Source of the DNA: an uncultured bacterium
Lineage (GTDB): Bacteria; Verrucomicrobiota; Kiritimatiellia; RFP12; UBA1067
Reading direction: 5' to 3'
Length of the DNA stretch: 64,000 nt
Assembly: GCA_902779565.1 (NCBI GenBank)
Contig: CACZCD010000001.1
Location: forward strand, 3,929 to 67,928
This document shows positions 1 to 64,000 of the stretch, piece by piece. A program made the translations under genes and the position numbers. Under the pieces are notes generated by a model. The model saw only the letters and a list, made by a program, of their open reading frames with translations, was not told where the DNA came from and searched no databases. Every line of letters starts with the position of its first letter. Within the stretch, counting starts at the first letter, position 1.

Positions 1-838
1 CCAAGATGGCGGCCTTCACCTCATGCCCGATGGCGTGTCCCTGCGAGATGGTGAGGTCGCGCGCCACCTGCACATGAAGATCGGATTGCATCGAGCCGCC
101 ATAGCGGCGGATACGCACCTTGTGCACCCTACGCACGCCGGGCACGGCACAGGCGATACGCTCCACCTCCTTCGCCACCGCCCCGCAGTTGGCATCCGTC
201 AACGCCTGAAACGCCGGCTTCGCGATTTCGAACGCCACACGCAGGATGAACACGCCCACCAATATCGCGCCGGCGGCATCCAGCCACTTGAGCGACGGGA
301 AGAAATGGGCGACGGCGACGGCGATCGCAACGGGGATGGAGCTGATGGCGTCGGACCGGTGATGCCAGGCGTTCGCCTCTGTCGCCGGCGAATTGAACCG
401 CTTCGCCACGGCATGCGTCCAGCGGTAGAGCGCCTCCTTCGCCACGACCGAAAGGAGCGCCACAAAGAACGCCATCGCGTCCGGCACCGAACCGCCGCCC
501 TGCAACAGCGCGCAAAGCCCCTTCCAGCCGATCTCCAACGCGACGCCCGCCACCATCAGGGCGATGAAGCCTGTAACGACCGCTTCAATCTTGCCGTGTC
601 CGTAGGGATGGTCCTCGTCCGCCGGCGAGACCCAGAACTTCACGCCGAGAACGAGCGCCGCATCTGTGATGAGGTCGGAGAGCGAATGGATGGCATCCGC
701 CAGAAGCGCCTGCGACGCAAACGCCAAGCCACCGGCAAACTTCACGCCCGCGATCAGCAGGTTCACCGCCGCGCCGGCATACGTCACGCGGCGCACAGCG
801 GCGACCGAAGCCGCCCGGCTCTCCTCATCGTCGCTCAT
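1..838 (-). CDS. Cation diffusion facilitator (CDF) family metal efflux transporter, 3'-truncated by the window edge. The ATG at 838 overlaps the folP stop (ATGA).
   Basis: Minus-strand translation reads MSDDEESRAASVAAV...HSLSDLITD...HPYGHGKIE..., which are typical CDF signature segments with multiple TM stretches. This ORF is missing from the ORF track because it runs off the window. Confidence 0.75.
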   Translation of the reverse strand, partial: MSDDEESRAASVAAVRRVTYAGAAVNLLIAGVKFAGGLAFASQALLADAIHSLSDLITDAALVLGVKFWVSPADEDHPYGHGKIEAVVTGFIALMVAGVALEIGWKGLCALLQGGGSVPDAMAFFVALLSVVAKEALYRWTHAVAKRFNSPATEANAWHHRSDAISSIPVAIAVAVAHFFPSLKWLDAAGAILVGVFILRVAFEIAKPAFQALTDANCGAVAKEVERIACAVPGVRRVHKVRIRRYGGSMQSDLHVQVARDLTISQGHAIGHEVKAAIL

Positions 839-1587
839 GACAGGTTCCCGCTGTCGCCGTCCGCGCCGCGAATCGTCTCCATCACCTTGATCGCCTGAAC
901 GGTCTCGCGCACGTCATGCACGCGGACGACGGCAGCCCCGTTCAGCGCACACCACACGGCGATGCCGAGATTGCCGCCGAGGTTCTTGCCCGTCACCTTC
1001 TCGCCGGTAAGCTTCTTCACGATGCGCTTCCGGCTCGCCCCCACCAGCACGCGCCCCTTCTTCGCCAGATCGGGGATGGCTCGCAGCAGCGCAAGATCCT
1101 CCTCGCGCGTGGTGCCGAAGCCGATCATCGGATCGAAGTAGATGCGCGACCGAAGCGCCGGATCGTCCGCCACCTGATCCCAGCAACCGGCCGGCATCAC
1201 AAGCTCCATCTGCGGAAACTCCCGCAGAAGTGCCAGCATCGCCGGAATGGGTTCGGCATAGACGCAGTTGAGGATCGTCGCACCCAATCCGATGGACTGC
1301 CGCGCCGTCTCGGGATGATAAGTGTCGATGGAGATCGGGGGTTGAGGGCGGTGGCGGGCGGGAGTGGCGAAAAAGCCCTCAAGAACCGGTTCAAGACGAG
1401 ACCACTCCTGTTCCCACGTAAGCGGCGTTGCGCCGGGGCGCGTGGACTCCGCGCCGAAGTCGATGATCGCCGCGCCTTCCTCGATAAGATTGCGCGCACG
1501 GCGGACGGCTTCTTCGGGACGAAAATACTGGCCACCGTCCGAAAACGAATCGGGCGTGACGTTGACAATCCCCATGACCTGCGTCAT
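835..1587 (-). CDS. folP: Dihydropteroate synthase
   Basis: 250 aa. The N-terminus MTQVMGIVNVTPDSFSDGG is the pterin-binding DHPS signature, and length and motifs fit. There are 4-bp ATGA overlaps at both ends. Confidence 0.9.
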   Translation of the reverse strand: MTQVMGIVNVTPDSFSDGGQYFRPEEAVRRARNLIEEGAAIIDFGAESTRPGATPLTWEQEWSRLEPVLEGFFATPARHRPQPPISIDTYHPETARQSIGLGATILNCVYAEPIPAMLALLREFPQMELVMPAGCWDQVADDPALRSRIYFDPMIGFGTTREEDLALLRAIPDLAKKGRVLVGASRKRIVKKLTGEKVTGKNLGGNLGIAVWCALNGAAVVRVHDVRETVQAIKVMETIRGADGDSGNLS

Positions 1588-2831
1588 TTCTTCACCTTCT
1601 TCCGGATGGCCACGAACTGTCCGGGATCCTTCGCCCGCGCGACGATATGTTCCGCATAGGTCTCGCTGTAGCTCTTGCCGTCCACCATCTCGTCGCTACG
1701 CCCGTTGTAGCGCTTCAGCGCCGTCTGCCAATCATCGAATGTACCGGAGGGACGCTTTGACGCCGGCTGGCCGCTCGCGCCAAAACCCTTGCGCGTCAGG
1801 AACCGGATGGCCGCGCGGATATTCTGCTCCGCCGTTCCTTCATTTCGCTTCGAGGGTTTCGTGAGACCCAGCGAAGACTTCGCATCGCTCCAATCTCCCG
1901 GCACATTGACCTGCTGCGGATCCACATCCCACGCCGCCAACGAACGGGTGTCGCGCCCCCCCGTCTCCTCGATCATGTGCGACTTGACGAGCGCCGAGGT
2001 CAACGCGGGAATCTTCTTCCCCTGCGCAGGGGTCGCGCCGGCCCAGTCCGTGCGATTGCGGTTGAACTCGTCCACGCACCGCACGATGAGCGCATCATGC
2101 TCCTGATAGCGGTCATCCTCAAATCCCCGGAAGATCGGTACGCGCCGCACGCGCCATTCGGCGGCGCGATCCACGATGGCGCCCGGCGGCGTGGGCGCAG
2201 TCTCTGTCTCGCCCGTGCGATGTGCCGGTGGGGTCACGCGTCCCGCGTGACCGCCGGGCGGTGTCTTGCCGGTGGGCTGCCTTTTGCCGACGGGCGGCGC
2301 CTTTCCGGCGTTGGCCGCCATCCACCGCTTGTGGAAACGGCGGTAGAGGGCTTCGACCTTCTGAAGCGCGGGGCGCTCCTCCTTCTTCACGAACCGGTCG
2401 TCGAAGTAGAGATAGCCATACTTGTCGAATGCGAACCGGTTGTTCATCACATTGATCTCGAACGCGACGCCAGCCTTGGACATCGGCTCCTCCTCGATGC
2501 CCTGCGCCTTCAGCTTCGCCAAATAGACCGCACGGCGCTCCCCTGATTTCTGGATCACCTGCATCACCTCGGTGAACGCCTGTGCAATCTCCAACCATTC
2601 AGCCGGTGCAATCTGCAGCGAGGTCGCCGGCAACCCCTTCAACCCTTCCCCCATGGGCTGGAAGTTGACGGCCGCATTCATCAACGCGCCCAGGACATCC
2701 TGCGGCACGGACGGCGCCGGCGCACGTGCTGGTTTCGGGGCGGTGCCTTGCGGTGCCGCCTCAGCGCAGAACGTCAGGACGACCAAAGTGGTCGCCAGCC
2801 CAAAACAGAACTTGGAAAGATTGTTTGCCAT
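1584..2831 (-). CDS. Secreted hypothetical protein (signal peptide; Pro/Ala-rich linker), translationally coupled to folP
   Basis: 415 aa. N-terminus MANNLSKFCFGLATTLVVLTFCAEAAP (signal peptide), then a low-complexity PAP-rich region and a C-terminal globular part. I recognised no confident family. Confidence 0.5.
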   Translation of the reverse strand: MANNLSKFCFGLATTLVVLTFCAEAAPQGTAPKPARAPAPSVPQDVLGALMNAAVNFQPMGEGLKGLPATSLQIAPAEWLEIAQAFTEVMQVIQKSGERRAVYLAKLKAQGIEEEPMSKAGVAFEINVMNNRFAFDKYGYLYFDDRFVKKEERPALQKVEALYRRFHKRWMAANAGKAPPVGKRQPTGKTPPGGHAGRVTPPAHRTGETETAPTPPGAIVDRAAEWRVRRVPIFRGFEDDRYQEHDALIVRCVDEFNRNRTDWAGATPAQGKKIPALTSALVKSHMIEETGGRDTRSLAAWDVDPQQVNVPGDWSDAKSSLGLTKPSKRNEGTAEQNIRAAIRFLTRKGFGASGQPASKRPSGTFDDWQTALKRYNGRSDEMVDGKSYSETYAEHIVARAKDPGQFVAIRKKVKK

Positions 2832-2858
2832 ACGCCGCTGATTATATCACATGTTCGG

Positions 2859-4589
2859 TCATTTCAACCGGCCGATGAACGAAATCCGGCCGGCGCCCGT
2901 TGGCTTCTCGTAGGCGAGCGGATAGTTGGCGAGCGCCGCCAGCGGCGAGGCGGCCGAGGTGAGGGAGGGCTGACCCGTTGCATCCTTCTGGAAAGCCTTC
3001 GCATATTCCGCCAGCACCAGATAGTCCGTCGCCATGCCGTTCTCAATCTTCTTCGTGCTGCGGAACATCGCGAACCCATCGCCGCCATCCACAAGTGTAA
3101 AGCCATTCCCGACAACACGATAGACGCCGTGCGGATCAAGCGGAACGAACTTCCCCTCCTTGCGGTCGTAAACCTGCACGTTCTTGACGCGATAGACGCC
3201 GTTCGACGGTCCAGCCACCCATGCACCCGTCGCATCCACCTGTATGGCGGACTTCACCGTCACGTCCACCGCATACTTGAGACCGGCGACCTGAAGAAAT
3301 CCGCCGAACTCCGCCTCGCCCCCAACCTGCGCACCGAACTCAAGCGCGTCGAGAATCTGCCGCCCGTTCGCCTCCACCACGCCGATGTCCCCGCCGAACG
3401 GCTGCACTGTGCGGAGCGCCTTGAGCGTCACGTCGCCCGCTGGGATGTCCGCGCGCACGTTGCCGCCGTTCATGAGCGCACAGTCGCACGCGAAACCATA
3501 CCGCTCGTTCGCGCACCACCACGCGGCATCCGCCGCGAAATCACCCGCCGAGCAATCTTCCTTGCGCGCCAGACGGTCCGTCGTGCCCGGCACATAGGCG
3601 CAGAGCGCGGTGGGGGCGACCGCCACGCGCTTCCCCAGCTGACGCGCCACCTTGTCGGCCAGCTCCTGTTCGAGACGGGCCACCGCCGGCTTCTTCTCGC
3701 CGCGCGGATACACCGTACCGGCGGCGACGCACCGTCCATCCTCAAACGTCAACGAGCCCAAGATGCCGAGGTAGCTGCCACTCTGCGTGAGCACCACCTC
3801 TTGCCCCACCGCGTTACGCACGCGCATGCCGGTATACTCGGAATGCGAATGGCCATCGATGAACGCAACCACGTTCGTGGTGTGCGCAATCACGTCCAAT
3901 GACCGATAACCCGCACAGTCGGGCGACACGCCCATGTGACCGAGCAGGATCGTGTAGTCCGCGTGCGCGGCAGCTTCGTCCACGGCCTGCTGCACGGCGG
4001 CATAGAGCGCGTCGCCACGCTCTCCCGCAATGAAATCGTACGCGCGCCAACTCCCCGAGGGATCGAGGAAGGTTGACGGTTTCGCCGAGACGAGCGTGGT
4101 GGGCGTGGTGACGCCGACGAACGCCACGCGCACCGTCCCCGCCGTCACCACCACATACGACGGCAGCACGCGCGTCCCCGGATCGTCAGGTGCCTTTCGG
4201 TGGATGAAGTTGCAGCAGGTGTAGCGGAACGTCGCTCGACGGACATTGTCAAACATCGTCTGCATGCCATAGTCGAACTCGTGGTTGCCGAGCGTCGCCA
4301 CGTCGTAGCCGGCGGCGTTCATGATGCCGATCACGCTGCGGCCCGAATCGTATCCGCCGAGGGCGGTGCCCTGCACATGGTCGCCCGCATCCACCAGGAT
4401 CACATGTTCACCAGCCGCCTCAAGGCGATCCTTTTCCGCCGCAATCGCCGAGAACGCGACAAGCCCGTCGTCAATGTGGGAATGTGTGTCGTTCGTGTGC
4501 AGCACCGTCACACGCGCGGCTACAGCCGTGCACGACACAAGCATCGCCGCCACGACGATCATTCCATTCATTTTTCTTTCTTTCATCAT
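2859..4589 (-). CDS. Secreted 5'-nucleotidase / UDP-sugar hydrolase family metallophosphoesterase
   Basis: Motifs LHTNDTHSH, GDHVQG and GNHEFD (calcineurin-like dimetal site) plus a C-terminal 5'-nucleotidase substrate domain. I chose the start at MMKERKMNG... (signal peptide), preceded by AAGGAG. The ORF-track start at 4745 would read through the repeat element. Confidence 0.8.
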   Translation of the reverse strand: MMKERKMNGMIVVAAMLVSCTAVAARVTVLHTNDTHSHIDDGLVAFSAIAAEKDRLEAAGEHVILVDAGDHVQGTALGGYDSGRSVIGIMNAAGYDVATLGNHEFDYGMQTMFDNVRRATFRYTCCNFIHRKAPDDPGTRVLPSYVVVTAGTVRVAFVGVTTPTTLVSAKPSTFLDPSGSWRAYDFIAGERGDALYAAVQQAVDEAAAHADYTILLGHMGVSPDCAGYRSLDVIAHTTNVVAFIDGHSHSEYTGMRVRNAVGQEVVLTQSGSYLGILGSLTFEDGRCVAAGTVYPRGEKKPAVARLEQELADKVARQLGKRVAVAPTALCAYVPGTTDRLARKEDCSAGDFAADAAWWCANERYGFACDCALMNGGNVRADIPAGDVTLKALRTVQPFGGDIGVVEANGRQILDALEFGAQVGGEAEFGGFLQVAGLKYAVDVTVKSAIQVDATGAWVAGPSNGVYRVKNVQVYDRKEGKFVPLDPHGVYRVVGNGFTLVDGGDGFAMFRSTKKIENGMATDYLVLAEYAKAFQKDATGQPSLTSAASPLAALANYPLAYEKPTGAGRISFIGRLK

Positions 4590-4624
4590 AGTCTCCTTGA
4601 CGGTCAGTTGGTAGTTGATAGTTG

Positions 4625-4782
4625 GTGGTTGATTTGTCTCACGCAGAGGCGCAGAGGACGCAGAGAGAAATTTCGGAGTTGTGACTCCGCTCAAAAAATA
4701 ACATGGATTCCACCTTTCCACTTTTCCACCTTTCCACCATTCCACCTTTCCACTTTTCCACCTTTCAACCTTTCAACTTTTG
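4625..4782. repeat. Tandem-repeat hairpin element copy 1: CA-rich arm (4625-4655) and purine arm (4708-4782) around a spacer carrying GCAGAGG x3 and a small hairpin
   Basis: Plus-strand arms: gttggtagttgatagttggtggttg ... ccacctttccacttttccacctttccaccattccacctttccacttttccacctttcaacctttcaac. The arms are imperfectly complementary (GTTGAWAG units pair with CTTTCMAC units). Confidence 0.8.
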
Positions 4783-6045
4783 GATGAGGAACACCTTGTC
4801 GCCCACGCGGCAGCGCGGGGCCGGGAACGTCACCCACGTCCCCTTCTCGGCCACCTCCGGTACTTCCTCGTCGCGCCGGAGCGAAGCGATGCGAAACTCC
4901 TGTACGCCCGTTGTGGGACCTTGGATCTGGACGAGATCACCCACTTTTACGGCGGCATCCTGAATCTTCACCTGCGCAATCTCCGCCTTCAGGAAATAGT
5001 CGATCACGATGCCGACGTGGCGTTTCACCTCCTGCGCGGACGAATTGGGCGTATCAGTGAACTGGTCCACTCCCGGACGCCCAAAGTAGAGGCCGCGCGA
5101 ATATTCGCGATGGAAGAAACGCCGCGTCCGCGCGACCAGACGCTCCGCCTGCTCGGGCGTATACGTGCCGGCCAACACAGCATCCACCGCTTCGCGGTAA
5201 GCGCTCACCACTGTCATCACATATTCGGCGTTGCGGGCGCGTCCCTCGATCTTGAACGACGCGATGCCCGCCGCCATCAGCTGATCGATGAACGGCAGCG
5301 AACAGAGGTCCTTCGCCGAGAGCACGGTGTGGGGCGTCACAAAGAACTCCGTCTCCGAATCATGCACGGGCTGCCCCTCGCCATCCGAATAGAGATCAAC
5401 GGCCTTTAGAAGAAACGTGCGCCGGCAGGGCTGGCGACACTCGCCGCGGTTCGCGCTGCAGCCGTAGGCGTCGTGGCTCATCATGCAGCGTCCGCTCTCC
5501 GCCACGCATTGCGCGCCATGCACGAAGCACTCCACCTCCAGGCCGCCTGCCGCCACGATGCGCTTCACCTCGTCAAGCGTGCATTCGCGCGCCAGCACCA
5601 CGCGCGAAGCGCCCTGCTCCTTCACGAAGCGCACCGCCGCCGAATTCGAGATGCTCATCTGCGTGGAGACGTGAAACCGCACGCCGTGTTTTCGGCACAG
5701 CGCCACCACGCCCCAGTCCGCAACGATGAACGCATCCACATACGGCTTCGCCGCCATGATCATCCGCTCTACTTTCTCCGTCTCATCCTCAAACAGGATC
5801 GCGTTGAGCGTGAGATAACGCTTCACCCGCCGCGGTGCCGCTTCGCACCGCCGCTGGATCTCCGGCAGGTCTTCCACCGTGAAGTTCACGCCCGCGCGCT
5901 GGCGCATGTTGAATTCGTCCAAGCCGAAATAGACGGCGTCCGCCCCCGCATCAATTGCCGCCTGAAGGCAGGTCATGTCACCGGCCGGCGCCAAGATCTC
6001 AGGCGCCTTCAGGCCGCAACCAACATCGCGCACATCCTGCTGCAT
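4765..6045 (-). CDS. Peptidase U32 family protein (collagenase-like / YhbU-YegQ family)
   Basis: KAPEILAPAGD N-terminal motif, Cys-rich central segment and U32 C-terminal domain. The start is taken at MQQDVRD (6045). The C-terminal codons ...KLKG and the stop are supplied by the repeat element (aaagttgaaaggttga). Confidence 0.8.
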   Translation of the reverse strand: MQQDVRDVGCGLKAPEILAPAGDMTCLQAAIDAGADAVYFGLDEFNMRQRAGVNFTVEDLPEIQRRCEAAPRRVKRYLTLNAILFEDETEKVERMIMAAKPYVDAFIVADWGVVALCRKHGVRFHVSTQMSISNSAAVRFVKEQGASRVVLARECTLDEVKRIVAAGGLEVECFVHGAQCVAESGRCMMSHDAYGCSANRGECRQPCRRTFLLKAVDLYSDGEGQPVHDSETEFFVTPHTVLSAKDLCSLPFIDQLMAAGIASFKIEGRARNAEYVMTVVSAYREAVDAVLAGTYTPEQAERLVARTRRFFHREYSRGLYFGRPGVDQFTDTPNSSAQEVKRHVGIVIDYFLKAEIAQVKIQDAAVKVGDLVQIQGPTTGVQEFRIASLRRDEEVPEVAEKGTWVTFPAPRCRVGDKVFLIQKLKG

Positions 6046-6061
6046 GGTTCCCGCCTGCGCG

Positions 6062-7150
6062 TCAGATCTTTCCCAGACCGGCGGCGATGCGCTCCGAGAG
6101 ATCCTTGTCACGAAGCGCGGTGAGAACCGGATCAAGTTCTCCCTCGATGATGCGGTCGAGCGAATAGAGAGTGAGATCCACGCGATGATCGGTCAACCGG
6201 TTCTGCGGGAAGTTATAGGTACGGATGCGCTCGGAGCGGTCGCCCGAACCGCGCAGCGTCAGACGCGACGCGCCCAGCTTCGCCTCTTCCTCGCGCCGCT
6301 TGAAGTCGAGGATGCGCGCCTTGAGGGTGGCCAGACACTTCTCGCGGTTTCGGATCTGCGAGCGTTCATCCTGACACTGCGCCACGAGTCCCGTGGGAAG
6401 ATGCGTCATGCGGACGGCGGACTCCGTCTTGTTTACGTGCTGACCGCCCGCGCCGCCCGCACAGAAGAGGTCGATGCGCAGATCCTTCTCGGGAATCTCC
6501 AGCTCATCCTCCTCGTCCGCCTCCGGGAACACCACCACCGTCGCCGCGCTCGTGTGGATGCGTCCCTGCGCCTCCGTCTCAGGCACGCGCTGGACGCGGT
6601 GTCCGCCGCTCTCGAAACGGAAGAGCCCGTAGGCCCCCTCACCCTCAACGGTGAAGATGACCTCCTTGTAGCCATCAAGAGAAGTCTGGTTTTCGGACAT
6701 CACGCGGATGCGCCAGCCCCTCGCCTCGCAGTAGCGCGAATACATGCGGAACAGGTCGCCCGCGAACAGCGCGGCCTCCTCGCCGCCGGTGCCGGCGCGG
6801 ATCTCGAAGCAGGCGTTGCGCGCCTCGAGCGGATCGGGCGGCAGAAGTCCCGCCAGCACCTCACGCTCGGCATCCGGGATGCCCGACGAAAGCAACTCGA
6901 CCTCCTTCGTCGCCTCGGCCGCCAATTCGGGATCCAAAGAGGCGTCGGACAGCATCGCCTTGGCGCCGTCGATGTCGTCCAACAGCTTGAAGTAGCGCTT
7001 CGCCGCCGCTTCGAGCTTCTTGAGGGCCGTGTGTTCGCGCACCGTCTCGCGGTAGCGCTTCACGTCCGCAATAACGGAAGAATCGCCCATCGCGGCTTCC
7101 ACCGCAGAGAGGCGATCCAACACTTTTCCGATCTGGGCTTTCTCGATCAA
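6062..7150 (-). CDS. prfA: Peptide chain release factor 1
   Basis: GGQ motif (GGAGGQHVNKTESAVR), PxT-type tripeptide region (RVQRVPETEAQGRIHTS), about 360 aa. Confidence 0.9.
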   Translation of the reverse strand: MIEKAQIGKVLDRLSAVEAAMGDSSVIADVKRYRETVREHTALKKLEAAAKRYFKLLDDIDGAKAMLSDASLDPELAAEATKEVELLSSGIPDAEREVLAGLLPPDPLEARNACFEIRAGTGGEEAALFAGDLFRMYSRYCEARGWRIRVMSENQTSLDGYKEVIFTVEGEGAYGLFRFESGGHRVQRVPETEAQGRIHTSAATVVVFPEADEEDELEIPEKDLRIDLFCAGGAGGQHVNKTESAVRMTHLPTGLVAQCQDERSQIRNREKCLATLKARILDFKRREEEAKLGASRLTLRGSGDRSERIRTYNFPQNRLTDHRVDLTLYSLDRIIEGELDPVLTALRDKDLSERIAAGLGKI

Positions 7151-7359
7151 GCCTTTTTCTGGAATTTCGCGTAGCGCTTCTTGAACGAGTCAACGCGGCC
7201 TTCCGTGTCAACCATCGTCTTCTGCCCCGTGAAGTAGGGGTGGCACGCGGAGCAGGTGTTCACCTGCATCTCCTTCTTGGTGGAACGCGTCTTGATGACA
7301 TTGCCGCACGCGCACGTAATCGTCGCGTCTTCGTAGGTAGGATGGATTCCTTCTTTCAT
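7147..7359 (-). CDS. rpmE: 50S ribosomal protein L31
   Basis: MKEGIHPTYEDATITCACGNVIKTRS...CSACHPYFTGQ, with a zinc-ribbon CxxC...CxxC, 70 aa. Start chosen at MKEG (7359). Confidence 0.85.
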   Translation of the reverse strand: MKEGIHPTYEDATITCACGNVIKTRSTKKEMQVNTCSACHPYFTGQKTMVDTEGRVDSFKKRYAKFQKKA

Positions 7360-7436
7360 CTTTCTTCTCTGCCTTTCAAAAAAGTGTGCGTATGATACCA
7401 TTTTGCCGCCCTCCGCGCAAGAGGGTGCGCGGGAAA

Positions 7437-7660
7437 GGCGCTTGTGCTTGTGTTTGTTGCCAGTCCGTGGCCGCGTCCGTTGTAGCCCGTTGCCTGTCCG
7501 TTAGGCGTCCGTATTAGCCCGTGTGAAGTCCGTAATCTGCCTGAAGCCTGTCCATGATATGTCCGTGGGTAGTCCGTGGTGTGTCCGTCTATGGGAGGGC
7601 GAGTGTCCTCGTGAAACGCCTCAAGTCCGTAATGCGTCCTTCTCGTATCCGTGTGAAGAA
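7437..7660 (+). repeat. Array R1: about 17 copies of GTCCGT (variants GCCCGT, GTCCTC, ATCCGT) phased at 10-12 bp (mean ~11 bp). It is an inverted copy of block B of R2.
   Basis: ccagtccgtgg ccgcgtccgtt gtagcccgttg cctgtccgtta ggcgtccgtat ... The first ~60 bp (ggcgcttgtgcttgtgtttgttgccagtccgtggccgcgtccgtt) is the near-exact reverse complement of 23225-23285. Confidence 0.85.
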
Positions 7661-7765
7661 ATGCGAAAAGGCGGGCGGCCCGAAGACCGCCCGCCGCCAC
7701 GGAGGGTGCGCGCGTCCACGAATGCAATCCGCTACGCAATCGCGCGCCTCCGTCTTTCTCCGCCC

Positions 7766-8833
7766 TTATATCGAGACGACAGTCACCGTCACCGGCGAAG
7801 AGGTGTGATCCGCACCGCCGCTGTGGCGCGTCACCGTGACCGAAACCTCGGAATTGTCCAGTACATCGTCGAGTCCGGTGGGCCACTCGGACTTCAAGTA
7901 CACATCGGTCATCTCGTGTACGCTTCCCCAGACCTCCGCACCGTCCTCGCGGGTGAATTTCACCGACAACTCTGAGCCGTCATACCCGAAGTTGCGCCCA
8001 GAGATCATGACTTCCTCTCCCTTGATGAGCTGCCCCGGTATGGCACCCGCAGCCGTAGAGACGATTGAGGTCACCACCGGTGTCAGATCCGGTCCGGGCG
8101 GGATCGCCGCCGCCTTGACCGTGACCTTGTGCAGAGCCGTGACGAGCGGAGCCGTGGGGTCGAGACCGTGCGAGACGAGCCGCACGTAGTATGTCCCCGC
8201 CGATACCGCCGAGGCGAGCGTGCAGATGATCCGCTGGCCGTCCTCGGTGGAGACCACCGTGATGTCTGCGACCTTGGTCAGTCCGTCCGCCGCAACGAGC
8301 GCAAGGGATTCGTCCTCGCCGTCCGGCACCGTGAGATCGATGCCCGCAATGCGGAACTCCTTCAGTCCGTCGATCAGGCGGTAGGTCTCGGACGCGAGAT
8401 CCATGACAGAACTGATCTTCACGTTGCCGTTCACCGCTTCCACCCCGAGGCTTGTCGGTGCTATGCCGGACACCGCATCGCGGATGTCCTGTGAGAGCGT
8501 CGCGCCGATGTAGAGCGTGTTGCGCGGGGCGCGGAACTCGTCGTCCTCGCTGTCGAACGCCCCGCCAATCATCGGATAGAGCGACACCGCGCCCATGTTG
8601 ATGCGTACGACATCGTCCGCGATCTTCTCGGCGGCAAACTCATAGAACGCGTTCAGGAAGTACTGCGCCGTAGCGCGGGTCATGAACGTGCCCCTGTCGA
8701 GCATCCGCTGGAGGATGTTGTCGTAGGCGAGCGAGCCAATCGGAACGGCCACGCCAAGATACGGAGCCTTCGCCGCCGTCGAAGTGCCGTTACGCACGAG
8801 ACGGTAGCCGACTTTCATTGTCTTCGTTGACAT
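7766..8833 (-). CDS. HU-like DNA-binding domain protein of the Bacteroidetes type (HU fold N-terminus + Ig-like/DUF4469-type C-terminal extension), paralog A
   Basis: 355 aa. It is paralogous to the next gene (RINMGAVSLYPMIGGAFDSEDDEFRAPRNTLYIGATL vs RINLGQLTTGFAIRGAFMSEDEAFDPERHQLIATIRTL). The N-terminal pattern resembles Bacteroides histone-like proteins. Confidence 0.5.
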   Translation of the reverse strand: MSTKTMKVGYRLVRNGTSTAAKAPYLGVAVPIGSLAYDNILQRMLDRGTFMTRATAQYFLNAFYEFAAEKIADDVVRINMGAVSLYPMIGGAFDSEDDEFRAPRNTLYIGATLSQDIRDAVSGIAPTSLGVEAVNGNVKISSVMDLASETYRLIDGLKEFRIAGIDLTVPDGEDESLALVAADGLTKVADITVVSTEDGQRIICTLASAVSAGTYYVRLVSHGLDPTAPLVTALHKVTVKAAAIPPGPDLTPVVTSIVSTAAGAIPGQLIKGEEVMISGRNFGYDGSELSVKFTREDGAEVWGSVHEMTDVYLKSEWPTGLDDVLDNSEVSVTVTRHSGGADHTSSPVTVTVVSI

Positions 8834-8850
8834 GATGTTTATCCTTTCTT

Positions 8851-9558
8851 TTATTCCGCCTTCACGACAATGTTCTTCACCTTTGCCGTTGCGGGCTTCA
8901 GCGATTCGCGCATCCCGTTGCGGCAGCTCACGACAAGCGTGTACGTGCCGGGTTCAGGCGGCTCCGCGAAGACGCAGTCGATGGTCTGGCTATCGCTCCG
9001 CTCCACTGTCGCCGTGGCGACGATGTCGCCCGTCTTGGCGTTGACGAGCCACACGCCCTCGTCCGGGTTGTCCGGCGAGATGCCGAGTTTCTGACCCTGA
9101 ATGAGCACGCGATTCGTGCCGGTGATCTCGGAAACGCGCTTCGTGACGGCGTCCATCACGGCGGCGACCGTACAGGTGAGACCGAGCGTGACGTTCTCCG
9201 GCAGCACCGCCGACATCGCACTCTTGAGCGGATCGAGCGTGCGTATCGTCGCGATGAGCTGGTGCCGTTCCGGATCGAACGCCTCATCCTCGCTCATGAA
9301 CGCGCCGCGTATCGCGAAGCCCGTGGTGAGCTGTCCGAGGTTAATGCGGTAGCCCGCAATCAGCTGAGTCATGATCTCCTCCGAGAGCGCGTCGAGGAAG
9401 TACTTCCACAGCGATGCGTCCTGCTTGGTGCGCTCCGCAAGACGCTCCGCGAGTTCATCGCGCCCGATCGTGCCGTTCGTCTGAACGTGGGCTGTATAGA
9501 CCACGCGATCCGTGATTGCGTCAGGAACACGCGTCAGGGAGAATACGATATTGTCCAT
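8851..9558 (-). CDS. HU-like DNA-binding domain protein of the Bacteroidetes type, paralog B
   Basis: 235 aa. TNGTIGRDELAERLAERT matches the ...TGTIDxDELAEEIAE... helix of Bacteroidetes HU-like proteins, and the C-terminal region is beta-rich. Confidence 0.55.
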   Translation of the reverse strand: MDNIVFSLTRVPDAITDRVVYTAHVQTNGTIGRDELAERLAERTKQDASLWKYFLDALSEEIMTQLIAGYRINLGQLTTGFAIRGAFMSEDEAFDPERHQLIATIRTLDPLKSAMSAVLPENVTLGLTCTVAAVMDAVTKRVSEITGTNRVLIQGQKLGISPDNPDEGVWLVNAKTGDIVATATVERSDSQTIDCVFAEPPEPGTYTLVVSCRNGMRESLKPATAKVKNIVVKAE

Positions 9559-9571
9559 TGCATTCCCCCTT

Positions 9572-9763
9572 TCACTTGTTCACCTGAATGCCGAACGGCA
9601 CGCCAAGCCCCACAACCCCGATTGTGTGTGCGGAGTCCGCCGGAGTCGTGACGGCGGTGCATCCCGCAAGCGCCGCACCTGCGACGCCCGCAACGGCCGC
9701 AACTGCGGCCCGTACCGCCTCCTTCAGGAAGGCGATCAGCTTGTTCTTCAGCTTGCTTTTCAT
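9572..9763 (-). CDS. Small lipoprotein (64 aa) with signal peptide and lipobox LAGC
   Basis: MKSKLKNKLIAFLKEAVRAAVAAVAGVAGAALAGCTAV.... The ORF-track start at 9952 is probably over-extended. Confidence 0.4.
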   Translation of the reverse strand: MKSKLKNKLIAFLKEAVRAAVAAVAGVAGAALAGCTAVTTPADSAHTIGVVGLGVPFGIQVNK

Positions 9764-9876
9764 TGACTGTTTTCCTTTGTCTGCATTGAACGGCGGCGAG
9801 CGCATGGCCACGCGGACATGTACGTCCTCCGCCACCATGCATTGGCGTCGGGGATGCGTCCGGGTTCGGAAAATCT

Positions 9877-10374
9877 TCAGAAACCTTCCGCCGCCCACAA
9901 CGCCTTGAACCGCGAAATGAATCCCGGCAGAACATGACGCCGGAACGTCCACATGGCGATGCCGATCTCCGCCGCGACCTTCTTCCAGTTCAGCAGCTTC
10001 ATGTAAAGTTCGGCAATCCGGCGATCCTCCGGCGAAAGCCGAGCGACGGTGTGGCGCACCGCAAGGCGGTCACGCTCCCGGACACGCTGACGCGACGACA
10101 TGGCGTACATGTCCCGCACGGCCTCAACGGCAGGCTCTCCACACCGCATCTGCCACGGAATGAGGGACCGAAAATTGCGCCGCCCTTCGTTCTGCGCCTC
10201 GTTCAAAGCCAAGGAAAGCGCAGCCTTCCGACCGCGCTCCCCTTTATCCTTATTATAGTGCAACCTCCGCAGTATCATGTTCTCGACATCCGATTCGTCG
10301 AGTCCATACGGACGATGCTCACGCACATAGCGCCTCGACCAATGCCGAGCGAAGTCGATTGATTTCCGGTCCAT
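9877..10374 (-). CDS. Sigma-70 region-4-like / LuxR-type HTH DNA-binding regulator
   Basis: C-terminal SPEDRRIAELYMKLLNWKKVAAEIGIAMWTFRRH is a region-4-type HTH. It is 165 aa with no clear region 2. Confidence 0.45.
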   Translation of the reverse strand: MDRKSIDFARHWSRRYVREHRPYGLDESDVENMILRRLHYNKDKGERGRKAALSLALNEAQNEGRRNFRSLIPWQMRCGEPAVEAVRDMYAMSSRQRVRERDRLAVRHTVARLSPEDRRIAELYMKLLNWKKVAAEIGIAMWTFRRHVLPGFISRFKALWAAEGF

Positions 10375-10479
10375 GCCAATGTCCTTTTTCTGGTGGAGGT
10401 CCGGCCCATTCCAGACACTCCCAAGACATTGGCATCGACTTCGCCATCAGGTTCGGTTTCAACGAAAACAATTCAAAAA

Positions 10480-10625
10480 ACTTAGCAGGGTGCGACACCC
10501 GGACATCGCACCCTGCAATCACCAAACTCCGCAAGGTGCGACACGGACACTTCGCACCCTGCGACTCTCTCTTGTTGCACCCTGCAACATCGCGCTATCG
10601 CACCTTGCCACTTTCGCCCGTCATA
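10480..10625. promoter_or_regulatory. Iteron-like operator array: two good and two degenerate ~46-bp direct repeats, each with an internal dyad GGTGCGA-N10-TCGCACC
   Basis: GCAGGGTGCGAcacccggacaTCGCACCCTGC, then caaGGTGCGAcacggacactTCGCACCCTGCGAC, then gcaccctgcaac...tcgcacc and ccctgcgac. It sits upstream of the sigma-like gene in a 430-bp noncoding gap. Confidence 0.4.
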
Positions 10626-10803
10626 CCCTGCGACTCAAAAAACCTCTTTTAGGGCACCCAAACCACCGCCCCCGCATCATCGCGCCGCCCCTCCGCTCAT
10701 GCATTGAAGGCCCCTGTTCTCCACCGTTTTAACAAAGGAGGGCCGCCACCGACATTGGCCTGCCTTCCGAATTCATTGGTGCAATAGCTTGTTCATTCAT
10801 AGT

Positions 10804-11634
10804 TTACATCTTTGGCATCGTGTCCTTCATGCCAAGCGCAAGATACTTGGAGCGCGCATAGTCGTAGTACTTGAGATCGACTATGGAATTCTCTGGAATG
10901 CCGATCGAGGCAAGGTAGCGGTGACGTGCAGTGGTGTCCACGCCATCGGTGCAGCCGGGCACAACAAGGCAGCGAACCTCCATCTTCGCCTTCGCCGCGA
11001 CCAGCCGCTCAAGATTCTTCCTGACGATCTTGTTTGAAACTCCCGTGTACTTCATGTGCAACGTATCGTCCTCGGCCTTGTAGTCTGGGAGCCACAGGTC
11101 CGTGACGGGCAGCATCGCGTCAATCGCAGCGGGTGGCGCGTAGAGCGATGTGTCAAGGCATGTATGAAGTCCGGCGGCCTTGAATGCCTTGAACAGCTCC
11201 GCCGCCCATTCCCAGAAGAACAGCGGTTCGCCGCCGGAGAGCGTCACGCCACCGCCCGACTCGTCGTAGAACGCCTTGTCCTCAAGAGCCTTCGCGACGA
11301 TCTCGGGAATCGTCATCGGCTTGCCGTAGAGCTTGAGCGCCCGCGTCGGACACGTTGCCTCGTCCATCGTGCAATGCTCGTGGTGCTTGCACAGGTGCTG
11401 GAACCGCGCCCACTGCGCCTCAGACTTTATCGATTCGGGGTTGTGGCACCAGATGCACTTCAAGGGGCACCCCTTCACGAAGAAGGTCGTGCGGATGCCC
11501 GGCCCGTCCCAGATCGCCATCCGTTTAGTGTCGAGCATCAGCGGCGCCTTAACGGCACGCCCGGCTGCGGACAGCATTGGGCTTACGGCAAACGCTGTCG
11601 AAGATACGATGAAACTCTTGCGCGTTACAGTCAT
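10804..11634 (-). CDS. Glycyl-radical enzyme activating enzyme (radical SAM)
   Basis: WDGPGIRTTFFVKGCPLKCIWCHNPES (CX3CX2C radical-SAM cluster in the GRE-AE context), plus a second Cys cluster CKHHEHC...C. The true start is probably an internal Met (e.g. 11538). Confidence 0.75.
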   Translation of the reverse strand: MTVTRKSFIVSSTAFAVSPMLSAAGRAVKAPLMLDTKRMAIWDGPGIRTTFFVKGCPLKCIWCHNPESIKSEAQWARFQHLCKHHEHCTMDEATCPTRALKLYGKPMTIPEIVAKALEDKAFYDESGGGVTLSGGEPLFFWEWAAELFKAFKAAGLHTCLDTSLYAPPAAIDAMLPVTDLWLPDYKAEDDTLHMKYTGVSNKIVRKNLERLVAAKAKMEVRCLVVPGCTDGVDTTARHRYLASIGIPENSIVDLKYYDYARSKYLALGMKDTMPKM

Positions 11635-11717
11635 TATGTCACCACTGCTTCATGATATTCTCGGCACGGCGGATGTAGGCATGCCCTTATTGTGCCACAT
11701 TGGCGCATCAGCCACTT

Positions 11718-14700
11718 TCAAGGCAAATATGGACGAATGCAGACGAAATTGACGCCCAGGCGCTCACCCTTGGACGCGGCCTCGTCCGTGATCACGAGTT
11801 CCGTTTCGCCGCGCTCGGCCGCAAACACGACCTGATGCAGGTTGATCCGCCCGTATTTGCCCTTCTTCTTGCTGACCTTCGTGCTGCGGTCAACATATGA
11901 CCAGCTGAGTTCGGGAAGCAACCGCACACCGTCCTTGAAGATGGCCTTAAGCGGAATTTCGCGCGGGTTGGCCTTTCCGGCCTTCATGTCGTCCACATCA
12001 AACGTGGCGTACCTGAGAACGTATGTCCTCCCAGCGACAAGGCCGCAGACCGACTGCGTAAGGTTGTTCGCGGTTTCGCCGCGCTTGAACGAAGCGAAGG
12101 TGTCGCCGCATCCAGTTCTGCCCGCCAGATAACGGTTTTCGGCCCACTCGGCAAGCTTGGGGCATTCGTCAAGCGTCACGTCCCCATGCACCTTCCACGG
12201 CCCGAAAGCGTGCTCGAAATCGCCGTTCCGGAGATGGCCCGGGATGTAGCGCAGACCATACTGCTCCGCAATCGAATCGGTGCGTCCCTCTATGCAGTAG
12301 TGCCGCATCAGGCGGAACGACCAGCGCAGCGTATCGTCATCGGCATGATGGGCGCCCCAGTAACCGGCGGCGACGAGACCATCGCATCGCGGGTCGGTGG
12401 CGAGCGCGTGTATCTGCATCGCGAGATACGCGTTGTAATCGACCTCGGGATGGTGCGCGATCGAAAGCTGCAGAAGCCCCGTGAAGTTCCCACTGACCAC
12501 GCCCAGGCAGTCCTGGCAGAACGGATGCGTATCGCGATACAGCCCCACGCCGACAATCATGGATTCGATGGCCGCAAGCGCCTCAGCCTCCGTCTTTTTC
12601 GTGCGCATATAGCGCTCGTTGAGGAGAAGTCCGCGCCCATGGCCGGCATTCGCAATCGCCGCGAACATCTCGGACTCAATCGGCCGCCGCGTTGGCGACG
12701 CGATCACCCAGGTGCAGACCGTCCGCTCCGTGTCGCGTTCCGCGCAGAACTTCTCGATGGCGTCTATGAACTCCATGTTGGTCTTGTCGTTCTTCGGGCG
12801 GAGTCCCTGTTCGTCGAGCGTGATGCCGTCGCATGCGCGCTGGTTCAGCCCCGTCGATCTGCCGATGTTCCTGCTCATCCTCTCGGCCGTGCCGAGCGTC
12901 CTCACGTTCGCGAGCCACTGCCGCCCGAGGTCGTGCAACCGCCCGATGCTCTCCTTGGGCGCAGGCCCGCCGTTCATCGTCGTCACGCTTGGAACCACGT
13001 AGCGCCAGTAGAAGTCCCAATCGTAGCTCTCCTTGAGCGGCAGCTTGCGCGCGTAGGGGGCATAACAGATGATCATGGGGATCTCGCGCACCGCAATCCG
13101 CCCGGCGCCCTTGACGGCAAGCTGGTGCTCGCCTTGAGAAACAAGCCGCACCGTCTCCAGGGCGGGCGTGCCGTTCGTTATCACGCACTGCCCGTCAAGG
13201 CTTACCTCCGCGCTGTCAGCACCCGACACTCCGATGAACACCCATCCGTGTCTCCGCGTCTCGAACAGAAACTCTCCGGACGTCTCCTCCCCTGGCATTT
13301 TGGCGTCCAGCACCTCGGTCACGTAGTTGTTGAGTCGTTTGCGCCGCTCGGGATGCTTGATCTCCTGCACGGTCTCCACGCCGTACCGATACTTCTTCTC
13401 GTGTATTGCCGTTCCATCGCTGCGGCGCACCAGCGAAACCGTCATACAACCGGAATCGGCATTCTCCGGTAACGTGAAGAACATCTCGTCGCGCACAAGC
13501 GGTGCCCGCAGTTCGCCGCCCCATCCTTCGGAAGATATGAAGACGTCGCAAGTGCTCAGATCGGCGCCGCCCGGCAACTCCCCGAAAAAGCGAAACGAGA
13601 AACGCCGGTCGTCGCTTCTGATCCGCGCAAGCCGGCGGCTCCAAGGCACGAAGCGGGGCTTGCCGTCCACGGATTCGACGGTCCTGTCGGCATCCGAATG
13701 GGCAGTCCAGAATATGGCCGGCCTCAGATCGACATCGCCATCTGCGAGCGTAAACTTCACGTCCTCGAGCTTCACGTTGTCGGCGCAGTCGATGTAGAGG
13801 CCGAATGCCGGCAGGATTGAGGACCCGAAGCTGACCGCAGCATCAGGATACGCTCCCGGCAGCTTCGGCACGGGCTTTTCCATCGCCTCCTTGCTCTTCT
13901 CCTCCCCGGCACCATGGCATGTGATCTTCACGTTCCGCAACGTTACGTTCTTCGCGCGGCATCCGTCAACGCCGGTGATGGAGCTCGCCACAACGCCGTC
14001 CGCCTCGCCCGTCACGTTCTCGATCACGATGTCGCGCAGGATGTAGCTTTTGCCCGGCGACACTCCGGTTGAACGCCCGGTGCGCGTGCCGCCGCGCACG
14101 AATATCGGAACCTTCGCGCCATTCTCAAACGTTATACCGCTGTACCGCACCTGCTCCACCATTCCACCGTCCACGCACTCAACGGAGATGGCCGAGTTGG
14201 CAACGCCGAACGGCGCGCGCTTCGTCGCGCGCCAGAAATACCTGTTCTTCCCGCGATGTTTGGGATTCTTCGAAAGACAGTCGCGCCTCGCGGCCTCGCA
14301 GCGACAGTCTTCGAAGCGGATATTGCGCACCGTGCCGTGGCTGGCCGTGCCTATCTTGAACACGTTGCATTGCGAGCGCCCCACGCAGCGGCGGATCAGG
14401 ACGTTCTCCACGGTGTAGTCTGGGTCGTTGGATTTTATGCAGAACGCATCGTCGCCCGAATCGACATCGCAGTCCTCGATAAGCACGTTCTTCGCCTCGA
14501 TGTCGAACCCGTCGTTGAAGGAATCGGCATGGCTATCGACCTTCACGCGCCGCGCCACAACGTCCTCGCAGCGCTTGAACACGATTCCCCAGCAGGCCGC
14601 GTCGCGCAGGGTGAAATCCTCCAGACGCACCCCCTTGCAGTCCCCGAAGAACAGTCCGCGTGCGTTCAGGCCCTCGCGGCAACCCTTGACGTCCTTCGGG

Positions 14701-15065
14701 CGCTGCGGCCAGCTGAAGCCGTCGCCAAACACCGTCCCCGGCCCCGTGACCGCAACGTTCGTGGCGCAGAGCGCGAACACCACCGCGCTCCACGTCCCCT
14801 CGGAACACGGAAGTTCGGTTACGCGGTAGTCCTTGATGTTCGCAGACCCTTGCAGAACTGCGCCTTCGGCAAGATGCAGCTCCACATTGCTCTTGAGGTC
14901 AAGCTGTCCCACAAGATGCCGCCCGGCCGGCACAACCACCCGTCCACCGCCAGCCGCGTTCGCCGCATCGATCGCGGTCTGCCAGCGCGCGGTTTCGAAA
15001 CCATCTGCAAAAGCGGCCAGCTTGATTGCGCCGGCCGCCGCTACGCAAAATGCACGCAACATCAC
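11718..15065 (-). CDS. Large secreted multidomain glycoside hydrolase with an N-terminal GH28 (pectin-lyase-fold) domain
   Basis: 1115 aa with a signal peptide. GH28 motifs: SGDDAFCIKS (GDD catalytic) and GTASHG (GHG). A long uncharacterised C-terminal region follows. Confidence 0.7.
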   Translation of the reverse strand: MMLRAFCVAAAGAIKLAAFADGFETARWQTAIDAANAAGGGRVVVPAGRHLVGQLDLKSNVELHLAEGAVLQGSANIKDYRVTELPCSEGTWSAVVFALCATNVAVTGPGTVFGDGFSWPQRPKDVKGCREGLNARGLFFGDCKGVRLEDFTLRDAACWGIVFKRCEDVVARRVKVDSHADSFNDGFDIEAKNVLIEDCDVDSGDDAFCIKSNDPDYTVENVLIRRCVGRSQCNVFKIGTASHGTVRNIRFEDCRCEAARRDCLSKNPKHRGKNRYFWRATKRAPFGVANSAISVECVDGGMVEQVRYSGITFENGAKVPIFVRGGTRTGRSTGVSPGKSYILRDIVIENVTGEADGVVASSITGVDGCRAKNVTLRNVKITCHGAGEEKSKEAMEKPVPKLPGAYPDAAVSFGSSILPAFGLYIDCADNVKLEDVKFTLADGDVDLRPAIFWTAHSDADRTVESVDGKPRFVPWSRRLARIRSDDRRFSFRFFGELPGGADLSTCDVFISSEGWGGELRAPLVRDEMFFTLPENADSGCMTVSLVRRSDGTAIHEKKYRYGVETVQEIKHPERRKRLNNYVTEVLDAKMPGEETSGEFLFETRRHGWVFIGVSGADSAEVSLDGQCVITNGTPALETVRLVSQGEHQLAVKGAGRIAVREIPMIICYAPYARKLPLKESYDWDFYWRYVVPSVTTMNGGPAPKESIGRLHDLGRQWLANVRTLGTAERMSRNIGRSTGLNQRACDGITLDEQGLRPKNDKTNMEFIDAIEKFCAERDTERTVCTWVIASPTRRPIESEMFAAIANAGHGRGLLLNERYMRTKKTEAEALAAIESMIVGVGLYRDTHPFCQDCLGVVSGNFTGLLQLSIAHHPEVDYNAYLAMQIHALATDPRCDGLVAAGYWGAHHADDDTLRWSFRLMRHYCIEGRTDSIAEQYGLRYIPGHLRNGDFEHAFGPWKVHGDVTLDECPKLAEWAENRYLAGRTGCGDTFASFKRGETANNLTQSVCGLVAGRTYVLRYATFDVDDMKAGKANPREIPLKAIFKDGVRLLPELSWSYVDRSTKVSKKKGKYGRINLHQVVFAAERGETELVITDEAASKGERLGVNFVCIRPYLP

Positions 15066-16402
15066 TCAATGCTCCCCATGCAGACGAGACGCACACCGTG
15101 CGTCTCGCTTCTATACGTCGGAGAGCCGTTCCCACGCGAAGCAGACCTGCATAAAGAAGCCGCACTTCCGTAGTAACCTCCACGCACAACGCGCATAGAT
15201 GAAGTGCCACGCCGCGGAGACTGGCCATCGTCGGAGACGTTTGCCGCTCCGTTGAGGCTGGAGCAGTCGTCCACATAGTAGTCGTGGCACCATTCCCCCA
15301 AGTTGCCATGCATATCGTAGAGTCCCCAACTATTCTTGCCGTACGACCCGACAGCCGCAGTTGCGTTGTTGGTGGTGCAGAACCTGTCGGGAGCGTCCGT
15401 ACCGTTCACAAGCCCGCCGTTGTACTTGTACCGCCCTGGCAGATTGGAATCTTCTTCCGCATTAGAGTACGGAGTGCCGTCGCCCCATTTGCCTTCGCCG
15501 TTGCCGGCGCGGCAAGCGAATTCCCACTGCGCTTCCGTGGGCATGTCGAAGTCTATGCTTGTCCGCTTGCGAATCATTCCGAGAAATGAATTCTTATGTG
15601 GTGCTTGGGGCCAGTAGGTGGTCTTGTCTGGTTGCACCTGGCTGGTAGTCACCCACCCGGAACACCTGATCTCGGTATAGGCAACGCGATCTACCGGACG
15701 CATTGCTTTGTATGCCTCGTTCGTGTATATGCTGGGGCACTTCCCCATCACGTGATACCATTGCGTCTGGGTCACGGGGAATACGCCGATGTAGTAGTCG
15801 TTCGAGAGCGTCACGAGATGCGGAATTTCGTTTGCCGAGTTGCGCCCAGCCTCGTTGACGCTGCCCATGGTCCACTCCACGTTCTTCGCGTGGATGCGGC
15901 GCATGACCATCTTCGTGGTGCGGTAGTCGTCGTTGCCAAGAAGGCCGCCGGGAAGGAACTCCTCGGACGGATAGTACGCCTGCGTATTTGTCGATACGGT
16001 TGTGATATCCACCACCATGTAGTCCGGCGGCGCGTTCGTCTCCCAGGCCGTGAGAACGGCGCGGATGTTGTTCGCGGGAACCCTGTGTCCCGGCCACGAG
16101 AGGTCGGGCCGCCATTTGATGGAGTAGCGCGACTTGCCGCCAACGATACGGAACACGTCGCTGTCCTCGGTGAAGTTCTGGATGTGTTCGCCGCCGATCG
16201 ACACCCATCCGTTCGCGCCGTTCGTCTGCACGTCAAGCGTCACCACCGCCGGAGACTGCGTGAGTGAATACTCGATGGTTACCGTTCGCCTGACTTGCCG
16301 CACCGTCATGTCTGTGACCTCAGGAAGGTCCGCAATTCCGGAGACGGCGGCGCACGCCGTAATTGCCGCCGCGAATGCCATTTTCATCTTCTGTGCTTTC
16401 AT
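15062..16402 (-). CDS. FGE-sulfatase (SUMF1/EgtB/PvdO) domain protein with N-terminal signal peptide and extra N-terminal domain
   Basis: The C-terminal half ...WEFACRAGNGEGKWGDG...RVVRGGYYGSAASLCRSASRG...HGVRLVC matches the formylglycine-generating-enzyme-like fold. ATGA overlap with the GH28 gene. Confidence 0.65.
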   Translation of the reverse strand: MKAQKMKMAFAAAITACAAVSGIADLPEVTDMTVRQVRRTVTIEYSLTQSPAVVTLDVQTNGANGWVSIGGEHIQNFTEDSDVFRIVGGKSRYSIKWRPDLSWPGHRVPANNIRAVLTAWETNAPPDYMVVDITTVSTNTQAYYPSEEFLPGGLLGNDDYRTTKMVMRRIHAKNVEWTMGSVNEAGRNSANEIPHLVTLSNDYYIGVFPVTQTQWYHVMGKCPSIYTNEAYKAMRPVDRVAYTEIRCSGWVTTSQVQPDKTTYWPQAPHKNSFLGMIRKRTSIDFDMPTEAQWEFACRAGNGEGKWGDGTPYSNAEEDSNLPGRYKYNGGLVNGTDAPDRFCTTNNATAAVGSYGKNSWGLYDMHGNLGEWCHDYYVDDCSSLNGAANVSDDGQSPRRGTSSMRVVRGGYYGSAASLCRSASRGNGSPTYRSETHGVRLVCMGSIE

Positions 16403-16423
16403 TGTTTTTCCTCTTTGATTGGG

Positions 16424-16621
16424 TTACCTGATGCAGACCGAAATTCCACGGAAGAGCCCGTCGCTGTTAAAGTCGAATCCGGAGACCGCCGTTTCCGTGC
16501 AGTATCTGGTATCAAGCTCGAAACCGAACAAAGCCACGCCTGGCATCACCACGTCGTCTGACGCGGTGGAGGCCGCCATCAATGCCGCCGTTGCGGCAAG
16601 AACTGCAATCTTCTTCATCAT
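16424..16621 (-). CDS. Small secreted protein (65 aa)
   Basis: MMKKIAVLAATAALMAASTASDD... signal peptide. Its ATG overlaps the stop of the upstream gene (ATGA). The ORF-track start at 16846 is over-extended. Confidence 0.35.
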   Translation of the reverse strand: MMKKIAVLAATAALMAASTASDDVVMPGVALFGFELDTRYCTETAVSGFDFNSDGLFRGISVCIR

Positions 16622-17685
16622 GCTCTCTCCTTTTGTTTTAATGCTTCTGCGAAAAGATCTATACCCTTGAGGTTGAAGTCGAGGTTCGCCTGCGAACAGC
16701 AGTTGGCCCATGGGGCCATGAGAAAACCGAGGAGGTGTTCGCTCAATATGTGCTTGCGGCAGTACGGCACGAGCGCGCCGATGATGTCGTCGCCGCCGGT
16801 CTTCTGCCGTTTGCGCGCACCGGCGCCCGCCCAGTTCGTGCCGCACGGTATCTGGTCGAAGCCAGCCTTCTCAAGCGCATCGAACGCAGCAAGGCGGTGC
16901 GCGTGCCTGTTGATCTTCGGATCGAGCGACCATTGTCCGAGCTGTTCGTCGTAGTACCAGTTGGACTGCACCACGCTTCTCGGGCAGCGCGTGAAGAACT
17001 CCTCGTGCTCCCAGCCGAAATCACTCCACACCCAGGCGCGCGAGCCAAGCTCCTCCACGCAGCCGACGGTGTAGAGGAAATCGCGCCACCACATGTCGCC
17101 CTGGCGCATGACGAAGTAGTCGCGCCCAGGCGCAAAAAGCGCAGTCTCCTCGTCCCAGCCGAGGTGGAAGAAGCGAGGACGCGAGAAGATCTCCGAAACG
17201 TCACGGATGACGTCTTTGGCCACAATATACCATTCCGGCAGCGTCAACATCCTATGATAATCCTTAAGCCAGCCGTCGTGCGTAGCGGAGAAGTTCAGCT
17301 TCGGGATCGGCTCAAGGCCTGCGGTCCTTAGGCGCTCCACCTCCGCGCGAAGCTTCTCCGCCGACCAGCTGCCCTCAATCGCCAGCTCGGGATGGCTGGG
17401 ATAGATGAGACCCTCGCCGATATCAATCACGATCATGTTGAGATTGCGCTCAACCATCCTATCCGTCACGCGCCGCCAAAGTTCTTCCTTGCATCGAAGG
17501 TTCAGGTCTGGAGTCAGGCGTTTCGGCAGGGAATGCCAAAGATGGCGCGGCAGCCACTCGCCCCACATGTTGTGGCCAAGATGCATCAGCATGGCGCGGA
17601 TGGGTTCCTTCCCGCCTGCATAAGCACCGCCCGCCCCGCGCGTTCCGCGCGAGGCATCGGTGTTGCTATTGATGTCAGTTGCCAT
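16618..17685 (-). CDS. GH20-like (beta-hexosaminidase-fold TIM barrel) protein, family assignment tentative
   Basis: NLNMIVIDIGEGLIY ... EPIPKLNFSATHDGW ... FFHLGWDEE resembles the GH20 catalytic-domain pattern (PEID.PGH ... HIGGDE), with WDEE in place of GGDE. Confidence 0.4.
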   Translation of the reverse strand: MATDINSNTDASRGTRGAGGAYAGGKEPIRAMLMHLGHNMWGEWLPRHLWHSLPKRLTPDLNLRCKEELWRRVTDRMVERNLNMIVIDIGEGLIYPSHPELAIEGSWSAEKLRAEVERLRTAGLEPIPKLNFSATHDGWLKDYHRMLTLPEWYIVAKDVIRDVSEIFSRPRFFHLGWDEETALFAPGRDYFVMRQGDMWWRDFLYTVGCVEELGSRAWVWSDFGWEHEEFFTRCPRSVVQSNWYYDEQLGQWSLDPKINRHAHRLAAFDALEKAGFDQIPCGTNWAGAGARKRQKTGGDDIIGALVPYCRKHILSEHLLGFLMAPWANCCSQANLDFNLKGIDLFAEALKQKERA

Positions 17686-17820
17686 TTGCTTTATGCCGCT
17701 TGATCCTGATGCAACTCTGGTTGTTCCTTAATTGGCGCGTGTTATATCCCGACCGCATCCTATTTCGCAATCCCGATAGAAAGGTGAATCCGCCATCTCG
17801 CATAGGACAGTCATTGTGTG

Positions 17821-20229
17821 TCACCATCCCTTCATCACGTTTTCTGCACGGCGGATGTAGGCATCCTGTTCGGCCTTGCACATATCATTCCACCGCACGT
17901 TCCATCCGCAAATACGAACCTGTAGATTCTCGTATTTTTCGGGGTGCGCCTGGGCATCACGGAGCATCTCTGCACTGAACACGGTGAACTGGATCACGCC
18001 GCCACCGTTTCGGTGGAACATCTGAACGAGCGCACGCATGGCCGCCAGCCCCTTTTCACCCTGAACGACTGACGGATGAAGTAATACGTCAAGCGGATAG
18101 TCGCTTGGTAGCTTCTCCGCCGAAGAAGAAGCCAGGGTCGCAACGAGCGCCGTGGCACCCTCTGTATCGGCTCCCATCGTAGGAGAAAGGTTCTTCGAGA
18201 GTTCATCGCCCTTTTTGCGTCCGTCAGGTGACGCGGGCGTCTTCTTCCCGAGCTCAATGAAGCGCCGCGAGGAATGCCCGCTCGCCAGAAAGATCCCGCC
18301 ACGAGAATTGGGGATGCCATTCAGGTTGGAAGCGAATACATCGATTATCTCTGCGCCCAATGCGTTGGACTCCGGGTCGTTGTTGCCCCACTTCCGCTTT
18401 GAGCGTAGCATCCTCAGGCGCAGCGCCTCATGTCCTTCCCAATCTGATGCCATGATTTCGCCAAGTACGGCCAGCGACTTTTCACGCTTTTCATAGACAA
18501 TCTCCTTCACGGCCAGCAACGCATCCACCGAACTGCCAAGGCCTAACGCGCGCAGCGTGGTATCATTGCCGCGCGGGCACCCCGTTGCAAATCCATCCTG
18601 ACGGGTCTTCAGGGCGTAATCGGTCGCCAACGTCATGCAGATGGCGGGGTTGACCTCAGATAGGGCCTTTTCAATCTCGTACACGATCTTGCGGCTCCTT
18701 GTCGTGTTTTGGGCGACCCGTTTCATGTACTCCGACCGAAACACCTCGAATGTACCCCAATCGGCTGAAGGCGCGCCCTTCCGCGCCTCGTCCAGCATTT
18801 GCACCACAGGGAAGAGCAAGTTCAGGTTCACGGTGTCTGTCGTGTTCAGGCTGTCCGCCAAGCCAAATTCATAGCACCCGCGCACGGCCATGGTACGGCA
18901 GTCTTCGTCGCTTGCGTTTTTCCACCGCTTGAGTACCTTTGAAGCCGACTCCTCGCCAAGGAACGCCACGGAACGCCGCCGCCGCGCCATGTCGAGCAGT
19001 TTCGCCCACGCCCAATCCGGCGTGTTTCCGCCCACCTTCACGATGAACTTGGGTGAGGTGAGGTTGAGCTCATCGACGACATCAAGAATGATGCGCGAGA
19101 CCTCCCCGAATTCGCTGGAACCATCCTGTTTCGTGCCGCCCAGGCCCGCGGGCTGTGCATAGTAGTTCGCGGCGGAACCCCACTGCCAGAGGAAGTGCTT
19201 GATCTGCTCGCGGAATTCCGCCTCGGTCGTGCGCCCCACCGCAATGTCGGAAACATAGTAGGGCGCAAGGAACACATCCAGCTCCGTGAGTGAACGGCAC
19301 TGGATGCCATCGAGGTGTTCCGACCAGAAGAAATAAAGCCACACAAACATCAACATGTCGTAGGCCGTCTGCGGCGGGCCGTTCCGCAGACGCTCCAGAC
19401 AAGCAATTTCCTTTTTAAGACGATCCTTACCATTTGCAATTTTGATTCTTGAACAATTGAGGCAATTGTCATTTGTGAACAATTGCAGTTGTTTCCTCCC
19501 CTGTTCGACAAAACGATCTATTCCGACGAGCATTGCATCCATCGCGATGCGGCATGACTCGCAGAACGGATCGTCTTTCACAGCATACTTCTCCAGACGC
19601 GCCTTCATACCCGGGAATCCGAGCGCGAGGATTACGCGCCAGTCGGGAACGGAATGGTCGAAATCCCGCCACATGAGCCAACGTCCTTCGGCATTGCCGT
19701 CATGCCACTCTTTCCAGGCCCAACTCGGAAGCGTCCTGTTCACTTCGCCATGCCGATGCTTGCCAGCAGAACGGATGGGGCGATTCCAGCGATCCCACAC
19801 GGCTATTGCCGGGAACCAGTCGAAGGGCGACACATCTATAGATTGCCGCTCGATCTGGGCGGCAAAGCATTTCGCCTTCGTGACGCGCCAAGACTCATTT
19901 GCCGACTTGCCCTTGGCGACGATCACTGCCAATAGTTCCTTAAGGGCATCCGTGCCCAATCCCGTCGTCCTGTCAGTAACATCCTGACGGAATTTTCGGC
20001 GCAGATACGTGTCCATATCCGTGATGTTCGCGACATATGGATCCCACCAAGTGATGTCTTCGACACATCTACGCTTTGGCACGACTACTTCATCCCCAAC
20101 CGTGGATGGGGCGGCAACGCCCATCGACAGGACCGCCGCACAGACTGCCGATAGCAGATGCCGTATAAGACACTTGTCTTTCATTGCTCCTCCCATCACT
20201 TCTTCACCACAGGATTGGAACCAGCCCAC
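17821..20229 (-). CDS. Glycyl radical enzyme (PFL-like, dehydratase/lyase GCxE subclass), substrate unknown
   Basis: The C-terminal glycyl-radical domain ...MLRDAQAHPEKYENLQVRICGWNVRWNDMCKAEQDAYIRRAEN aligns with the GRE consensus ...LLDAQKHPEKY..L.VRVSGYSA.F..L....QDDII.R. An internal MAVRGCYEFG fits the GC[VLM]E thiyl-radical loop, and 802 aa is typical. The N-terminal ~70 aa (hydrophobic, signal-like) are probably not part of the mature enzyme; an alternative start is MDTYLRRKF. Confidence 0.75.
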   Translation of the reverse strand: MGWFQSCGEEVMGGAMKDKCLIRHLLSAVCAAVLSMGVAAPSTVGDEVVVPKRRCVEDITWWDPYVANITDMDTYLRRKFRQDVTDRTTGLGTDALKELLAVIVAKGKSANESWRVTKAKCFAAQIERQSIDVSPFDWFPAIAVWDRWNRPIRSAGKHRHGEVNRTLPSWAWKEWHDGNAEGRWLMWRDFDHSVPDWRVILALGFPGMKARLEKYAVKDDPFCESCRIAMDAMLVGIDRFVEQGRKQLQLFTNDNCLNCSRIKIANGKDRLKKEIACLERLRNGPPQTAYDMLMFVWLYFFWSEHLDGIQCRSLTELDVFLAPYYVSDIAVGRTTEAEFREQIKHFLWQWGSAANYYAQPAGLGGTKQDGSSEFGEVSRIILDVVDELNLTSPKFIVKVGGNTPDWAWAKLLDMARRRRSVAFLGEESASKVLKRWKNASDEDCRTMAVRGCYEFGLADSLNTTDTVNLNLLFPVVQMLDEARKGAPSADWGTFEVFRSEYMKRVAQNTTRSRKIVYEIEKALSEVNPAICMTLATDYALKTRQDGFATGCPRGNDTTLRALGLGSSVDALLAVKEIVYEKREKSLAVLGEIMASDWEGHEALRLRMLRSKRKWGNNDPESNALGAEIIDVFASNLNGIPNSRGGIFLASGHSSRRFIELGKKTPASPDGRKKGDELSKNLSPTMGADTEGATALVATLASSSAEKLPSDYPLDVLLHPSVVQGEKGLAAMRALVQMFHRNGGGVIQFTVFSAEMLRDAQAHPEKYENLQVRICGWNVRWNDMCKAEQDAYIRRAENVMKGW

Positions 20230-20511
20230 TATAGCCCTGAACAGCTATGCCAGCGATGGTCAGGCATACCCAACAGAGCATTTTAGTTTTGAATGCGTTT
20301 CTTGTCGCCATTAAATCAGATCTCTTGTTTCGCGTTCTTGAGCTAGTAGTTCTCATTGGTTTGCATGGTCTCATATTCGCGAAGAAAAATCTTGTAAAAA
20401 CAAAACGAAAATATGTATTATCAGCTCATGCGGAAATGAGCCGTACATTGGCACGGACGCGACAAGCGCGCCCAGTTTAAAGTTTAGCGTTTAGGGTTGA
20501 ACTTTAAAACT

Positions 20512-21585
20512 TCAGACTTTCAACTCCGATCCTGAGTCGCCGTCTCGTATGTATTTTACGCTACGCCCCTCTCCAACCTTGCGGACAGCACCGTTCTTGA
20601 CAAGCGAGCCAAGCACGGCTTCAACGGTCGTGGGGCTTACGTCTGGCAATGCACGGCAGATGTCGACCTTTGAGATAGGCGTCAGCGCATTGAGGACGAT
20701 GCTTTTGATCCGGGCCGACTTCGTTACGCGGCCCGTGCTCACTACGGCAAAGCGCCGGTCTAGTTCCTCGTAGCATCCATAAAGCGTCATCAGAAAATTG
20801 ACCATGAACGGGAACGGGCTGTTTTCGTTTGTCTGCCATCCTGCCGACGAATCGCGAAGTGCCGCATAATAGGCGGCCTTGTCTGCGTTGATGCGCTGCT
20901 CGAATGAAATGTACTTGCCGGCGTCGAAACCGTTCCTGTAGAGAAGCAGCAGCGTCAGCAGACGGCTCATGCGTCCGTTGCCGTCGGGGAACGGATGGAT
21001 GCAAAGGAAGTCAAGTATCACGCAAGGAATCAACAGCATCTTGTTTATCTCGACGTCGTCACGGGCCTCCATGTATGCGAGGACAAGCTGCTTCATCGCC
21101 TCCGGCGTCTCCTCCGCGCTTGCAGGGGAAAATCGCACCACGCGCCGGCCGTCTGACATGCGCTCGGCAATCACGTTATCCTCATGCTTGTATCCTGGCT
21201 CCACATCTGACGCCACATAGCGGAGCAGCATTCCGTAGAATCCAATGATGTCTGATTCGGTGAAGTCATGTAGCCGGTAGTTCAGGTGGATTTCGTTCAG
21301 GGCATCACGATAGCCGGAAATCTCCGCTTCAGTATGGTTCATGGGGGATGTCCCCTCCTGCATCAGCTCGGCAAGTCGAGCATCGGTGGTGACAATCCCT
21401 TCAATCGCGTTCGATGCCTTGACGGACTCGATCTTCGCTATGCGCTCCAGCTCCGAATATGCGTGCATAAACCTAACTTTGCGTTCAGCCGACAGCACAC
21501 GAAGAGCTGCGATGCTGCTCGTCAAGTTCACCAGTTTTGCCGGCAGCAAGTCGTTTTTCAGGTACGAATAGTCAAAGATGTGCAT
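20512..21585 (-). CDS. Fic/DOC family protein (AMPylator-type)
   Basis: Canonical Fic motif HPFPDGNGRMSRLLTLLLL. Start chosen at MHIFDYSYL (21585), preceded by AAGGAG. It lies in locally AT-rich DNA. Confidence 0.85.
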   Translation of the reverse strand: MHIFDYSYLKNDLLPAKLVNLTSSIAALRVLSAERKVRFMHAYSELERIAKIESVKASNAIEGIVTTDARLAELMQEGTSPMNHTEAEISGYRDALNEIHLNYRLHDFTESDIIGFYGMLLRYVASDVEPGYKHEDNVIAERMSDGRRVVRFSPASAEETPEAMKQLVLAYMEARDDVEINKMLLIPCVILDFLCIHPFPDGNGRMSRLLTLLLLYRNGFDAGKYISFEQRINADKAAYYAALRDSSAGWQTNENSPFPFMVNFLMTLYGCYEELDRRFAVVSTGRVTKSARIKSIVLNALTPISKVDICRALPDVSPTTVEAVLGSLVKNGAVRKVGEGRSVKYIRDGDSGSELKV

Positions 21586-21710
21586 AGTTTCTCCTTTTGT
21601 GAATAATATTATACCACCTTTTATGCACAAAAACAACAGCTCATGCATAAACATCTTATCTTTAATATGCAGATATGATGCTATACACGGGGAAACACAT
21701 AATTGACCTC

Positions 21711-21739
21711 ATTGCATCACGCCCCAAAATAGTGTATAA
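21711..21739 (+). promoter_or_regulatory. Sigma-70-type promoter for the AraC-family gene: -35 TTGCAT, 17-bp spacer with TG extension, -10 TATAAT
   Basis: ttgcat cacgccccaaaatagtg tataat at 21711-21739, about 55 bp upstream of the ATG at 21793, in an AT-rich divergent intergenic region. Confidence 0.45.
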
Positions 21740-21792
21740 TTGGCGCATCTTTCATAAGGCCGTACAATCCATCGGAAGGAGGGGAGCAAGCA

Positions 21793-22584
21793 ATGACACT
21801 ACGCGAAAGGAAGAAACTGCAACGCGACTTCTTTGAAGCCGCCGGCCCGAACACGGCCGCGTTCCGTGCACTGATTGATACGATTCCCGATGCGTGCTTC
21901 TACATGAAGGACTTGAACTGCCGCATCATGGCGCTCAACAAACGCAACTGCGAAGTGTGCAACATCAAAAACGAGCTGGATGTGGTGGGGATGCGTTCGG
22001 ACGAAGTTTTCACCCCTGCCGACGCCGAAAGCTTCATGGAACTCGACCTCGAAGTGCAAAGAACCAGAAAGCCAGCACTGAATCGCGTCGAAACGCATCC
22101 TGCCGACAAGTCACCAGGATTCACAATCGCCAGCGTCTATCCGGTCAAGAACAGATTTGGCGACATAATCGGCACCATGCGCCTGTACAGGGTATTCACG
22201 TCACACGACAATATGCCCGAATGGCATGGGCGGATGAAAGCCGTGGTAGCCTACATACAGGAACACTATGCGGAAGAAATCTCCCTTGATGAGCTGGCCA
22301 AGCTGACGGGCAGCTCGGTAAGCCAGTTCAAGCGCATCTTCACGAAGACGCTTGAGATGTCGCCCGGAAGATATATCGTCAACACCCGGATCAACGCCGC
22401 CCGCAAGCTACTGGAGACCACAGACAAGCTCGTCTCTGACATCGCGCAGGAAGTCGGCTTCTATGACCAAAGTCACATGACGCGGGCGTTCAAGACGATT
22501 CGCAGCACCACGCCCGGCGAATACCGCCGCAAGCACCGCTCCATTACGGCCAACAACTCATCCGCACCCAAACGCAAATCCTAA
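21793..22584 (+). CDS. AraC family transcriptional regulator with N-terminal PAS-like sensor domain
   Basis: C-terminal ...YIQEHYAEEISLDELAKLTGSSVSQFKRIFTKTLEMSPGRYIVNTRINAARKLLETTDKLVSDIAQEVGFYDQSHMTRAFK is a canonical AraC dual HTH. Confidence 0.8.
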   Translation: MTLRERKKLQRDFFEAAGPNTAAFRALIDTIPDACFYMKDLNCRIMALNKRNCEVCNIKNELDVVGMRSDEVFTPADAESFMELDLEVQRTRKPALNRVETHPADKSPGFTIASVYPVKNRFGDIIGTMRLYRVFTSHDNMPEWHGRMKAVVAYIQEHYAEEISLDELAKLTGSSVSQFKRIFTKTLEMSPGRYIVNTRINAARKLLETTDKLVSDIAQEVGFYDQSHMTRAFKTIRSTTPGEYRRKHRSITANNSSAPKRKS

Positions 22585-22611
22585 CCGCCCCACCCAATCC
22601 CCCACAGCCTT

Positions 22612-22735
22612 CCAACGGACAGAACACGGACAAGTTACGGACTTGCGACGGACAGCCGCTCCGCACACATAAACGGACTCGGGACGGACTGAAAACGGAC
22701 AGGCGCTCGCAGGGCGACCGCCCTGCCTCGGACAA
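22612..22735 (+). repeat. Array R2 block A: about 9 copies of ACGGAC phased at ~11 bp
   Basis: caacggacaga acacggacaag ttacggacttg cgacggacagc ... aaacggactcg ggacggactga aaacggacagg. Confidence 0.8.
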
Positions 22736-22936
22736 TCAGCCAGCGAAACCACACAATCCCCAACCACCCTCAACCGTCGCCCCGCACCCCGCGACCACTG
22801 CGTGGCTCGGCCTTCGACCTCGAATGATATCCCTGCGCAATCCCCCGCAGTTCCTCCAATCCACCACTCCTCCAATCACCCAATCCTCACACCCCACCCA
22901 CTCCACACCCGCAGAGCCAGCCTTGAACACCCTAAA

Positions 22937-22975
22937 CGATGTTCATGGTTTATAAACTCTGAACATCGGTTTTTT
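22937..22975 (+). terminator. Near-perfect 32-bp palindrome CGATGTTCAtggTTTATAAActcTGAACATCG followed by GTTTTTTG. It could be a plus-strand intrinsic terminator or a dimeric-TF operator.
   Basis: 9-bp perfect stem, 14-nt loop that is itself palindromic (GTTTATAAAC), and a T-run immediately 3' on the plus strand. It lies in the R2 core about 350 bp downstream of the AraC gene. Confidence 0.3.
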
Positions 22976-23004
22976 GCTGCACACGTATTTGCAACGTGAT
23001 TACC

Positions 23005-23290
23005 GAAGACATCCAACGGGCTTCTGACGGACACACCACGGACAGGTTACGGTCTTGCCAAGGACATCTGACGGACGGCACACGGACACACTACGGACAA
23101 GTTACGGACTGGCCACGGACGCGCAACAGACTTCATACGGGCTTAGAACGGACGAGCCACGGACAAAATACGGGCGGAACACGGACTAAAACGGACTTCT
23201 GATGGACAGCATACGGACGGATCACGGGCTACAAACGGACGCGGCCACGGACTGGCAACAAACACAAGCACAAGCGCCTTTCCCGCGGCG
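23005..23290 (+). repeat. Array R2 block B: about 22 copies of ACGGAC (variants ACGGGC, ATGGAC) phased at ~11 bp. The terminal ~60 bp is the inverted duplicate of the R1 start.
   Basis: ctgacggacac accacggacag gttacggtctt ... ctacggacaag ttacggactgg ccacggacgcg ... aaacggacgcggccacggactggcaacaaacacaagcacaagcgcc. Confidence 0.85.
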
Positions 23291-23308
23291 GGGATGTGTG
23301 CGCGCATT

Positions 23309-23758
23309 TTACGGCAGGGCGGCACCCACGAGACGCGAGGCCAGCTTACCGTCGGCCTGACCCTTGACGCGGGCCATGACCTCTTTCATCACGCGACCCA
23401 TATCCTTCTTGGACGTTGCGCCCAGTTCGGCCACCGTCGCCTTGACCACGGCGGCGACCTCGTCCTCGGAAAGCTGCGCAGGAAGGTACTGGCGCAGGAA
23501 CTCCAGCTCCGCCTTCTCCCCCTCCGCCAGGTCGGCACGTCCGGCCGCCGCGAACTGCGCAATCGACTCCTCGCGCTGCTTCACGCCCTTTGCCACCACG
23601 GAGAGGACGGCATCGTCCGTCATCTCCTTGCCGGCGTTCACCGTGAGATCCTTCGCCTTGGCCACCACACCGCGGATCGCGTTGACGGCCTTCATGTCAT
23701 GGGCCTTCATCGCGGTCTTCATGTCCGCCATCAGTTTATCGTAAAGTGCACTTGCCAT
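23309..23758 (-). CDS. GatB/YqeY domain-containing protein
   Basis: 149 aa, MASALYDKLMADMKTAMKAHDMKAVNAIRGVVAKAKDL...ELEFLRQYLPAQLSEDE, a typical YqeY family sequence. Confidence 0.7.
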   Translation of the reverse strand: MASALYDKLMADMKTAMKAHDMKAVNAIRGVVAKAKDLTVNAGKEMTDDAVLSVVAKGVKQREESIAQFAAAGRADLAEGEKAELEFLRQYLPAQLSEDEVAAVVKATVAELGATSKKDMGRVMKEVMARVKGQADGKLASRLVGAALP

Positions 23759-23786
23759 CTTTTGTCCTCCTTTTGAACGGCCGCGC

Positions 23787-25346
23787 TCAGTCGCCGATGT
23801 GGAAGGCGCCGAGCGGGAGATTGACGTCGTTGTAGATCGAGCCGAACCACGGCGACGAATACAGGTAGCGGAGCTTCTTCGGCTCCTTCACGCCCGGTGC
23901 GGAGACGGCGATCCGGGGGCCGTCCAACGTGCCGTGGTACACGGGTTTCCCGTCGCGCTTCGAGGCGACGGCGTTCTGGATCTTCGCCGGCACGAACTTC
24001 CCGTCGGCACCCGCGATCTCGAAGCCGTTCGAAAGCGAACGGTCGGCGTTGTACACGTAGAGACCCTTCGCATGGTTGAACTCCATCACGAACTTGTCGC
24101 CTTCGATCTTCCAGCTCTTGAGCGTCGGCGACTCGTCCTCAATGTCCGTAAAGCCATAGTCACGCTTGAGGGCATGGAGCGCCAGGCGCTTGGCGACAAG
24201 TTCCTTCTCGTTCGGGTGGATATCGCGCAGATTGCCGAGGTCGTTGATGACGGCCATCGCCGCGTTCTTCTCCTCGGCGACGAACTTCGCCTGCGCCTGC
24301 TGGATGTACGGGATGATGTCGGTGCCCCACGGCGCGAGCTGCACGAAGTAGAGCTTGAGATCGGGATTCTCGAAGCACTTCGACCAGCCGTTGTACAGCG
24401 CGTGCATGATGGTATCGTAGCGCGCATAGTCCTTGGCGTTGCTGCAGCCCTGATACCAGATGAAACCGCGCATCGCGAACGGCGTCCACGGTGCCACCAT
24501 CTCGTTCCAGAGCGCCATCGGCTGATCACGGAACGTCTGACGCGAATAGCCAAGTTCCTTCATCCGCTCCGGCTTGAAGTTGGCGACCTCCGGCTGGTAG
24601 GCCGCCTCCTTTTCGCATCCCTTCGTCGCGGCAAAGCCCTCACGCGGCGTCCACGGTTCGGCGCGCGTGCCGCCCCAGTAGCTACCGACGATGCCCACGG
24701 GGATCTCCAAGGCCGCATAGAGCTCCAGCGCATAGTACACGCCCATCGCGGAGAAGCTCGGTGGTTTCGCGAGGTTCTCCGGCGTGAACGCCTTCCATGC
24801 GACCGGATAGTCGGCCTTCGCCTTCGGCGCCGCCGCAGCCTTATAGTTGGAGCAGTAGGCGAACCGTATGAACGGGCGGTGCGTCACCTGCGCCACCATC
24901 GCCCCCTGACGGTCGCGGAAGCGCGGGCTGCCGCCAACGAGCGGAAACTCCGTGTTGGACTGTCCACAGCAGTACCACACCTCGCCCACGAGAACATCCT
25001 TGACCTCCACGATGTCGTCGTCGGGGATGGAGGCGAAGAGCCCCCACAGGTTCGTCCACCGTGCATTCTCGTCGTTCCAGGCGCTCACCTTGAGCGTACG
25101 CCCTTCCTTCGAAGTCTCTAACGGCGCAAGATCCACACGCCATTTGCCGGTGGCGTCCGCCTTCGCCGTGCGCGTCTGCCCGGCGAATTCCACCGTCACC
25201 TCTTCGCCGGCATCCGCCCAGCCCCACACCGGCACGTTCATGCCACGCTGAAGCACCATGCCATCCGCAAACGGGGTGCCGAGCTTCAGTCCCGCCTGCG
25301 CCGCCAGCGCCGCCAACGCCGCCGATACAATCATGAGTTTTTTCAT
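23787..25346 (-). CDS. Secreted sialate O-acetylesterase-like (SGNH/DUF303) hydrolase
   Basis: Signal peptide; LVGEVWYCCGQSNTEF matches the conserved GDVWLCSGQSNMEF block of sialic acid 9-O-acetylesterases; GSYWGG... Confidence 0.7.
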   Translation of the reverse strand: MKKLMIVSAALAALAAQAGLKLGTPFADGMVLQRGMNVPVWGWADAGEEVTVEFAGQTRTAKADATGKWRVDLAPLETSKEGRTLKVSAWNDENARWTNLWGLFASIPDDDIVEVKDVLVGEVWYCCGQSNTEFPLVGGSPRFRDRQGAMVAQVTHRPFIRFAYCSNYKAAAAPKAKADYPVAWKAFTPENLAKPPSFSAMGVYYALELYAALEIPVGIVGSYWGGTRAEPWTPREGFAATKGCEKEAAYQPEVANFKPERMKELGYSRQTFRDQPMALWNEMVAPWTPFAMRGFIWYQGCSNAKDYARYDTIMHALYNGWSKCFENPDLKLYFVQLAPWGTDIIPYIQQAQAKFVAEEKNAAMAVINDLGNLRDIHPNEKELVAKRLALHALKRDYGFTDIEDESPTLKSWKIEGDKFVMEFNHAKGLYVYNADRSLSNGFEIAGADGKFVPAKIQNAVASKRDGKPVYHGTLDGPRIAVSAPGVKEPKKLRYLYSSPWFGSIYNDVNLPLGAFHIGD

Positions 25347-25360
25347 GTTAATCCTTTTTT

Positions 25361-25430
25361 AGTTGATAGTTGATAATTGATGATTGGTGGTCTAGTCTCA
25401 ACCTTTCCACTTTTCCACCTTCCCACTTTT
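25361..25430. repeat. Tandem-repeat hairpin element copy 2, in the 5'UTR of the esterase gene
   Basis: Plus strand: agttgatagttgataattgatgattggtgg ... ctcaacctttccacttttccaccttcccactttt. The arrangement is the same as copy 1, with the CA-rich arm ending 8 nt before the AAAAAAGGA RBS on the mRNA. Confidence 0.8.
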
Positions 25431-25434
25431 AACT

Positions 25435-26571
25435 TCAGATAACACCTTTGATGTACCGTTCCTTCACCGTGCGCCAAAGCACCAGGCAGAACGCCGAAAG
25501 CGGGATGGCGAGCAGGAGCCCCAGGAGCGACTTGAACACCGCGCTCCAGAACAGGAACGAGAAGATCACGCCCGCAAAGCCAAGTCCTGTGCGCTGGCCC
25601 TGGATGAGCGGCGTGATGGCATAGCCGTCCGCGATCTGGCCGGCCGCCCATACGCTCGACACACCGATGAGCCGCAACAGACTGCCACCATCGCCGAAGA
25701 AGGCGAGCAGGAGCGCAAGCGGAAGGCAGATTACAGTACCGAGGAGCGGCACAAGGTTGATCGCTCCCAGCGCAAAGCCGATCACGAAGCCGTAGGGCAG
25801 CCCCACGAGAACGAATCCGAGGCCGTAGAGCACGCCTTCCACAAGGCAGATGATCACCTGCCGCTGGAAAAAGGAGACGATGATGTCCGTGAACGTATCG
25901 ATCTGATCCGCCACAAACCCGCGCGTCTCCTCCTTCAGGAACGGCATCTGCCGCACACAGTCCTCGCCGCGCAGCGCCGGCTTCATCAGGAAGTACACGA
26001 AGAAGATCATCGTCACAACCCACCCGACAAGACCCATGAGGTACTTCACCACACTGAAGCTCACCTTCACCGCCTTTCCGCCGTACTGCGCGCCGAGCTG
26101 GGAGAGGATATCGTGCGAGAACTGCGCGGGATCCGTGAAGAACAGAAGCGCGGAGTCCGGCACGCCGAGCTTCACAAGCCCCGCATGAAGCCCCGGATGC
26201 TGGGCCTGGAACCATTCGCTCGCGCGCGTCACAATCGTTGGCGCAGCGGTGATGAAGGCCGAGAGCTGCTCGATCAGCATCGCGCCCGTGAGCCACAGCA
26301 CGAGACCCGCCGGCACAAGGACCGTGAGGGACATCGCCACCAGCGCCAGGGTCGGGTTGTGCAACCGCTTCAGGAACCATCCGTAGTACGGCTTGAAGAA
26401 CATCGAAAGGAGCAATCCCATGATGACCGGTGTCAGCGCGGGCGCCGTCAGGTTCAGGAGCTTCAACACAAACCAGCCAATACCGAGCGCAAAGGCGACC
26501 ACCAGCGCCACCGCCAGAGACGTGACGCCCGCCGCCGCCCATTTCTTCTGCCGATTGCTCAAGTCAATCAC
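25435..26571 (-). CDS. AI-2E family transporter (PerM/UPF0118)
   Basis: 378 aa, about 8 TM segments, with the typical AI-2E topology and conserved segments. Confidence 0.7.
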   Translation of the reverse strand: MIDLSNRQKKWAAAGVTSLAVALVVAFALGIGWFVLKLLNLTAPALTPVIMGLLLSMFFKPYYGWFLKRLHNPTLALVAMSLTVLVPAGLVLWLTGAMLIEQLSAFITAAPTIVTRASEWFQAQHPGLHAGLVKLGVPDSALLFFTDPAQFSHDILSQLGAQYGGKAVKVSFSVVKYLMGLVGWVVTMIFFVYFLMKPALRGEDCVRQMPFLKEETRGFVADQIDTFTDIIVSFFQRQVIICLVEGVLYGLGFVLVGLPYGFVIGFALGAINLVPLLGTVICLPLALLLAFFGDGGSLLRLIGVSSVWAAGQIADGYAITPLIQGQRTGLGFAGVIFSFLFWSAVFKSLLGLLLAIPLSAFCLVLWRTVKERYIKGVI

Positions 26572-28046
26572 GATGCGCCTCCCTTCGTTTGCTCGCCGCC
26601 GCGGAAATCCAGAAGATGCCCCAGCAGCGAACGGATTCCACGATAGTAGAACGAAAAATCAAAAAGCGTCCGGGTGGAGGTCAGCCGCCGCCAAAGCGCC
26701 GCCGGCTGCAGGAACCCGCGATAGACCTCGCGGATCGCGCACTTGATCTCATCCTCCGTGACAAGCGGCGTCTTGGTGATCGCGCGCCGCATGTCATACT
26801 CGTCCCAGTCAAGCGTCGTGAGACCGTCCGCCGCCGCCAGCTCCTTGAAGAGCGGCGTGCCGGGATAGGGGATCGTGAGCGTACACTGGAGCGTCGAGGC
26901 CCAGCCTTTCGCCAACATCCGCCGCGCGAGGGCCACCGTGTTCGCGATCTCCGCCTTGCCTTCCCAGGCGTGCCCGAACATGAACGTAAGATGCACGTCC
27001 AGCCCCGCCTCGCTCGCCCACTGCGCGCCCTGCTCCACGTCCTCGACCTTGAGCGCTTTCACGAAGCGGTCGAGCGTGTACTGATTGGCGCTCTCCACGC
27101 CAAAGAGCACCAGACGGAAGCCCGCCTTGCGCATCAGCCGGTAGTCCTCGGACGTCAACCGCCCGAACCGCATGTTGCAGTCGATGCGGACCTTGCGGTT
27201 CAGCCCCCGCTTGATCATCTCGTCGCAGAAGATCTTCAGGAATCCGCCCACCGGAAAGGAGCCGGAGTCGTCCATGATCTCCTTCACGCCGTACGTCTTC
27301 ACGAGGTGTTCAATCTCGTTCACCACGTCGTAGGGGTCGCGCGTGCGGTAGGTCGGATAAAGCGTCGTCCAACTGCAGAAGGTGCACTTCGCGTGCCAGC
27401 AGTCGCGACCAGACATGATGTAGGTGCCGGGCGTGCGGCGGAAGTTTCCGTTCTTGGTCGCGTAGAGCTTCCACTTGCACAGGTCACGGTCGATCCACGG
27501 CGTCTTCTTGAGATCGTGGTTGAGCTGGAAGCGTCCCGTGTTCTGGACGTCGCCCTTCTCACCCCGGTACCAGATGCCGGGCTCATATTGGGAAGCCTCG
27601 CCCGCCGCCGCCAACAGGTTCATCAGGAGAAAATCCCAATCGCCGCCCGTGAGGATGAAATCGACGGGGCATTTCTCCATCGTCTCCTCCGGCATCGCCG
27701 TCACATGATCGCCGACGAGGATGTATTTGGACGTTGCGAGTTGCTGCTTCTGGTCGGCGATCCACTTCCAATGGCGCTTGACGACGGGCGTCTTCGTTTC
27801 AACAACAACATAATCTGGGGCAAACTCGCGAAGCCGACGGTCGAACTCATCGGGCATCAGCTCCTCCGCGATGCCATCAAGCCACAGGACATCATGTCCT
27901 GCGGCTTTGAGCATCGTTGCGGCCGTCCCCGGCACCACCGGAAAGATGTAGGTGGGCCGGGAGAACCACTGGAACTGCCGGTTCTGCGAAAGGAGCGGCA
28001 CGCCCTTCTCGCTCGGCAGCGGCGGATAGCAGATCGCGACTTTCAT
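26568..28046 (-). CDS. B12-binding domain radical SAM protein (class B rSAM), function unknown
   Basis: N-terminal Rossmann-like B12-binding region (MKVAICYPPLPS...GHDVLWLDG), radical-SAM core with HAKCTFCSW, 492 aa. ATGA overlap with the AI-2E gene. Confidence 0.7.
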   Translation of the reverse strand: MKVAICYPPLPSEKGVPLLSQNRQFQWFSRPTYIFPVVPGTAATMLKAAGHDVLWLDGIAEELMPDEFDRRLREFAPDYVVVETKTPVVKRHWKWIADQKQQLATSKYILVGDHVTAMPEETMEKCPVDFILTGGDWDFLLMNLLAAAGEASQYEPGIWYRGEKGDVQNTGRFQLNHDLKKTPWIDRDLCKWKLYATKNGNFRRTPGTYIMSGRDCWHAKCTFCSWTTLYPTYRTRDPYDVVNEIEHLVKTYGVKEIMDDSGSFPVGGFLKIFCDEMIKRGLNRKVRIDCNMRFGRLTSEDYRLMRKAGFRLVLFGVESANQYTLDRFVKALKVEDVEQGAQWASEAGLDVHLTFMFGHAWEGKAEIANTVALARRMLAKGWASTLQCTLTIPYPGTPLFKELAAADGLTTLDWDEYDMRRAITKTPLVTEDEIKCAIREVYRGFLQPAALWRRLTSTRTLFDFSFYYRGIRSLLGHLLDFRGGEQTKGGAS

Positions 28047-28079
28047 GGGGACGCGGCGCGAACGCGCAACCCTCGCTAA

Positions 28080-29093
28080 TCACCACTTGTAGCCGATGCC
28101 GAGCATGTAGCGCAGGTCGGAGTGCTTCGTGCCCGCACCGACCTTGCTCTTGTAGTCCCATTCGATCTTGCCGAGCAGCTGCCAGTTGGCCCGGAACGCA
28201 TAGGTGAAGCCCACGTCGCTGTCGATGATGTAGTTATCTTCCCAATCGGAGAGCTCAGGGATATACTCAAAGTTGTGCGTGAAGTTGAAACCCGTAATCC
28301 AGTTCGGATCCCAGGCAAGGTGGTGGGCGTAGCGGAACGCCAAGTAGTCGTCATCCAGCGTGGATTTGTAGCGCTCCTTCACCCAGGTGAGACCGGCTTC
28401 CTGGTTGAAGCTCCATTTGCCGAAGTTCTCGAATGCACGCCCGTCAAGCCACTGGAGACCGAGACCGGCACCCACGCGATAGCGGTAGTCGAGGTTCATG
28501 ATGCGATCATACTCATACTTGCCGTTGATGTAGCTGTAGAACATCGAGGTCCAGAAGTGGTCCTCCTGCGCCTGGAGCTCAAAGCGGTTGGAGGTCTTCT
28601 GCTTGTCTTCCTTGCTGTCGCCGGACTGCGCAAAGTTGTAGGCGGCGGAACCGGTCAGACGATCCTTCTCCCAGCGGCGGGCAAGATCCGCAAACAGCGA
28701 CACGGCTTCGGAGACCGTATTCCCGCGCGCCGCGGTCGCCGAAAGGTTCACGCTGCCGTGCCAGGTCTCGGGCGTGGGGTTCACGCTCTTCACCTTGCCC
28801 ATGTCAAGGGCGTCGCCATCGAGCGTGAAGCCCTTCTCGTCGCGACCCACAACGCCGGTCTCCACATGCTTGTCGTTGAACTCGACGGGATTTGCCTTGT
28901 CGGTGGTCATCGACACCACGTTGTCCTGCTTGATTTTGATATCGCCCACGTCTTCAGACGCAAAATCAATCGTGCCGCCTTCAATGTGCTTGACGGTACC
29001 GACGAACTTGGCGCCAGACTTCATCACGATGACGTCGGCCGACGCGACCAGCCCCATGTACAGGGCAGCTACGCAAACGAGGATTTTCTTCAT
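28080..29093 (-). CDS. Outer-membrane beta-barrel protein, DUF481-like
   Basis: Signal peptide, alternating amphipathic beta-strand pattern, aromatic C-terminus ...GIGYKW. Confidence 0.45.
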   Translation of the reverse strand: MKKILVCVAALYMGLVASADVIVMKSGAKFVGTVKHIEGGTIDFASEDVGDIKIKQDNVVSMTTDKANPVEFNDKHVETGVVGRDEKGFTLDGDALDMGKVKSVNPTPETWHGSVNLSATAARGNTVSEAVSLFADLARRWEKDRLTGSAAYNFAQSGDSKEDKQKTSNRFELQAQEDHFWTSMFYSYINGKYEYDRIMNLDYRYRVGAGLGLQWLDGRAFENFGKWSFNQEAGLTWVKERYKSTLDDDYLAFRYAHHLAWDPNWITGFNFTHNFEYIPELSDWEDNYIIDSDVGFTYAFRANWQLLGKIEWDYKSKVGAGTKHSDLRYMLGIGYKW

Positions 29094-29129
29094 TGTATTC
29101 TCCTTGGTTGAAAAAACGCACGTATTGTA

Positions 29130-29630
29130 TCATAAAGCCACAGCAAATGCCACATAGCCCGCATAAAGTTTTTGGGCATCAAAAGCCTCCGCCAAAGCCG
29201 CCACCCCCGCCCGTTTCCCAACGGCGGCGCGGACCGCCGTGCGCAGCGCCGCCGGATCGCCCGCCGTGTAGGTGACGCCCGCCGCGTGCCGCGTCAAAAG
29301 GTCGGCCGTCTCGCCATGCAGCGAACTCGCCACGGGGAGGCCCGCCGCCGCGTAGTCCGCGAGCTTGTACGGCACGCCCACGCAGGAATCGTCGAACATC
29401 GGCACGAGCCCCACATCCGCCTGCGCCAGCTGCGCACGGAGCGCCGTCTCGTCGAGATAGCCATGGAACCGGATGCGGTCACAACCCGCCGCCCGCCGTC
29501 GGAGAGCAGCCTCGTCGGGGCCCGCCCCCGCTAAATCGAGCGTCAGCTCCGTATCCCCCATCACGGCATCCACGGCCGTAGCCAGATCGTAGCTCAAGCT
29601 CATGTTCCCGATATAGACGATTCTTATCAT
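29130..29630 (-). CDS. Glycosyltransferase group 1 C-terminal-domain-only protein (possible gene remnant)
   Basis: 166 aa resembling only the C-terminal Rossmann half of GT4-type glycosyltransferases (...IRFHGYLDETALRAQLAQADVGLVPMFDD...YKLADYAAAGLPV...). There is no room for an N-terminal domain upstream. Confidence 0.4.
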   Translation of the reverse strand: MIRIVYIGNMSLSYDLATAVDAVMGDTELTLDLAGAGPDEAALRRRAAGCDRIRFHGYLDETALRAQLAQADVGLVPMFDDSCVGVPYKLADYAAAGLPVASSLHGETADLLTRHAAGVTYTAGDPAALRTAVRAAVGKRAGVAALAEAFDAQKLYAGYVAFAVAL

Positions 29631-29642
29631 CTGCGCCTTAAA

Positions 29643-30572
29643 TTATACCACCGTCGGCGAACGCGAAAGAAACGCCTCCTCAAGCGAGAGACCGGACGCC
29701 ACGGCCAGCACGTCCGTCTGGGCGAGCAGCGCTGGCAGGAGCCGCCGGTTCACCGCCGCCACGCCGCCGGCTTCATCGCCAAATGTGCAGACCAGGAGAC
29801 GTTCCGCCGCACGCCACTCGAATGATGCACCGGGCACGGCAGCGGAAAGCGCCGCGATGTTGCCCGGTTCATGGACCAGCGTGAACACGATGCGGTCCGT
29901 CGCGTGCGTGATGGAGGCGACGGAATCCATGCGCGTCACGCGTCCCTTTTCAATGAAGGCCACATGCGTGCAGAGCCGCTCGATGTCTTCCAGGTTGTGC
30001 GACGAGATGACGATCGTCTGCCGCCCCCGCTGCGACAGGATGAACCGGCGCAGACGATCCGCCTCCACGGGATCGAGACCGTTCAACGGCTCATCCAGCA
30101 GCACCACCTCCGGCCGCCCCACGAAGCACTGGGCGACCATCGCGCGCTTGCGCATTCCGTGGGAGAGCGTCCGCATCCGGGAGCGCGCGCGATCCGTGAG
30201 ATTGACAGCCGCCAGCGTCTCGCGCACGCTGCGCCGCGCGGCCGCCGCCGTCAGCCCCTGAAGACGTCCGAACCGGTAGAGCGCCCCCTCCGGCGTATCT
30301 TCCAGCGGAAGTTCCGAGTCCTGCGGCAGGATCGCCACGCGTCCGCCGTGCCGCGTGGCGTCGAACGGTCCGTTCCCAAGCAGATCGATCTCGCCTGCGT
30401 CCGGACGCAGGAATCCGGCGACCGTCATCATCCAGGTGGTCTTCCCCGCGCCGTTCGCGCCCACCATCCCCATCACCGCGCCGCGCGGCACGGAAAGCGA
30501 GAGACCGTCGAGCGCACGTTGGCGACCACGGCGCTTGACGAGATTGCGCGTGACGATAGCAAAGCCGATCAT
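29643..30572 (-). CDS. ABC transporter ATP-binding protein
   Basis: Walker A GANGAGKTT, signature LSHGMRKR, Walker B VVLLDEPLNGLD, H-loop. True start MIGFAIV (30572) with ATGA overlap. The 596-aa ORF in the track is an over-extension. Confidence 0.85.
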   Translation of the reverse strand: MIGFAIVTRNLVKRRGRQRALDGLSLSVPRGAVMGMVGANGAGKTTWMMTVAGFLRPDAGEIDLLGNGPFDATRHGGRVAILPQDSELPLEDTPEGALYRFGRLQGLTAAAARRSVRETLAAVNLTDRARSRMRTLSHGMRKRAMVAQCFVGRPEVVLLDEPLNGLDPVEADRLRRFILSQRGRQTIVISSHNLEDIERLCTHVAFIEKGRVTRMDSVASITHATDRIVFTLVHEPGNIAALSAAVPGASFEWRAAERLLVCTFGDEAGGVAAVNRRLLPALLAQTDVLAVASGLSLEEAFLSRSPTVV

Positions 30573-31474
30573 ACGTCCCTCCGGCAGAAAAAGGCCGCGC
30601 CCGCCATGAGATACGTGAGCCCCAGGATCACGAGATGGAAACTTCCTGAAAGGAGCGGAACCGCCGAAAACCGCCAGAGCGACATCTCGGCACCCGCCGG
30701 CACGAGCATCCGCAGATGCGTGAGAACGCCCGGCCAGCCGTGGAAGGAATGCAGGAAATCCATAAGCGGCGGCAACGCCCCGAAAAGCCCGATCGCCACG
30801 ATACCGAGCGACGTAGCGCGCCCGGGCGACCGCGTGAGATGCGAAATGCCGAGCGCCAGCCCGAGCCACGCCAGCGAATAGATCCATGCGCGCAGCCCCC
30901 AGTTGAGCAACGGCAGGAAAAGCGAGGCCGCCGTGCCGGAAGGCAGGCGGCAGAACGCCACCACGGCGGCCCCCATCGCACTCACGACCAACGCCACTGC
31001 AATCATGAGCGCCTGCCCGAGATACTTCCCGACCGACCACTCCAGGCGTGTCTCGCGCACGAGCATGTACCGCACCGCACCCGAACGAAGATCCTCCGAG
31101 ACGCGCGTGCCCGCCACAAGTACCGTCAGCAGCGGCGCGCACAAAAACACGAACCACGCATAGATCAGTTCCACCGGATGCCGCCCCGAGATGTCGTCCA
31201 GCACAGGACTCTCCCCCACCACCGAGCGCACAATCCGGTTGAAGGGCTTCGACTTCCAGAGCGATGCCGAGACCACGCCCGTCTCGTCCGAATCCGGCAG
31301 CTGCAGCACCACCGCCAGCTCCTTCTCCATCCGGCCGAGCACGGAGATAGTACCGTTCATGCACAGCAGGGCGGCGCCGAGATACAGTACCAGCAACACG
31401 AGCGCACGGCGGCTGCGGATCGCCCCGCCCCACTCACCGAGCGCCGTCTGCCAGATATGCCACAGCGTGCGCAT
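30569..31474 (-). CDS. ABC-2 family transporter permease
   Basis: 301 aa, 6 predicted TM segments, directly upstream of and coupled to the ATPase. Confidence 0.6.
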   Translation of the reverse strand: MRTLWHIWQTALGEWGGAIRSRRALVLLVLYLGAALLCMNGTISVLGRMEKELAVVLQLPDSDETGVVSASLWKSKPFNRIVRSVVGESPVLDDISGRHPVELIYAWFVFLCAPLLTVLVAGTRVSEDLRSGAVRYMLVRETRLEWSVGKYLGQALMIAVALVVSAMGAAVVAFCRLPSGTAASLFLPLLNWGLRAWIYSLAWLGLALGISHLTRSPGRATSLGIVAIGLFGALPPLMDFLHSFHGWPGVLTHLRMLVPAGAEMSLWRFSAVPLLSGSFHLVILGLTYLMAGAAFFCRRDV

Positions 31475-32233
31475 TCACCGGTTCCTTCTGCGTGGAGCCG
31501 GGAAATTCTCCAGCTTCCCCTGCACGTCAATGAGCGGCTCGGCGACGCCGGGATCGATGAAGTCCACCATCTGCATCGAGGAAACCTGCTCGCGCATGTC
31601 AGGCGCGGCGCAGGCGCCAATCTTGTCGTAAGTCTCGGCCAGGATCGTGCTCGTTTCGCCCACCAACCGCAGCCCCAGCTCCGGCGTCATGCTGTCCCGC
31701 CCCTCCAGAAGCCCGGCCAGCGCCGCGACGCTGTCATAGAGACGCTCGTTCATCTCCTGCAGCGCGGCGTCGAACGCCTTCTCGCCCTCACCCGAAAGCT
31801 TCAGCTTCGACTTCCACTGCGCGCGCGCAAGATCCACGCGCGTCCGCCACAGGTCTTGCGCCTCCTCAATCCGCGCGCGCAGATCCTCCGGCGACAGGCG
31901 CGGCGGTACGGCGTTCGTCGAAGCGACGGCATTGGGTTTCTCCTTCGCAGTGGGCGGCGGCACGGGAGCATGCTTTGCGGCGACCTTGTTCGTGGCGGCG
32001 ATGGGCGGGAGCGGCGCCTTGGGCCGGTCCGGGCGCGGACGGCGCGACCGGCGGGCCGATTCGGGAATCTTCACCATCTGGGCAAAGGCATCAAACCCAC
32101 CGGGCTTGGCGGCGGTGTTCTGCTTCACGTCCCGCGCATGCGACCGGAACGAGCGCAATTCGTCCTGCGCCCCCCACGATCCGATGAGGTACCCGACGAG
32201 ACAGGCGAGCGGCAGCCACAAATAGACCTTCAT
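31475..32233 (-). CDS. Membrane-anchored Pro-rich hypothetical protein (first gene of the ABC-2 operon)
   Basis: N-terminal TM anchor MKVYLWLPLACLVGYLIGSW, Pro-rich linker, helical C-terminus. Its stop abuts the permease start. Confidence 0.4.
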   Translation of the reverse strand: MKVYLWLPLACLVGYLIGSWGAQDELRSFRSHARDVKQNTAAKPGGFDAFAQMVKIPESARRSRRPRPDRPKAPLPPIAATNKVAAKHAPVPPPTAKEKPNAVASTNAVPPRLSPEDLRARIEEAQDLWRTRVDLARAQWKSKLKLSGEGEKAFDAALQEMNERLYDSVAALAGLLEGRDSMTPELGLRLVGETSTILAETYDKIGACAAPDMREQVSSMQMVDFIDPGVAEPLIDVQGKLENFPAPRRRNR

Positions 32234-32274
32234 GGGTGGAACCTCCGAGCTTGCAGGAAGAGGACGGCGGAACG

Positions 32275-33183
32275 TCAGCCGCAGCTGATCGTTGTCGTGA
32301 CCGCCTTGCGGTAGCCGGTCACGGCGATGGCGCCGGAGGGATAGATCTCCGCGAGCGCGTAGCTGTTCTCCTCTTCTCCGGCGTTCAGGACAAGGCCGCG
32401 AAGAGAATAGTACGTGATGCCCTTGATGATATCAATCAGCCCAGAGTGCTGATGGCCCGTGAACACCGCCTTCACCTTGCCGCTCTTCTCAATCACTTCT
32501 CGCACCGCCGCCGCGTTCTTGACGATGTGCTGGGGCTCGGCGGCAGAGCAGAGGCACTGATGGCAGAATATGACAACCCGTCCGGGCGCAGCGGCCAGTT
32601 CCTTCTGGAGCCAGGCAATCTCCTCCGGCGGCACATTGGCGTTGTTCCATGGATTGTTGCAGCTGTACGGTTTCATCGCCGAGTCGAAGCAGGCGTTCAT
32701 CACGATGAACGTCACGCCACCCCTCACGAAGGTGTAGTAACCGGTCTTGGACACCTTCCCGTCATTCGGCACGCGCGAGAAAAACTCTTCTGTCGTAAGG
32801 CAATCGAAGTCGTGGTTGCCGGCCACATGGTAGCGCGGCCCCTTGAAGCCGCTGAAAACCGTCTCGATCTTTTCGAGATAGCCGAGGGTCGCCGCCTTGG
32901 TCGGGCCCAGATCCTTGAAGTCCCCCAACTCGATCATGAAGTCCGGCCGCTCCCGGTTCATCACCGCCACGCATTCGGCAAGCTTCTTCGCCGACTCGCT
33001 GTAGGCGGCGTCACCAACCGGATAGGCGCGCTTCGCGTAAGGAATCTCCGCATAGTGGCAATCCGTTACCATGCCGAACCGCACCACGGGCTTCTCGCCC
33101 GGCTTCGGCAGCGAACAGCCGGCCAGCGTCACCGCCGAGAACATCCCGAACCCTTCAATGAAAAACCTGCGTGAACATTCCAT
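32275..33183 (-). CDS. Tat-exported calcineurin-like metallophosphoesterase
   Basis: Twin-arginine motif SRRFFIEGFG, then GDFKD ... GNHDFD metallophosphatase motifs. Confidence 0.65.
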   Translation of the reverse strand: MECSRRFFIEGFGMFSAVTLAGCSLPKPGEKPVVRFGMVTDCHYAEIPYAKRAYPVGDAAYSESAKKLAECVAVMNRERPDFMIELGDFKDLGPTKAATLGYLEKIETVFSGFKGPRYHVAGNHDFDCLTTEEFFSRVPNDGKVSKTGYYTFVRGGVTFIVMNACFDSAMKPYSCNNPWNNANVPPEEIAWLQKELAAAPGRVVIFCHQCLCSAAEPQHIVKNAAAVREVIEKSGKVKAVFTGHQHSGLIDIIKGITYYSLRGLVLNAGEEENSYALAEIYPSGAIAVTGYRKAVTTTISCG

Positions 33184-33297
33184 GGACTTCTTTCCTTTCT
33201 TTGTCTGGTATTCCTCCATTGCCCTATATTATAACATACGATCCGCTCTTCGGGAAACCCGACGAACGGATCGCAGATTGGCCAGTTTAAAACACCG

Positions 33298-33660
33298 CTA
33301 CCAGGAGCGGTAATAGACCGGCGGAGGCGGCGGGGGCGGCGGCGCCACCACAACCGGGGCCGGGGAATAGACCGGGGTGCTATAGACCGGCGTGCTATAG
33401 ACCGGTGTGCTATAAACCGGCGTGCTATAGACTGGCGCAGGCGCCACGACAACTGGCGGACGAACGATGCTGTTCACGATCGCCGCAGTGCCGAGAGCGG
33501 CTCCCGCAATGCCCCATCCGCAATGGTGGTGATGATGATGGTAGCCATGGCCACCATGGAACCTAGGACCGCCATGGAACCCACCATGGAACCCCGGACG
33601 GGCGAACATCACACCTGCCGTTGCCACGACTGCCAGCATTACTATCAGTTTCTTGTTCAT
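33298..33660 (-). CDS. Small secreted His-rich / Pro-rich repeat protein
   Basis: Signal peptide, then FHGGFHGGPRFHGGHGYHHHHHHC, a hydrophobic segment, 5x STPVY tandem repeats, and PPPPPPPP. Confidence 0.5.
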   Translation of the reverse strand: MNKKLIVMLAVVATAGVMFARPGFHGGFHGGPRFHGGHGYHHHHHHCGWGIAGAALGTAAIVNSIVRPPVVVAPAPVYSTPVYSTPVYSTPVYSTPVYSPAPVVVAPPPPPPPPVYYRSW

Positions 33661-33792
33661 GTTTTTCTCCTCTTTCTGTCGTTATCGACAATGGGTATGG
33701 CAGCCTCGCCAAAGAAATCTGACAACGTTTTCAAAAAAAATTTTGCGCCGCTTTCTCATAAGGAGGTGCTTAGCCTGAATCTTGCCGGCACA

Positions 33793-36700
33793 TTAGGGCT
33801 TTACGCGCACGGTTTCAGCGGTTGAGTGTGCCGTGAACTCGGGCGCGTACATGCATTGGATCGTCGCAAGCCCGCCGATAAACACGCCGCGCTGCTGCAC
33901 GCGATACGACGTCTCAAGAACGAACACGCCCTTGTTGAGACAGTCGATGTAGTAGTGCGTGGCCGTATCCTTCGTGGACTGATAATAACCCACGCCATCG
34001 CGCCAGCGGTACGACGACAGCACATCCTCCGGCTCCGCGCACGCAGGCCGCTCGTCAGAGAGATGCACGAACTCGTACGTGCGGTCGCTCGTGATCTCAA
34101 GCCGCGCCACGATCTCGTCGCCCGGCTCAAGCACGCCATCGATCGACGTGAGCCGTGTCCCATCCGCGCCCTTCACCTTCTTGTAGTACTTCTTCTCCAC
34201 CCGCAACTCCTTCGGCTCGTGCGCGCGTACCTTAAGGACATCCTCAAAGTACGTCCAGTGGACGCCGCCCCACGCAACGCCCTTCTCGCCCGCACCCGTA
34301 AACGTGATCTCGCCCATCTCGGGCCTGATCTGCGCCGCGGCGTAGCGGTGCGAATACATCCCCGTGCCCGCCTCGGCGTTCGCCACCGGCACCTTCTCGC
34401 CCGCCAGCGTGACCTCGGCCAGCTTGTCGCCCGCCAGCAGATCCGTCCCGCCGCCCAGAAGGAGCGCATAGATCGCGTCCACCGTCGCGGCGGTCGTCGT
34501 CCAATCCTGCGTCTGCTTCTGCTTCAGGAGCCACACGTTGCAGGCATCTGCGCTCTCCTCGTCGCGCGTCACCTCGCGGAACGCCTCAATGATCAGCGCC
34601 TGCGTCGAGACGGGCGCGGCGAACACGCTGCACGAGAAGAAGGACGACCTCTTCCAGTATAGGCCGAGTTCCTCTGAAAGGACGCCCCGCTCCTTGATCG
34701 ACGCCATGATCTTCCGCGCGAACTTTTCCTCGCCCATGCGCTTCAAGGCGATGGCCGCCAGCGCCTGCGAGCTGAGGCCGAAGTCCGTCCACTCCTCCTT
34801 GAGATGCTTGACGAAGAGCTTTGCCGGCTGCGCATCCTTCGCGGCGGCGACGCCCTTGAACGTATGGAGGTAGAGCCAGCGAATGTCGAAGCCATCCACA
34901 TGGAACTTGATGCCCAGTCTCTTCGCCTCCTTGAGCCGCTCCTTCACATCCTCAGAAACGAACGCGTCAAGTGCTTCCACCGCCTCCGCAAAGAAGTCGG
35001 GATACGTCCTCTGCGCCAGGAAGTTGAGCCGCGCGAACCCCGTCAGGATATAGAGCGAGATGCCGGGCGCGGACGGCCCGCCCGGGAACCACGGCCAGAG
35101 TCCGCCGCCACACCGCGCGAGTCGCAACTTCTCAAGGCACTTTTCCTGCTCACCCGCCAGACGGTCGGCGGCGAAGAGTTCACCAAGCCGCGCGCGGGCT
35201 GCGCTTTCGTGCGCCGCCTCACGGACCCACGGCGTCGCTTCAAGCGCAATCGCCTTGAGGTGTTCATCCGTCTCAAGCGGGCTCTTCAGCGTTTCGCCGC
35301 CCGCCGCCTTCCACGCGTCGAACGTGGCGCGGATGCGCGGATCGGCGTTTGCGATGTACTGTCCCAGCGCGTTCGCATAGTAGCGGCTGAACGTCTGCTC
35401 GCAGCATTCGTGCGGGAACTCCATCAGGTACGGAAGCGACAACACCGCGTACCACGCCGGACGCGACACGGCGCGCACCGTGAGATCCTGATGGCGGACC
35501 GTCTCAGACCCCTTGCTCGCCAGCAGGTTCTCGAACCGAAACGATTTCGTCGCCGCGCCACGCACGTTGAGCTGCACGGCCTCGCGCACCATCACGCGGC
35601 GCGCCAGCACCGGCAGCACGCCCTCTTCGCCGTCCGCGAACGCCGCGCCCTTCGCGCGCGCGACATATTTGAGATAGCCGCACCCATCCGGGATCCGCAA
35701 CGGGAACTCGAACGTCTTCGATTCGTGCGGAACCAGGTTGAAAGGTTGAAAGGTTGAAGCGTTGAAAGGTTGAAGCGTTGACGGGTTGGCATTTTCAGCA
35801 GAACTTTTCAACTCTTCAACCTTCAACTCTACAACTCCCTGCTGCGGCGCGTCCTCGGTGTTCGTCACCTTGACGGCAAAGAAGAAGTTGTCACCTTCGC
35901 GCACGAAACGCGGTGCGTTCGGTTCGCACATGAGCGGCTTCGTCGTCACGATCTCGTTGTTGCGGAAGATGTCGCCGCGAAGCGCGTTGTCATGCGCGAC
36001 CATCAGGAACTTCCAGCCCGTGAGCGCGTCCGGCACCGTGAACGAGAACGACACCTTCCCGTCCGCATCCGTCTCCAGGTTCGGGAAGAAGAACGCCGTC
36101 TCCTTCAGGTTCGTGCGCGGCGGCGCATCCGGTTCCTTCTCGGACTTCGCGGATGGTGCAGCACCACACACCGCCACCGTTTCTTCTTCCAAGACGCACC
36201 TTTCATTCATCACGCCCATCCCGGCCGCGGCGGACTTGCAGACCATGCCGCCCCGTCTTCGCAGTCTGCCATACTCGTACAGCGACCGCCACGAAGGCCA
36301 TCGGAAGTTGGAGAACCACGTGGACTTGCTTGGGAACCGACCGCCGAGATCCATCAGCTCCGTGGTCGTATTCTGGATTGCCGGACTTCCGAGCCAGCGC
36401 GTCCAGGGCGTAAAGTGACTTGAAAAACCGAGCGACACATCATGCCATTTGTACGCATCGAGCGAACGGTCGTACATGAAAGCGAGCACTTCCGCAGGGC
36501 CCGACACCTTGAACGTCCATATTTCCTTGTTGCCGGGATTGAGCTTGCTCGTCAGGTGCTCCGCCGTGATATCCAGATACTTGTTGTCCCACGGCACATT
36601 CACGCAGGTGCTGTCGCAATAGATGCGGTTCTCGCGCACGAAGGTGGTCTCAATCCTCACTTCGCCGCGATGCTCCTCCTGGATCGGCAGCTCGAAAAAC

Positions 36701-39663
36701 CAAGATGGGCTCTCCCCGCCGATCGTCTTTTCAAGAAGCGTCTTCCGGTTGTTCGTCACCTTCACGCGGCACCAGCCCGTCGCATAGCCCGAGCCCCAAT
36801 AGGCGCGGAGCGTCTCGCCGACCTTCACCATCCCCCTCTCCGAGCAGAAGTAGGTCGGCACGGCAATTCCAAGGCCTTTCGCGGACGGATCGAACACGAA
36901 GACTTCTGCGTAGTCCTTCACCGTCTTGCCGTTCGGATCCTTCGCTTCGAACATGAGACGATAGGCACCGACACCGAGCTTGATCTCGCCCGTCCACTTC
37001 TCCGGCTTGTCCGTGGAGATATCGAGCGACAGCACCTCTTCGCCCATCTTCCACGTCTTCCAGTCCCAAGGACCTTTCACGTTCCGGTCAGAGCCGTAGC
37101 GGCCCTCACCCGCCGGCTTGCGAACCGGCCTTTCGGGTGCGACGAGCCGATAGGCCTTCAGCGTGCCCTTGACCGGCAGCGGCGCACCTGCAAGCGAGTT
37201 GATCGTCACACGCGGCGCAACAGGCACGTCAGGCGTCTGCCATTTTTCGCCGGTCCACACGCTTGCGCGCCAGGCCACGGTTCCGATCTCGAACGACGAC
37301 TCCGCCGTGTGCTCCTCGCCCGTTTCGTCCGTCACCTCCGCCGTCACCGAAAACTCGAACGACGGATCGCCCGACAGGTCGGCTTTAGGAGAAGCGACGG
37401 GTGTGAACGTCACCTCGAAGACGCCGTTGCCGTCCGTCTTCGCCTCTCCCTTCCCGACAAAGTTTTCACCGTCATCGTCTGACGTGCCACCGAACCATCG
37501 CCACCAGCTGGGATAGCGCGTGGCGCGCTCCACCGACCATTTGACCTTCGCGTTCTGCACGGGAAGCCCCGAGTAGGTGAGCGCCTTGCCCGTCACCGTC
37601 ACCGGCACGCCCAGCGTCCCCTGCTCCGGCGCCGCCTCGAACGAGACGGTGAACTTCGGCCGCTTGTACTCCTCCACGTTCACGCGCTTCTGCGATTCGC
37701 CTGTCTTGCCATCCTTCAGGACGACGCGCGCCATCACCGTGTATTCACCGGTAAGCCGATCCGTCGGCGCCGTGAAAGTGTAGGTGAACGATCCCCACTT
37801 GTTCGTGCGGAGGCGTTTCGCGGCGACTTCCTTATCGTTCGGATCGCTGAATGTCACGAGTACCAGTTCATCCGGCAGCGTGTGGAAATCCTGCGTATGC
37901 GGATTCGCGTGGTAGGCGATGCCCTTCACCCGGATCTCCTGACCCGGACGGTAGATCGCACGGTCGGTGAAGAGATCCATGTATTCGTACTTCGGCGCTT
38001 CGTACGATTCGCTGCCCGATCCCTCGCTGCCGAGGGAAAGCACTTCGTCATTCTCCTTGATGACGCGAACGTTCCGCATCAGCGCGTTATAGTCGTCCTT
38101 CTTCGCCACGTCGGCGACAAAACGTCCATCCTTGTCCGTCACATACGTCTCGCGCAGCACCAGAACGCGTCCGCCTTGGGGCGGGTACCCCCAAAGCTCC
38201 ACCTTCGCGTCCGCGACCGTCTCACCGGACTCCGCACGATAGACCGTGCCGCCGAACGCGCCGTTGCCCGTCTCAAGGGCGAGCGCCAGCGATGTGACGG
38301 TGACATACTGCGCGAACAGCGGCTGCTTGTCCGAACCGAAGGCCTCGTTCCCGGCCGCGTAGAGGACATAGTGTCCAACCTTCAGATCCGACGGCGCCGT
38401 GAACTTGAACGTCTGCTCGGTGTAGTCCGGCTTCAGCGGAAGCACTTCCTTCCACTCCTTGACCGGGCGGCGCGACAGGTACTTGTTCTTCATCTCATCG
38501 CGAGCGCCCCCCCGTCCGGCCGAGCCCATCGAGGTGTCATTGACGAGGTCCTGGAACGAAACCGGCACAAGGCGGAAGTGGACTTCCGTGAGGTTCTTCG
38601 CGCGAACCTCAATCTCCGGCCAGGGTGCACACCAGTTGCGTTCAATCTTGCACGCCAGCTTCTTCCCCTCGATGGCGGCGACAATGTTGGCGCATTTCTT
38701 CCCCCCCGGCGAATCGGACCACTTCGCCTCGTATTCAGCGGCAAGATCATGCGCCGCGAGAAGATTGGTTTTACAGAGCTGCTCCGCCTTCAGTGCCGCC
38801 GCGTAGGCGACGGCTTCGGTTTTCCCCTCGTACCGCTTGATGAAATTATCCAGAAACGCCCCGAACACGGCTTCGCGCGCCTTCTCTGGCTGGTTGTCGA
38901 ACGAACGGATGTACTCGGCGGCGTCCAGCTCAGCCATCGCGAGCGCATCGGCGTTTCCGTCTCCTTGATGAAAATCAATCAGCCGTCGATAGAGCGCGAG
39001 ACCCTTTTCAAGCGTCTTGTCCGGAATCGTCTCGCCGTAAAAGCTGATGGCATCCCGCACGGCGAAATCGTAGAGTGTCGGCACATACGTTTTCGGATAG
39101 TCGCCACGATGGAAAATCTCCGTCCAGTCCGCGAGCATCATCCCCTTCAGCTCTTCGGCATAAGCGAACACCTTCGCGAACTGCATCTCGAGCGTGTCGG
39201 CGATCTTCTCGGGCGACCATGGCGGCATCTTGTCGGCGGCGGCGGCCTCGTCCAGCTTCGTCGGCGCGGCGCCGCCCCAGCGCCACCGGCGCGAGTTCTC
39301 CTGGTAGGTGTGGGCGAGGTGGAGCTGGAGGACGGCCTGAAGCGGCGCGGGCTGCGCATCAACCGACGCGGCAAAGGCCGGCAGCCAATTCTGCGGCAGT
39401 TCGTCTCGAAACTCCTTCATCGCCTGCTCGCGGACAAGAAAGGCCCGTGCGGCATCAGGCCAACGCGCGGCGGCGACGGCCTCGCGCGCAATCTCCTCCA
39501 CCTTGTTTGTGACGGTGCGCGGCAGTCCGTTTTCCTGCGCCTCCTCGACGGCCTTCCAGGCCTTGGCGAAATTGTACGCTCCCATGACAGCTCCCTTCAG
39601 GGTGACGGAGGCGGCAAGAATCGCCAGCGCCCATACGGTTCTTTTTCGGCTTATTAGACTCAT
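33793..39663 (-). CDS. Bacterial alpha-2-macroglobulin family protein (1956 aa)
   Basis: Signal peptide (MSLISRKRTVWALAILAAS), multiple MG-like domains, a thioester-region motif ...MEFPHECCEQTFS (CxEQ), and an A2M receptor-binding-like C-terminus. It contains an in-frame repeat-element insertion. Confidence 0.8.
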   Translation of the reverse strand: MSLISRKRTVWALAILAASVTLKGAVMGAYNFAKAWKAVEEAQENGLPRTVTNKVEEIAREAVAAARWPDAARAFLVREQAMKEFRDELPQNWLPAFAASVDAQPAPLQAVLQLHLAHTYQENSRRWRWGGAAPTKLDEAAAADKMPPWSPEKIADTLEMQFAKVFAYAEELKGMMLADWTEIFHRGDYPKTYVPTLYDFAVRDAISFYGETIPDKTLEKGLALYRRLIDFHQGDGNADALAMAELDAAEYIRSFDNQPEKAREAVFGAFLDNFIKRYEGKTEAVAYAAALKAEQLCKTNLLAAHDLAAEYEAKWSDSPGGKKCANIVAAIEGKKLACKIERNWCAPWPEIEVRAKNLTEVHFRLVPVSFQDLVNDTSMGSAGRGGARDEMKNKYLSRRPVKEWKEVLPLKPDYTEQTFKFTAPSDLKVGHYVLYAAGNEAFGSDKQPLFAQYVTVTSLALALETGNGAFGGTVYRAESGETVADAKVELWGYPPQGGRVLVLRETYVTDKDGRFVADVAKKDDYNALMRNVRVIKENDEVLSLGSEGSGSESYEAPKYEYMDLFTDRAIYRPGQEIRVKGIAYHANPHTQDFHTLPDELVLVTFSDPNDKEVAAKRLRTNKWGSFTYTFTAPTDRLTGEYTVMARVVLKDGKTGESQKRVNVEEYKRPKFTVSFEAAPEQGTLGVPVTVTGKALTYSGLPVQNAKVKWSVERATRYPSWWRWFGGTSDDDGENFVGKGEAKTDGNGVFEVTFTPVASPKADLSGDPSFEFSVTAEVTDETGEEHTAESSFEIGTVAWRASVWTGEKWQTPDVPVAPRVTINSLAGAPLPVKGTLKAYRLVAPERPVRKPAGEGRYGSDRNVKGPWDWKTWKMGEEVLSLDISTDKPEKWTGEIKLGVGAYRLMFEAKDPNGKTVKDYAEVFVFDPSAKGLGIAVPTYFCSERGMVKVGETLRAYWGSGYATGWCRVKVTNNRKTLLEKTIGGESPSWFFELPIQEEHRGEVRIETTFVRENRIYCDSTCVNVPWDNKYLDITAEHLTSKLNPGNKEIWTFKVSGPAEVLAFMYDRSLDAYKWHDVSLGFSSHFTPWTRWLGSPAIQNTTTELMDLGGRFPSKSTWFSNFRWPSWRSLYEYGRLRRRGGMVCKSAAAGMGVMNERCVLEEETVAVCGAAPSAKSEKEPDAPPRTNLKETAFFFPNLETDADGKVSFSFTVPDALTGWKFLMVAHDNALRGDIFRNNEIVTTKPLMCEPNAPRFVREGDNFFFAVKVTNTEDAPQQGVVELKVEELKSSAENANPSTLQPFNASTFQPFNLVPHESKTFEFPLRIPDGCGYLKYVARAKGAAFADGEEGVLPVLARRVMVREAVQLNVRGAATKSFRFENLLASKGSETVRHQDLTVRAVSRPAWYAVLSLPYLMEFPHECCEQTFSRYYANALGQYIANADPRIRATFDAWKAAGGETLKSPLETDEHLKAIALEATPWVREAAHESAARARLGELFAADRLAGEQEKCLEKLRLARCGGGLWPWFPGGPSAPGISLYILTGFARLNFLAQRTYPDFFAEAVEALDAFVSEDVKERLKEAKRLGIKFHVDGFDIRWLYLHTFKGVAAAKDAQPAKLFVKHLKEEWTDFGLSSQALAAIALKRMGEEKFARKIMASIKERGVLSEELGLYWKRSSFFSCSVFAAPVSTQALIIEAFREVTRDEESADACNVWLLKQKQTQDWTTTAATVDAIYALLLGGGTDLLAGDKLAEVTLAGEKVPVANAEAGTGMYSHRYAAAQIRPEMGEITFTGAGEKGVAWGGVHWTYFEDVLKVRAHEPKELRVEKKYYKKVKGADGTRLTSIDGVLEPGDEIVARLEITSDRTYEFVHLSDERPACAEPEDVLSSYRWRDGVGYYQSTKDTATHYYIDCLNKGVFVLETSYRVQQRGVFIGGLATIQCMYAPEFTAHSTAETVRVKP
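35736..35838. repeat. Tandem-repeat hairpin element copy 3, in-frame inside the A2M coding sequence
   Basis: Plus strand: ggttgaaaggttgaaaggttgaagcgttgaaaggttgaagcgttgacgggttgg - spacer - cttttcaactcttcaaccttcaactctacaactcc. It encodes ...ENANPSTLQPFNASTFQPFNL... Confidence 0.8.
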
Positions 39664-39759
39664 GCACGCTATTATACAGAAATGCCGCCCGTCAGGCAAT
39701 GGCCTCCCACGCGCTATATGTTGACCTTATTCCCCGGCTGTCAACACTGTTGTGGGGTT

Positions 39760-41526
39760 CTATCTCTTCTTCATTGGAGACAACCGCTCAATGACGAGAC
39801 GCCCGGGTTTCATGCGGCTCTTCACGCCACGCTCGAAGTAGATGTGGTAGGAATCCGACTCGCCACGCTTGTCGGGCCTGCCGTTAACATGCTCCATCAC
39901 ATAGCGCATGCTGCCGGACTTCCCGGGCGGCGTGGAGTAGCGCGTTGAGCCGAAGCCCGGTCCCTTCGCGTTGCTGAGGCGAATGTTCCACCGGGTCGAA
40001 CCCTCCGGCTGGTCGCTCTCCAGATCGAACGTAACGCGGAACTCCGTGCCCGCCTTACCCGCGAACAGCCCTTCCGGCAGACGTATCACCCAGTCGCTGC
40101 TGCCGAACGGACCGTACCATCCGTCCTTGCCCGCTTTCGCGCGCCGCTTCCCTTCCGCCGCAAGCCTGCGCGGATAGATGCCAAACTCGGCGGCGGGATC
40201 GGCGGACTCCAGCACCACCGTCCCCCGCGTCCACTCCGGAACGGTCACCTCGTTCGAGAGGATCTTCCCCTTGCCGAACACACGGAACGGGTTCATGGGC
40301 GTAACCACGAACCTCACCGTATCCCCGACCGTCAGGAACGGCGCCTCGAAGAGCGTCTCCAGAACGGGCTGGCGCTCCTTCGGCGGCAGCCACCAGTCGC
40401 CCAGCATTTCGCGCCACGTGAACTGCTCCCACGCGCCATTCGCGCCCTTGCGCTCCGCCGCGATCACGTACTTGAACGCGGAAGGTCCGGCGGACGGGAT
40501 TGTAAGCGAAAAGCCCTGGAACGGCGAACCTTTCGCCTCCGCCTTCACCGTGGCACCCGCCTCAAACTCCGGGACGGGGCACTCCGCCTTCGCAACCTCG
40601 CGCCGCCACGGGGCGGTTTCGGCGACGAACGGGAGCGGCACGATCCACGGCTTGCCGGGCAGGATCTCGCTACCGTCTCGCACGTCCCAGCGGCGAACGT
40701 CGAGCCGGTCGGCGAAGACGTCCACGGTGATCACGCCGTACGACTGCCGGCGCGGTTCGGGATGGCCGATCGTGAACGAACCCCAGTTCTGGAGGCAACC
40801 GGAGCTGATCGCCGTGAACTTCCCCTGGCGGATGTGCAGGTCGTTGCGGACGGTACCGTGCGCGTGACCGCAGAAGTACACCACCTGCGGGAACTTGGAG
40901 AGGATCTCGGTGCGCCTCGGGTCGGGAACGCCCCACACGCCGCCGGCGGGGATGTGGTCCGTCACGAACACCGGCTTGCCCGGGTTGGCGGCGCAGGCGT
41001 CGGCGATGCGCTTTTCATACTCATCCCAGCCGATGAACCCTTTGCTTCCCACAAACTGCGGGAACACCACGAAGGTGTAGCCCTTGTGGACGACGGTATC
41101 GGTGTGGGAGTTGGGTGCCTTCAGGAGCACCCGCGTCTCCTCAAATGCCTCCGGCGCGTCCCGCACGGCCATCTCGCGCGCGTGACCTTTATAAGCAAAG
41201 GCGTCGTGCCAGGCATAGACGTAGATCTCGCCGGGCTTCTGCTCCGCGCCGGCGAACACCTCGTCGAACACCTGCCGGTAGGCCTGGTAGCCGGTTGGGT
41301 AGTGCCAGTCGGCGATGTCGCCCGTGTTGATCACGAGCTCGCATCCCTTCGAGCGGAAGAGCTGGAGCGCGAGCTTCACGCGTCCGCAGCTCTCGACCGT
41401 CTTGCCGACGTGCGTATCGGTCATCACGCCAAACCGGAACAGCGGCTTCTCATCCGCCGCCCAAAGCCGAACCCCAAGCGGCGCCAGCATCGCACCGCCG
41501 AGAAATGTGCGTCTCGTTGTTCTCAT
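39760..41526 (-). CDS. Tat-exported calcineurin-like metallophosphoesterase, large
   Basis: MRTTRRTFLGGAMLAPLG (Tat motif), GVMTDTHVG, NTGDIAD, GHAHG-type dimetal motifs, and a long C-terminal beta-rich extension. Confidence 0.65.
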   Translation of the reverse strand: MRTTRRTFLGGAMLAPLGVRLWAADEKPLFRFGVMTDTHVGKTVESCGRVKLALQLFRSKGCELVINTGDIADWHYPTGYQAYRQVFDEVFAGAEQKPGEIYVYAWHDAFAYKGHAREMAVRDAPEAFEETRVLLKAPNSHTDTVVHKGYTFVVFPQFVGSKGFIGWDEYEKRIADACAANPGKPVFVTDHIPAGGVWGVPDPRRTEILSKFPQVVYFCGHAHGTVRNDLHIRQGKFTAISSGCLQNWGSFTIGHPEPRRQSYGVITVDVFADRLDVRRWDVRDGSEILPGKPWIVPLPFVAETAPWRREVAKAECPVPEFEAGATVKAEAKGSPFQGFSLTIPSAGPSAFKYVIAAERKGANGAWEQFTWREMLGDWWLPPKERQPVLETLFEAPFLTVGDTVRFVVTPMNPFRVFGKGKILSNEVTVPEWTRGTVVLESADPAAEFGIYPRRLAAEGKRRAKAGKDGWYGPFGSSDWVIRLPEGLFAGKAGTEFRVTFDLESDQPEGSTRWNIRLSNAKGPGFGSTRYSTPPGKSGSMRYVMEHVNGRPDKRGESDSYHIYFERGVKSRMKPGRLVIERLSPMKKR

Positions 41527-41593
41527 TGTGTACGCATTCCTTTCTTTTGTTGTGGTCGCGATTTTACCACATCCGCCCCGCCCGTTCAACAGG

Positions 41594-42328
41594 TCAGGGC
41601 GTAGAAGGCGCGATGTAGCGGTAGCCGACGCCGTGGATGGTTTCGATGCAGTCGGCCGCGCGCCCCAGCTTCCGCCGGACTTTCATGACATACTGGTCAA
41701 CGGTACGGGTGTTTCCGCCAACGCCGCCGCCCCAGAACTCATTGAGGAGCGAGTCCCGCGAAATGACCTCGCCCGGATGTTCCGCGAGCCGCCGCAGCAC
41801 CTGTATCTCACGGAACGACAGCGCCTCTTCACGTCCCTTGGCATCCACAAGCGCGAAACGCTTCACATCCACCCGATACGGTCCAATCTTGAAATCCCCC
41901 GTCGCCGCCAGCGCACGGTCCGGCACGGGCGGCGGCACCGGTGAGACGGCGGCCGGCGCCGTGCCGCGCGTACGCCGGAACACCGCCCGGATCCGGGAGA
42001 CGAGCACGTTGCGGTCGAACGGCTTGGGCAGATAGTCGTCCGAACCGAGATTGAGACCCATCGCAACATCGGCCGGTGCACCTTTGGCCGAAAGGAAGAT
42101 GATCGGAAGCGCCGGATCGTTCTGGCGAATCTGCTTCAAGACCCTGTAGCCGTTCTTCTTCGGCATCATGATGTCGAGCAGCAGCATGTCGGGGCGGCAC
42201 TTCGCGTATTCCGCCAGCGCCTCCTCGCCGTTCGCCGCCAAGCGCACGGTATGCCCTTCCTCGGCCAGAAGGATCGACAGCGTGTTGCGGATGGACGGCG
42301 TGTCATCCGCCACAAGTATGTCAGCCAT
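41594..42328 (-). CDS. OmpR-family response regulator
   Basis: Receiver domain (ADDTPSIRN...D...LLLDIMMP...K) plus winged-helix C-terminus. Confidence 0.85.
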   Translation of the reverse strand: MADILVADDTPSIRNTLSILLAEEGHTVRLAANGEEALAEYAKCRPDMLLLDIMMPKKNGYRVLKQIRQNDPALPIIFLSAKGAPADVAMGLNLGSDDYLPKPFDRNVLVSRIRAVFRRTRGTAPAAVSPVPPPVPDRALAATGDFKIGPYRVDVKRFALVDAKGREEALSFREIQVLRRLAEHPGEVISRDSLLNEFWGGGVGGNTRTVDQYVMKVRRKLGRAADCIETIHGVGYRYIAPSTP

Positions 42329-43511
42329 GATTCCCCTCCTCTCCGGACACTTCGCCGCCCGGCAGCGTCACCTTGAAAACACTTCCGCCGCCCGCGCGGT
42401 CCAGCGCCTCCACGGTACCGCCCATCCCGCGCACGAGGCCCGAGACGATCGCAAGCCCGAGACCCAACCCGCGCTGCGGCGCCGTCTCGTCCGTCCCTTG
42501 GTAAAAACGTTCAAAGAGCGCCTCCCGCGGCCCGGGCGGAAGTCCCGGCCCCCGATCCGCCACTTCCACCTCCACCTGCCCTTTCGCACCGGGACGGAAA
42601 GAGACCTCAATCGTCTCATCCCCGGCGTACTTGCAGGCGTTCTCCACAAGATTGATGACGATCTGCTCAACCTTGTCTCGGTCGGCGCAGGCCCTCACGG
42701 GCGATTCGCCCGAAACCGACAGCGCACAGTCGGGATAGCGGCGGCGCATGAGCCCGACCGCCGACGCCACCACCTCGCCGAGTTCAAAGGGCGCACGGGC
42801 GAAGGTGAGCTTTCCGTTGCGCAAACGCACCATCGTCAGAAGCTCATTGATCATGCGCGACATGCGCACCGATTCCCGTCGCACCGTCTCAAGCGCCTCC
42901 GCCTGATGGCGAGCCTCCTTGATGCCGCCTTCCGCCAGAGCGGAGGCGAGCGGCACGATACTCGCGAGCGGCGTGTTGAGTTCGTGCGACACCATGTCGA
43001 GGAAGGTCTCCTTGACCTCAAGGTCTTCACGCGCGCGCCGCGCAGTGCCGACCAGCCGCCAACTATTGGAAAACAGTATGATAAAGATGAGGATTATCAT
43101 GACCGCCCCGAGACCGAACAAATAAAACGTCAGGCGGTCCTGATACACGAAGCCACGCTCGTTGTAGCCGATCACAGAGCCGTCGCCCAACCGCGCCCAG
43201 CCGATGACCGTTCCATTAGTAGAGGGGATCCAGCCATACTTCGCGCGCGGGGAGGCATTCGTGCCGATCGGCGCCAGTCCCTTGTCCCATTGGTAGTCAG
43301 CCTTCCCATCCTTCTCGTAGGCCCTCACGCGCGTCAGTAGGCGGGACTTGAGATTCGATTCGTAATGCTCAAACTGCACCTCGCGCCGCGCCCGCCTCAT
43401 CTCGTCCGTCAACCCGCTCGTGCCGAACACGAGCAGGAGCAGCCCGGCGGCGGTGATGAGAACGGCCGAAAGACCGATGAACAGGAAATATGTGCGAATG
43501 TCACGATCCAT
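42321..43511 (-). CDS. Sensor histidine kinase
   Basis: H-box SHELNTPLASI, plus N, G1 and G2 boxes (DRGPGLPPG..., GLGLGLAIV), and one N-terminal TM segment. Confidence 0.8.
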   Translation of the reverse strand: MDRDIRTYFLFIGLSAVLITAAGLLLLVFGTSGLTDEMRRARREVQFEHYESNLKSRLLTRVRAYEKDGKADYQWDKGLAPIGTNASPRAKYGWIPSTNGTVIGWARLGDGSVIGYNERGFVYQDRLTFYLFGLGAVMIILIFIILFSNSWRLVGTARRAREDLEVKETFLDMVSHELNTPLASIVPLASALAEGGIKEARHQAEALETVRRESVRMSRMINELLTMVRLRNGKLTFARAPFELGEVVASAVGLMRRRYPDCALSVSGESPVRACADRDKVEQIVINLVENACKYAGDETIEVSFRPGAKGQVEVEVADRGPGLPPGPREALFERFYQGTDETAPQRGLGLGLAIVSGLVRGMGGTVEALDRAGGGSVFKVTLPGGEVSGEEGNHG

Positions 43512-43523
43512 GGCATCGCCCCA

Positions 43524-45440
43524 TCACAACGCGTCTGTCATGAATGTATGCGCCACCGTCCAAGGCGCGCTCTTGATCCGTTTCATGCGCATCAAAAGCG
43601 AAAGGCGGTGGCGTTCAAGCTCCGCATCGCCCCGTGCCGGCAGTTCGCCGAGACGGCGTCGGATCGCATCGCCCCATAGCCGCCGCAGAAAATCCTCAAG
43701 AATGCGCGCTGGGTCCAACTCGGAAAGCGATGCGCGCTCCCGCGACAGGAACACGCCCTCCAAAAGCGCACCATCCGCCGCGGAAAGCGTCCCGCGGAGT
43801 TCCGCCATCGCCTGCTCGTTCCCGCGCGTCTCCTGCACATAGGCGTGAACGAACCCGCACGTCAACGCATGCTGGAAAATCGTGTCGGGCGCATAGGATT
43901 CCAGCATCTCCGTCAGCTGCCCATCCGGTCCGTTTCCGAACAGAAACTCCATGAGTGCCATCTCTGTCCGAGGCGGCGGATTGTTCTCCGGAGCCGCAGC
44001 GTCTTCCGAGGGTTGAGAGTTGGGAGTTGAGGGTTGAGGGCTTGCCGCGCCGAAGCCTTCGGCGGAGGCGGGTTGCGTACTTCCTCTTCCCTCTTCCCTC
44101 TTCCCTCTTCCCTCTTCCCTCTTCCCTTTCTCTAGATCCTCCTCAAGGGCGGCGACCGGTATCTTCAGAAGTGTGGAAGCCTCCTGCAGCAAACTGGCGC
44201 GCATGACCGCGCTCGAACTGCACCTGACCAACGCCAAGACAGCGCGCGCCGCGCGGGAGATCGCATCGTAGGAGTCAGGTGTCTGCTCCATCGCGCGGGC
44301 GATGCGTACTTGAAAGGCGACCAGCGACTCAGCCGAATCAAGGCAGGCCTGAAACGCCGCCGGACCTTTCGTGCGAAGCAGAGAATCTGGGTCTTCGCCC
44401 GGCGGAAGACTTGCCACGCGCACCAACAATCCGGCGGCCAGCATCTCGCCGCCCGTGCGAATCGCCGCCTTCTGTCCAGCGGCATCGGCGTCAAAGACCA
44501 GCACGGCGGCATCGGCGACCTTCTTCAGGATCTGGACATGCTCCTTCGTGAAGGCCGTCCCCTGCGACGCGATCGCACGGGAGAATCCCGCCGCATGGCA
44601 GCGGATCACATCGATCTGCCCTTCGCAGACGATGGCCTCGCGAACGGGCTTGGCGTTGGCGATCTTCCCCGCCGCAAGATCGAACGCATAGAGAACATCC
44701 GACTTCCGGAAGATGAGCGTCTCGGGCGAATTGACGTACTTGCCGCCGCGCATCTTCGTCTTATCCGTCTCAAGCGTCCGTCCCGAGAACGCGATCACGC
44801 GTCCAGACCGGTCACGGATCGAGAACATGACGCGTCCGGCGAACGGCGAGTACCAGCGTCCGCCCGGATACTTCGGCGGACGCAGCACGCCGGCCGCCTC
44901 AAGCTCTTCGGTGGTGAAATGATGCTTCTCCGCCCATTTGAGCATCGCCTCGGCCTGCTGCGGCGCGTAGCCGATCTGGAACTGCTCCGCGATCTCGTCC
45001 GGGATGTCGCGCGACGCGAGATAGTTGCGCGCACGCGCCGCCTCAGCGGCCGTCTTGAGGCAACGCCGGTAGAACGCCGCCAACTCGGCGTGGAGCACAA
45101 GTTGGCGCTTGCGCGCGGCCGCTTGCGGATCGCTATTCGTCTCCTCGATGGTGATGTTCGCCGCCGCCGCCAGCTTCTTCGCCGCCTCCACGAAGCCCAG
45201 CCCCTCGTACTTCATCACGAACTTGATCACGTCGCCGGACTCGCCGCAACCGAAGCAGTGGTAGAATCCCTTCGCCGGCTGGATGTTGAAACTCGGCGTC
45301 TTTTCATGATGAAACGGGCAGCAGGCCTTGTACGACCCACCTGCCCGTTTCACTTGGATCCCGTAGCTGGCGATCAAATCTGCAAGGTCCGTACGGGCCT
45401 TGATCTCTTCGATCGTCTGCTCCGAAATGCCGAAGGCCAT
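43524..45440 (-). CDS. dnaG: DNA primase
   Basis: Zinc-ribbon CPFHHEKTPSFNIQPAKGFYHCFGCGESGD, TOPRIM region (EGQIDVIRCHAAG...DADAAGQKA). 638 aa including a low-complexity insertion derived from a repeat element. Confidence 0.9.
   Translation of the reverse strand: MAFGISEQTIEEIKARTDLADLIASYGIQVKRAGGSYKACCPFHHEKTPSFNIQPAKGFYHCFGCGESGDVIKFVMKYEGLGFVEAAKKLAAAANITIEETNSDPQAAARKRQLVLHAELAAFYRRCLKTAAEAARARNYLASRDIPDEIAEQFQIGYAPQQAEAMLKWAEKHHFTTEELEAAGVLRPPKYPGGRWYSPFAGRVMFSIRDRSGRVIAFSGRTLETDKTKMRGGKYVNSPETLIFRKSDVLYAFDLAAGKIANAKPVREAIVCEGQIDVIRCHAAGFSRAIASQGTAFTKEHVQILKKVADAAVLVFDADAAGQKAAIRTGGEMLAAGLLVRVASLPPGEDPDSLLRTKGPAAFQACLDSAESLVAFQVRIARAMEQTPDSYDAISRAARAVLALVRCSSSAVMRASLLQEASTLLKIPVAALEEDLEKGKREEGRGKREEGRGSTQPASAEGFGAASPQPSTPNSQPSEDAAAPENNPPPRTEMALMEFLFGNGPDGQLTEMLESYAPDTIFQHALTCGFVHAYVQETRGNEQAMAELRGTLSAADGALLEGVFLSRERASLSELDPARILEDFLRRLWGDAIRRRLGELPARGDAELERHRLSLLMRMKRIKSAPWTVAHTFMTDAL
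44010..44125. repeat. Tandem-repeat hairpin element copy 4, in-frame inside dnaG
   Basis: Plus strand: gggttgagagttgggagttgagggttgaggg - spacer with gccgaagccttcggc hairpin - (cctcttc)x5. It encodes ...KGKREEGRGKREEGRGSTQPASAEGFGAASPQPSTPNSQPS... Confidence 0.8.
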
Positions 45441-45458
45441 CGCTGACCTCTCTCGGCC

Positions 45459-49796
<4,338 letters not shown>

Positions 49797-49818
49797 TGTT
49801 CCGTTCTCCTTGCGAAAA

Positions 49819-53751
<3,933 letters not shown>

Positions 53752-53966
53752 GGTTCTTACCTTTCTTCTTTCAACTGGAAATTCGCGAAATCACGCGCAA
53801 ATGAAGTCCGGTAAGCGGCCGGTTTGTTAACTGTTAAGGCGTGAAGCGGCGTAAGATATCAAATCCGCGTCTAAAAAGCAAGCACTAAAAAATTAATTAC
53901 CGAAAAACGGGAAACCGCTTCATTTTCGGCAGAATGTTTTCCGATTGGGCAAACGGAGGGGTGGAT

Positions 53967-54410
53967 TTAGGTCAGAAGCTCTACCGAAAACGGTCCGTCG
54001 TTGAGGAGGCGCACCTTCATCTCCGCGCCGAAACGACCAGTGCCGACGCGCGACGCGCCGAGCTTCGCGCGGAGATCCGCCACCACGCGTTCATACAGCG
54101 GTTCCGCGAGTTCCGGACGCGCCGCGTTCGAAAATCCCGGGCGCCGCCCGTGGGACGTATCGGCATAGAGCGTGAACTGCGACACCACGATCACGCTACC
54201 GCCCACGTCGAGAAGCGAGCGGTTCGTCTTCCCGGCCTCATCCTCGAAGATGCGCAACGTGCAGAGGCGCTCGGCCATTTCGTCCGCCGCCTTCTCCGTA
54301 TCCGTGTGAGTCACGCCAAGCAGCACAAGATAGCCCTGCCCGATCTCCGCGACCCGTTCGCCCGCAATCTCGACCGACGCCTCGGTCACGCGTTGGACCC
54401 ATGCCTTCAT
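53967..54410 (-). CDS. dtd: D-aminoacyl-tRNA deacylase
   Basis: MKAWVQRV... with SQFTLY and ...NDGPFSV motifs, about 147 aa. GGAGGG RBS upstream of the chosen start. Confidence 0.8.
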   Translation of the reverse strand: MKAWVQRVTEASVEIAGERVAEIGQGYLVLLGVTHTDTEKAADEMAERLCTLRIFEDEAGKTNRSLLDVGGSVIVVSQFTLYADTSHGRRPGFSNAARPELAEPLYERVVADLRAKLGASRVGTGRFGAEMKVRLLNDGPFSVELLT

Positions 54411-54432
54411 GCCGTCTGCCCTCCGTGTCACC

Positions 54433-54663
54433 TTACCGGCGGATGTCGCGGCTGACCCCGTTCGTCGCCACGTTCAGCAAGATGTCCAGCTTGGAATCCA
54501 TACCCTCAAGGCGGCTGTTCAACCCAGCCACGTCATGGTCGATCTTTTCCTGCAGCATGCTGTTCGTCACCGCATCCGGCTGCGCGGTGAGCCGCATGCC
54601 GATGTACAGTCCGCCAATGAACACAACGGTCAGCACGAGTGCCGTGATCAATGCTATCTTCAT
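54433..54663 (-). CDS. Small single-pass membrane protein, hypothetical
   Basis: MKIALITALVLTVVFIGGLYIGM..., 76 aa, stop-start coupled to dtd. Confidence 0.35.
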   Translation of the reverse strand: MKIALITALVLTVVFIGGLYIGMRLTAQPDAVTNSMLQEKIDHDVAGLNSRLEGMDSKLDILLNVATNGVSRDIRR

Positions 54664-55118
54664 TTCGTTTCCTCCTTTTCAAGGGATTCCAAAAGACGGG
54701 TGCAACCCAAAATGACATCGGCATACGTCTCCTCGAAATTGCCGGTGTACCACGGATCGGCGACATCGCGATCAAGCCCCGCATACGTCAGAAGCTTGCG
54801 CAACTTCGAGCGGTCATCCGGGAAAACGAGTCGCCGGAGATCGGCCATATTGTAGCCATCCATGCCGACGATGAGATCGTATTCGGATGCCTTCGCCGCC
54901 GAAAGGAGCCACGCCGCGCGGGGTGTATAGGGGATGCCGTGGTGATCCAGCTCCCGCCGCGTGCCGCGATGGATGTCATGGCCAAGCTCGTCCGTGTGCA
55001 ACGCCGCCGATTCCACAACAACGTCATGCCGCCCCGCCTTCTCCAGCAGATCCTTCATCACAAACTCCGCCATCGGACTTCGGCAAATGTTGCCATGACA
55101 AACAAAGAGCAGCTTCAT
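54660..55118 (-). CDS. Low-molecular-weight protein-tyrosine phosphatase / ArsC-like
   Basis: P-loop CX5R(S): MKLLFVCHGNICRSPMAEFV. DPWY motif near the C-terminus. Confidence 0.8.
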   Translation of the reverse strand: MKLLFVCHGNICRSPMAEFVMKDLLEKAGRHDVVVESAALHTDELGHDIHRGTRRELDHHGIPYTPRAAWLLSAAKASEYDLIVGMDGYNMADLRRLVFPDDRSKLRKLLTYAGLDRDVADPWYTGNFEETYADVILGCTRLLESLEKEETK

Positions 55119-55261
55119 CCTACGCTTCTTCTTTGTTGCCTTTCGGCAGACTCTTTGCATGGTTTTCAGCATCTCTGTGCATAACTACCCGCTCTTTTGG
55201 GGGTTTTGGCGTTCAATTATCCACACACTTATCCACAATCCTGTCAATATCGGTTCATAAC

Positions 55262-56023
55262 TTACGCCCAGACCATCGCCGCCGTGGACAAAACAAGACC
55301 ATCTGCCGGACGTCGGATGAGGTGGAGCGTGCGCCCTTCCGCGCGAAAACATTCCGATACGAGCAGGTCACCGGCTTTCGCCGCCGCGCGGAACACAACA
55401 TCCATCTCCGCAGGGCCTGTCCCCAGAGTTGAAGGGTCTGTCCCCACAGGCATCGTTTCAAGCATCCATTCGACATAGTGGACGTTGTTGACATGGTCGT
55501 TGAAATCAAGGTCGCTCTGGCGCACGCGAATCTCAACGCGGGACGTCACATCGGGAAGCTGCGTGAACTTGCCGCCGATGTCATCGAAGAGAATGTCCGG
55601 TGTATCGGCGGGGACGAGATCGGCAAAGGTTTCAGGAAGCTTGGCGATCTTCTGCGCCTTCATATCGACATACAGCCATTCGGAGTGCGCCTGCAACACT
55701 TCCGTCCCAGCCCCATCCGCGCCCTGGAAGCAGCGCGTGGCGATGAGCCGCCCCTTCATGCCGCTGGGCCAGGTGCGCAAGGTGATCTTCTCGCCCCACG
55801 GCACATAGCGCGTCACTTTCAGGTGCAGACGCGACAACATCCATGTGAGACCCTCTTCCTGCAGCTTGCGGATGCCCCAGCCGAGTTTCTCTGCGTTCAA
55901 GCCGGCAATCTCCTGCAGGAAATTGCACAGCGTCGGAAGCGAAACGTGGTTCGTCACGCCCGATTCGTAAGATCGCACGGCGAAAGTTTCGTCTAAATAG
56001 AATTTCGGCTCATAAAATCTCAT
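55262..56023 (-). CDS. Acyl-ACP thioesterase
   Basis: Double hot-dog architecture, about 250 aa, with FNDHVNNVHYVEWMLE resembling the conserved NQHVNN block. Confidence 0.65.
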   Translation of the reverse strand: MRFYEPKFYLDETFAVRSYESGVTNHVSLPTLCNFLQEIAGLNAEKLGWGIRKLQEEGLTWMLSRLHLKVTRYVPWGEKITLRTWPSGMKGRLIATRCFQGADGAGTEVLQAHSEWLYVDMKAQKIAKLPETFADLVPADTPDILFDDIGGKFTQLPDVTSRVEIRVRQSDLDFNDHVNNVHYVEWMLETMPVGTDPSTLGTGPAEMDVVFRAAAKAGDLLVSECFRAEGRTLHLIRRPADGLVLSTAAMVWA

Positions 56024-56111
56024 GCCGCAAATTATACCACAAGTCTTCGCAATCTAACGCGCCGATCTTCGGCATCGCCTCCAACCCCCTGAAGAATGTA
56101 TCGGCGGAGCC

Positions 56112-57890
56112 TCACCGGTTCGGCAACTCATAAAATCGAGTCTGGATCGGTGCAAGCTCGATCAGAATGTTGCGCTGCGGGAACCCATTGCCAAGATCGA
56201 GCGAACAAGAAACCGTTTCACGCGACGAATTCACCGCCACCAAATGAACTTTGTCTTCATGTCGCCACGCGCGCACGCCCACTGCTTTGGGGAGCTTTGC
56301 CGCTCCCGGGAGCACCACATCTTCATCAAGCATGACAGGTATCATATCGGCAATTTCACGGGCCACTTTCAGCACTTCGCCGAGTACGCGATCCTTGTCC
56401 GCCGGCTTCAGGAATGAAAGCAGGCTATGCATAGAATACCACGTAAGACCATTTGCCCCTCCTGCTATCGCCTGCCAAGCCATGTTGCGCATCTCGTTTT
56501 CTGTTGGCATGCGCCGCACATGGTTACCGCGCGCACGCTCATCTGCGACACCCCGGTACCAAGTCCAATCAAAGGATTGTAGCGTCATTATAAGCGGCTT
56601 CGAGGCGAAGATTCCGCTGTTCAGCTGACGCGTGTAGTCAAGAACCTGCCCTATCTCCGCACCGCCGCCTATCGGATAGGGATCGGCGCAGATCACATCT
56701 TGGCAATCCAGAAACATCCTGGCGTAGTAAATCCTGTCGAAACAGGAACGCGTGGGGTGGTCAGGGTCGTGCAAACGTGCGAGCCGTTCATGTTTGCGCA
56801 TCTTGTCTGCATTCCCAAAAGCGTGGGGTTCATCGTAGAGATACCACATCAACACACAGGGACGCCCCTTTAACTCCTGTAGTTTCATCACAAGTCCGCC
56901 ATCATCGTGTGGGAGCCTTGCTATGGCCATTTTACCGCACTTCTCAATCCAATCCAGCAATTTGCCATCTACACCGTTCATCACAAATGAATTGTAACTG
57001 CACTCTTCAAGCATTCTGCGTACATCCGGACCCAGTTTCAAATCGGCTCCCCACAAGGTCGTTGCCAAAGGCCAGAACTTCTTTCCGCGTACAACAAACT
57101 TTCCGTCCGGCCCGCACCAGACCTCTGGATGCGTCAAGCCGTTGGTCCTGGCAAACTTCATCGTGGCCGACCATAGCTCACCCGTTCCGTCCGACCGTAA
57201 AAGCACGAATCTGAAATCGTTAGTCCCCATTGCCATGTCGCAGACCGGCACTTTCGCCAAAGCGGAATGTTCCACTCCGGAAAACTCCATCCGTATGCGT
57301 CTGGCATGTCCGTCAGCTCCGGGATATTCCATCTCAGCGCGACAGCCCAAAGTCGAGAATCCACTGTTGAATGACATCGTGAATGTGACATCACCATCCC
57401 ACGCTTCGTCCCGGTAAGCGGAGTTTACAACATAATCAACTGGCGAGGGATCAAACGGCTCTACCTTCGCATCGGCCAACCAAACCTTGCCAACCGCCTT
57501 TTTCTCGGTATATTGCTCAAAGTAGGCGTACACGGCATTTGTTGGTATGGTCACGCTCGTATCGGCAAGTTCGTACCAGTCCGCGCTGCCCTTTTTCCCA
57601 CGGACAGAAAAACCACCGTGACACGTCTCCGTTCTGCACACCTTTCCGTGCGCATCATAAATCCAGAAACCGATGCGGGCCTCGCTCTCCCTTCCGTCCT
57701 TAAGCCGCAGATTATCCTGCTTGAAGCGGCACGACACCCTGTACCGCTTGCCCGGCACAAGATCAACCTTTGTCTTGAAAGAGAACGGGGCTTCATGGAG
57801 GCCGTTCTTGGATTCATTAACGGCATTCGCAAATCCGCACAGTCCTGCTGAACAGATCGCTGCAACAATTACCAACTTATGGATTTTCAT
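56112..57890 (-). CDS. Secreted putative glycoside hydrolase (TIM-barrel, DEP-type catalytic motif), family uncertain
   Basis: Signal peptide (MKIHKLVIVAAICSAGLCG), N-terminal beta-sandwich-like region, and VLMWYLYDEP, a motif typical of the acid/base strand in clan GH-A enzymes. Confidence 0.35.
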   Translation of the reverse strand: MKIHKLVIVAAICSAGLCGFANAVNESKNGLHEAPFSFKTKVDLVPGKRYRVSCRFKQDNLRLKDGRESEARIGFWIYDAHGKVCRTETCHGGFSVRGKKGSADWYELADTSVTIPTNAVYAYFEQYTEKKAVGKVWLADAKVEPFDPSPVDYVVNSAYRDEAWDGDVTFTMSFNSGFSTLGCRAEMEYPGADGHARRIRMEFSGVEHSALAKVPVCDMAMGTNDFRFVLLRSDGTGELWSATMKFARTNGLTHPEVWCGPDGKFVVRGKKFWPLATTLWGADLKLGPDVRRMLEECSYNSFVMNGVDGKLLDWIEKCGKMAIARLPHDDGGLVMKLQELKGRPCVLMWYLYDEPHAFGNADKMRKHERLARLHDPDHPTRSCFDRIYYARMFLDCQDVICADPYPIGGGAEIGQVLDYTRQLNSGIFASKPLIMTLQSFDWTWYRGVADERARGNHVRRMPTENEMRNMAWQAIAGGANGLTWYSMHSLLSFLKPADKDRVLGEVLKVAREIADMIPVMLDEDVVLPGAAKLPKAVGVRAWRHEDKVHLVAVNSSRETVSCSLDLGNGFPQRNILIELAPIQTRFYELPNR

Positions 57891-57999
57891 TTCCCCTCCC
57901 CCTTCTTCGCCGCCGGCTGCGCCAAGGCAAGACAAACTGTGGCAAAGAAAATTCCTTTCACGTTGTTCCTCCCTGTCGCGCGTACCCGCGCCATTGACA

Positions 58000-60135
58000 C
58001 TACTTAACGATGAAGAACCGATCGTAGAAAATGCGGTTCGGGCCTTGTGCGCCCTTTACGAACGCCGGGCCGGTGAACTTCGCTGAGACCCAGAACTCGC
58101 GCTCCTCCACACGCGGCTCGAACGACGGGATCCAAGGATTGAACTTCCCGTCGCCTATGTACGAGCGCGCCGACGCCACGAGACCCACCTTGCCGATCTT
58201 CACGAGATGGAACTTGCCGTCCGACGGGATCTGCTCCTTCTTGAGCGACATCCAACTGCTCTTGCGCGTCCATCCGTCATGCACGCTGGCCTTGAACGGC
58301 ATTCCGCACTTCGCGGCCGGGTCGTACGCGGAATGGCCGATGGCGGAATCCGGGTCGGGGGCATCCACTAGGCCGTGCTTGATCCGCGTCACGCTCCATT
58401 CGATCACGTCCCGCCCTTCCAGCTCCTTCGGCGTGGGCGGCGGGAAGCTTGCCGCGAACGCCCTCATCCGCTCGCCCTCCCTGCGTGCGGCCTCCATGCG
58501 CGGAGCGCGGTCCTTCGGCCAGAAGCCCCAGGCGTCAACAACGTTCGTGGCGCAGACGGCGATGCGCTCCGCCGCCGCACGCACGTCAAGCCCCGACGCC
58601 GACGCCACGCGCCATTCGTCCACAAGCGCCCTGTCGAACACGAGCCTTTCGTGGCGCACGTGCGCGAGCTGGGCCGGGCTGCCCTTGGCGGCGGCGATGC
58701 GCTCAGCCTCATCGAGCATGGGTGCCGCCGTCGCGAAGAACTCCCCGTCGAGGTAACCTCGCTGAACGTACATCGCGAGATGGCCGGACGTGATCGAGCG
58801 TATGAACGCCGGATCAATCTCCGCGCACTTCGCCTTCTGCCGCCGCTCGAGGTAGTCGCGGTACTTCCCGATCGCCCCCGCCGCCGCGCCATAGTGGGCG
58901 CCCATGAACTCCGCCGCCAGCCGCCTCGCGTCCTGGTCGGGGTTGTCGGCGAGCTTGAAGAAGAGCCACACGTCCATCAGCGCGAACGACCTGCTGAGCG
59001 GTTCCTCGCCCTCCAGAAAATATCCGTGCACGTGCATGTCGCGGCAGAAGCGCATTTCAGCGCCGATGTCGTCGCATGGCTTTACCGCCGGGAACATCGG
59101 CCCGGAATATCCGCGCCAGTATCCCCACACGTACTTCTGCTCCACGTGGTCGTCCCATCCCCTGAACACGCGCCCGTTGTCGGTGTCCGCCGTGAGCGGC
59201 TGGAACAGGAAGCTGCGGCAGTAGCGGATCGCGAGGTTGCGGGCGGCCCGCAGCGCGTTCGTCGGCGGCAGCTCGGTGTAGGAGTAGGCGAACGTGCGCA
59301 CCGTCACGTCGGGGAACTCGCGCCCCACCTCCTCCGCCACGGCGCTCGCGAACTCGATGTTCGGCCCGGACCACGATCCCGCCGCCTCCTTTGACCGCAG
59401 GCACGCCGCGCAGCGGCACCTGAATCCGTTGCCGCCGTCGTCCTGGCTCAGCTCGTATGTCGTAGGCCACGAATAGCGCGGGGATTTCGCGCGCTCTTCG
59501 CGGTCGCGCCTGATGTTCGCCTTCATCTGCTCCGCCACGCCGTGGCGCACCGCTGGGTCGGAAAGGCAGAACCACGGATATTCGGCGCTCCCCTGGAAAT
59601 TCGTGAGCCCCTTCGCGTACACGCCGAACGTGTGGCAGTCCTTCGGTGCTCCGCTCTGCTCGGTGTCCCCCACGCCCGCGCGCGCGGTCCCCTTGTTGCG
59701 GAAAAACCACGTGGACGGCACCTTGTCGGCGCCGCCGAGGTACGGGAACCGGCTCAGTATCGCGGGCCGCCCCTCGAACTCCATCTCCGGCAGCGTCCAT
59801 CCAGAGAGGTCTGGCTTCCTCTCGGTGTCGGGCGCGTACCAGCGGCATCCGATGCGCTCGAGGAAGGAATAGACGCCATACGCCACGCCAAGCCCGTCGC
59901 GCCCTGTCACGGTGAGGTCACCACTCTTCGCCTTCACCCGCCACGCCTGCGTCGGCATCGCGGGATCGATCGCAAACCGTACCTTCACCGGCCGGTCGCC
60001 CAGCACCGCCAGCAGATCCTTCGCCGCCGTGCGCGCGGCAGGGTCGTCCAACGGTACCACAATCTCCGCCGCCATTACCGGAAGTGTCACGCTTGTCGCG
60101 ACCGCCACACCGATTGCAAATATTTGACCTCTCAT
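58000..60135 (-). CDS. DUF4838-like secreted protein (GH20-like fold family common in polysaccharide degraders)
   Basis: Signal peptide, ...ERIGCRWYAPD... and overall length and pattern reminiscent of DUF4838. This is a tentative call. Confidence 0.4.
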   Translation of the reverse strand: MRGQIFAIGVAVATSVTLPVMAAEIVVPLDDPAARTAAKDLLAVLGDRPVKVRFAIDPAMPTQAWRVKAKSGDLTVTGRDGLGVAYGVYSFLERIGCRWYAPDTERKPDLSGWTLPEMEFEGRPAILSRFPYLGGADKVPSTWFFRNKGTARAGVGDTEQSGAPKDCHTFGVYAKGLTNFQGSAEYPWFCLSDPAVRHGVAEQMKANIRRDREERAKSPRYSWPTTYELSQDDGGNGFRCRCAACLRSKEAAGSWSGPNIEFASAVAEEVGREFPDVTVRTFAYSYTELPPTNALRAARNLAIRYCRSFLFQPLTADTDNGRVFRGWDDHVEQKYVWGYWRGYSGPMFPAVKPCDDIGAEMRFCRDMHVHGYFLEGEEPLSRSFALMDVWLFFKLADNPDQDARRLAAEFMGAHYGAAAGAIGKYRDYLERRQKAKCAEIDPAFIRSITSGHLAMYVQRGYLDGEFFATAAPMLDEAERIAAAKGSPAQLAHVRHERLVFDRALVDEWRVASASGLDVRAAAERIAVCATNVVDAWGFWPKDRAPRMEAARREGERMRAFAASFPPPTPKELEGRDVIEWSVTRIKHGLVDAPDPDSAIGHSAYDPAAKCGMPFKASVHDGWTRKSSWMSLKKEQIPSDGKFHLVKIGKVGLVASARSYIGDGKFNPWIPSFEPRVEEREFWVSAKFTGPAFVKGAQGPNRIFYDRFFIVK

Positions 60136-60358
60136 GCTGTTTCTCCATTCAACCATGATCTGAACGTCCTCATCGTAATTGTTTCACTTTTTAGGTTCTT
60201 CTCATTCTGTCCGAACTGATGACAGTCAAAATCTGATTCTGTCATTTTCTGGACATCGTTCTTTACGTCTGGGAATTGTAGCATATCACGACAGGAGCCG
60301 CAATACAGGCGGCGGATTTTCAGTATCGAGGAGAGGCGGCGCCGACAATTTGTTGCCT

Positions 60359-61681
60359 TCAATCCGTTCGCAGAAGTCCTCCAGCGGAGAAGAGAAAACG
60401 CAGGAGCGAGGCGGCGCCAAACCACAAAAGTAGCGTGGGAAGATCGGTAATGCCACCCCAGCGCGCGGCGCCGTACAGCGCCAACGGATAGACGAGATGG
60501 AGCGGCACCAACCAGATGAGAAAACCAAAACGTCCCGCCGACACTTCGGCGTTTGTGTAGAACACCTGACAGGTTGTCAGCGCCGTGATCACGACGAGCC
60601 ACGGCATGTAAGACGCGTAGGCGGCATAGTCCGATCCGTGCGGCATGAGCGAGAGGAACGTCAACCCAAAGAACTGATAGGCGAGCGCCATCAACGCCGC
60701 CGCGACAAGCGTGACCGCCGCACATTTGAGGACGAACGGGCGGGTTGAGTCCTTGCGCTGCGCCGCCGTGGCCGTGTAAGGGAACATCACCAGCAGCAGC
60801 GGAAACGTGAGGTAGTAGAGAAAATCGGAGAACCGCGAAACCATATAGTAGCCGGCCGAGTCAAGTGTCGAAAGCTGCGTGCGCAGAAGAGACTGTTCCA
60901 CGAGCGACGCCGCCATGGGAATTCCCTGATAGACGACGATGGCAAGAAACGCCAACGAGATGCGACGGATCGCCGCGCGATCCCAGTACGGTTCCGCCGG
61001 CACCGAAAGGTCCTTTCGCAGCGCCAGCACGCTGCCCGCGATGCGGAAGGCGGGAAGTGCGGCCTGACCCGCAAAATAACCCGCCAGCGCGCGAATCGGC
61101 ATCGCGCAAAACATCACCAGAAAGCGCAGCACCGAACCGGCAACCTCAACCGCCGCCAACGCACGGAACCGCTTGAGCGACTGTAGCGCATCCGTATAGA
61201 CGGGCGCAACGCATCCGAGAAACGCCGCCGCCACGACAAGGAATCCGACAGACGCATCCGAAACGCGCATCGCCGAAAGAAAATGCGGCACCGCCACCGC
61301 CGCGACGGACAGCACCAGAACCAGGATCGCCGCCACCGCGACAAACACACCTTTCAAGAGCGACTTTACCTTCCCGCGTGCGCCGACCGTCGACAGGCAC
61401 GCGGACTCCTTCATCACCGTCATCGCGAACGCAAACATCGGAAGCGACAGAAAAGTGGCGAATAAAGTGACCGGTAGCACCGCGCCGATATCCTCTGGCG
61501 AAACATAGCGCGGCACGAACCACATCCCGGCGGCGACATTGACGAAGTCGCCCACACGCAAGGCGACGAACAGAAGAAGCGCGTTTTTCGCGAAGCCGTC
61601 CATACGGCGGCGTATTGTACCAAATTCCGCTATGCGTGGCATGGGAGTTTTGCTATAATCGCCCGCCATACGAATTTCCAT
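60359..61681 (-). CDS. Polysaccharide biosynthesis / oligosaccharide flippase-like (MOP superfamily) membrane protein
   Basis: About 12 TM segments, with Wzx/MurJ-like hydrophobic periodicity. Start uncertain (61681 or the internal Met at about 61603). Confidence 0.45.
   Translation of the reverse strand: MEIRMAGDYSKTPMPRIAEFGTIRRRMDGFAKNALLLFVALRVGDFVNVAAGMWFVPRYVSPEDIGAVLPVTLFATFLSLPMFAFAMTVMKESACLSTVGARGKVKSLLKGVFVAVAAILVLVLSVAAVAVPHFLSAMRVSDASVGFLVVAAAFLGCVAPVYTDALQSLKRFRALAAVEVAGSVLRFLVMFCAMPIRALAGYFAGQAALPAFRIAGSVLALRKDLSVPAEPYWDRAAIRRISLAFLAIVVYQGIPMAASLVEQSLLRTQLSTLDSAGYYMVSRFSDFLYYLTFPLLLVMFPYTATAAQRKDSTRPFVLKCAAVTLVAAALMALAYQFFGLTFLSLMPHGSDYAAYASYMPWLVVITALTTCQVFYTNAEVSAGRFGFLIWLVPLHLVYPLALYGAARWGGITDLPTLLLWFGAASLLRFLFSAGGLLRTD
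61654..61659 (+). promoter_or_regulatory. Possible -10 element (TATAAT) for metF
   Basis: ttgcTATAATcgcc about 45 nt upstream of the metF ATG. I did not identify a good -35. Confidence 0.25.
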
Positions 61682-61704
61682 CGTTTGAAATGGGAGAAGA
61701 CGAC

Positions 61705-62568
61705 ATGAAAATCAAGGACATTCTCGCTCAGGAACGGCCTTCCGTTTCTTTCGAAGTGTTTCCGCCCCGGAAGGATGCACCGTTCGAACCGGTGAAGGAC
61801 GCCGTGGCGCAGCTGGCCCAGGAACGGCCGTCATTCATGTCCGTCACCTACGGCGCCTCGGGGAACGCCCAGGCGAACACGGCGGCGATCGCCTCCTTCG
61901 TGCAGGCGTGCGGCGTGCCGGCACTCGCGCACCTCACGTGCCTGACCGCGACGCGCGAAAGCATCGAAAGCGAAGCGGACGCGCTGCGCCGCGCCGGCAT
62001 CGAGAACGTGCTGTGTCTGCGCGGCGATCTGCCGAAGGATGCATCCGAACCGCCGCCCGGCAACTTCTCGCACGCGGTGGATCTTGTGCGTGCGCTCCAC
62101 GGATCCGGATTCTGCCTCGGCGGCGCCTGCTATCCGGAGTGCCATCCCGACTGCCCCCACATGGAGGATGACATCCGCCATCTGCGCGAGAAGGTCGAGG
62201 CCGGTCTCGACTTCGTCACCACGCAGATGTTCTTCGACAACAACATCTTCTACCGCTATCTCGCGAAACTCCGCGACCACGGCGTGACCGTGCCCGTGAT
62301 CGCCGGCATCATGCCCGTCACGAACGGCAAGCAGATCGCGCGCATCTGCCGGCTTTCGGGCACCTACCTCCCCAGCCGCTTCAAGGCAATCGTGGATCGC
62401 TACGGCGACCATCCCGCCGCCATGCTCGATGCGGGCGTCGCCTACGCCACCGAGCAGATCATCGACCTCTTTGCGAACGGCATCAATGCCGTACACATCT
62501 ACACGATGAACAAGCCCGAAGTCGCCACTCGCATCATGTCCAACCTCCACAATATCATTGGCCATTGA
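61705..62568 (+). CDS. metF: 5,10-methylenetetrahydrofolate reductase
   Basis: MKIKDILAQERPSVSFEVFPPRKD...VTYGASG...LAHLTC...FVTTQMFFD, a canonical MTHFR. Confidence 0.85.
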   Translation: MKIKDILAQERPSVSFEVFPPRKDAPFEPVKDAVAQLAQERPSFMSVTYGASGNAQANTAAIASFVQACGVPALAHLTCLTATRESIESEADALRRAGIENVLCLRGDLPKDASEPPPGNFSHAVDLVRALHGSGFCLGGACYPECHPDCPHMEDDIRHLREKVEAGLDFVTTQMFFDNNIFYRYLAKLRDHGVTVPVIAGIMPVTNGKQIARICRLSGTYLPSRFKAIVDRYGDHPAAMLDAGVAYATEQIIDLFANGINAVHIYTMNKPEVATRIMSNLHNIIGH

Positions 62569-63146
62569 TGGTAGATCTCCAAGAGATCGCGCGGTACATG
62601 CGCATGGGGCGCACCGTCCCTGACGGCGCGCTTGCGGCGCGTGTCGCCGAGCTCCGCGACGAAGCGCTCACGATCATACGGCCGGCGCACATCGGGCGGC
62701 GGTTCCCGATCCAAGATGGGAACATCGTCTCCGGCTCGGTCCGGCTCGCCGTCGCCGGAACATTGGCGAAACATCTCGTGGGCTGCCGCTCCGCCTATCT
62801 GGCGTGCGGCACGCTCGGCGCAGGGTTCGACGCCTTTCAACGCCGCGTCTCCGCGACCTCGGGTGCAGATGCGCTGATCGTGCAGGCCATCGGCGCGGCG
62901 CTCATCGAAAAGTTGATGGATGATGTTGAAGCGGAAATCCGCCGCGAACTGCAGCCGAACGAAACGCTCGTTTCGCGATACTCCCCCGGCTACGGTGACT
63001 TTCCGCTCACCGCCCAGCGCGAACTGCTCTCGCTTCTCGACGCTCCGCGCAAGGTGGGCGTGTCGCTCACCGACACCCTTCTTATGGTTCCCTCGAAATC
63101 CGTCAGCGCAATCATCGGCGTCAAAGAGGAGATCCCCACCACATGA
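62565..63146 (+). CDS. Stand-alone methionine synthase reactivation (AdoMet-binding/activation) domain protein
   Basis: 193 aa. ...RYSPGYGDFPL... resembles the MetH C-terminal activation domain found as a separate ORF in split MetH systems. ATGA overlaps on both sides. Confidence 0.55.
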   Translation: MMVDLQEIARYMRMGRTVPDGALAARVAELRDEALTIIRPAHIGRRFPIQDGNIVSGSVRLAVAGTLAKHLVGCRSAYLACGTLGAGFDAFQRRVSATSGADALIVQAIGAALIEKLMDDVEAEIRRELQPNETLVSRYSPGYGDFPLTAQRELLSLLDAPRKVGVSLTDTLLMVPSKSVSAIIGVKEEIPTT

Positions 63147-64000
63147 AAGACATCCTCAACAAGACCCCACTCCTGTTTCTTGACGGCGGCATGGGAACGC
63201 AGCTTCAGGCCAAAGGGCTTCAGCCGGGCGAAATCCCCGAACTGTGGAACGTCACACGTCCGCAGGATGTCCGCGCGGTGCACGAGGCGTACTTCACCGC
63301 CGGGGCGGATGTCGTGTACGCCAACACGTTCGGCGCCAACGCCGCCAAGTATCACGGTGACGCCCCGCTCGCAGATGTCCTCACGGCCGCGATCGGCATC
63401 GCGCGCGAGGCGGCGGATAATGTTGGCGGGCGGCGCTTTGTCGCGCTCGACGTCGGGCCGACCGGACGGCTGCTCAAACCCGCGGGCGATTTCGAATTCG
63501 ATGCCGCCTACGATGCGTTTGCGGAACAGGTCTCCATCGGCGCGAAAGCCGGAGCTGACCTGATCGTGATCGAAACGATGGGCGACACCTACGAACTCAA
63601 GGCCGCCGTCCTCGCCGCAAAGGAGAACGCGTCGCTGCCAATTCTCGCCACCGTCGCACTCGGCGATGACGGCAAACTGCTCACGGGCGGAAACGTGGAG
63701 TGTGTAGCGGCGCTTTTAGAAGGTCTGCGCGTGGACGCCCTCGGTTTCAACTGTGGGCTCGGTCCCGACCGAATGCTTCCCTACGTGAAACGGCTCGCGA
63801 CATCGACGACACTTCACATCGCCGTCAAGCCGAACGCGGGCATGCCGAAAGTGATCGACGGTCGTACCGTATTCACCGTGGGACCGGAAGAATTCGCACA
63901 GGATATCGCCACACTCGTGGAGGCGGGGGCCTCGATTGTCGGTGGATGCTGTGGAACAACTCCCGCCCACATCGTTGCCCTCCAAAGCCTAGCCACCAAC
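63143..64000 (+). CDS. Homocysteine S-methyltransferase (Hcy-binding) domain of methionine synthase, 3'-truncated by the window edge
   Basis: MKDILNKTPLLFLDGGMGTQLQAKGL...ELWNV...AYFTAGADVVYANTF... and C-terminal GGCCGTTPAHI (the zinc-binding GGCCG motif). It is missing from the ORF track because there is no stop within the window. Confidence 0.8.
   Translation, partial: MKDILNKTPLLFLDGGMGTQLQAKGLQPGEIPELWNVTRPQDVRAVHEAYFTAGADVVYANTFGANAAKYHGDAPLADVLTAAIGIAREAADNVGGRRFVALDVGPTGRLLKPAGDFEFDAAYDAFAEQVSIGAKAGADLIVIETMGDTYELKAAVLAAKENASLPILATVALGDDGKLLTGGNVECVAALLEGLRVDALGFNCGLGPDRMLPYVKRLATSTTLHIAVKPNAGMPKVIDGRTVFTVGPEEFAQDIATLVEAGASIVGGCCGTTPAHIVALQSLATN

What the first reader, a model, noticed from the sequence alone, without database searches (positions are those of the whole stretch)
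35736..35838. In-frame hairpin-element insertion inside the alpha-2-macroglobulin gene
The 1956-aa A2M ORF reads straight through a ~100-bp element, (GTTGAAAG)6 - spacer - (CTYTTCAAC)4 on the plus strand. This adds about 35 aa (...SAENANPSTLQPFNASTFQPFNLVPH...) with no stop and no frameshift. The units are 8 nt, so the specific copy numbers present are exactly those that keep the frame. That pattern is consistent with either selection for an intact protein or with slipped-strand phase variation. The latter is a candidate ON/OFF switch for a surface or periplasmic defence protein.
Basis: partly seen in the sequence, partly recalled or inferred. Interest (0 to 1): 0.7.

Follow-up and report, generated by a model that had tools for sequence, protein, structure and literature searches.

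The report
Hairpin repeat array overwriting an A2M loop
A ~105-bp hairpin-forming array of 8-base repeats really is read in frame inside a rumen bacterium's alpha-2-macroglobulin gene. It has overwritten a surface loop rather than simply being inserted, it is one of many such arrays in this bacterial clade (also in DnaG and CTP synthase), and there is no evidence that it switches the gene on and off in this species.

Summary
Window 35734-35838 lies in frame (codons G1276-L1310) in a 1956-aa thioester-type A2M gene (33793-39663, minus strand) of a rumen Kiritimatiellae bacterium. Six to seven 8-nt units face four complementary units, GC3 is 0.44 against 0.80 gene-wide, and the RNA fold z-score is -3.1.

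It is not a clean 35-aa insertion:
- One arm encodes the conserved beta-strand VVELKVEEL, recoded in rare codons.
- The loop between conserved anchors is 22 aa. It is a near-fixed 18 aa in 73 homologues from other phyla, and 5-49 aa in this clade.
- Orthologues carry different tandem-unit/hairpin families at the same site (TTCAACC, CTCCTCCA, CCAATCC, CGTCTC and others). 15 of 25 fold far better than shuffles.
- Similar arrays occur in the DnaG linker of this window, in CTP synthase, in other A2M loops and between genes.

Best explanation: arrays made and kept complementary by replication slippage plus template switching, tolerated in a disordered loop tip, with selection keeping the frame.

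Phase variation:
- Against: the array is identical in 4-5 conspecific assemblies and the repeats are imperfect.
- For: related lineages with (CTCCTCCA)n have n=4 in frame, and n=3 or n=5 splitting the gene.
- Caveat: an essential dnaG is also frameshifted at its array.

The parts
33793..39663 (-). Thioester-type bacterial alpha-2-macroglobulin gene, 1956 aa from the ATG at 39663. The ORF listed from an upstream TTG runs to 39699.
   Evidence: Translation. Pfam MG2 564-656, A2M 1189-1280, bMG10 1820-1942. 100% identical to P0001 from rumen metagenome assemblies; related hits are named Kiritimatiellae.
35734..35838 (-). The whole element: codons G1276-L1310, a compositionally distinct, hairpin-forming segment read in frame.
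   Evidence: GC3 0.44 against 0.80 gene-wide. GC dip to 48%. RNA MFE z = -3.1; DNA z = -2.2.
35737..35792 (-). Regular 8-nt array. On the sense strand it reads (Y)TTCAACS x6-7 and encodes ...NPSTLQPFNASTFQPFN. This unit has no stop codon in any frame.
   Evidence: TRF and repeat finder. Tandem TTTCAACC has no stop in any frame, whereas its complement GGTTGAAA gives TGA in every frame.
35802..35838 (-). Complementary arm, 5' on the sense strand (GGAGTTGTAGAGTTGAAGGTTGAAGAGTTGAAAAGTT). Unit spacing is irregular (7/8 nt). It encodes GVVELKVEELKS, i.e. the conserved MG-domain beta-strand recoded in rare codons (GTT, GTA, TTG, AAA).
   Evidence: Alignment of 120 orthologues. Codon table. AlphaFold strand at fragment residues 43-54.
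35743..35808 (-). Hypervariable loop K1286-P1307 (22 aa) between the conserved anchors EEL and FxLxPHESK. It is predicted to be a beta-hairpin extension with a disordered tip.
   Evidence: Loop length 18 aa in 51 of 73 distant homologues and 5-49 aa in the clade. pLDDT below 50 for SAENANPSTL.
35395..35406 (-). Thioester motif C1420-C-E-Q1423, downstream of the array. A slip of one unit would truncate the protein before it.
   Evidence: Invariant columns. Simulated +/-8-nt slips stop at aa 1352-1384.
44008..44127 (-). Second in-frame array of the same kind. On the plus strand it is (GAGGGTT)x4.7, a GC hairpin, then (CCTCTTC)x6.4. It lies in the linker of DnaG primase (gene 43524-45440) and encodes EKGKREEGRGKREEGRGSTQPASAEGFGAASPQPSTPNSQPSE.
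   Evidence: The linker is array-coded and hypervariable in close relatives.
4606..4790 (.). Intergenic array pair: (AGTTGRT)x4, a spacer, then (TTCCACCT)x8 ending in TTCAACCTTTCAAC. It contains the exact 16-mer of the A2M array at 4762-4777.
   Evidence: As a whole it does not fold better than shuffles (z = +0.7).
25360..25435 (.). Intergenic array pair with the same architecture: (TAGTTGA)x3, a spacer, then (CTTTCCAC)x3.
22852..22888 (.). Intergenic TCCTCCAATC-type array. The same unit family fills the A2M loop of the closest relatives (L083, L084).

Best explanation
The segment is a hairpin-forming array of non-triplet (8-nt) repeats. It arose and is maintained at this site by replication slippage, which expands and contracts units, and by intrastrand template switching, which copies one arm onto the other.

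It sits at the tip of a beta-hairpin on the surface of the MG domain that follows the bait region, upstream of the thioester motif. There it has overwritten an ancestral 18-residue segment and recoded the adjoining beta-strand.

Selection acts only as a filter.
- The total length must stay a multiple of three.
- The regular array must use the orientation that has no stop codon in any frame (TTCAACC).
- The complementary arm must dodge TGA, hence its irregular 7/8-nt spacing, and must still spell a beta-strand.

The peptide it encodes is most likely a tolerated passenger. The same process operates throughout this rumen Kiritimatiellae clade, in disordered linkers and loops of many proteins and in intergenic DNA. 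Occasional +/-1-unit slips break the gene. Those are probably deleterious or neutral loss events rather than a regulated switch.

Shown: the anatomy, the site hypervariability, the recurrence of hairpins with unrelated sequences, clade-wide occurrence, the frame and stop constraints, and the stability within this species.

Inferred: the slippage and template-switch mechanism, and the lack of function.
For: 1. Same loop, many unrelated unit families, most of them hairpins. The families include TTCAACC, CTCCTCCA, CCAATCC, CGTCTC/GAGACG, CTTCAAGAC/GTCCTGAAG and GC-rich stems. 15 of 25 distinct loop sequences fold with z <= -2.2 (down to -9.6). Array-free loops (L100, L106) give z of about 0.
2. 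The ancestral state is a fixed-length segment: 18 aa in 51 of 73 homologues from other phyla, against 5-49 aa in this clade.
3. The strand-coding arm co-varies with the array.
- VELKVEELK or VKLNVEELK accompanies TTCAAC arrays in 5 of 6 cases.
- VELRVCELGVGEF accompanies CTCCTCCA arrays.
- GEVSLALEEL accompanies array-free loops.
- In the window that arm uses rare codons: GTT 10%, GTA 3%, TTG 5%, AAA 12%.
4. In two families the unit equals the adjacent native codons: Q-P-F = CAACCTTTC gives TTTCAACC, and Q-S-F = CAATCCTTT gives CCAATCCT. This points to local seeding.
5. Third-codon positions inside the element are more alike between lineages than gene-wide: Q against L114, 0.83 against 0.53. 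This is expected if one arm is pinned by the protein and the other is kept complementary to it.
6. The phenomenon is general.
- DnaG linker of this window.
- CTP synthase GATase domain, L091 524-626.
- Other A2M loops with AATCAAAC arrays.
- Intergenic arrays.
- 10.4 non-triplet arrays per 100 kb in Kiritimatiellae loci against 1.9 in loci from other phyla; the first set is biased by how it was collected.
7. Stop-codon logic explains the asymmetry between the arms.
8. The loop tip has low confidence in the model (pLDDT < 50). The fold is an MG beta-sandwich that matches Salmonella and E. coli A2M.
9. Template switching that creates and repairs hairpin stems is an established replication error (PMC8794818, PMC7202029, PMC8604942).
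Against: - Local seeding is visible for only two unit families.
- The same unit families recur at unrelated sites: the exact 16-mer at 4762-4777; AGCACCA in both CTP synthase and A2M of L091; CTTCAACCC upstream of a gene in L094. This hints at a shared source or a sequence preference that plain slippage does not explain.
- The TTCAACC-type element is scattered on the gene tree. The window's copy is 88% identical to that of L114 although the genes are 71% identical. This could instead mean lateral patch transfer or selection on the hairpin itself.
- Not all arrays are hairpins. The intergenic pair at 4595-4800 has z = +0.7 and the DnaG array z = -1.6.
- No read-level or experimental data were available.
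Confidence: 0.55

Rival explanations
1. Contingency locus. The 8-nt array is a slipped-strand ON/OFF switch for A2M. Gain or loss of one unit truncates the protein before the thioester domain, and a further slip restores it.
For: - The unit is not a multiple of three and lies inside the ORF.
- A simulated +/-1-unit slip stops translation at aa 1352-1384, before CCEQ at 1420-1423.
- In three lineages about 91% identical to one another, (CTCCTCCA)n has n=4 in frame (L113), n=3 (L110, MAG GCA_017406465.1) and n=5 (L111). The two out-of-frame genes are split exactly at the array, and the downstream 640/641-aa ORF is otherwise intact.
- Two of four frameshifted A2Ms fall in a tract of about 30-40 nt within a 6-kb gene.
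Against: - In this species the array is identical in the window and in L081, L082, L086 and L087.
- The repeats are imperfect, with at most two identical consecutive 8-mers.
- The tract lies two-thirds of the way into a 1956-aa protein, which is a costly place for a switch.
- The same kind of array sits in essential cytosolic genes (dnaG, CTP synthase), where switching would be lethal.
- One dnaG contig (L112) is also frameshifted inside its array. Such frameshifts may therefore be assembly or consensus errors, or dead variants.
- L111 has only about 4.6x coverage.
- Other A2M frameshifts lie away from arrays (P0102, P0114). This suggests the gene is simply dispensable and decays.
Confidence: 0.15
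2. Mobile palindromic element. A MITE or RPE-like hairpin element, or several families of them, inserted repeatedly into this permissive loop. Insertions were kept only when in frame.
For: - About 105 bp, hairpin-forming, compositionally foreign, in frame and on the protein surface.
- Unit families are shared between unrelated sites and genomes.
- Element types are scattered on the gene tree. The window's copy is 88% identical to that of a 71%-identical gene, with sharp boundaries.
- A contig (L108) jumps from the A2M array into an unrelated gene, as happens at dispersed repeats.
- There is a precedent: Rickettsia palindromic elements insert in frame into many genes (PMC10969869).
Against: - No second copy of the spacer or of the full element exists in the 64-kb window or in 115 held loci. 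It occurs only at this A2M site.
- No terminal inverted repeat plus target-site duplication signature was seen in the sequences read.
- One arm is the conserved beta-strand itself, so there is no clean empty site.
- The loop replaced an 18-aa segment rather than adding to it.
- No transposase was seen. Only 10 of the window's ORFs were scanned, so this point is weak.
Confidence: 0.15
3. Functional intragenic hairpin. The stem is selected at the RNA (or DNA) level, for example as a translation pause between domains, an mRNA processing or stability site, or a replication or transcription signal. The peptide would be incidental.
For: - Hairpins recur at the same codon position with unrelated sequences in many lineages. 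This resembles covariation.
- Third positions in the element are more conserved than gene-wide.
- The protein-coding arm uses rare codons that improve pairing.
Against: - About 40% of orthologue loops have no significant hairpin, and some have no array at all (L100, L106, L001, L093). The hairpin is therefore dispensable.
- There is no Rfam match.
- There is no U-tract after the stem.
- Template switching can produce the same apparent covariation without selection (PMC8794818).
Confidence: 0.1

Closest known systems
Rickettsia palindromic elements (RPEs), ~100-150-bp palindromic repeats inserted in frame into protein-coding genes (PMC10969869; Ogata et al. 2000, cited from my own knowledge)
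   Same: - About 100 bp and hairpin-forming.
- Read in frame inside unrelated genes, including housekeeping ones.
- The extra peptide lies on the protein surface and is compatible with the fold.
   Different: - RPEs are dispersed families of near-identical full-length copies, each encoding a conserved peptide.
- Here only short 7-9-nt units recur. The arms are tandem arrays, and no second full-length copy was found.
- The element overlaps and recodes native sequence instead of being a clean insertion.
Intragenic simple-sequence contingency loci, such as the tetranucleotide or pentanucleotide tracts of Haemophilus and Neisseria surface genes (my own knowledge), and long SSRs of 5-11-nt units in prokaryotes as discussed in PMC4679880
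   Same: - A non-triplet tandem unit inside an ORF.
- Unit-number differences of +/-1 that break the frame are seen between related lineages.
   Different: - Classical tracts are long and perfect, usually lie near the 5' end, and vary within strains.
- This tract is imperfect, lies at codon 1290 of 1956, and is paired with an inverted arm.
- It is invariant in the 4-5 conspecific assemblies held.
Abundant heptamer direct repeats: TAACTGA arrays of marine Beggiatoaceae (PMC4679880) and cyanobacterial STRR heptamers (my own knowledge)
   Same: - Many loci per genome carrying 7-8-nt tandem arrays from a limited unit vocabulary.
- Contigs often break at them.
- Some overlap ORFs.
   Different: - Those arrays are overwhelmingly intergenic and are proposed to be regulatory.
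- Here a large share lies inside ORFs and is read through all three frames.
- Many come as inverted pairs that form hairpins.
Template-switch (quasipalindrome) mutagenesis that creates and perfects hairpins (PMC8794818, PMC7202029) and alters proteins (PMC8604942)
   Same: - It explains complementary arms arising and being kept complementary without selection.
- It explains multi-nucleotide recoding of the coding arm.
   Different: This is a mutational mechanism, not an element family. It has been described for single stems, not for tandem-array arms that repeatedly overwrite the same protein loop across a clade.
PARCELs, palindromic amphipathic repeat coding elements (PMC2996958)
   Same: Palindromic DNA repeats that are translated as part of proteins.
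   Different: - PARCELs are long in-frame tandem coding repeats that build repeat proteins and spread horizontally.
- This is a short non-triplet array inside a globular domain loop.

Membership tests
Phase-variable contingency locus (intragenic SSR) | Tandem repeat with a unit length that is not a multiple of three, inside the ORF | tested here: met
   8-nt units at exact 8-nt spacing, 35737-35792, in frame in the 1956-aa ORF.
Phase-variable contingency locus (intragenic SSR) | Long tract of perfect copies prone to slippage | tested here: not met
   At most two identical consecutive 8-mers, or two identical 16-mers. Units differ at their last 2 nt.
Phase-variable contingency locus (intragenic SSR) | Unit-number polymorphism among members of the same species | tested here: not met
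   The array is identical in the window and in L081, L082, L086 and L087, which come from different records and samples. The sample is small.
Phase-variable contingency locus (intragenic SSR) | Out-of-frame (OFF) variants differing by whole units | tested here: inconclusive
   - Seen in related lineages: (CTCCTCCA)n with n=3, 4 and 5.
- Not seen in this species.
- An essential dnaG contig shows the same kind of frameshift, so artefact or dead variants cannot be excluded.
Phase-variable contingency locus (intragenic SSR) | Heterogeneity within one population, and reversibility | not testable with these tools
   This needs read-level data or culture work.
RPE / MITE-type in-frame palindromic mobile element | Short hairpin-forming element read in frame at the protein surface | tested here: met
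RPE / MITE-type in-frame palindromic mobile element | Several near-full-length dispersed copies in the genome | tested here: not met
   The spacer and full element were found only at this A2M site in the window and in 115 loci. Only the 8-nt unit array recurs. Only 64 kb of this genome could be searched.
RPE / MITE-type in-frame palindromic mobile element | Clean insertion relative to an empty site (terminal repeats, target duplication) | tested here: not met
   One arm is the conserved beta-strand. An 18-aa ancestral segment is replaced. No flanking direct repeat was reported at the element's ends.
Genome-wide non-triplet tandem arrays (long SSR / STRR-like) | Tandem units of 5-11 nt at many loci, with several unit families | tested here: met
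   - Window: 4606-4790, 22852-22888, 25360-25435, 35734-35838, 44008-44127.
- 46 arrays in 358 kb of related loci.
- 10.4 against 1.9 per 100 kb compared with other phyla; the first set is biased by how it was collected.
Genome-wide non-triplet tandem arrays (long SSR / STRR-like) | Predominantly intergenic location | tested here: not met
   About two-thirds of the arrays in the held loci lie inside long ORFs. These loci were collected around the A2M gene, so the proportion is biased.
Bacterial thioester alpha-2-macroglobulin | MG domains, A2M domain, bMG10 domain and a CxEQ thioester motif | tested here: met
   - Pfam MG2, A2M and bMG10.
- C1420-C-E-Q1423 nearly invariant.
- The profile matches human A2M, E. 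coli YfhM and Salmonella A2M.
- The fragment model matches 4u48 and 4rtd.

The most novel reading that the evidence does not exclude
A clade of rumen Kiritimatiellae has a so far undescribed process or element class that writes hairpin-forming arrays of 7-9-nt repeats into loops and linkers of many proteins, essential ones included. The stem would be actively maintained at the nucleotide level: arms co-vary, the coding arm is recoded in rare codons, and third positions are more conserved than in the rest of the gene. The arrays would therefore either have a function as intragenic hairpins or reflect a dedicated mechanism with a preferred unit vocabulary. At dispensable genes such as A2M they would act as reversible frameshift switches.
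Probability: 0.25. Interest if true: 0.7.

Novelty: new variant of a known kind. Interest (0 to 1): 0.5.

Why it matters
If the picture holds, this is a natural example of non-triplet repeat DNA repeatedly overwriting the same structural loop of a large multidomain protein. The same happens in linkers of essential enzymes across a whole uncultured clade.

That bears on three things:
- how low-complexity loops originate in proteins;
- how far template switching, rather than selection, can mimic RNA-structure covariation inside genes;
- how metagenome assemblies and gene calls break at such arrays (split genes, chimeric contigs).

For A2M biology it marks one MG-domain loop as freely replaceable. 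For this particular genome it is not evidence of a regulated defence switch.

Tried and rejected
- **Genome-collection scan with the full-length alignment.** These were useless for close DNA comparison, but I reused them to show the loop's ancestral 18-aa length.
- **phmmer of the 307-aa fragment against PDB sequences.** No hits. The profile of A1 was needed instead.
- **Rfam scan of the whole window.** Nothing found.
- **Dispersed copies of the element's spacer.** None found.
- **Homologous recombination tract.** I compared Q, L084 and L085 in sliding windows to see whether such a tract explains the shared element. The flanks follow the gene tree right up to the element, so no extended tract exists.
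- **Hairpins in all arrays.** The intergenic pair at 4595-4800 does not fold better than shuffles, and the DnaG array does so only weakly. 'Hairpin' is therefore not a universal property of the arrays.
- **The 15.5-kb block flanked by GTCCGT/ACGGAC arrays as a possible mobile element.** No transposase was found, only metabolic and HU-like genes.
- **Bait region.** Rejected because Pfam A2M (1189-1280) starts after the low-complexity bait-like stretch, and the loop lies in the following MG domain.
- **Assembly artefact.** Rejected for the window because independent assemblies agree.
Full report
**What is in the sequence**

Plus-strand bases 35737-35792 are seven units at exact 8-nt spacing: GTTGAAAG, GTTGAAAG, GTTGAAGC, GTTGAAAG, GTTGAAGC, GTTGACGG, GTTGGCAT. 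After a short spacer, 35802-35838 reads AACTTTTC, AACTCTTC, AACCTTC, AACTCTAC, AACTCC. This is the inverted complement with spacing 8, 8, 7, 8. The best arm pair is 22 nt at 91% complementarity.

The segment lies in the minus-strand ORF 33793-39663. That ORF is 1956 aa from its ATG, with Pfam MG2, A2M and bMG10 and a CCEQ thioester motif at 1420-1423. The segment is read without stop or frameshift as G1276-L1310, GVVELKVEELKSSAENANPSTLQPFNASTFQPFNL.

It is not a chance pattern:
- The 16-mer GTTGAAAGGTTGAAAG with up to 3 mismatches occurs 14 times in the window against 0.25 expected.
- The sense RNA folds at -40 kcal/mol against -29 +/- 3.5 for shuffles, z = -3.1.
- GC falls to 48%.
- GC3 is 0.44 against 0.80 for the gene.

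The protein is 100% identical to P0001 from rumen metagenome assemblies. Named relatives are Kiritimatiellae.

**Insertion or not**

I aligned 120 homologues and extracted the DNA of about 30 orthologous sites.

The arm at 35809-35835 encodes VVELKVEEL. This aligns with a beta-strand present in every homologue, including those at 36% identity (VRLSFSDA). The other boundary is the conserved Q-[PS]-F-x-L-x-P-H-E-S-K.

The number of residues between these anchors is:
- 22 in the window;
- 18 in 51 of 73 homologues from other phyla, range 6-36;
- 5-49 (median 21) within the clade that is at least 60% identical.

The emptiest orthologue (L100) reads EIEERKMAQPFSL. So an ancestral, length-conserved segment has been replaced. 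The net change is +4 aa against the family norm and +17 aa against the emptiest site, not +35.

An AlphaFold model of the domain fragment has mean pLDDT 73.5. It puts QQGVVELKVEEL and NASTFQPFNL in two antiparallel strands and gives pLDDT below 50 to SAENANPSTL. The fold matches MG domains of Salmonella and E. coli A2M, C3, C5 and CVF. A profile search aligns the region to human A2M 701-807, the domain after the bait region.

**The site is a hotspot for hairpin arrays of unrelated sequence**

Sense-strand units found in the same loop of orthologues:

| Unit family (sense strand) | Loci |
|---|---|
| GTTGAA / TTCAACC | window, L085, L088 (ten units plus a GC stem), L099, L114, L115 |
| GAGTTGG / CTCCTCCA or CTCACCCA | L091, L098, L110, L111, L113 |
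| CCAATCC | L083, L084 (the closest relatives, 90%) |
| GAGACGG / CGTCTCA | L094, L096, L097, L089, L001 |
| GTCCTGAAG / CTTCAAGAC | L104, L105 |
| GTTCAAA / ACTTTAA | L101 |
| GGGACAWC | L102 |
| GC-rich stems | L095, P0022 |

Fifteen of 25 distinct loop sequences fold with z <= -2.2, down to -9.6. Loops without arrays, or with a single arm, give z near 0.

The strand-coding arm changes with the array:
- VELKVEELK or VKLNVEELK accompanies TTCAAC arrays.
- VELRVCELGVGEF accompanies CTCCTCCA arrays.
- GEVSLALEEL accompanies array-free loops.

In the window that arm is spelled with rare codons: GTT 10%, GTA 3%, TTG 5%, AAA 12% of their families.

In two families the unit equals the adjacent native codons. 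Q-P-F = CAACCTTTC gives TTTCAACC, and Q-S-F = CAATCCTTT gives CCAATCCT.

Tandem TTTCAACC has no stop in any frame, whereas its complement GGTTGAAA yields TGA in every frame. This explains why one arm is a regular 8-nt array and the other is irregular, alternating 7 and 8 nt so that TGA is never in frame.

**The phenomenon is clade-wide, not specific to A2M**

- In the same window the DnaG primase gene (43524-45440) reads through (GAGGGTT)n, a GC stem and (CCTCTTC)n at 44008-44127 in its inter-domain linker. Close DnaG relatives carry different array-coded linkers. More distant ones have ordinary sequence.
- A TRF scan of 29 related loci (358 kb) found 46 arrays of 6-10-nt units. About two-thirds lie inside long ORFs. 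They include other A2M loops (AATCAAAC arrays), the GATase domain of CTP synthase (L091 524-626, a GTGCTTA/AGCACCA hairpin) and, in the same locus, AGCACCA again in A2M.
- Intergenic arrays in the window (4606-4790, 22852-22888, 25360-25435) use the same vocabulary. They include the exact 16-mer at 4762-4777 and the CCAATCC unit that fills the A2M loop of the closest relatives.
- The density of 7-, 8- and 10-nt arrays is 10.4 per 100 kb in the Kiritimatiellae loci against 1.9 in loci from other phyla. The first set was collected around an array, so this is biased.

**Phase variation**

Against it, in this species:
- The array is identical in the window and in L081, L082, L086 and L087.
- The repeats are imperfect.

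For it, elsewhere:
- In three lineages about 91% identical to one another, the perfect array (CTCCTCCA)n has n=4 in frame (L113; L098 also has 4).
- It has n=3 in L110 (GCA_017406465.1) and n=5 in L111.
- The last two split the gene into 1356/1407-aa and 640/641-aa ORFs exactly at the array.

So the arrays do slip on evolutionary time scales and are the gene's frameshift hotspot.

Three controls weaken the adaptive reading:
- An essential dnaG contig (L112) is frameshifted inside its own array.
- A2M genes are also frameshifted away from arrays (P0102, P0114).
- L111 has low coverage.

A slip of one unit in the window's array would stop translation at aa 1352-1384, before the thioester.

**Mobile element or local evolution**

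For local evolution:
- The spacer TGCTGAAAATGCCAACCCGTCAAC occurs only at this A2M site in everything held.
- No clean empty site exists.

For a shared source or selection:
- The TTCAACC-type element is scattered on a neighbour-joining tree of the proteins.
- The window's element is closer to those of more distant genes than to that of its closest relative:

| Compared with | Element identity (3rd positions) | Whole-gene identity (3rd positions) |
|---|---|---|
| L114 | 0.88 (0.83) | 0.71 (0.53) |
| L085 | 0.79 (0.74) | 0.78 (0.60) |
| L084, closest relative | 0.61 (0.35) | 0.90 (0.82) |

- The boundaries are sharp. The flanks follow the gene tree.

This fits three readings:
- an old element kept similar because one arm is pinned by the protein and the other is kept complementary to it;
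- short patch transfer between lineages;
- selection on the stem.

I cannot separate them with the data available.

**Verdict**

The 'insertion' is better described as an overwrite of a surface loop and its adjoining strand by a hairpin-forming array of non-triplet repeats.

The most likely mechanism is slippage plus template switching, filtered by reading-frame and fold constraints (PMC8794818, PMC7202029, PMC8604942). It operates throughout a rumen Kiritimatiellae clade.

The closest known things are Rickettsia palindromic elements in genes (PMC10969869), intragenic contingency repeats, and abundant heptamer arrays such as TAACTGA (PMC4679880). It fails a defining test for each of them, so I rate it a new variant of a known kind.

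A literature search for tandem repeats in Kiritimatiellae found nothing relevant. A search for phase variation of bacterial A2M returned only one paper, which I did not read.

Noticed in passing
window 44008-44127 (DnaG gene 43524-45440, minus strand): The essential primase gene reads in frame through a 7-nt array pair with a central GC hairpin in its inter-domain linker. Close relatives carry different array-coded linkers, and one contig (L112) is frameshifted inside the array.
   Followed up: yes
window 7456-7590 and 23030-23260: Arrays of GTCCGT (left) and ACGGAC (right) recur about every 11 nt, in inverted orientation. They flank a 15.5-kb block encoding two HU-like DNA-binding proteins, a glycyl-radical enzyme with its activase, GH28, an FGE-sulfatase-type protein, Fic and an AraC regulator. 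No transposase was seen. They could be phased protein-binding sites, and they remain unexplained.
   Followed up: partly
window 4606-4790 and 25360-25435: Two intergenic array pairs share one architecture: (AGTTGRT)n, a spacer, then (TTCCACYT)n. Each lies just upstream of a minus-strand gene start. The first contains the exact 16-mer of the A2M array and an internal (ACGCAGAGG)x3 plus a small GC hairpin. As a whole it does not fold better than shuffles.
   Followed up: partly
window 22852-22888: An intergenic TCCTCCAATC-type array. The same unit family fills the A2M loop in the closest relatives (L083, L084) but not in this genome.
   Followed up: partly
window 33367-33437 (ORF 33298-33660, minus strand): A 15-nt repeat x4.7 (ATAGACCGGCGTGCT) lies inside the 120-aa ORF with no Pfam match directly downstream of A2M. 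This small gene is conserved next to A2M in L081, L082 and L084.
   Followed up: no
L108 163-420: The contig runs from the A2M loop array (11 units of CTCCTCCA/CTCACCCA) directly into an unrelated gene. This is either a misassembly through a dispersed array or a real rearrangement at the array.
   Followed up: partly
L089 4714-4809 and 5118-5189; L096 1320-1678; L098 5166-5196; L111 10677-10712; L091 6711-6786: Other loops of A2M orthologues also carry in-frame non-triplet arrays, such as AATCAAAC giving NQTIKQSNN... and AGCACCA giving TKHQAPS.... This accounts for the 1897-2076-aa length spread of the family.
   Followed up: partly
L091 524-626: CTP synthase (CTP_synth_N plus GATase) carries an in-frame hairpin array (GTGCTTA)n / (AGCACCA)n inside its GATase domain.
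   Followed up: partly
P0102, P0114 (A2M homologues): Two further A2M genes are frameshifted at places that are not arrays, for example right after CCEQTFS. This suggests the gene is often decaying, or poorly assembled, in this clade.
   Followed up: no
window 33793-39663 and neighbours: This A2M has a roughly 550-aa N-terminal region without a Pfam match before MG2. The x position of its thioester motif CxEQ is also Cys (CCEQ). It is flanked upstream by a weak metallophosphatase-like protein (39760-41589) and a two-component system, not by a penicillin-binding protein.
   Followed up: no

What the first reader, a model, noticed from the sequence alone, without database searches (positions are those of the whole stretch)
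44010..44125. Hairpin element inserted in-frame in the essential primase gene dnaG
Within dnaG the plus strand shows gggttgagagttgggagttgagggttgaggg, then a spacer containing the perfect small hairpin gccgaagccttcggc, then (cctcttc)x5. On the coding strand this becomes (AGGGAAG)n...(CCCTCAA)n. Translation gives KGKREEGRGKREEGRGST...SPQPSTPNSQPS in the linker between the primase catalytic core and the C-terminal helicase-interaction domain. The 7-nt DNA unit times three gives a 7-aa protein repeat. Tolerated insertion of a structured repetitive element into an essential replication gene is unusual. It could also create an mRNA structure affecting dnaG translation, and dnaG expression is classically kept low.
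Basis: partly seen in the sequence, partly recalled or inferred. Interest (0 to 1): 0.65.

Follow-up and report, generated by a model that had tools for sequence, protein, structure and literature searches.

The report
Repeat element inside primase linker
The flexible linker of the essential DNA primase in this gut Kiritimatiellia bacterium is built from fast-slipping 7-base repeats, and a small palindromic repeat that also occurs in other genes is embedded in them; the gene tolerates this because the stretch is translated into harmless disordered peptide.

Summary
dnaG (43524-45440, minus strand, 638 aa, intact) carries, in mRNA order, (GGGAAGA)x6.4, a 32-nt GC-rich palindromic core, then (CCCTCAA)x4.7. 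All are in frame and encode aa 438-477. AlphaFold models this stretch as a coil between the primase core and the C-terminal helical domain.

It is two things, not one hairpin element.

(1) The 7-nt arrays are a resident, hypermutable linker. All close relatives (76-96% identity) have arrays there, with different units and copy numbers. Distant homologues have ordinary linkers of similar length, so there is no net insertion. A near-identical strain differs by one substitution in 1759 flanking nt but by +14 nt in the array. Three of ten sequenced alleles are out of frame.

(2) The core is a dispersed REP-like element. The identical 34-mer (core plus 2 nt) occurs at six non-dnaG metagenome loci. 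A sister core (30/30 nt) sits in both another dnaG allele and a NYN-domain gene, splitting one repeat unit exactly.

The long array-to-array hairpin is not conserved, so a regulatory mRNA structure is not supported. The closest analogues are Rickettsia palindromic elements, REPs and cyanobacterial STRR arrays. It is a new variant of a known kind, of moderate interest.

The parts
43524..45440 (-). dnaG (DNA primase) coding sequence, 638 aa, intact. It follows rpoC after an 18-nt gap.
   Evidence: ORF. Pfam Zn_ribbon_DnaG, DNAG_N and Toprim. Foldseek hits to the DnaG structures 2au3 and 4edg. The identical protein is on 3 contigs.
44083..44127 (-). Array 1. In mRNA sense it is (GGGAAGA)n, 6.4 perfect copies, followed by one 6-nt unit. 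It encodes GKREEGRGKREEGRG. The G3N4 spacing fits a G-quadruplex motif on the sense strand (not tested).
   Evidence: TRF: period 7, 100% matches, score 90. No such array in 30 shuffles. Copy number differs in L089 (+2 units), L082, L084 and L086.
44073..44082 (-). Junction between array 1 and the core (mRNA AAGTACGCAA). It ends in ...CAA, the same pre-insertion context (CTCAA^CC) seen at other copies of the core.
   Evidence: Read from the sequence, compared with the junctions in L096, L098 and L100.
44041..44072 (-). 32-nt GC-rich palindromic core. In mRNA sense it is CCCGCCTCCGCCGAAGGCTTCGGCGCGGCAAG and encodes PASAEGFGAAS. It is a dispersed REP-like element.
   Evidence: The identical 34-mer (this core plus the 2 nt at 44039-44040) is at 6 non-dnaG metagenome loci, L093, L094 and L096-L099. 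The same peptide in the same frame sits in 9 clusters of a NYN/YacP-like protein. RNA hairpin -15.2 kcal/mol.
44048..44064 (.). It is the centre of the core.
   Evidence: the repeat finder inverted repeat I1. On its own it is at chance frequency.
44008..44040 (-). Array 2. In mRNA sense it is (CCCTCAA / CTCAACY)n, 4.7 imperfect copies, encoding PQPSTPNSQPS. The opposite orientation would read TGA stops.
   Evidence: TRF. The unit type differs in close relatives: 8-mers AACTCGGA in L082 and L090, CCCCTCA in L085, absent in L086.
44010..44129 (-). Repeat-encoded linker peptide, aa 438-477, between the conserved blocks ALEEDLEK and SEDAAAPENNPPP.
   Evidence: Alignment of about 115 homologues. 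pLDDT <50 and coil for residues 443-481.
35735..35837 (-). Related paired arrays (element C): (AGGTTGAA)x5 ... (TTCAACTC)x4.6. They lie in frame inside a 1968-aa alpha-2-macroglobulin-like gene and encode ...VVELKVEELKSSAENANPSTLQPFNASTFQPFN...
   Evidence: Fold z-scores -3.9 and -3.5.
4606..4774 (-). Related paired arrays (element A). They fill the spacer between a peptidase U32 gene (stop 4765-4767) and a 5'-nucleotidase gene (ATG 4589). In mRNA order: (AAAGGTGG)n, spacer, (ATCAACT)n, AAGGAG, ATG.
25360..25430 (-). Related paired arrays (element B). They fill the spacer between an AI-2E transporter gene (stop 25435-25437) and a SASA esterase gene (ATG 25346).

Best explanation
The feature is selfish or neutral repetitive DNA of two layers, tolerated in the disordered tether of DnaG.

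Layer 1 is the arrays. In this clade of gut and rumen Kiritimatiellia the linker between the primase core and the C-terminal domain is encoded by tandem arrays of 7-8-nt units. On the mRNA these are GA-rich (GGGAAGA, GGGGAAY) followed by CA-rich (CTCAACC, AACTCGGA, CCCCTCA). The arrays grow, shrink and change unit, most simply by slipped-strand mispairing, much faster than point substitution. Selection keeps only alleles whose total length preserves the frame. It also allows only the orientation that reads as hydrophilic G/K/R/E and S/T/P/Q/N peptide, because the reverse orientation of the CA array contains TGA in every third unit.

Layer 2 is the core. A 30-32-nt GC-rich palindromic element (family consensus YCCGCCTYCGCC(G)AAGGCTWCGGCG(C)GRCAAG) has been inserted into the arrays, cleanly and without target duplication. 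The same element sits at other loci, both in genes and between them.

The extended hairpin that the two arrays can form in this particular allele is a by-product, not a selected RNA structure.

Shown: the anatomy, the hypervariability, the dispersal of the core, the clean junctions and the disorder of the encoded peptide. Inferred: slippage as the mechanism, transposition (possibly by an HUH/RAYT-like enzyme) as the way the core spreads, and neutrality.
For: (a) The linker is variable in all homologues. Repeat-derived peptides are confined to the clusters of about 76% identity or more. L001 (72%) and more distant ones have non-repetitive linkers of similar length.

(b) The DNA of 10 alleles has different units and copy numbers between invariant anchors, with no indels anywhere else in the gene. 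Q and L089 differ by 1 substitution in 1759 flanking nt but by +14 nt in array 1.

(c) The frame is under selection. Seven of 10 DNA alleles are in frame, as are about 41 of 44 close protein clusters. Q carries a 6-nt imperfect unit where L082 has none, which keeps the frame.

(d) The core is dispersed. A 26-nt probe found 8 metagenome loci, 6 of them not dnaG, and all share an identical 34-mer. It is in frame as PASAEGFGAAS in a NYN/YacP-like ORF (L096) and at the C-terminus of a thioesterase-like ORF (L093). It is reversed but in frame in L097. It is intergenic between Flp-pilin-like genes in L094, L098 and L099.

(e) A sister core, TCCGCCTTCGCCAAGGCTACGGCGGACAAG, is 30/30 identical in the dnaG of L087 and the NYN gene of L100. 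In L087 it splits one GGAATGG unit exactly (GGA^core^ATGG). In L100 and L096 the insertion point is CTCAA^CC. L101 is an 'empty' NYN allele with arrays only.

(f) The NYN loop shows presence/absence polymorphism for three core types on a background of CA arrays.

(g) Period-7/8 arrays are about 25 times denser in Kiritimatiellia loci (6.4 per 100 kb) than in dnaG loci of other phyla (0.25 per 100 kb). Three more paired arrays lie in this window.

(h) The encoded stretch is modelled as coil with pLDDT <50.

(i) No Rfam family matches, and the fold is not conserved in orthologous linkers.
Against: - No second copy of the core lies in the 64-kb window. Multi-copy status within this one genome is therefore not shown, and the other copies come from metagenome contigs of unknown genome.
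- No transposase was identified.
- 'Clean insertion' rests on three or four junctions, and for the Q-type core it is ambiguous because the core and the flank both start with CCC.
- The array-to-array fold in this allele is better than shuffles (z = -2.2 with dinucleotide shuffles, -4.0 with mononucleotide shuffles), so a lineage-specific structural role is not excluded.
- Three out-of-frame alleles (L089, L090, L091) are unexpected for an essential gene. They may be assembly or strain-mixture artefacts, or they may mean something is missing from this account.
- That all four elements in the window are co-oriented with transcription hints at an RNA-level role that this account does not explain.
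Confidence: 0.68

Rival explanations
1. It is a purely intrinsic low-complexity linker. Everything between the anchors, including the palindrome, arose in place by slippage and drift, and no mobile or dispersed element is involved.
For: The linker is variable and low-complexity in many DnaG homologues, for example the PT-rich linker of P0115. There is no net gain in length. No other copy of the core lies in the 64-kb window. The small palindrome alone is at chance frequency.
Against: An identical 34-mer occurs at six unrelated loci. A 30/30-identical sister core occurs in two different genes with different flanking arrays. The L088 linker shares 47 nt at 96% identity with a site 2.8 kb downstream. 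Independent origin of such identities is not credible.
Confidence: 0.12
2. It is a cis-acting structure in the dnaG mRNA. Either the imperfect 45-bp hairpin between the arrays or an RNA G-quadruplex in (GGGAAGA)n slows ribosomes between domains or lowers primase expression.
For: The predicted MFE is -53 kcal/mol with z = -2.2 to -4.0. (GGGAAGA)n fits the G3N1-7 quadruplex pattern, read from the sequence. The GA array is retained in many alleles.
Against: The arms are not complementary in L082 and L090. One arm is absent in L085 and in L086. Fold z-scores of the orthologous linkers are +1.0, +1.3 and -0.2. There is no covariation and no Rfam match. Distant homologues do without any repeat.
Confidence: 0.07
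3. It is a contingency or recoding locus. Slippage of a unit that is not a multiple of 3 switches dnaG between a full-length form and a split form (primase core plus a separately made C-terminal domain), or the frame is restored by ribosomal or transcriptional slippage.
For: Three of 10 alleles are out of frame with an intact downstream frame: L089 and L090 (+14 nt) and L091. L091, and probably L089, come from large-k assemblies. A 145-aa ORF for the C-terminal domain is called in L089 and L090. (GGGGAAT)n arrays offer SD-like GGGGA plus ATG in all three frames, read from the sequences.
Against: dnaG is essential, and by established knowledge of DnaG the C-terminal domain tethers the primase to DnaB. 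More than 90% of close clusters are in frame, and a compensating 6-nt unit shows selection for frame. The out-of-frame alleles fall into both wrong frames, which does not look like a programmed shift. Perfect arrays of 56-59 nt exceed the SPAdes maximum k, and mixed strains can give chimeric copy numbers.
Confidence: 0.06
4. It is an assembly or sequencing artefact in the window.
For: Tandem repeats are error-prone in short-read assemblies, and some related contigs are out of frame.
Against: The exact 638-aa protein is on 3 contigs, and two near-identical clusters come from other assemblies. The array is 45 nt, shorter than a read and shorter than the usual maximum k. The same architecture is present in independent studies from JGI and ENA.
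Confidence: 0.02

Closest known systems
Rickettsia palindromic elements (RPEs): palindromic repeats inserted in frame in protein-coding genes. Basis: my own knowledge of Ogata et al. 2000. RPE is also a search term held by PMC1166351 and by the prokaryotic MITE review PMC10969869 (titles and abstracts only; neither paper was read).
   Same: A small palindromic dispersed repeat sits in frame inside ORFs, including housekeeping genes. It is translated into a hydrophilic segment at a permissive site. Orthologues show presence or absence.
   Different: RPEs are 100-150 bp, occur in an obligate intracellular alphaproteobacterium, and are not tied to tandem arrays. Here the core is only 30-32 nt, the phylum is Kiritimatiellota, and the core lies within hypermutable 7-8-nt arrays that make up most of the foreign peptide.
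REP / REPIN elements mobilised by RAYT (IS200/IS605-like HUH) transposases (PMC2817692, PMC3116915, PMC3733652, abstracts only).
   Same: It is a GC-rich imperfect palindrome within the 20-40-nt size range, dispersed, and forms a stable hairpin. Insertion without target duplication at a short specific sequence (CTCAA^CC) is what HUH enzymes do; this last point is from my own knowledge.
   Different: REPs are by definition extragenic and usually carry a terminal GTAG or CGTC tag. Here several copies are inside ORFs. A terminal tag is not evident (GTAG is internal in the sister core only). No RAYT gene was looked for or found. Copy number per genome is unknown.
Cyanobacterial STRR (short tandemly repeated repetitive) heptanucleotide arrays. 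Basis: my own knowledge of Mazel et al. 1990. Use of STRR for fingerprinting is stated in the abstract of PMC5088731.
   Same: Tandem arrays of 7-nt units are dispersed through the genome, mostly between genes, are specific to a lineage and have no established function.
   Different: The phylum and the units differ (CCCCAGT, TTGGTCA, CAACAGT in STRR). Here the arrays often come as a GA-type/CA-type pair co-oriented with transcription, lie directly 5' of ribosome-binding sites, and also occur in frame in coding regions.
Simple-sequence contingency loci, for example the CTCTT pentamer in Neisseria opa genes and tetranucleotide repeats in Haemophilus. Basis: my own knowledge.
   Same: A coding tandem repeat has a unit that is not a multiple of three. 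Copy number varies between strains, and out-of-frame alleles exist.
   Different: Contingency loci are in dispensable surface or host-interaction genes and switch them on and off. dnaG is essential, in-frame alleles predominate strongly, and compensation is seen.
Mycobacterial interspersed repetitive units (MIRUs). Basis: my own knowledge of Supply et al. 1997. This comparison applies to the intergenic elements A and B.
   Same: Repeats fill the spacers between genes of an operon, in one orientation relative to translation, and abut the stop and start codons.
   Different: MIRUs are 40-100-bp units, not arrays of 7-8-nt units.

Membership tests
Bacterial DnaG primase | N-terminal CHC2 zinc ribbon | tested here: met
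   Pfam PF01807, E = 6e-37, residues 6-101.
Bacterial DnaG primase | RNA-polymerase domain (DNAG_N plus Toprim) | tested here: met
   PF08275 at 1e-34 and PF13155 at 1e-17. Foldseek hits to 2au3, 4edg and 1dd9 with E from 1e-21 to 1e-16.
Bacterial DnaG primase | C-terminal helicase (DnaB)-binding domain | tested here: inconclusive
   No Pfam hit for residues 486-638 even at E <= 10. AlphaFold gives a confident all-helical domain at 491-633, and the domain is conserved in all homologues. Its identity as the DnaB-binding domain is inferred from position only.
In-frame palindromic repeat elements (RPE-like) | The same sequence is present at several unrelated loci | tested here: met
   An identical 34-mer at 6 non-dnaG loci. 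The sister core is 30/30 identical in dnaG (L087) and a NYN gene (L100). Whether the copies are in the same genome is not shown.
In-frame palindromic repeat elements (RPE-like) | Inserted in frame in ORFs, with orthologues that lack it | tested here: met
   dnaG has the core in Q, L082, L084 and L095 and lacks it in L085, L086 and L091. The NYN gene has it in L096 and L100 and lacks it in L101, with 9 + 11 + 5 clusters carrying cores.
In-frame palindromic repeat elements (RPE-like) | Palindromic, hairpin-forming sequence | tested here: met
   8+8-nt perfect arms. RNA MFE -15.2 and -18.6 kcal/mol on the two strands, although z is only about -1 given the GC content.
REP / REPIN-RAYT | Extragenic location | tested here: not met
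   Four of the seven distinct contexts are inside ORFs.
REP / REPIN-RAYT | Terminal GTAG or CGTC tag (PMC3733652) | tested here: inconclusive
   Neither tetranucleotide is at an end of the Q-type core. The sister core has an internal GTAG on its reverse strand. Read from the sequences.
REP / REPIN-RAYT | A cognate RAYT / IS200-like transposase in the genome, and high copy number | not tested
   Only 64 kb of the genome is available, and the ORFs were not screened for Y1 transposases.
Simple-sequence contingency locus | Intragenic tandem repeat with a unit that is not a multiple of 3, and copy number varying between strains | tested here: met
   The unit is 7 nt. The distances between anchors are 145, 159, 172, 186, 193, 106, 118, 217 and 119 nt.
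Simple-sequence contingency locus | Reversible on/off switching of a dispensable gene | tested here: not met
   By established knowledge the gene is the essential primase. More than 90% of close clusters are in frame and a compensating 6-nt unit is present. The 3 out-of-frame assemblies remain unexplained.
Conserved cis-regulatory RNA structure | The structure is conserved, with covariation, in orthologues | tested here: not met
   Fold z-scores are -2.2 for Q against +1.0 (L082), +1.3 (L085) and -0.2 (L086). Arms are replaced or missing. Rfam finds nothing.
Cyanobacterial STRR | Dispersed tandem heptanucleotide arrays | tested here: met
   6.4 arrays of period 7/8 per 100 kb in Kiritimatiellia loci against 0.25 per 100 kb in controls.
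Cyanobacterial STRR | Cyanobacterial lineage and the STRR1-3 unit sequences | tested here: not met
   The organism is a Kiritimatiellia MAG. The units are GGGAAGA, CTCAACC, AGGTGGAA and similar.

The most novel reading that the evidence does not exclude
Kiritimatiellia may carry an undescribed two-component repeat system. Hypermutable 7-8-nt arrays, co-oriented with transcription, would fill spacers between genes just 5' of ribosome-binding sites and also fill disordered protein loops. They would serve as landing pads for a family of 30-32-nt palindromic elements that insert at CTCAA^CC without target duplication, which would suggest an HUH/RAYT-like single-strand transposition. In the essential dnaG gene this would generate naturally occurring frameshift alleles (3 of 10 sequenced). 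That would mean the cells bear a recurrent lethal load, or rescue the frame by recoding, or can live with a split primase.
Probability: 0.2. Interest if true: 0.75.

Novelty: new variant of a known kind. Interest (0 to 1): 0.55.

Why it matters
It shows that an essential replication protein can carry, in its interdomain tether, both a mutational hotspot whose unit length threatens the reading frame and a copy of a dispersed palindromic element. It also gives a natural series of alleles showing what the tether will tolerate. It extends the Rickettsia-type 'selfish DNA inside genes' phenomenon to a free-living gut phylum. It links that phenomenon to short tandem arrays as insertion targets. It points to a lineage-wide class of repeats that is unannotated and will produce spurious ORFs, broken gene calls and contig breaks in Kiritimatiellia MAGs. 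If the frameshifted dnaG alleles are real, they raise a directly testable question about recoding or split primases.

Tried and rejected
- Rfam, on the whole window at gathering threshold and on 43900-44250 at E <= 1: only noise hits (mir-H1, IMES-5, VEGF IRES, all far below threshold).
It returned no relative closer than 72% identity, so it named the class but not the species.
- The core was not found in viral contigs or in PLSDB plasmids.
- Pfam on the C-terminal 153 aa found nothing.
- The homologue search around element C in the alpha-2-macroglobulin gene returned only fragments of 51% identity or less, plus one at 74%. This was enough to see that the segment replaces a variable stretch, but not to trace its history.
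- The idea that the two arrays form a conserved long hairpin was rejected on the orthologue comparison.
- The idea that the small palindrome is significant in itself was rejected on shuffles.
- Spread of the core by gene conversion through flanking array homology is unlikely for L087. There the same core lies in a GGGGAAT array, not a CTCAACC array.
- Literature searches for Kiritimatiellia repeats found nothing relevant.
- The window's ORFs were not screened for a transposase.
Full report
**1. Observation.**
The sequence is as described. On the + strand, 44008-44040 holds 4.7 imperfect copies of GAGGGTT. 44048-44064 is an 8+8-nt perfect palindrome around one base. 44083-44127 holds 6.4 perfect copies of CCTCTTC.

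The region lies inside an intact 638-aa ORF on the minus strand (43524-45440). The ORF translates as ...ALEEDLEKGKREEGRGKREEGRGSTQPASAEGFGAASPQPSTPNSQPSEDAAAPENNPPP.... The protein is a DnaG primase:
- Pfam finds the zinc ribbon at 6-101, DNAG_N at 123-256 and Toprim at 268-355.
- Foldseek matches the DnaG structures 2au3, 4edg and 1dd9.

An AlphaFold model built on 25 homologues puts residues 443-481 in coil with pLDDT <50. This coil lies between helix 429-445 and a confident helical C-terminal domain at 491-633. That the C-terminal domain binds the helicase is inferred from position only, because Pfam finds nothing there.

Perfect 7-nt arrays never arose in 30 dinucleotide shuffles of the window. 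The small palindrome alone is at chance frequency, 14 observed against 13.5 expected. The exact protein occurs on three contigs, and near-identical ones occur in other assemblies. The organism is an uncultured gut or rumen Kiritimatiellia.

**2. The arrays are the linker of a whole clade, and they are hypermutable.**
About 115 DnaG homologues were aligned. The stretch between ALEEDLxK and SEDAAAPENNPPP varies in every one of them.
- Clusters at 72% identity or less have ordinary, non-repetitive linkers with a median of 46 aa.
- Clusters at about 76-96% identity have peptides that are plainly translations of short DNA repeats (GKREEGR, GNGERG, ETRNPKP, STLNSQP), with a median of 33 aa.
- The window has 39 aa.

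So nothing has been added in length. The ordinary linker has been replaced.

The DNA of ten alleles shows this directly:

| Allele | Array 1 | Core | Array 2 |
|---|---|---|---|
| Window and L089 | (GGGAAGA)n | Q-type | (CCCTCAA)n |
| L082, L084, L090 | same as window | same as window | 8-mers (AACTCGGA / AACTCAAA) |
| L085 | absent | absent | (CCCCTCA)5 |
| L086 | (GGGAAGA)8.7 | absent | absent |
| L087 | (GGGGAAY)n | a different core | long AACTCGAA / AACCCGGA arrays |
| L091 | (GGGGAAY)n | absent | (CTCAACC)n |
| L088 (77% identity) | only a short GA-rich remnant | a third spacer type | CAACTCT arrays |

All indels in the gene are in the linker; none are in the flanks of the pairs at 90% identity or more. 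The window and L089 differ by one substitution in 1759 flanking nt, yet by 14 nt (two units) in array 1. Such arrays are a trait of the lineage. Kiritimatiellia loci have 6.4 period-7/8 arrays per 100 kb, against 0.25 per 100 kb in dnaG loci from other phyla.

**3. The frame is under selection, but not perfectly.**
Seven of the ten DNA alleles have the same length class modulo 3. About 41 of 44 close protein clusters are full length. Compared with L082, the window has one extra unit that is 6 nt instead of 7, which preserves the frame.

Three alleles are out of frame, and each keeps an intact downstream frame for the C-terminal domain:
- L089: the window's allele plus two units.
- L090: the L082-type allele plus two units.
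- L091.

These are shown. L090 is a low-coverage SPAdes contig whose perfect array (about 56 nt) exceeds the usual maximum k. L091 is a k141 contig. Strain mixtures could also give chimeric copy numbers. I cannot decide between artefact and real alleles without the reads.

**4. The palindrome belongs to a dispersed element.**
A 26-nt probe from the spacer found eight JGI metagenome contigs, and only two of them are dnaG. All eight share the identical 34-mer CCCGCCTCCGCCGAAGGCTTCGGCGCGGCAAGCC, which is more than the probe required. The contexts are:
- L096: in frame, as ...PQPASAEGFGAASPH..., the same frame as in DnaG, in a loop of a NYN/YacP-like protein.
- L093 (71% GC): in frame at the C-terminus of a thioesterase-like ORF.
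- L097: reversed but in frame.
- L094, L098, L099: between two Flp-pilin-like genes, flanked by CTCAAC arrays.

Homologues of the NYN protein repeat the dnaG story in a second gene:
- Distant homologues have a loop of about 12-15 aa with no repeats.
- Close homologues carry CA-array peptides (PSTLNSQPSTL; 26 clusters).
- On top of that, some carry the PASAEGFGAAS core (9 clusters), a SAFAKATADK core (11 clusters) or a third core (5 clusters).

At the DNA level:
- L101 is an 'empty' allele with (CTCAACC)n only.
- L096 reads CTCAA^[32-nt core]^CC.
- L100 reads CTCAA^[TCCGCCTTCGCCAAGGCTACGGCGGACAAG]^CC.
- That 30-mer is 30/30 identical to the core in the dnaG of L087. There it splits one GGAATGG unit exactly (GGA^core^ATGG), with no duplication and no loss.

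The two cores are variants of one family. The same core lies in arrays of unrelated unit sequence, so spread by homologous conversion through the flanks is unlikely. Insertion is the simpler reading; this is an inference. In L088, 47 nt of the linker recur at 96% identity 2.8 kb downstream. The core is absent from viral contigs and from plasmids, and no second copy lies in the 64-kb window.

**5. The long hairpin and the regulatory idea.**
In this allele the arrays pair at 5 of 7 positions. The 136-nt mRNA segment folds to -53 kcal/mol, with z = -2.2 against dinucleotide shuffles and z = -4.0 against mononucleotide shuffles. Orthologous linkers do not fold better than shuffles: z = +1.0 for L082, +1.3 for L085 and -0.2 for L086. 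Their arms are replaced or missing. Rfam finds nothing. A conserved cis-regulatory structure is therefore not supported. A quadruplex in (GGGAAGA)n is possible on sequence grounds but was not tested.

**6. Why this orientation.**
Read in the opposite sense, the CA array (TTGAGGG)n contains TGA. A 7-nt unit passes through all three frames every three units, so any array of three or more units would stop translation. The observed sense gives only G/K/R/E and S/T/P/Q/N residues, which suit a disordered tether. This follows from the sequence.

**7. Context in the window.**
Three more paired arrays have the same layout and the same orientation relative to their genes.
- Element A (4606-4774) fills the spacer between a peptidase U32 gene and a 5'-nucleotidase gene.
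- Element B (25360-25430) fills the spacer between an AI-2E transporter gene and a SASA esterase gene.
- In both, the CA array ends just before the Shine-Dalgarno sequence and the ATG.
- The same placement is seen in L002, L004, L005 and L041.
- Element C (35735-35837) is in frame in an alpha-2-macroglobulin-like gene. It occupies a segment that is variable in homologues, and a 74%-identical fragment has a different repeat there.

**8. Verdict.**
The unit of insertion is the 30-32-nt palindromic core, not the whole 120-nt block. The arrays are the clade's own hypermutable linker. The hairpin between the arrays and the proposed effect on translation are not supported.

The closest precedents are:
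- Rickettsia palindromic elements, for in-frame palindromic repeats.
- REP/RAYT elements, for size, palindromy and insertion without target duplication. A transposase, a terminal tag and high copy number are untested or not met.
- Cyanobacterial STRR arrays.
- Simple-sequence contingency loci, which share the mechanism but not the biology.

I rate it a new variant of a known kind, with interest 0.55. The frameshifted alleles and the array-targeted insertion are the parts that could raise that score.

Noticed in passing
window 4606-4774 and 25360-25430; also L002:12229-12267, L004:1893-1928, L005:11912-11937, L041:11926-11963: CA-rich 7-9-nt arrays (ATCAACT, ACCAACT, TTCAACTT, CAACCCTCT) end directly 5' of the Shine-Dalgarno sequence and ATG of the downstream gene, in sense orientation. 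In the window they are preceded by a GA-rich (AAAGGTGG)n array that starts at the stop codon of the upstream gene. They could be unstructured leader or standby elements; their function is unknown.
   Followed up: partly
window 35735-35837 (gene 33793-39699, minus strand): Paired 8-nt arrays, (AGGTTGAA)5 and (TTCAACTC)4.6, are nearly perfectly complementary. They lie in frame in a 1968-aa alpha-2-macroglobulin-like gene and replace a segment that is variable in homologues. A 74%-identical fragment (P0152) has a different repeat (GHPGQLGQPGHL) at the same place.
   Followed up: partly
window 23000-23260 (+) and 7456-7588 (opposite orientation): There are about 22 copies of ACGGAC at a strict 11-nt period in a roughly 700-nt intergenic region downstream of an AT-rich, promoter-like stretch, and a second shorter array of the reverse complement. 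Each unit contains GGA, as in CsrA/RsmA-binding sponge RNAs, and the 11-nt period is close to one DNA helical turn. No Rfam family matches.
   Followed up: no
window 45441-45458: dnaG follows rpoB-rpoC with an 18-nt gap, and this order is conserved in relatives (L081, L086, L087). It differs from the rpsU-dnaG-rpoD arrangement of E. coli.
   Followed up: no
L096, L100, L101 and proteins P0241-P0360: A loop of a NYN/YacP-like protein is a second hotspot. It carries CA arrays plus at least three different palindromic cores (PASAEGFGAAS, SAFAKATADK, GTTGVSPV...GQDARCP), with presence or absence varying among close homologues.
   Followed up: yes
L088:2187-2330 and L088:5069-5115; L088:2980-3066 and 5134-5202: The dnaG linker of L088 carries a third spacer type (AACGGCTCGCGGGGACGCTCGCCCTCCCAAC, peptide TARGDARPP) that recurs 2.8 kb downstream. 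Two intergenic sites in that locus are foldback-like pairs of GT-type and CA-type arrays.
   Followed up: partly
L087:11308-11390 and L091:3446-3500: (GGGGAAT)n arrays in some dnaG alleles place an SD-like GGGGA about 7 nt upstream of an ATG in all three frames. In principle this allows internal initiation of the C-terminal domain whatever the frame.
   Followed up: no
window 45466-45494 (3' end of rpoC): A 9-nt in-frame repeat (GAAGAGGCG x3.2 in mRNA sense) encodes the acidic C-terminal tail of RpoC. It is conserved in L082-L087.
   Followed up: no
L094, L098, L099: Between two tandem Flp-pilin-like genes, the reverse complement of the CA array, (GTTGAGC)n, supplies the apparent TTG start and the upstream region of the second pilin gene. 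The palindromic core lies next to it.
   Followed up: no
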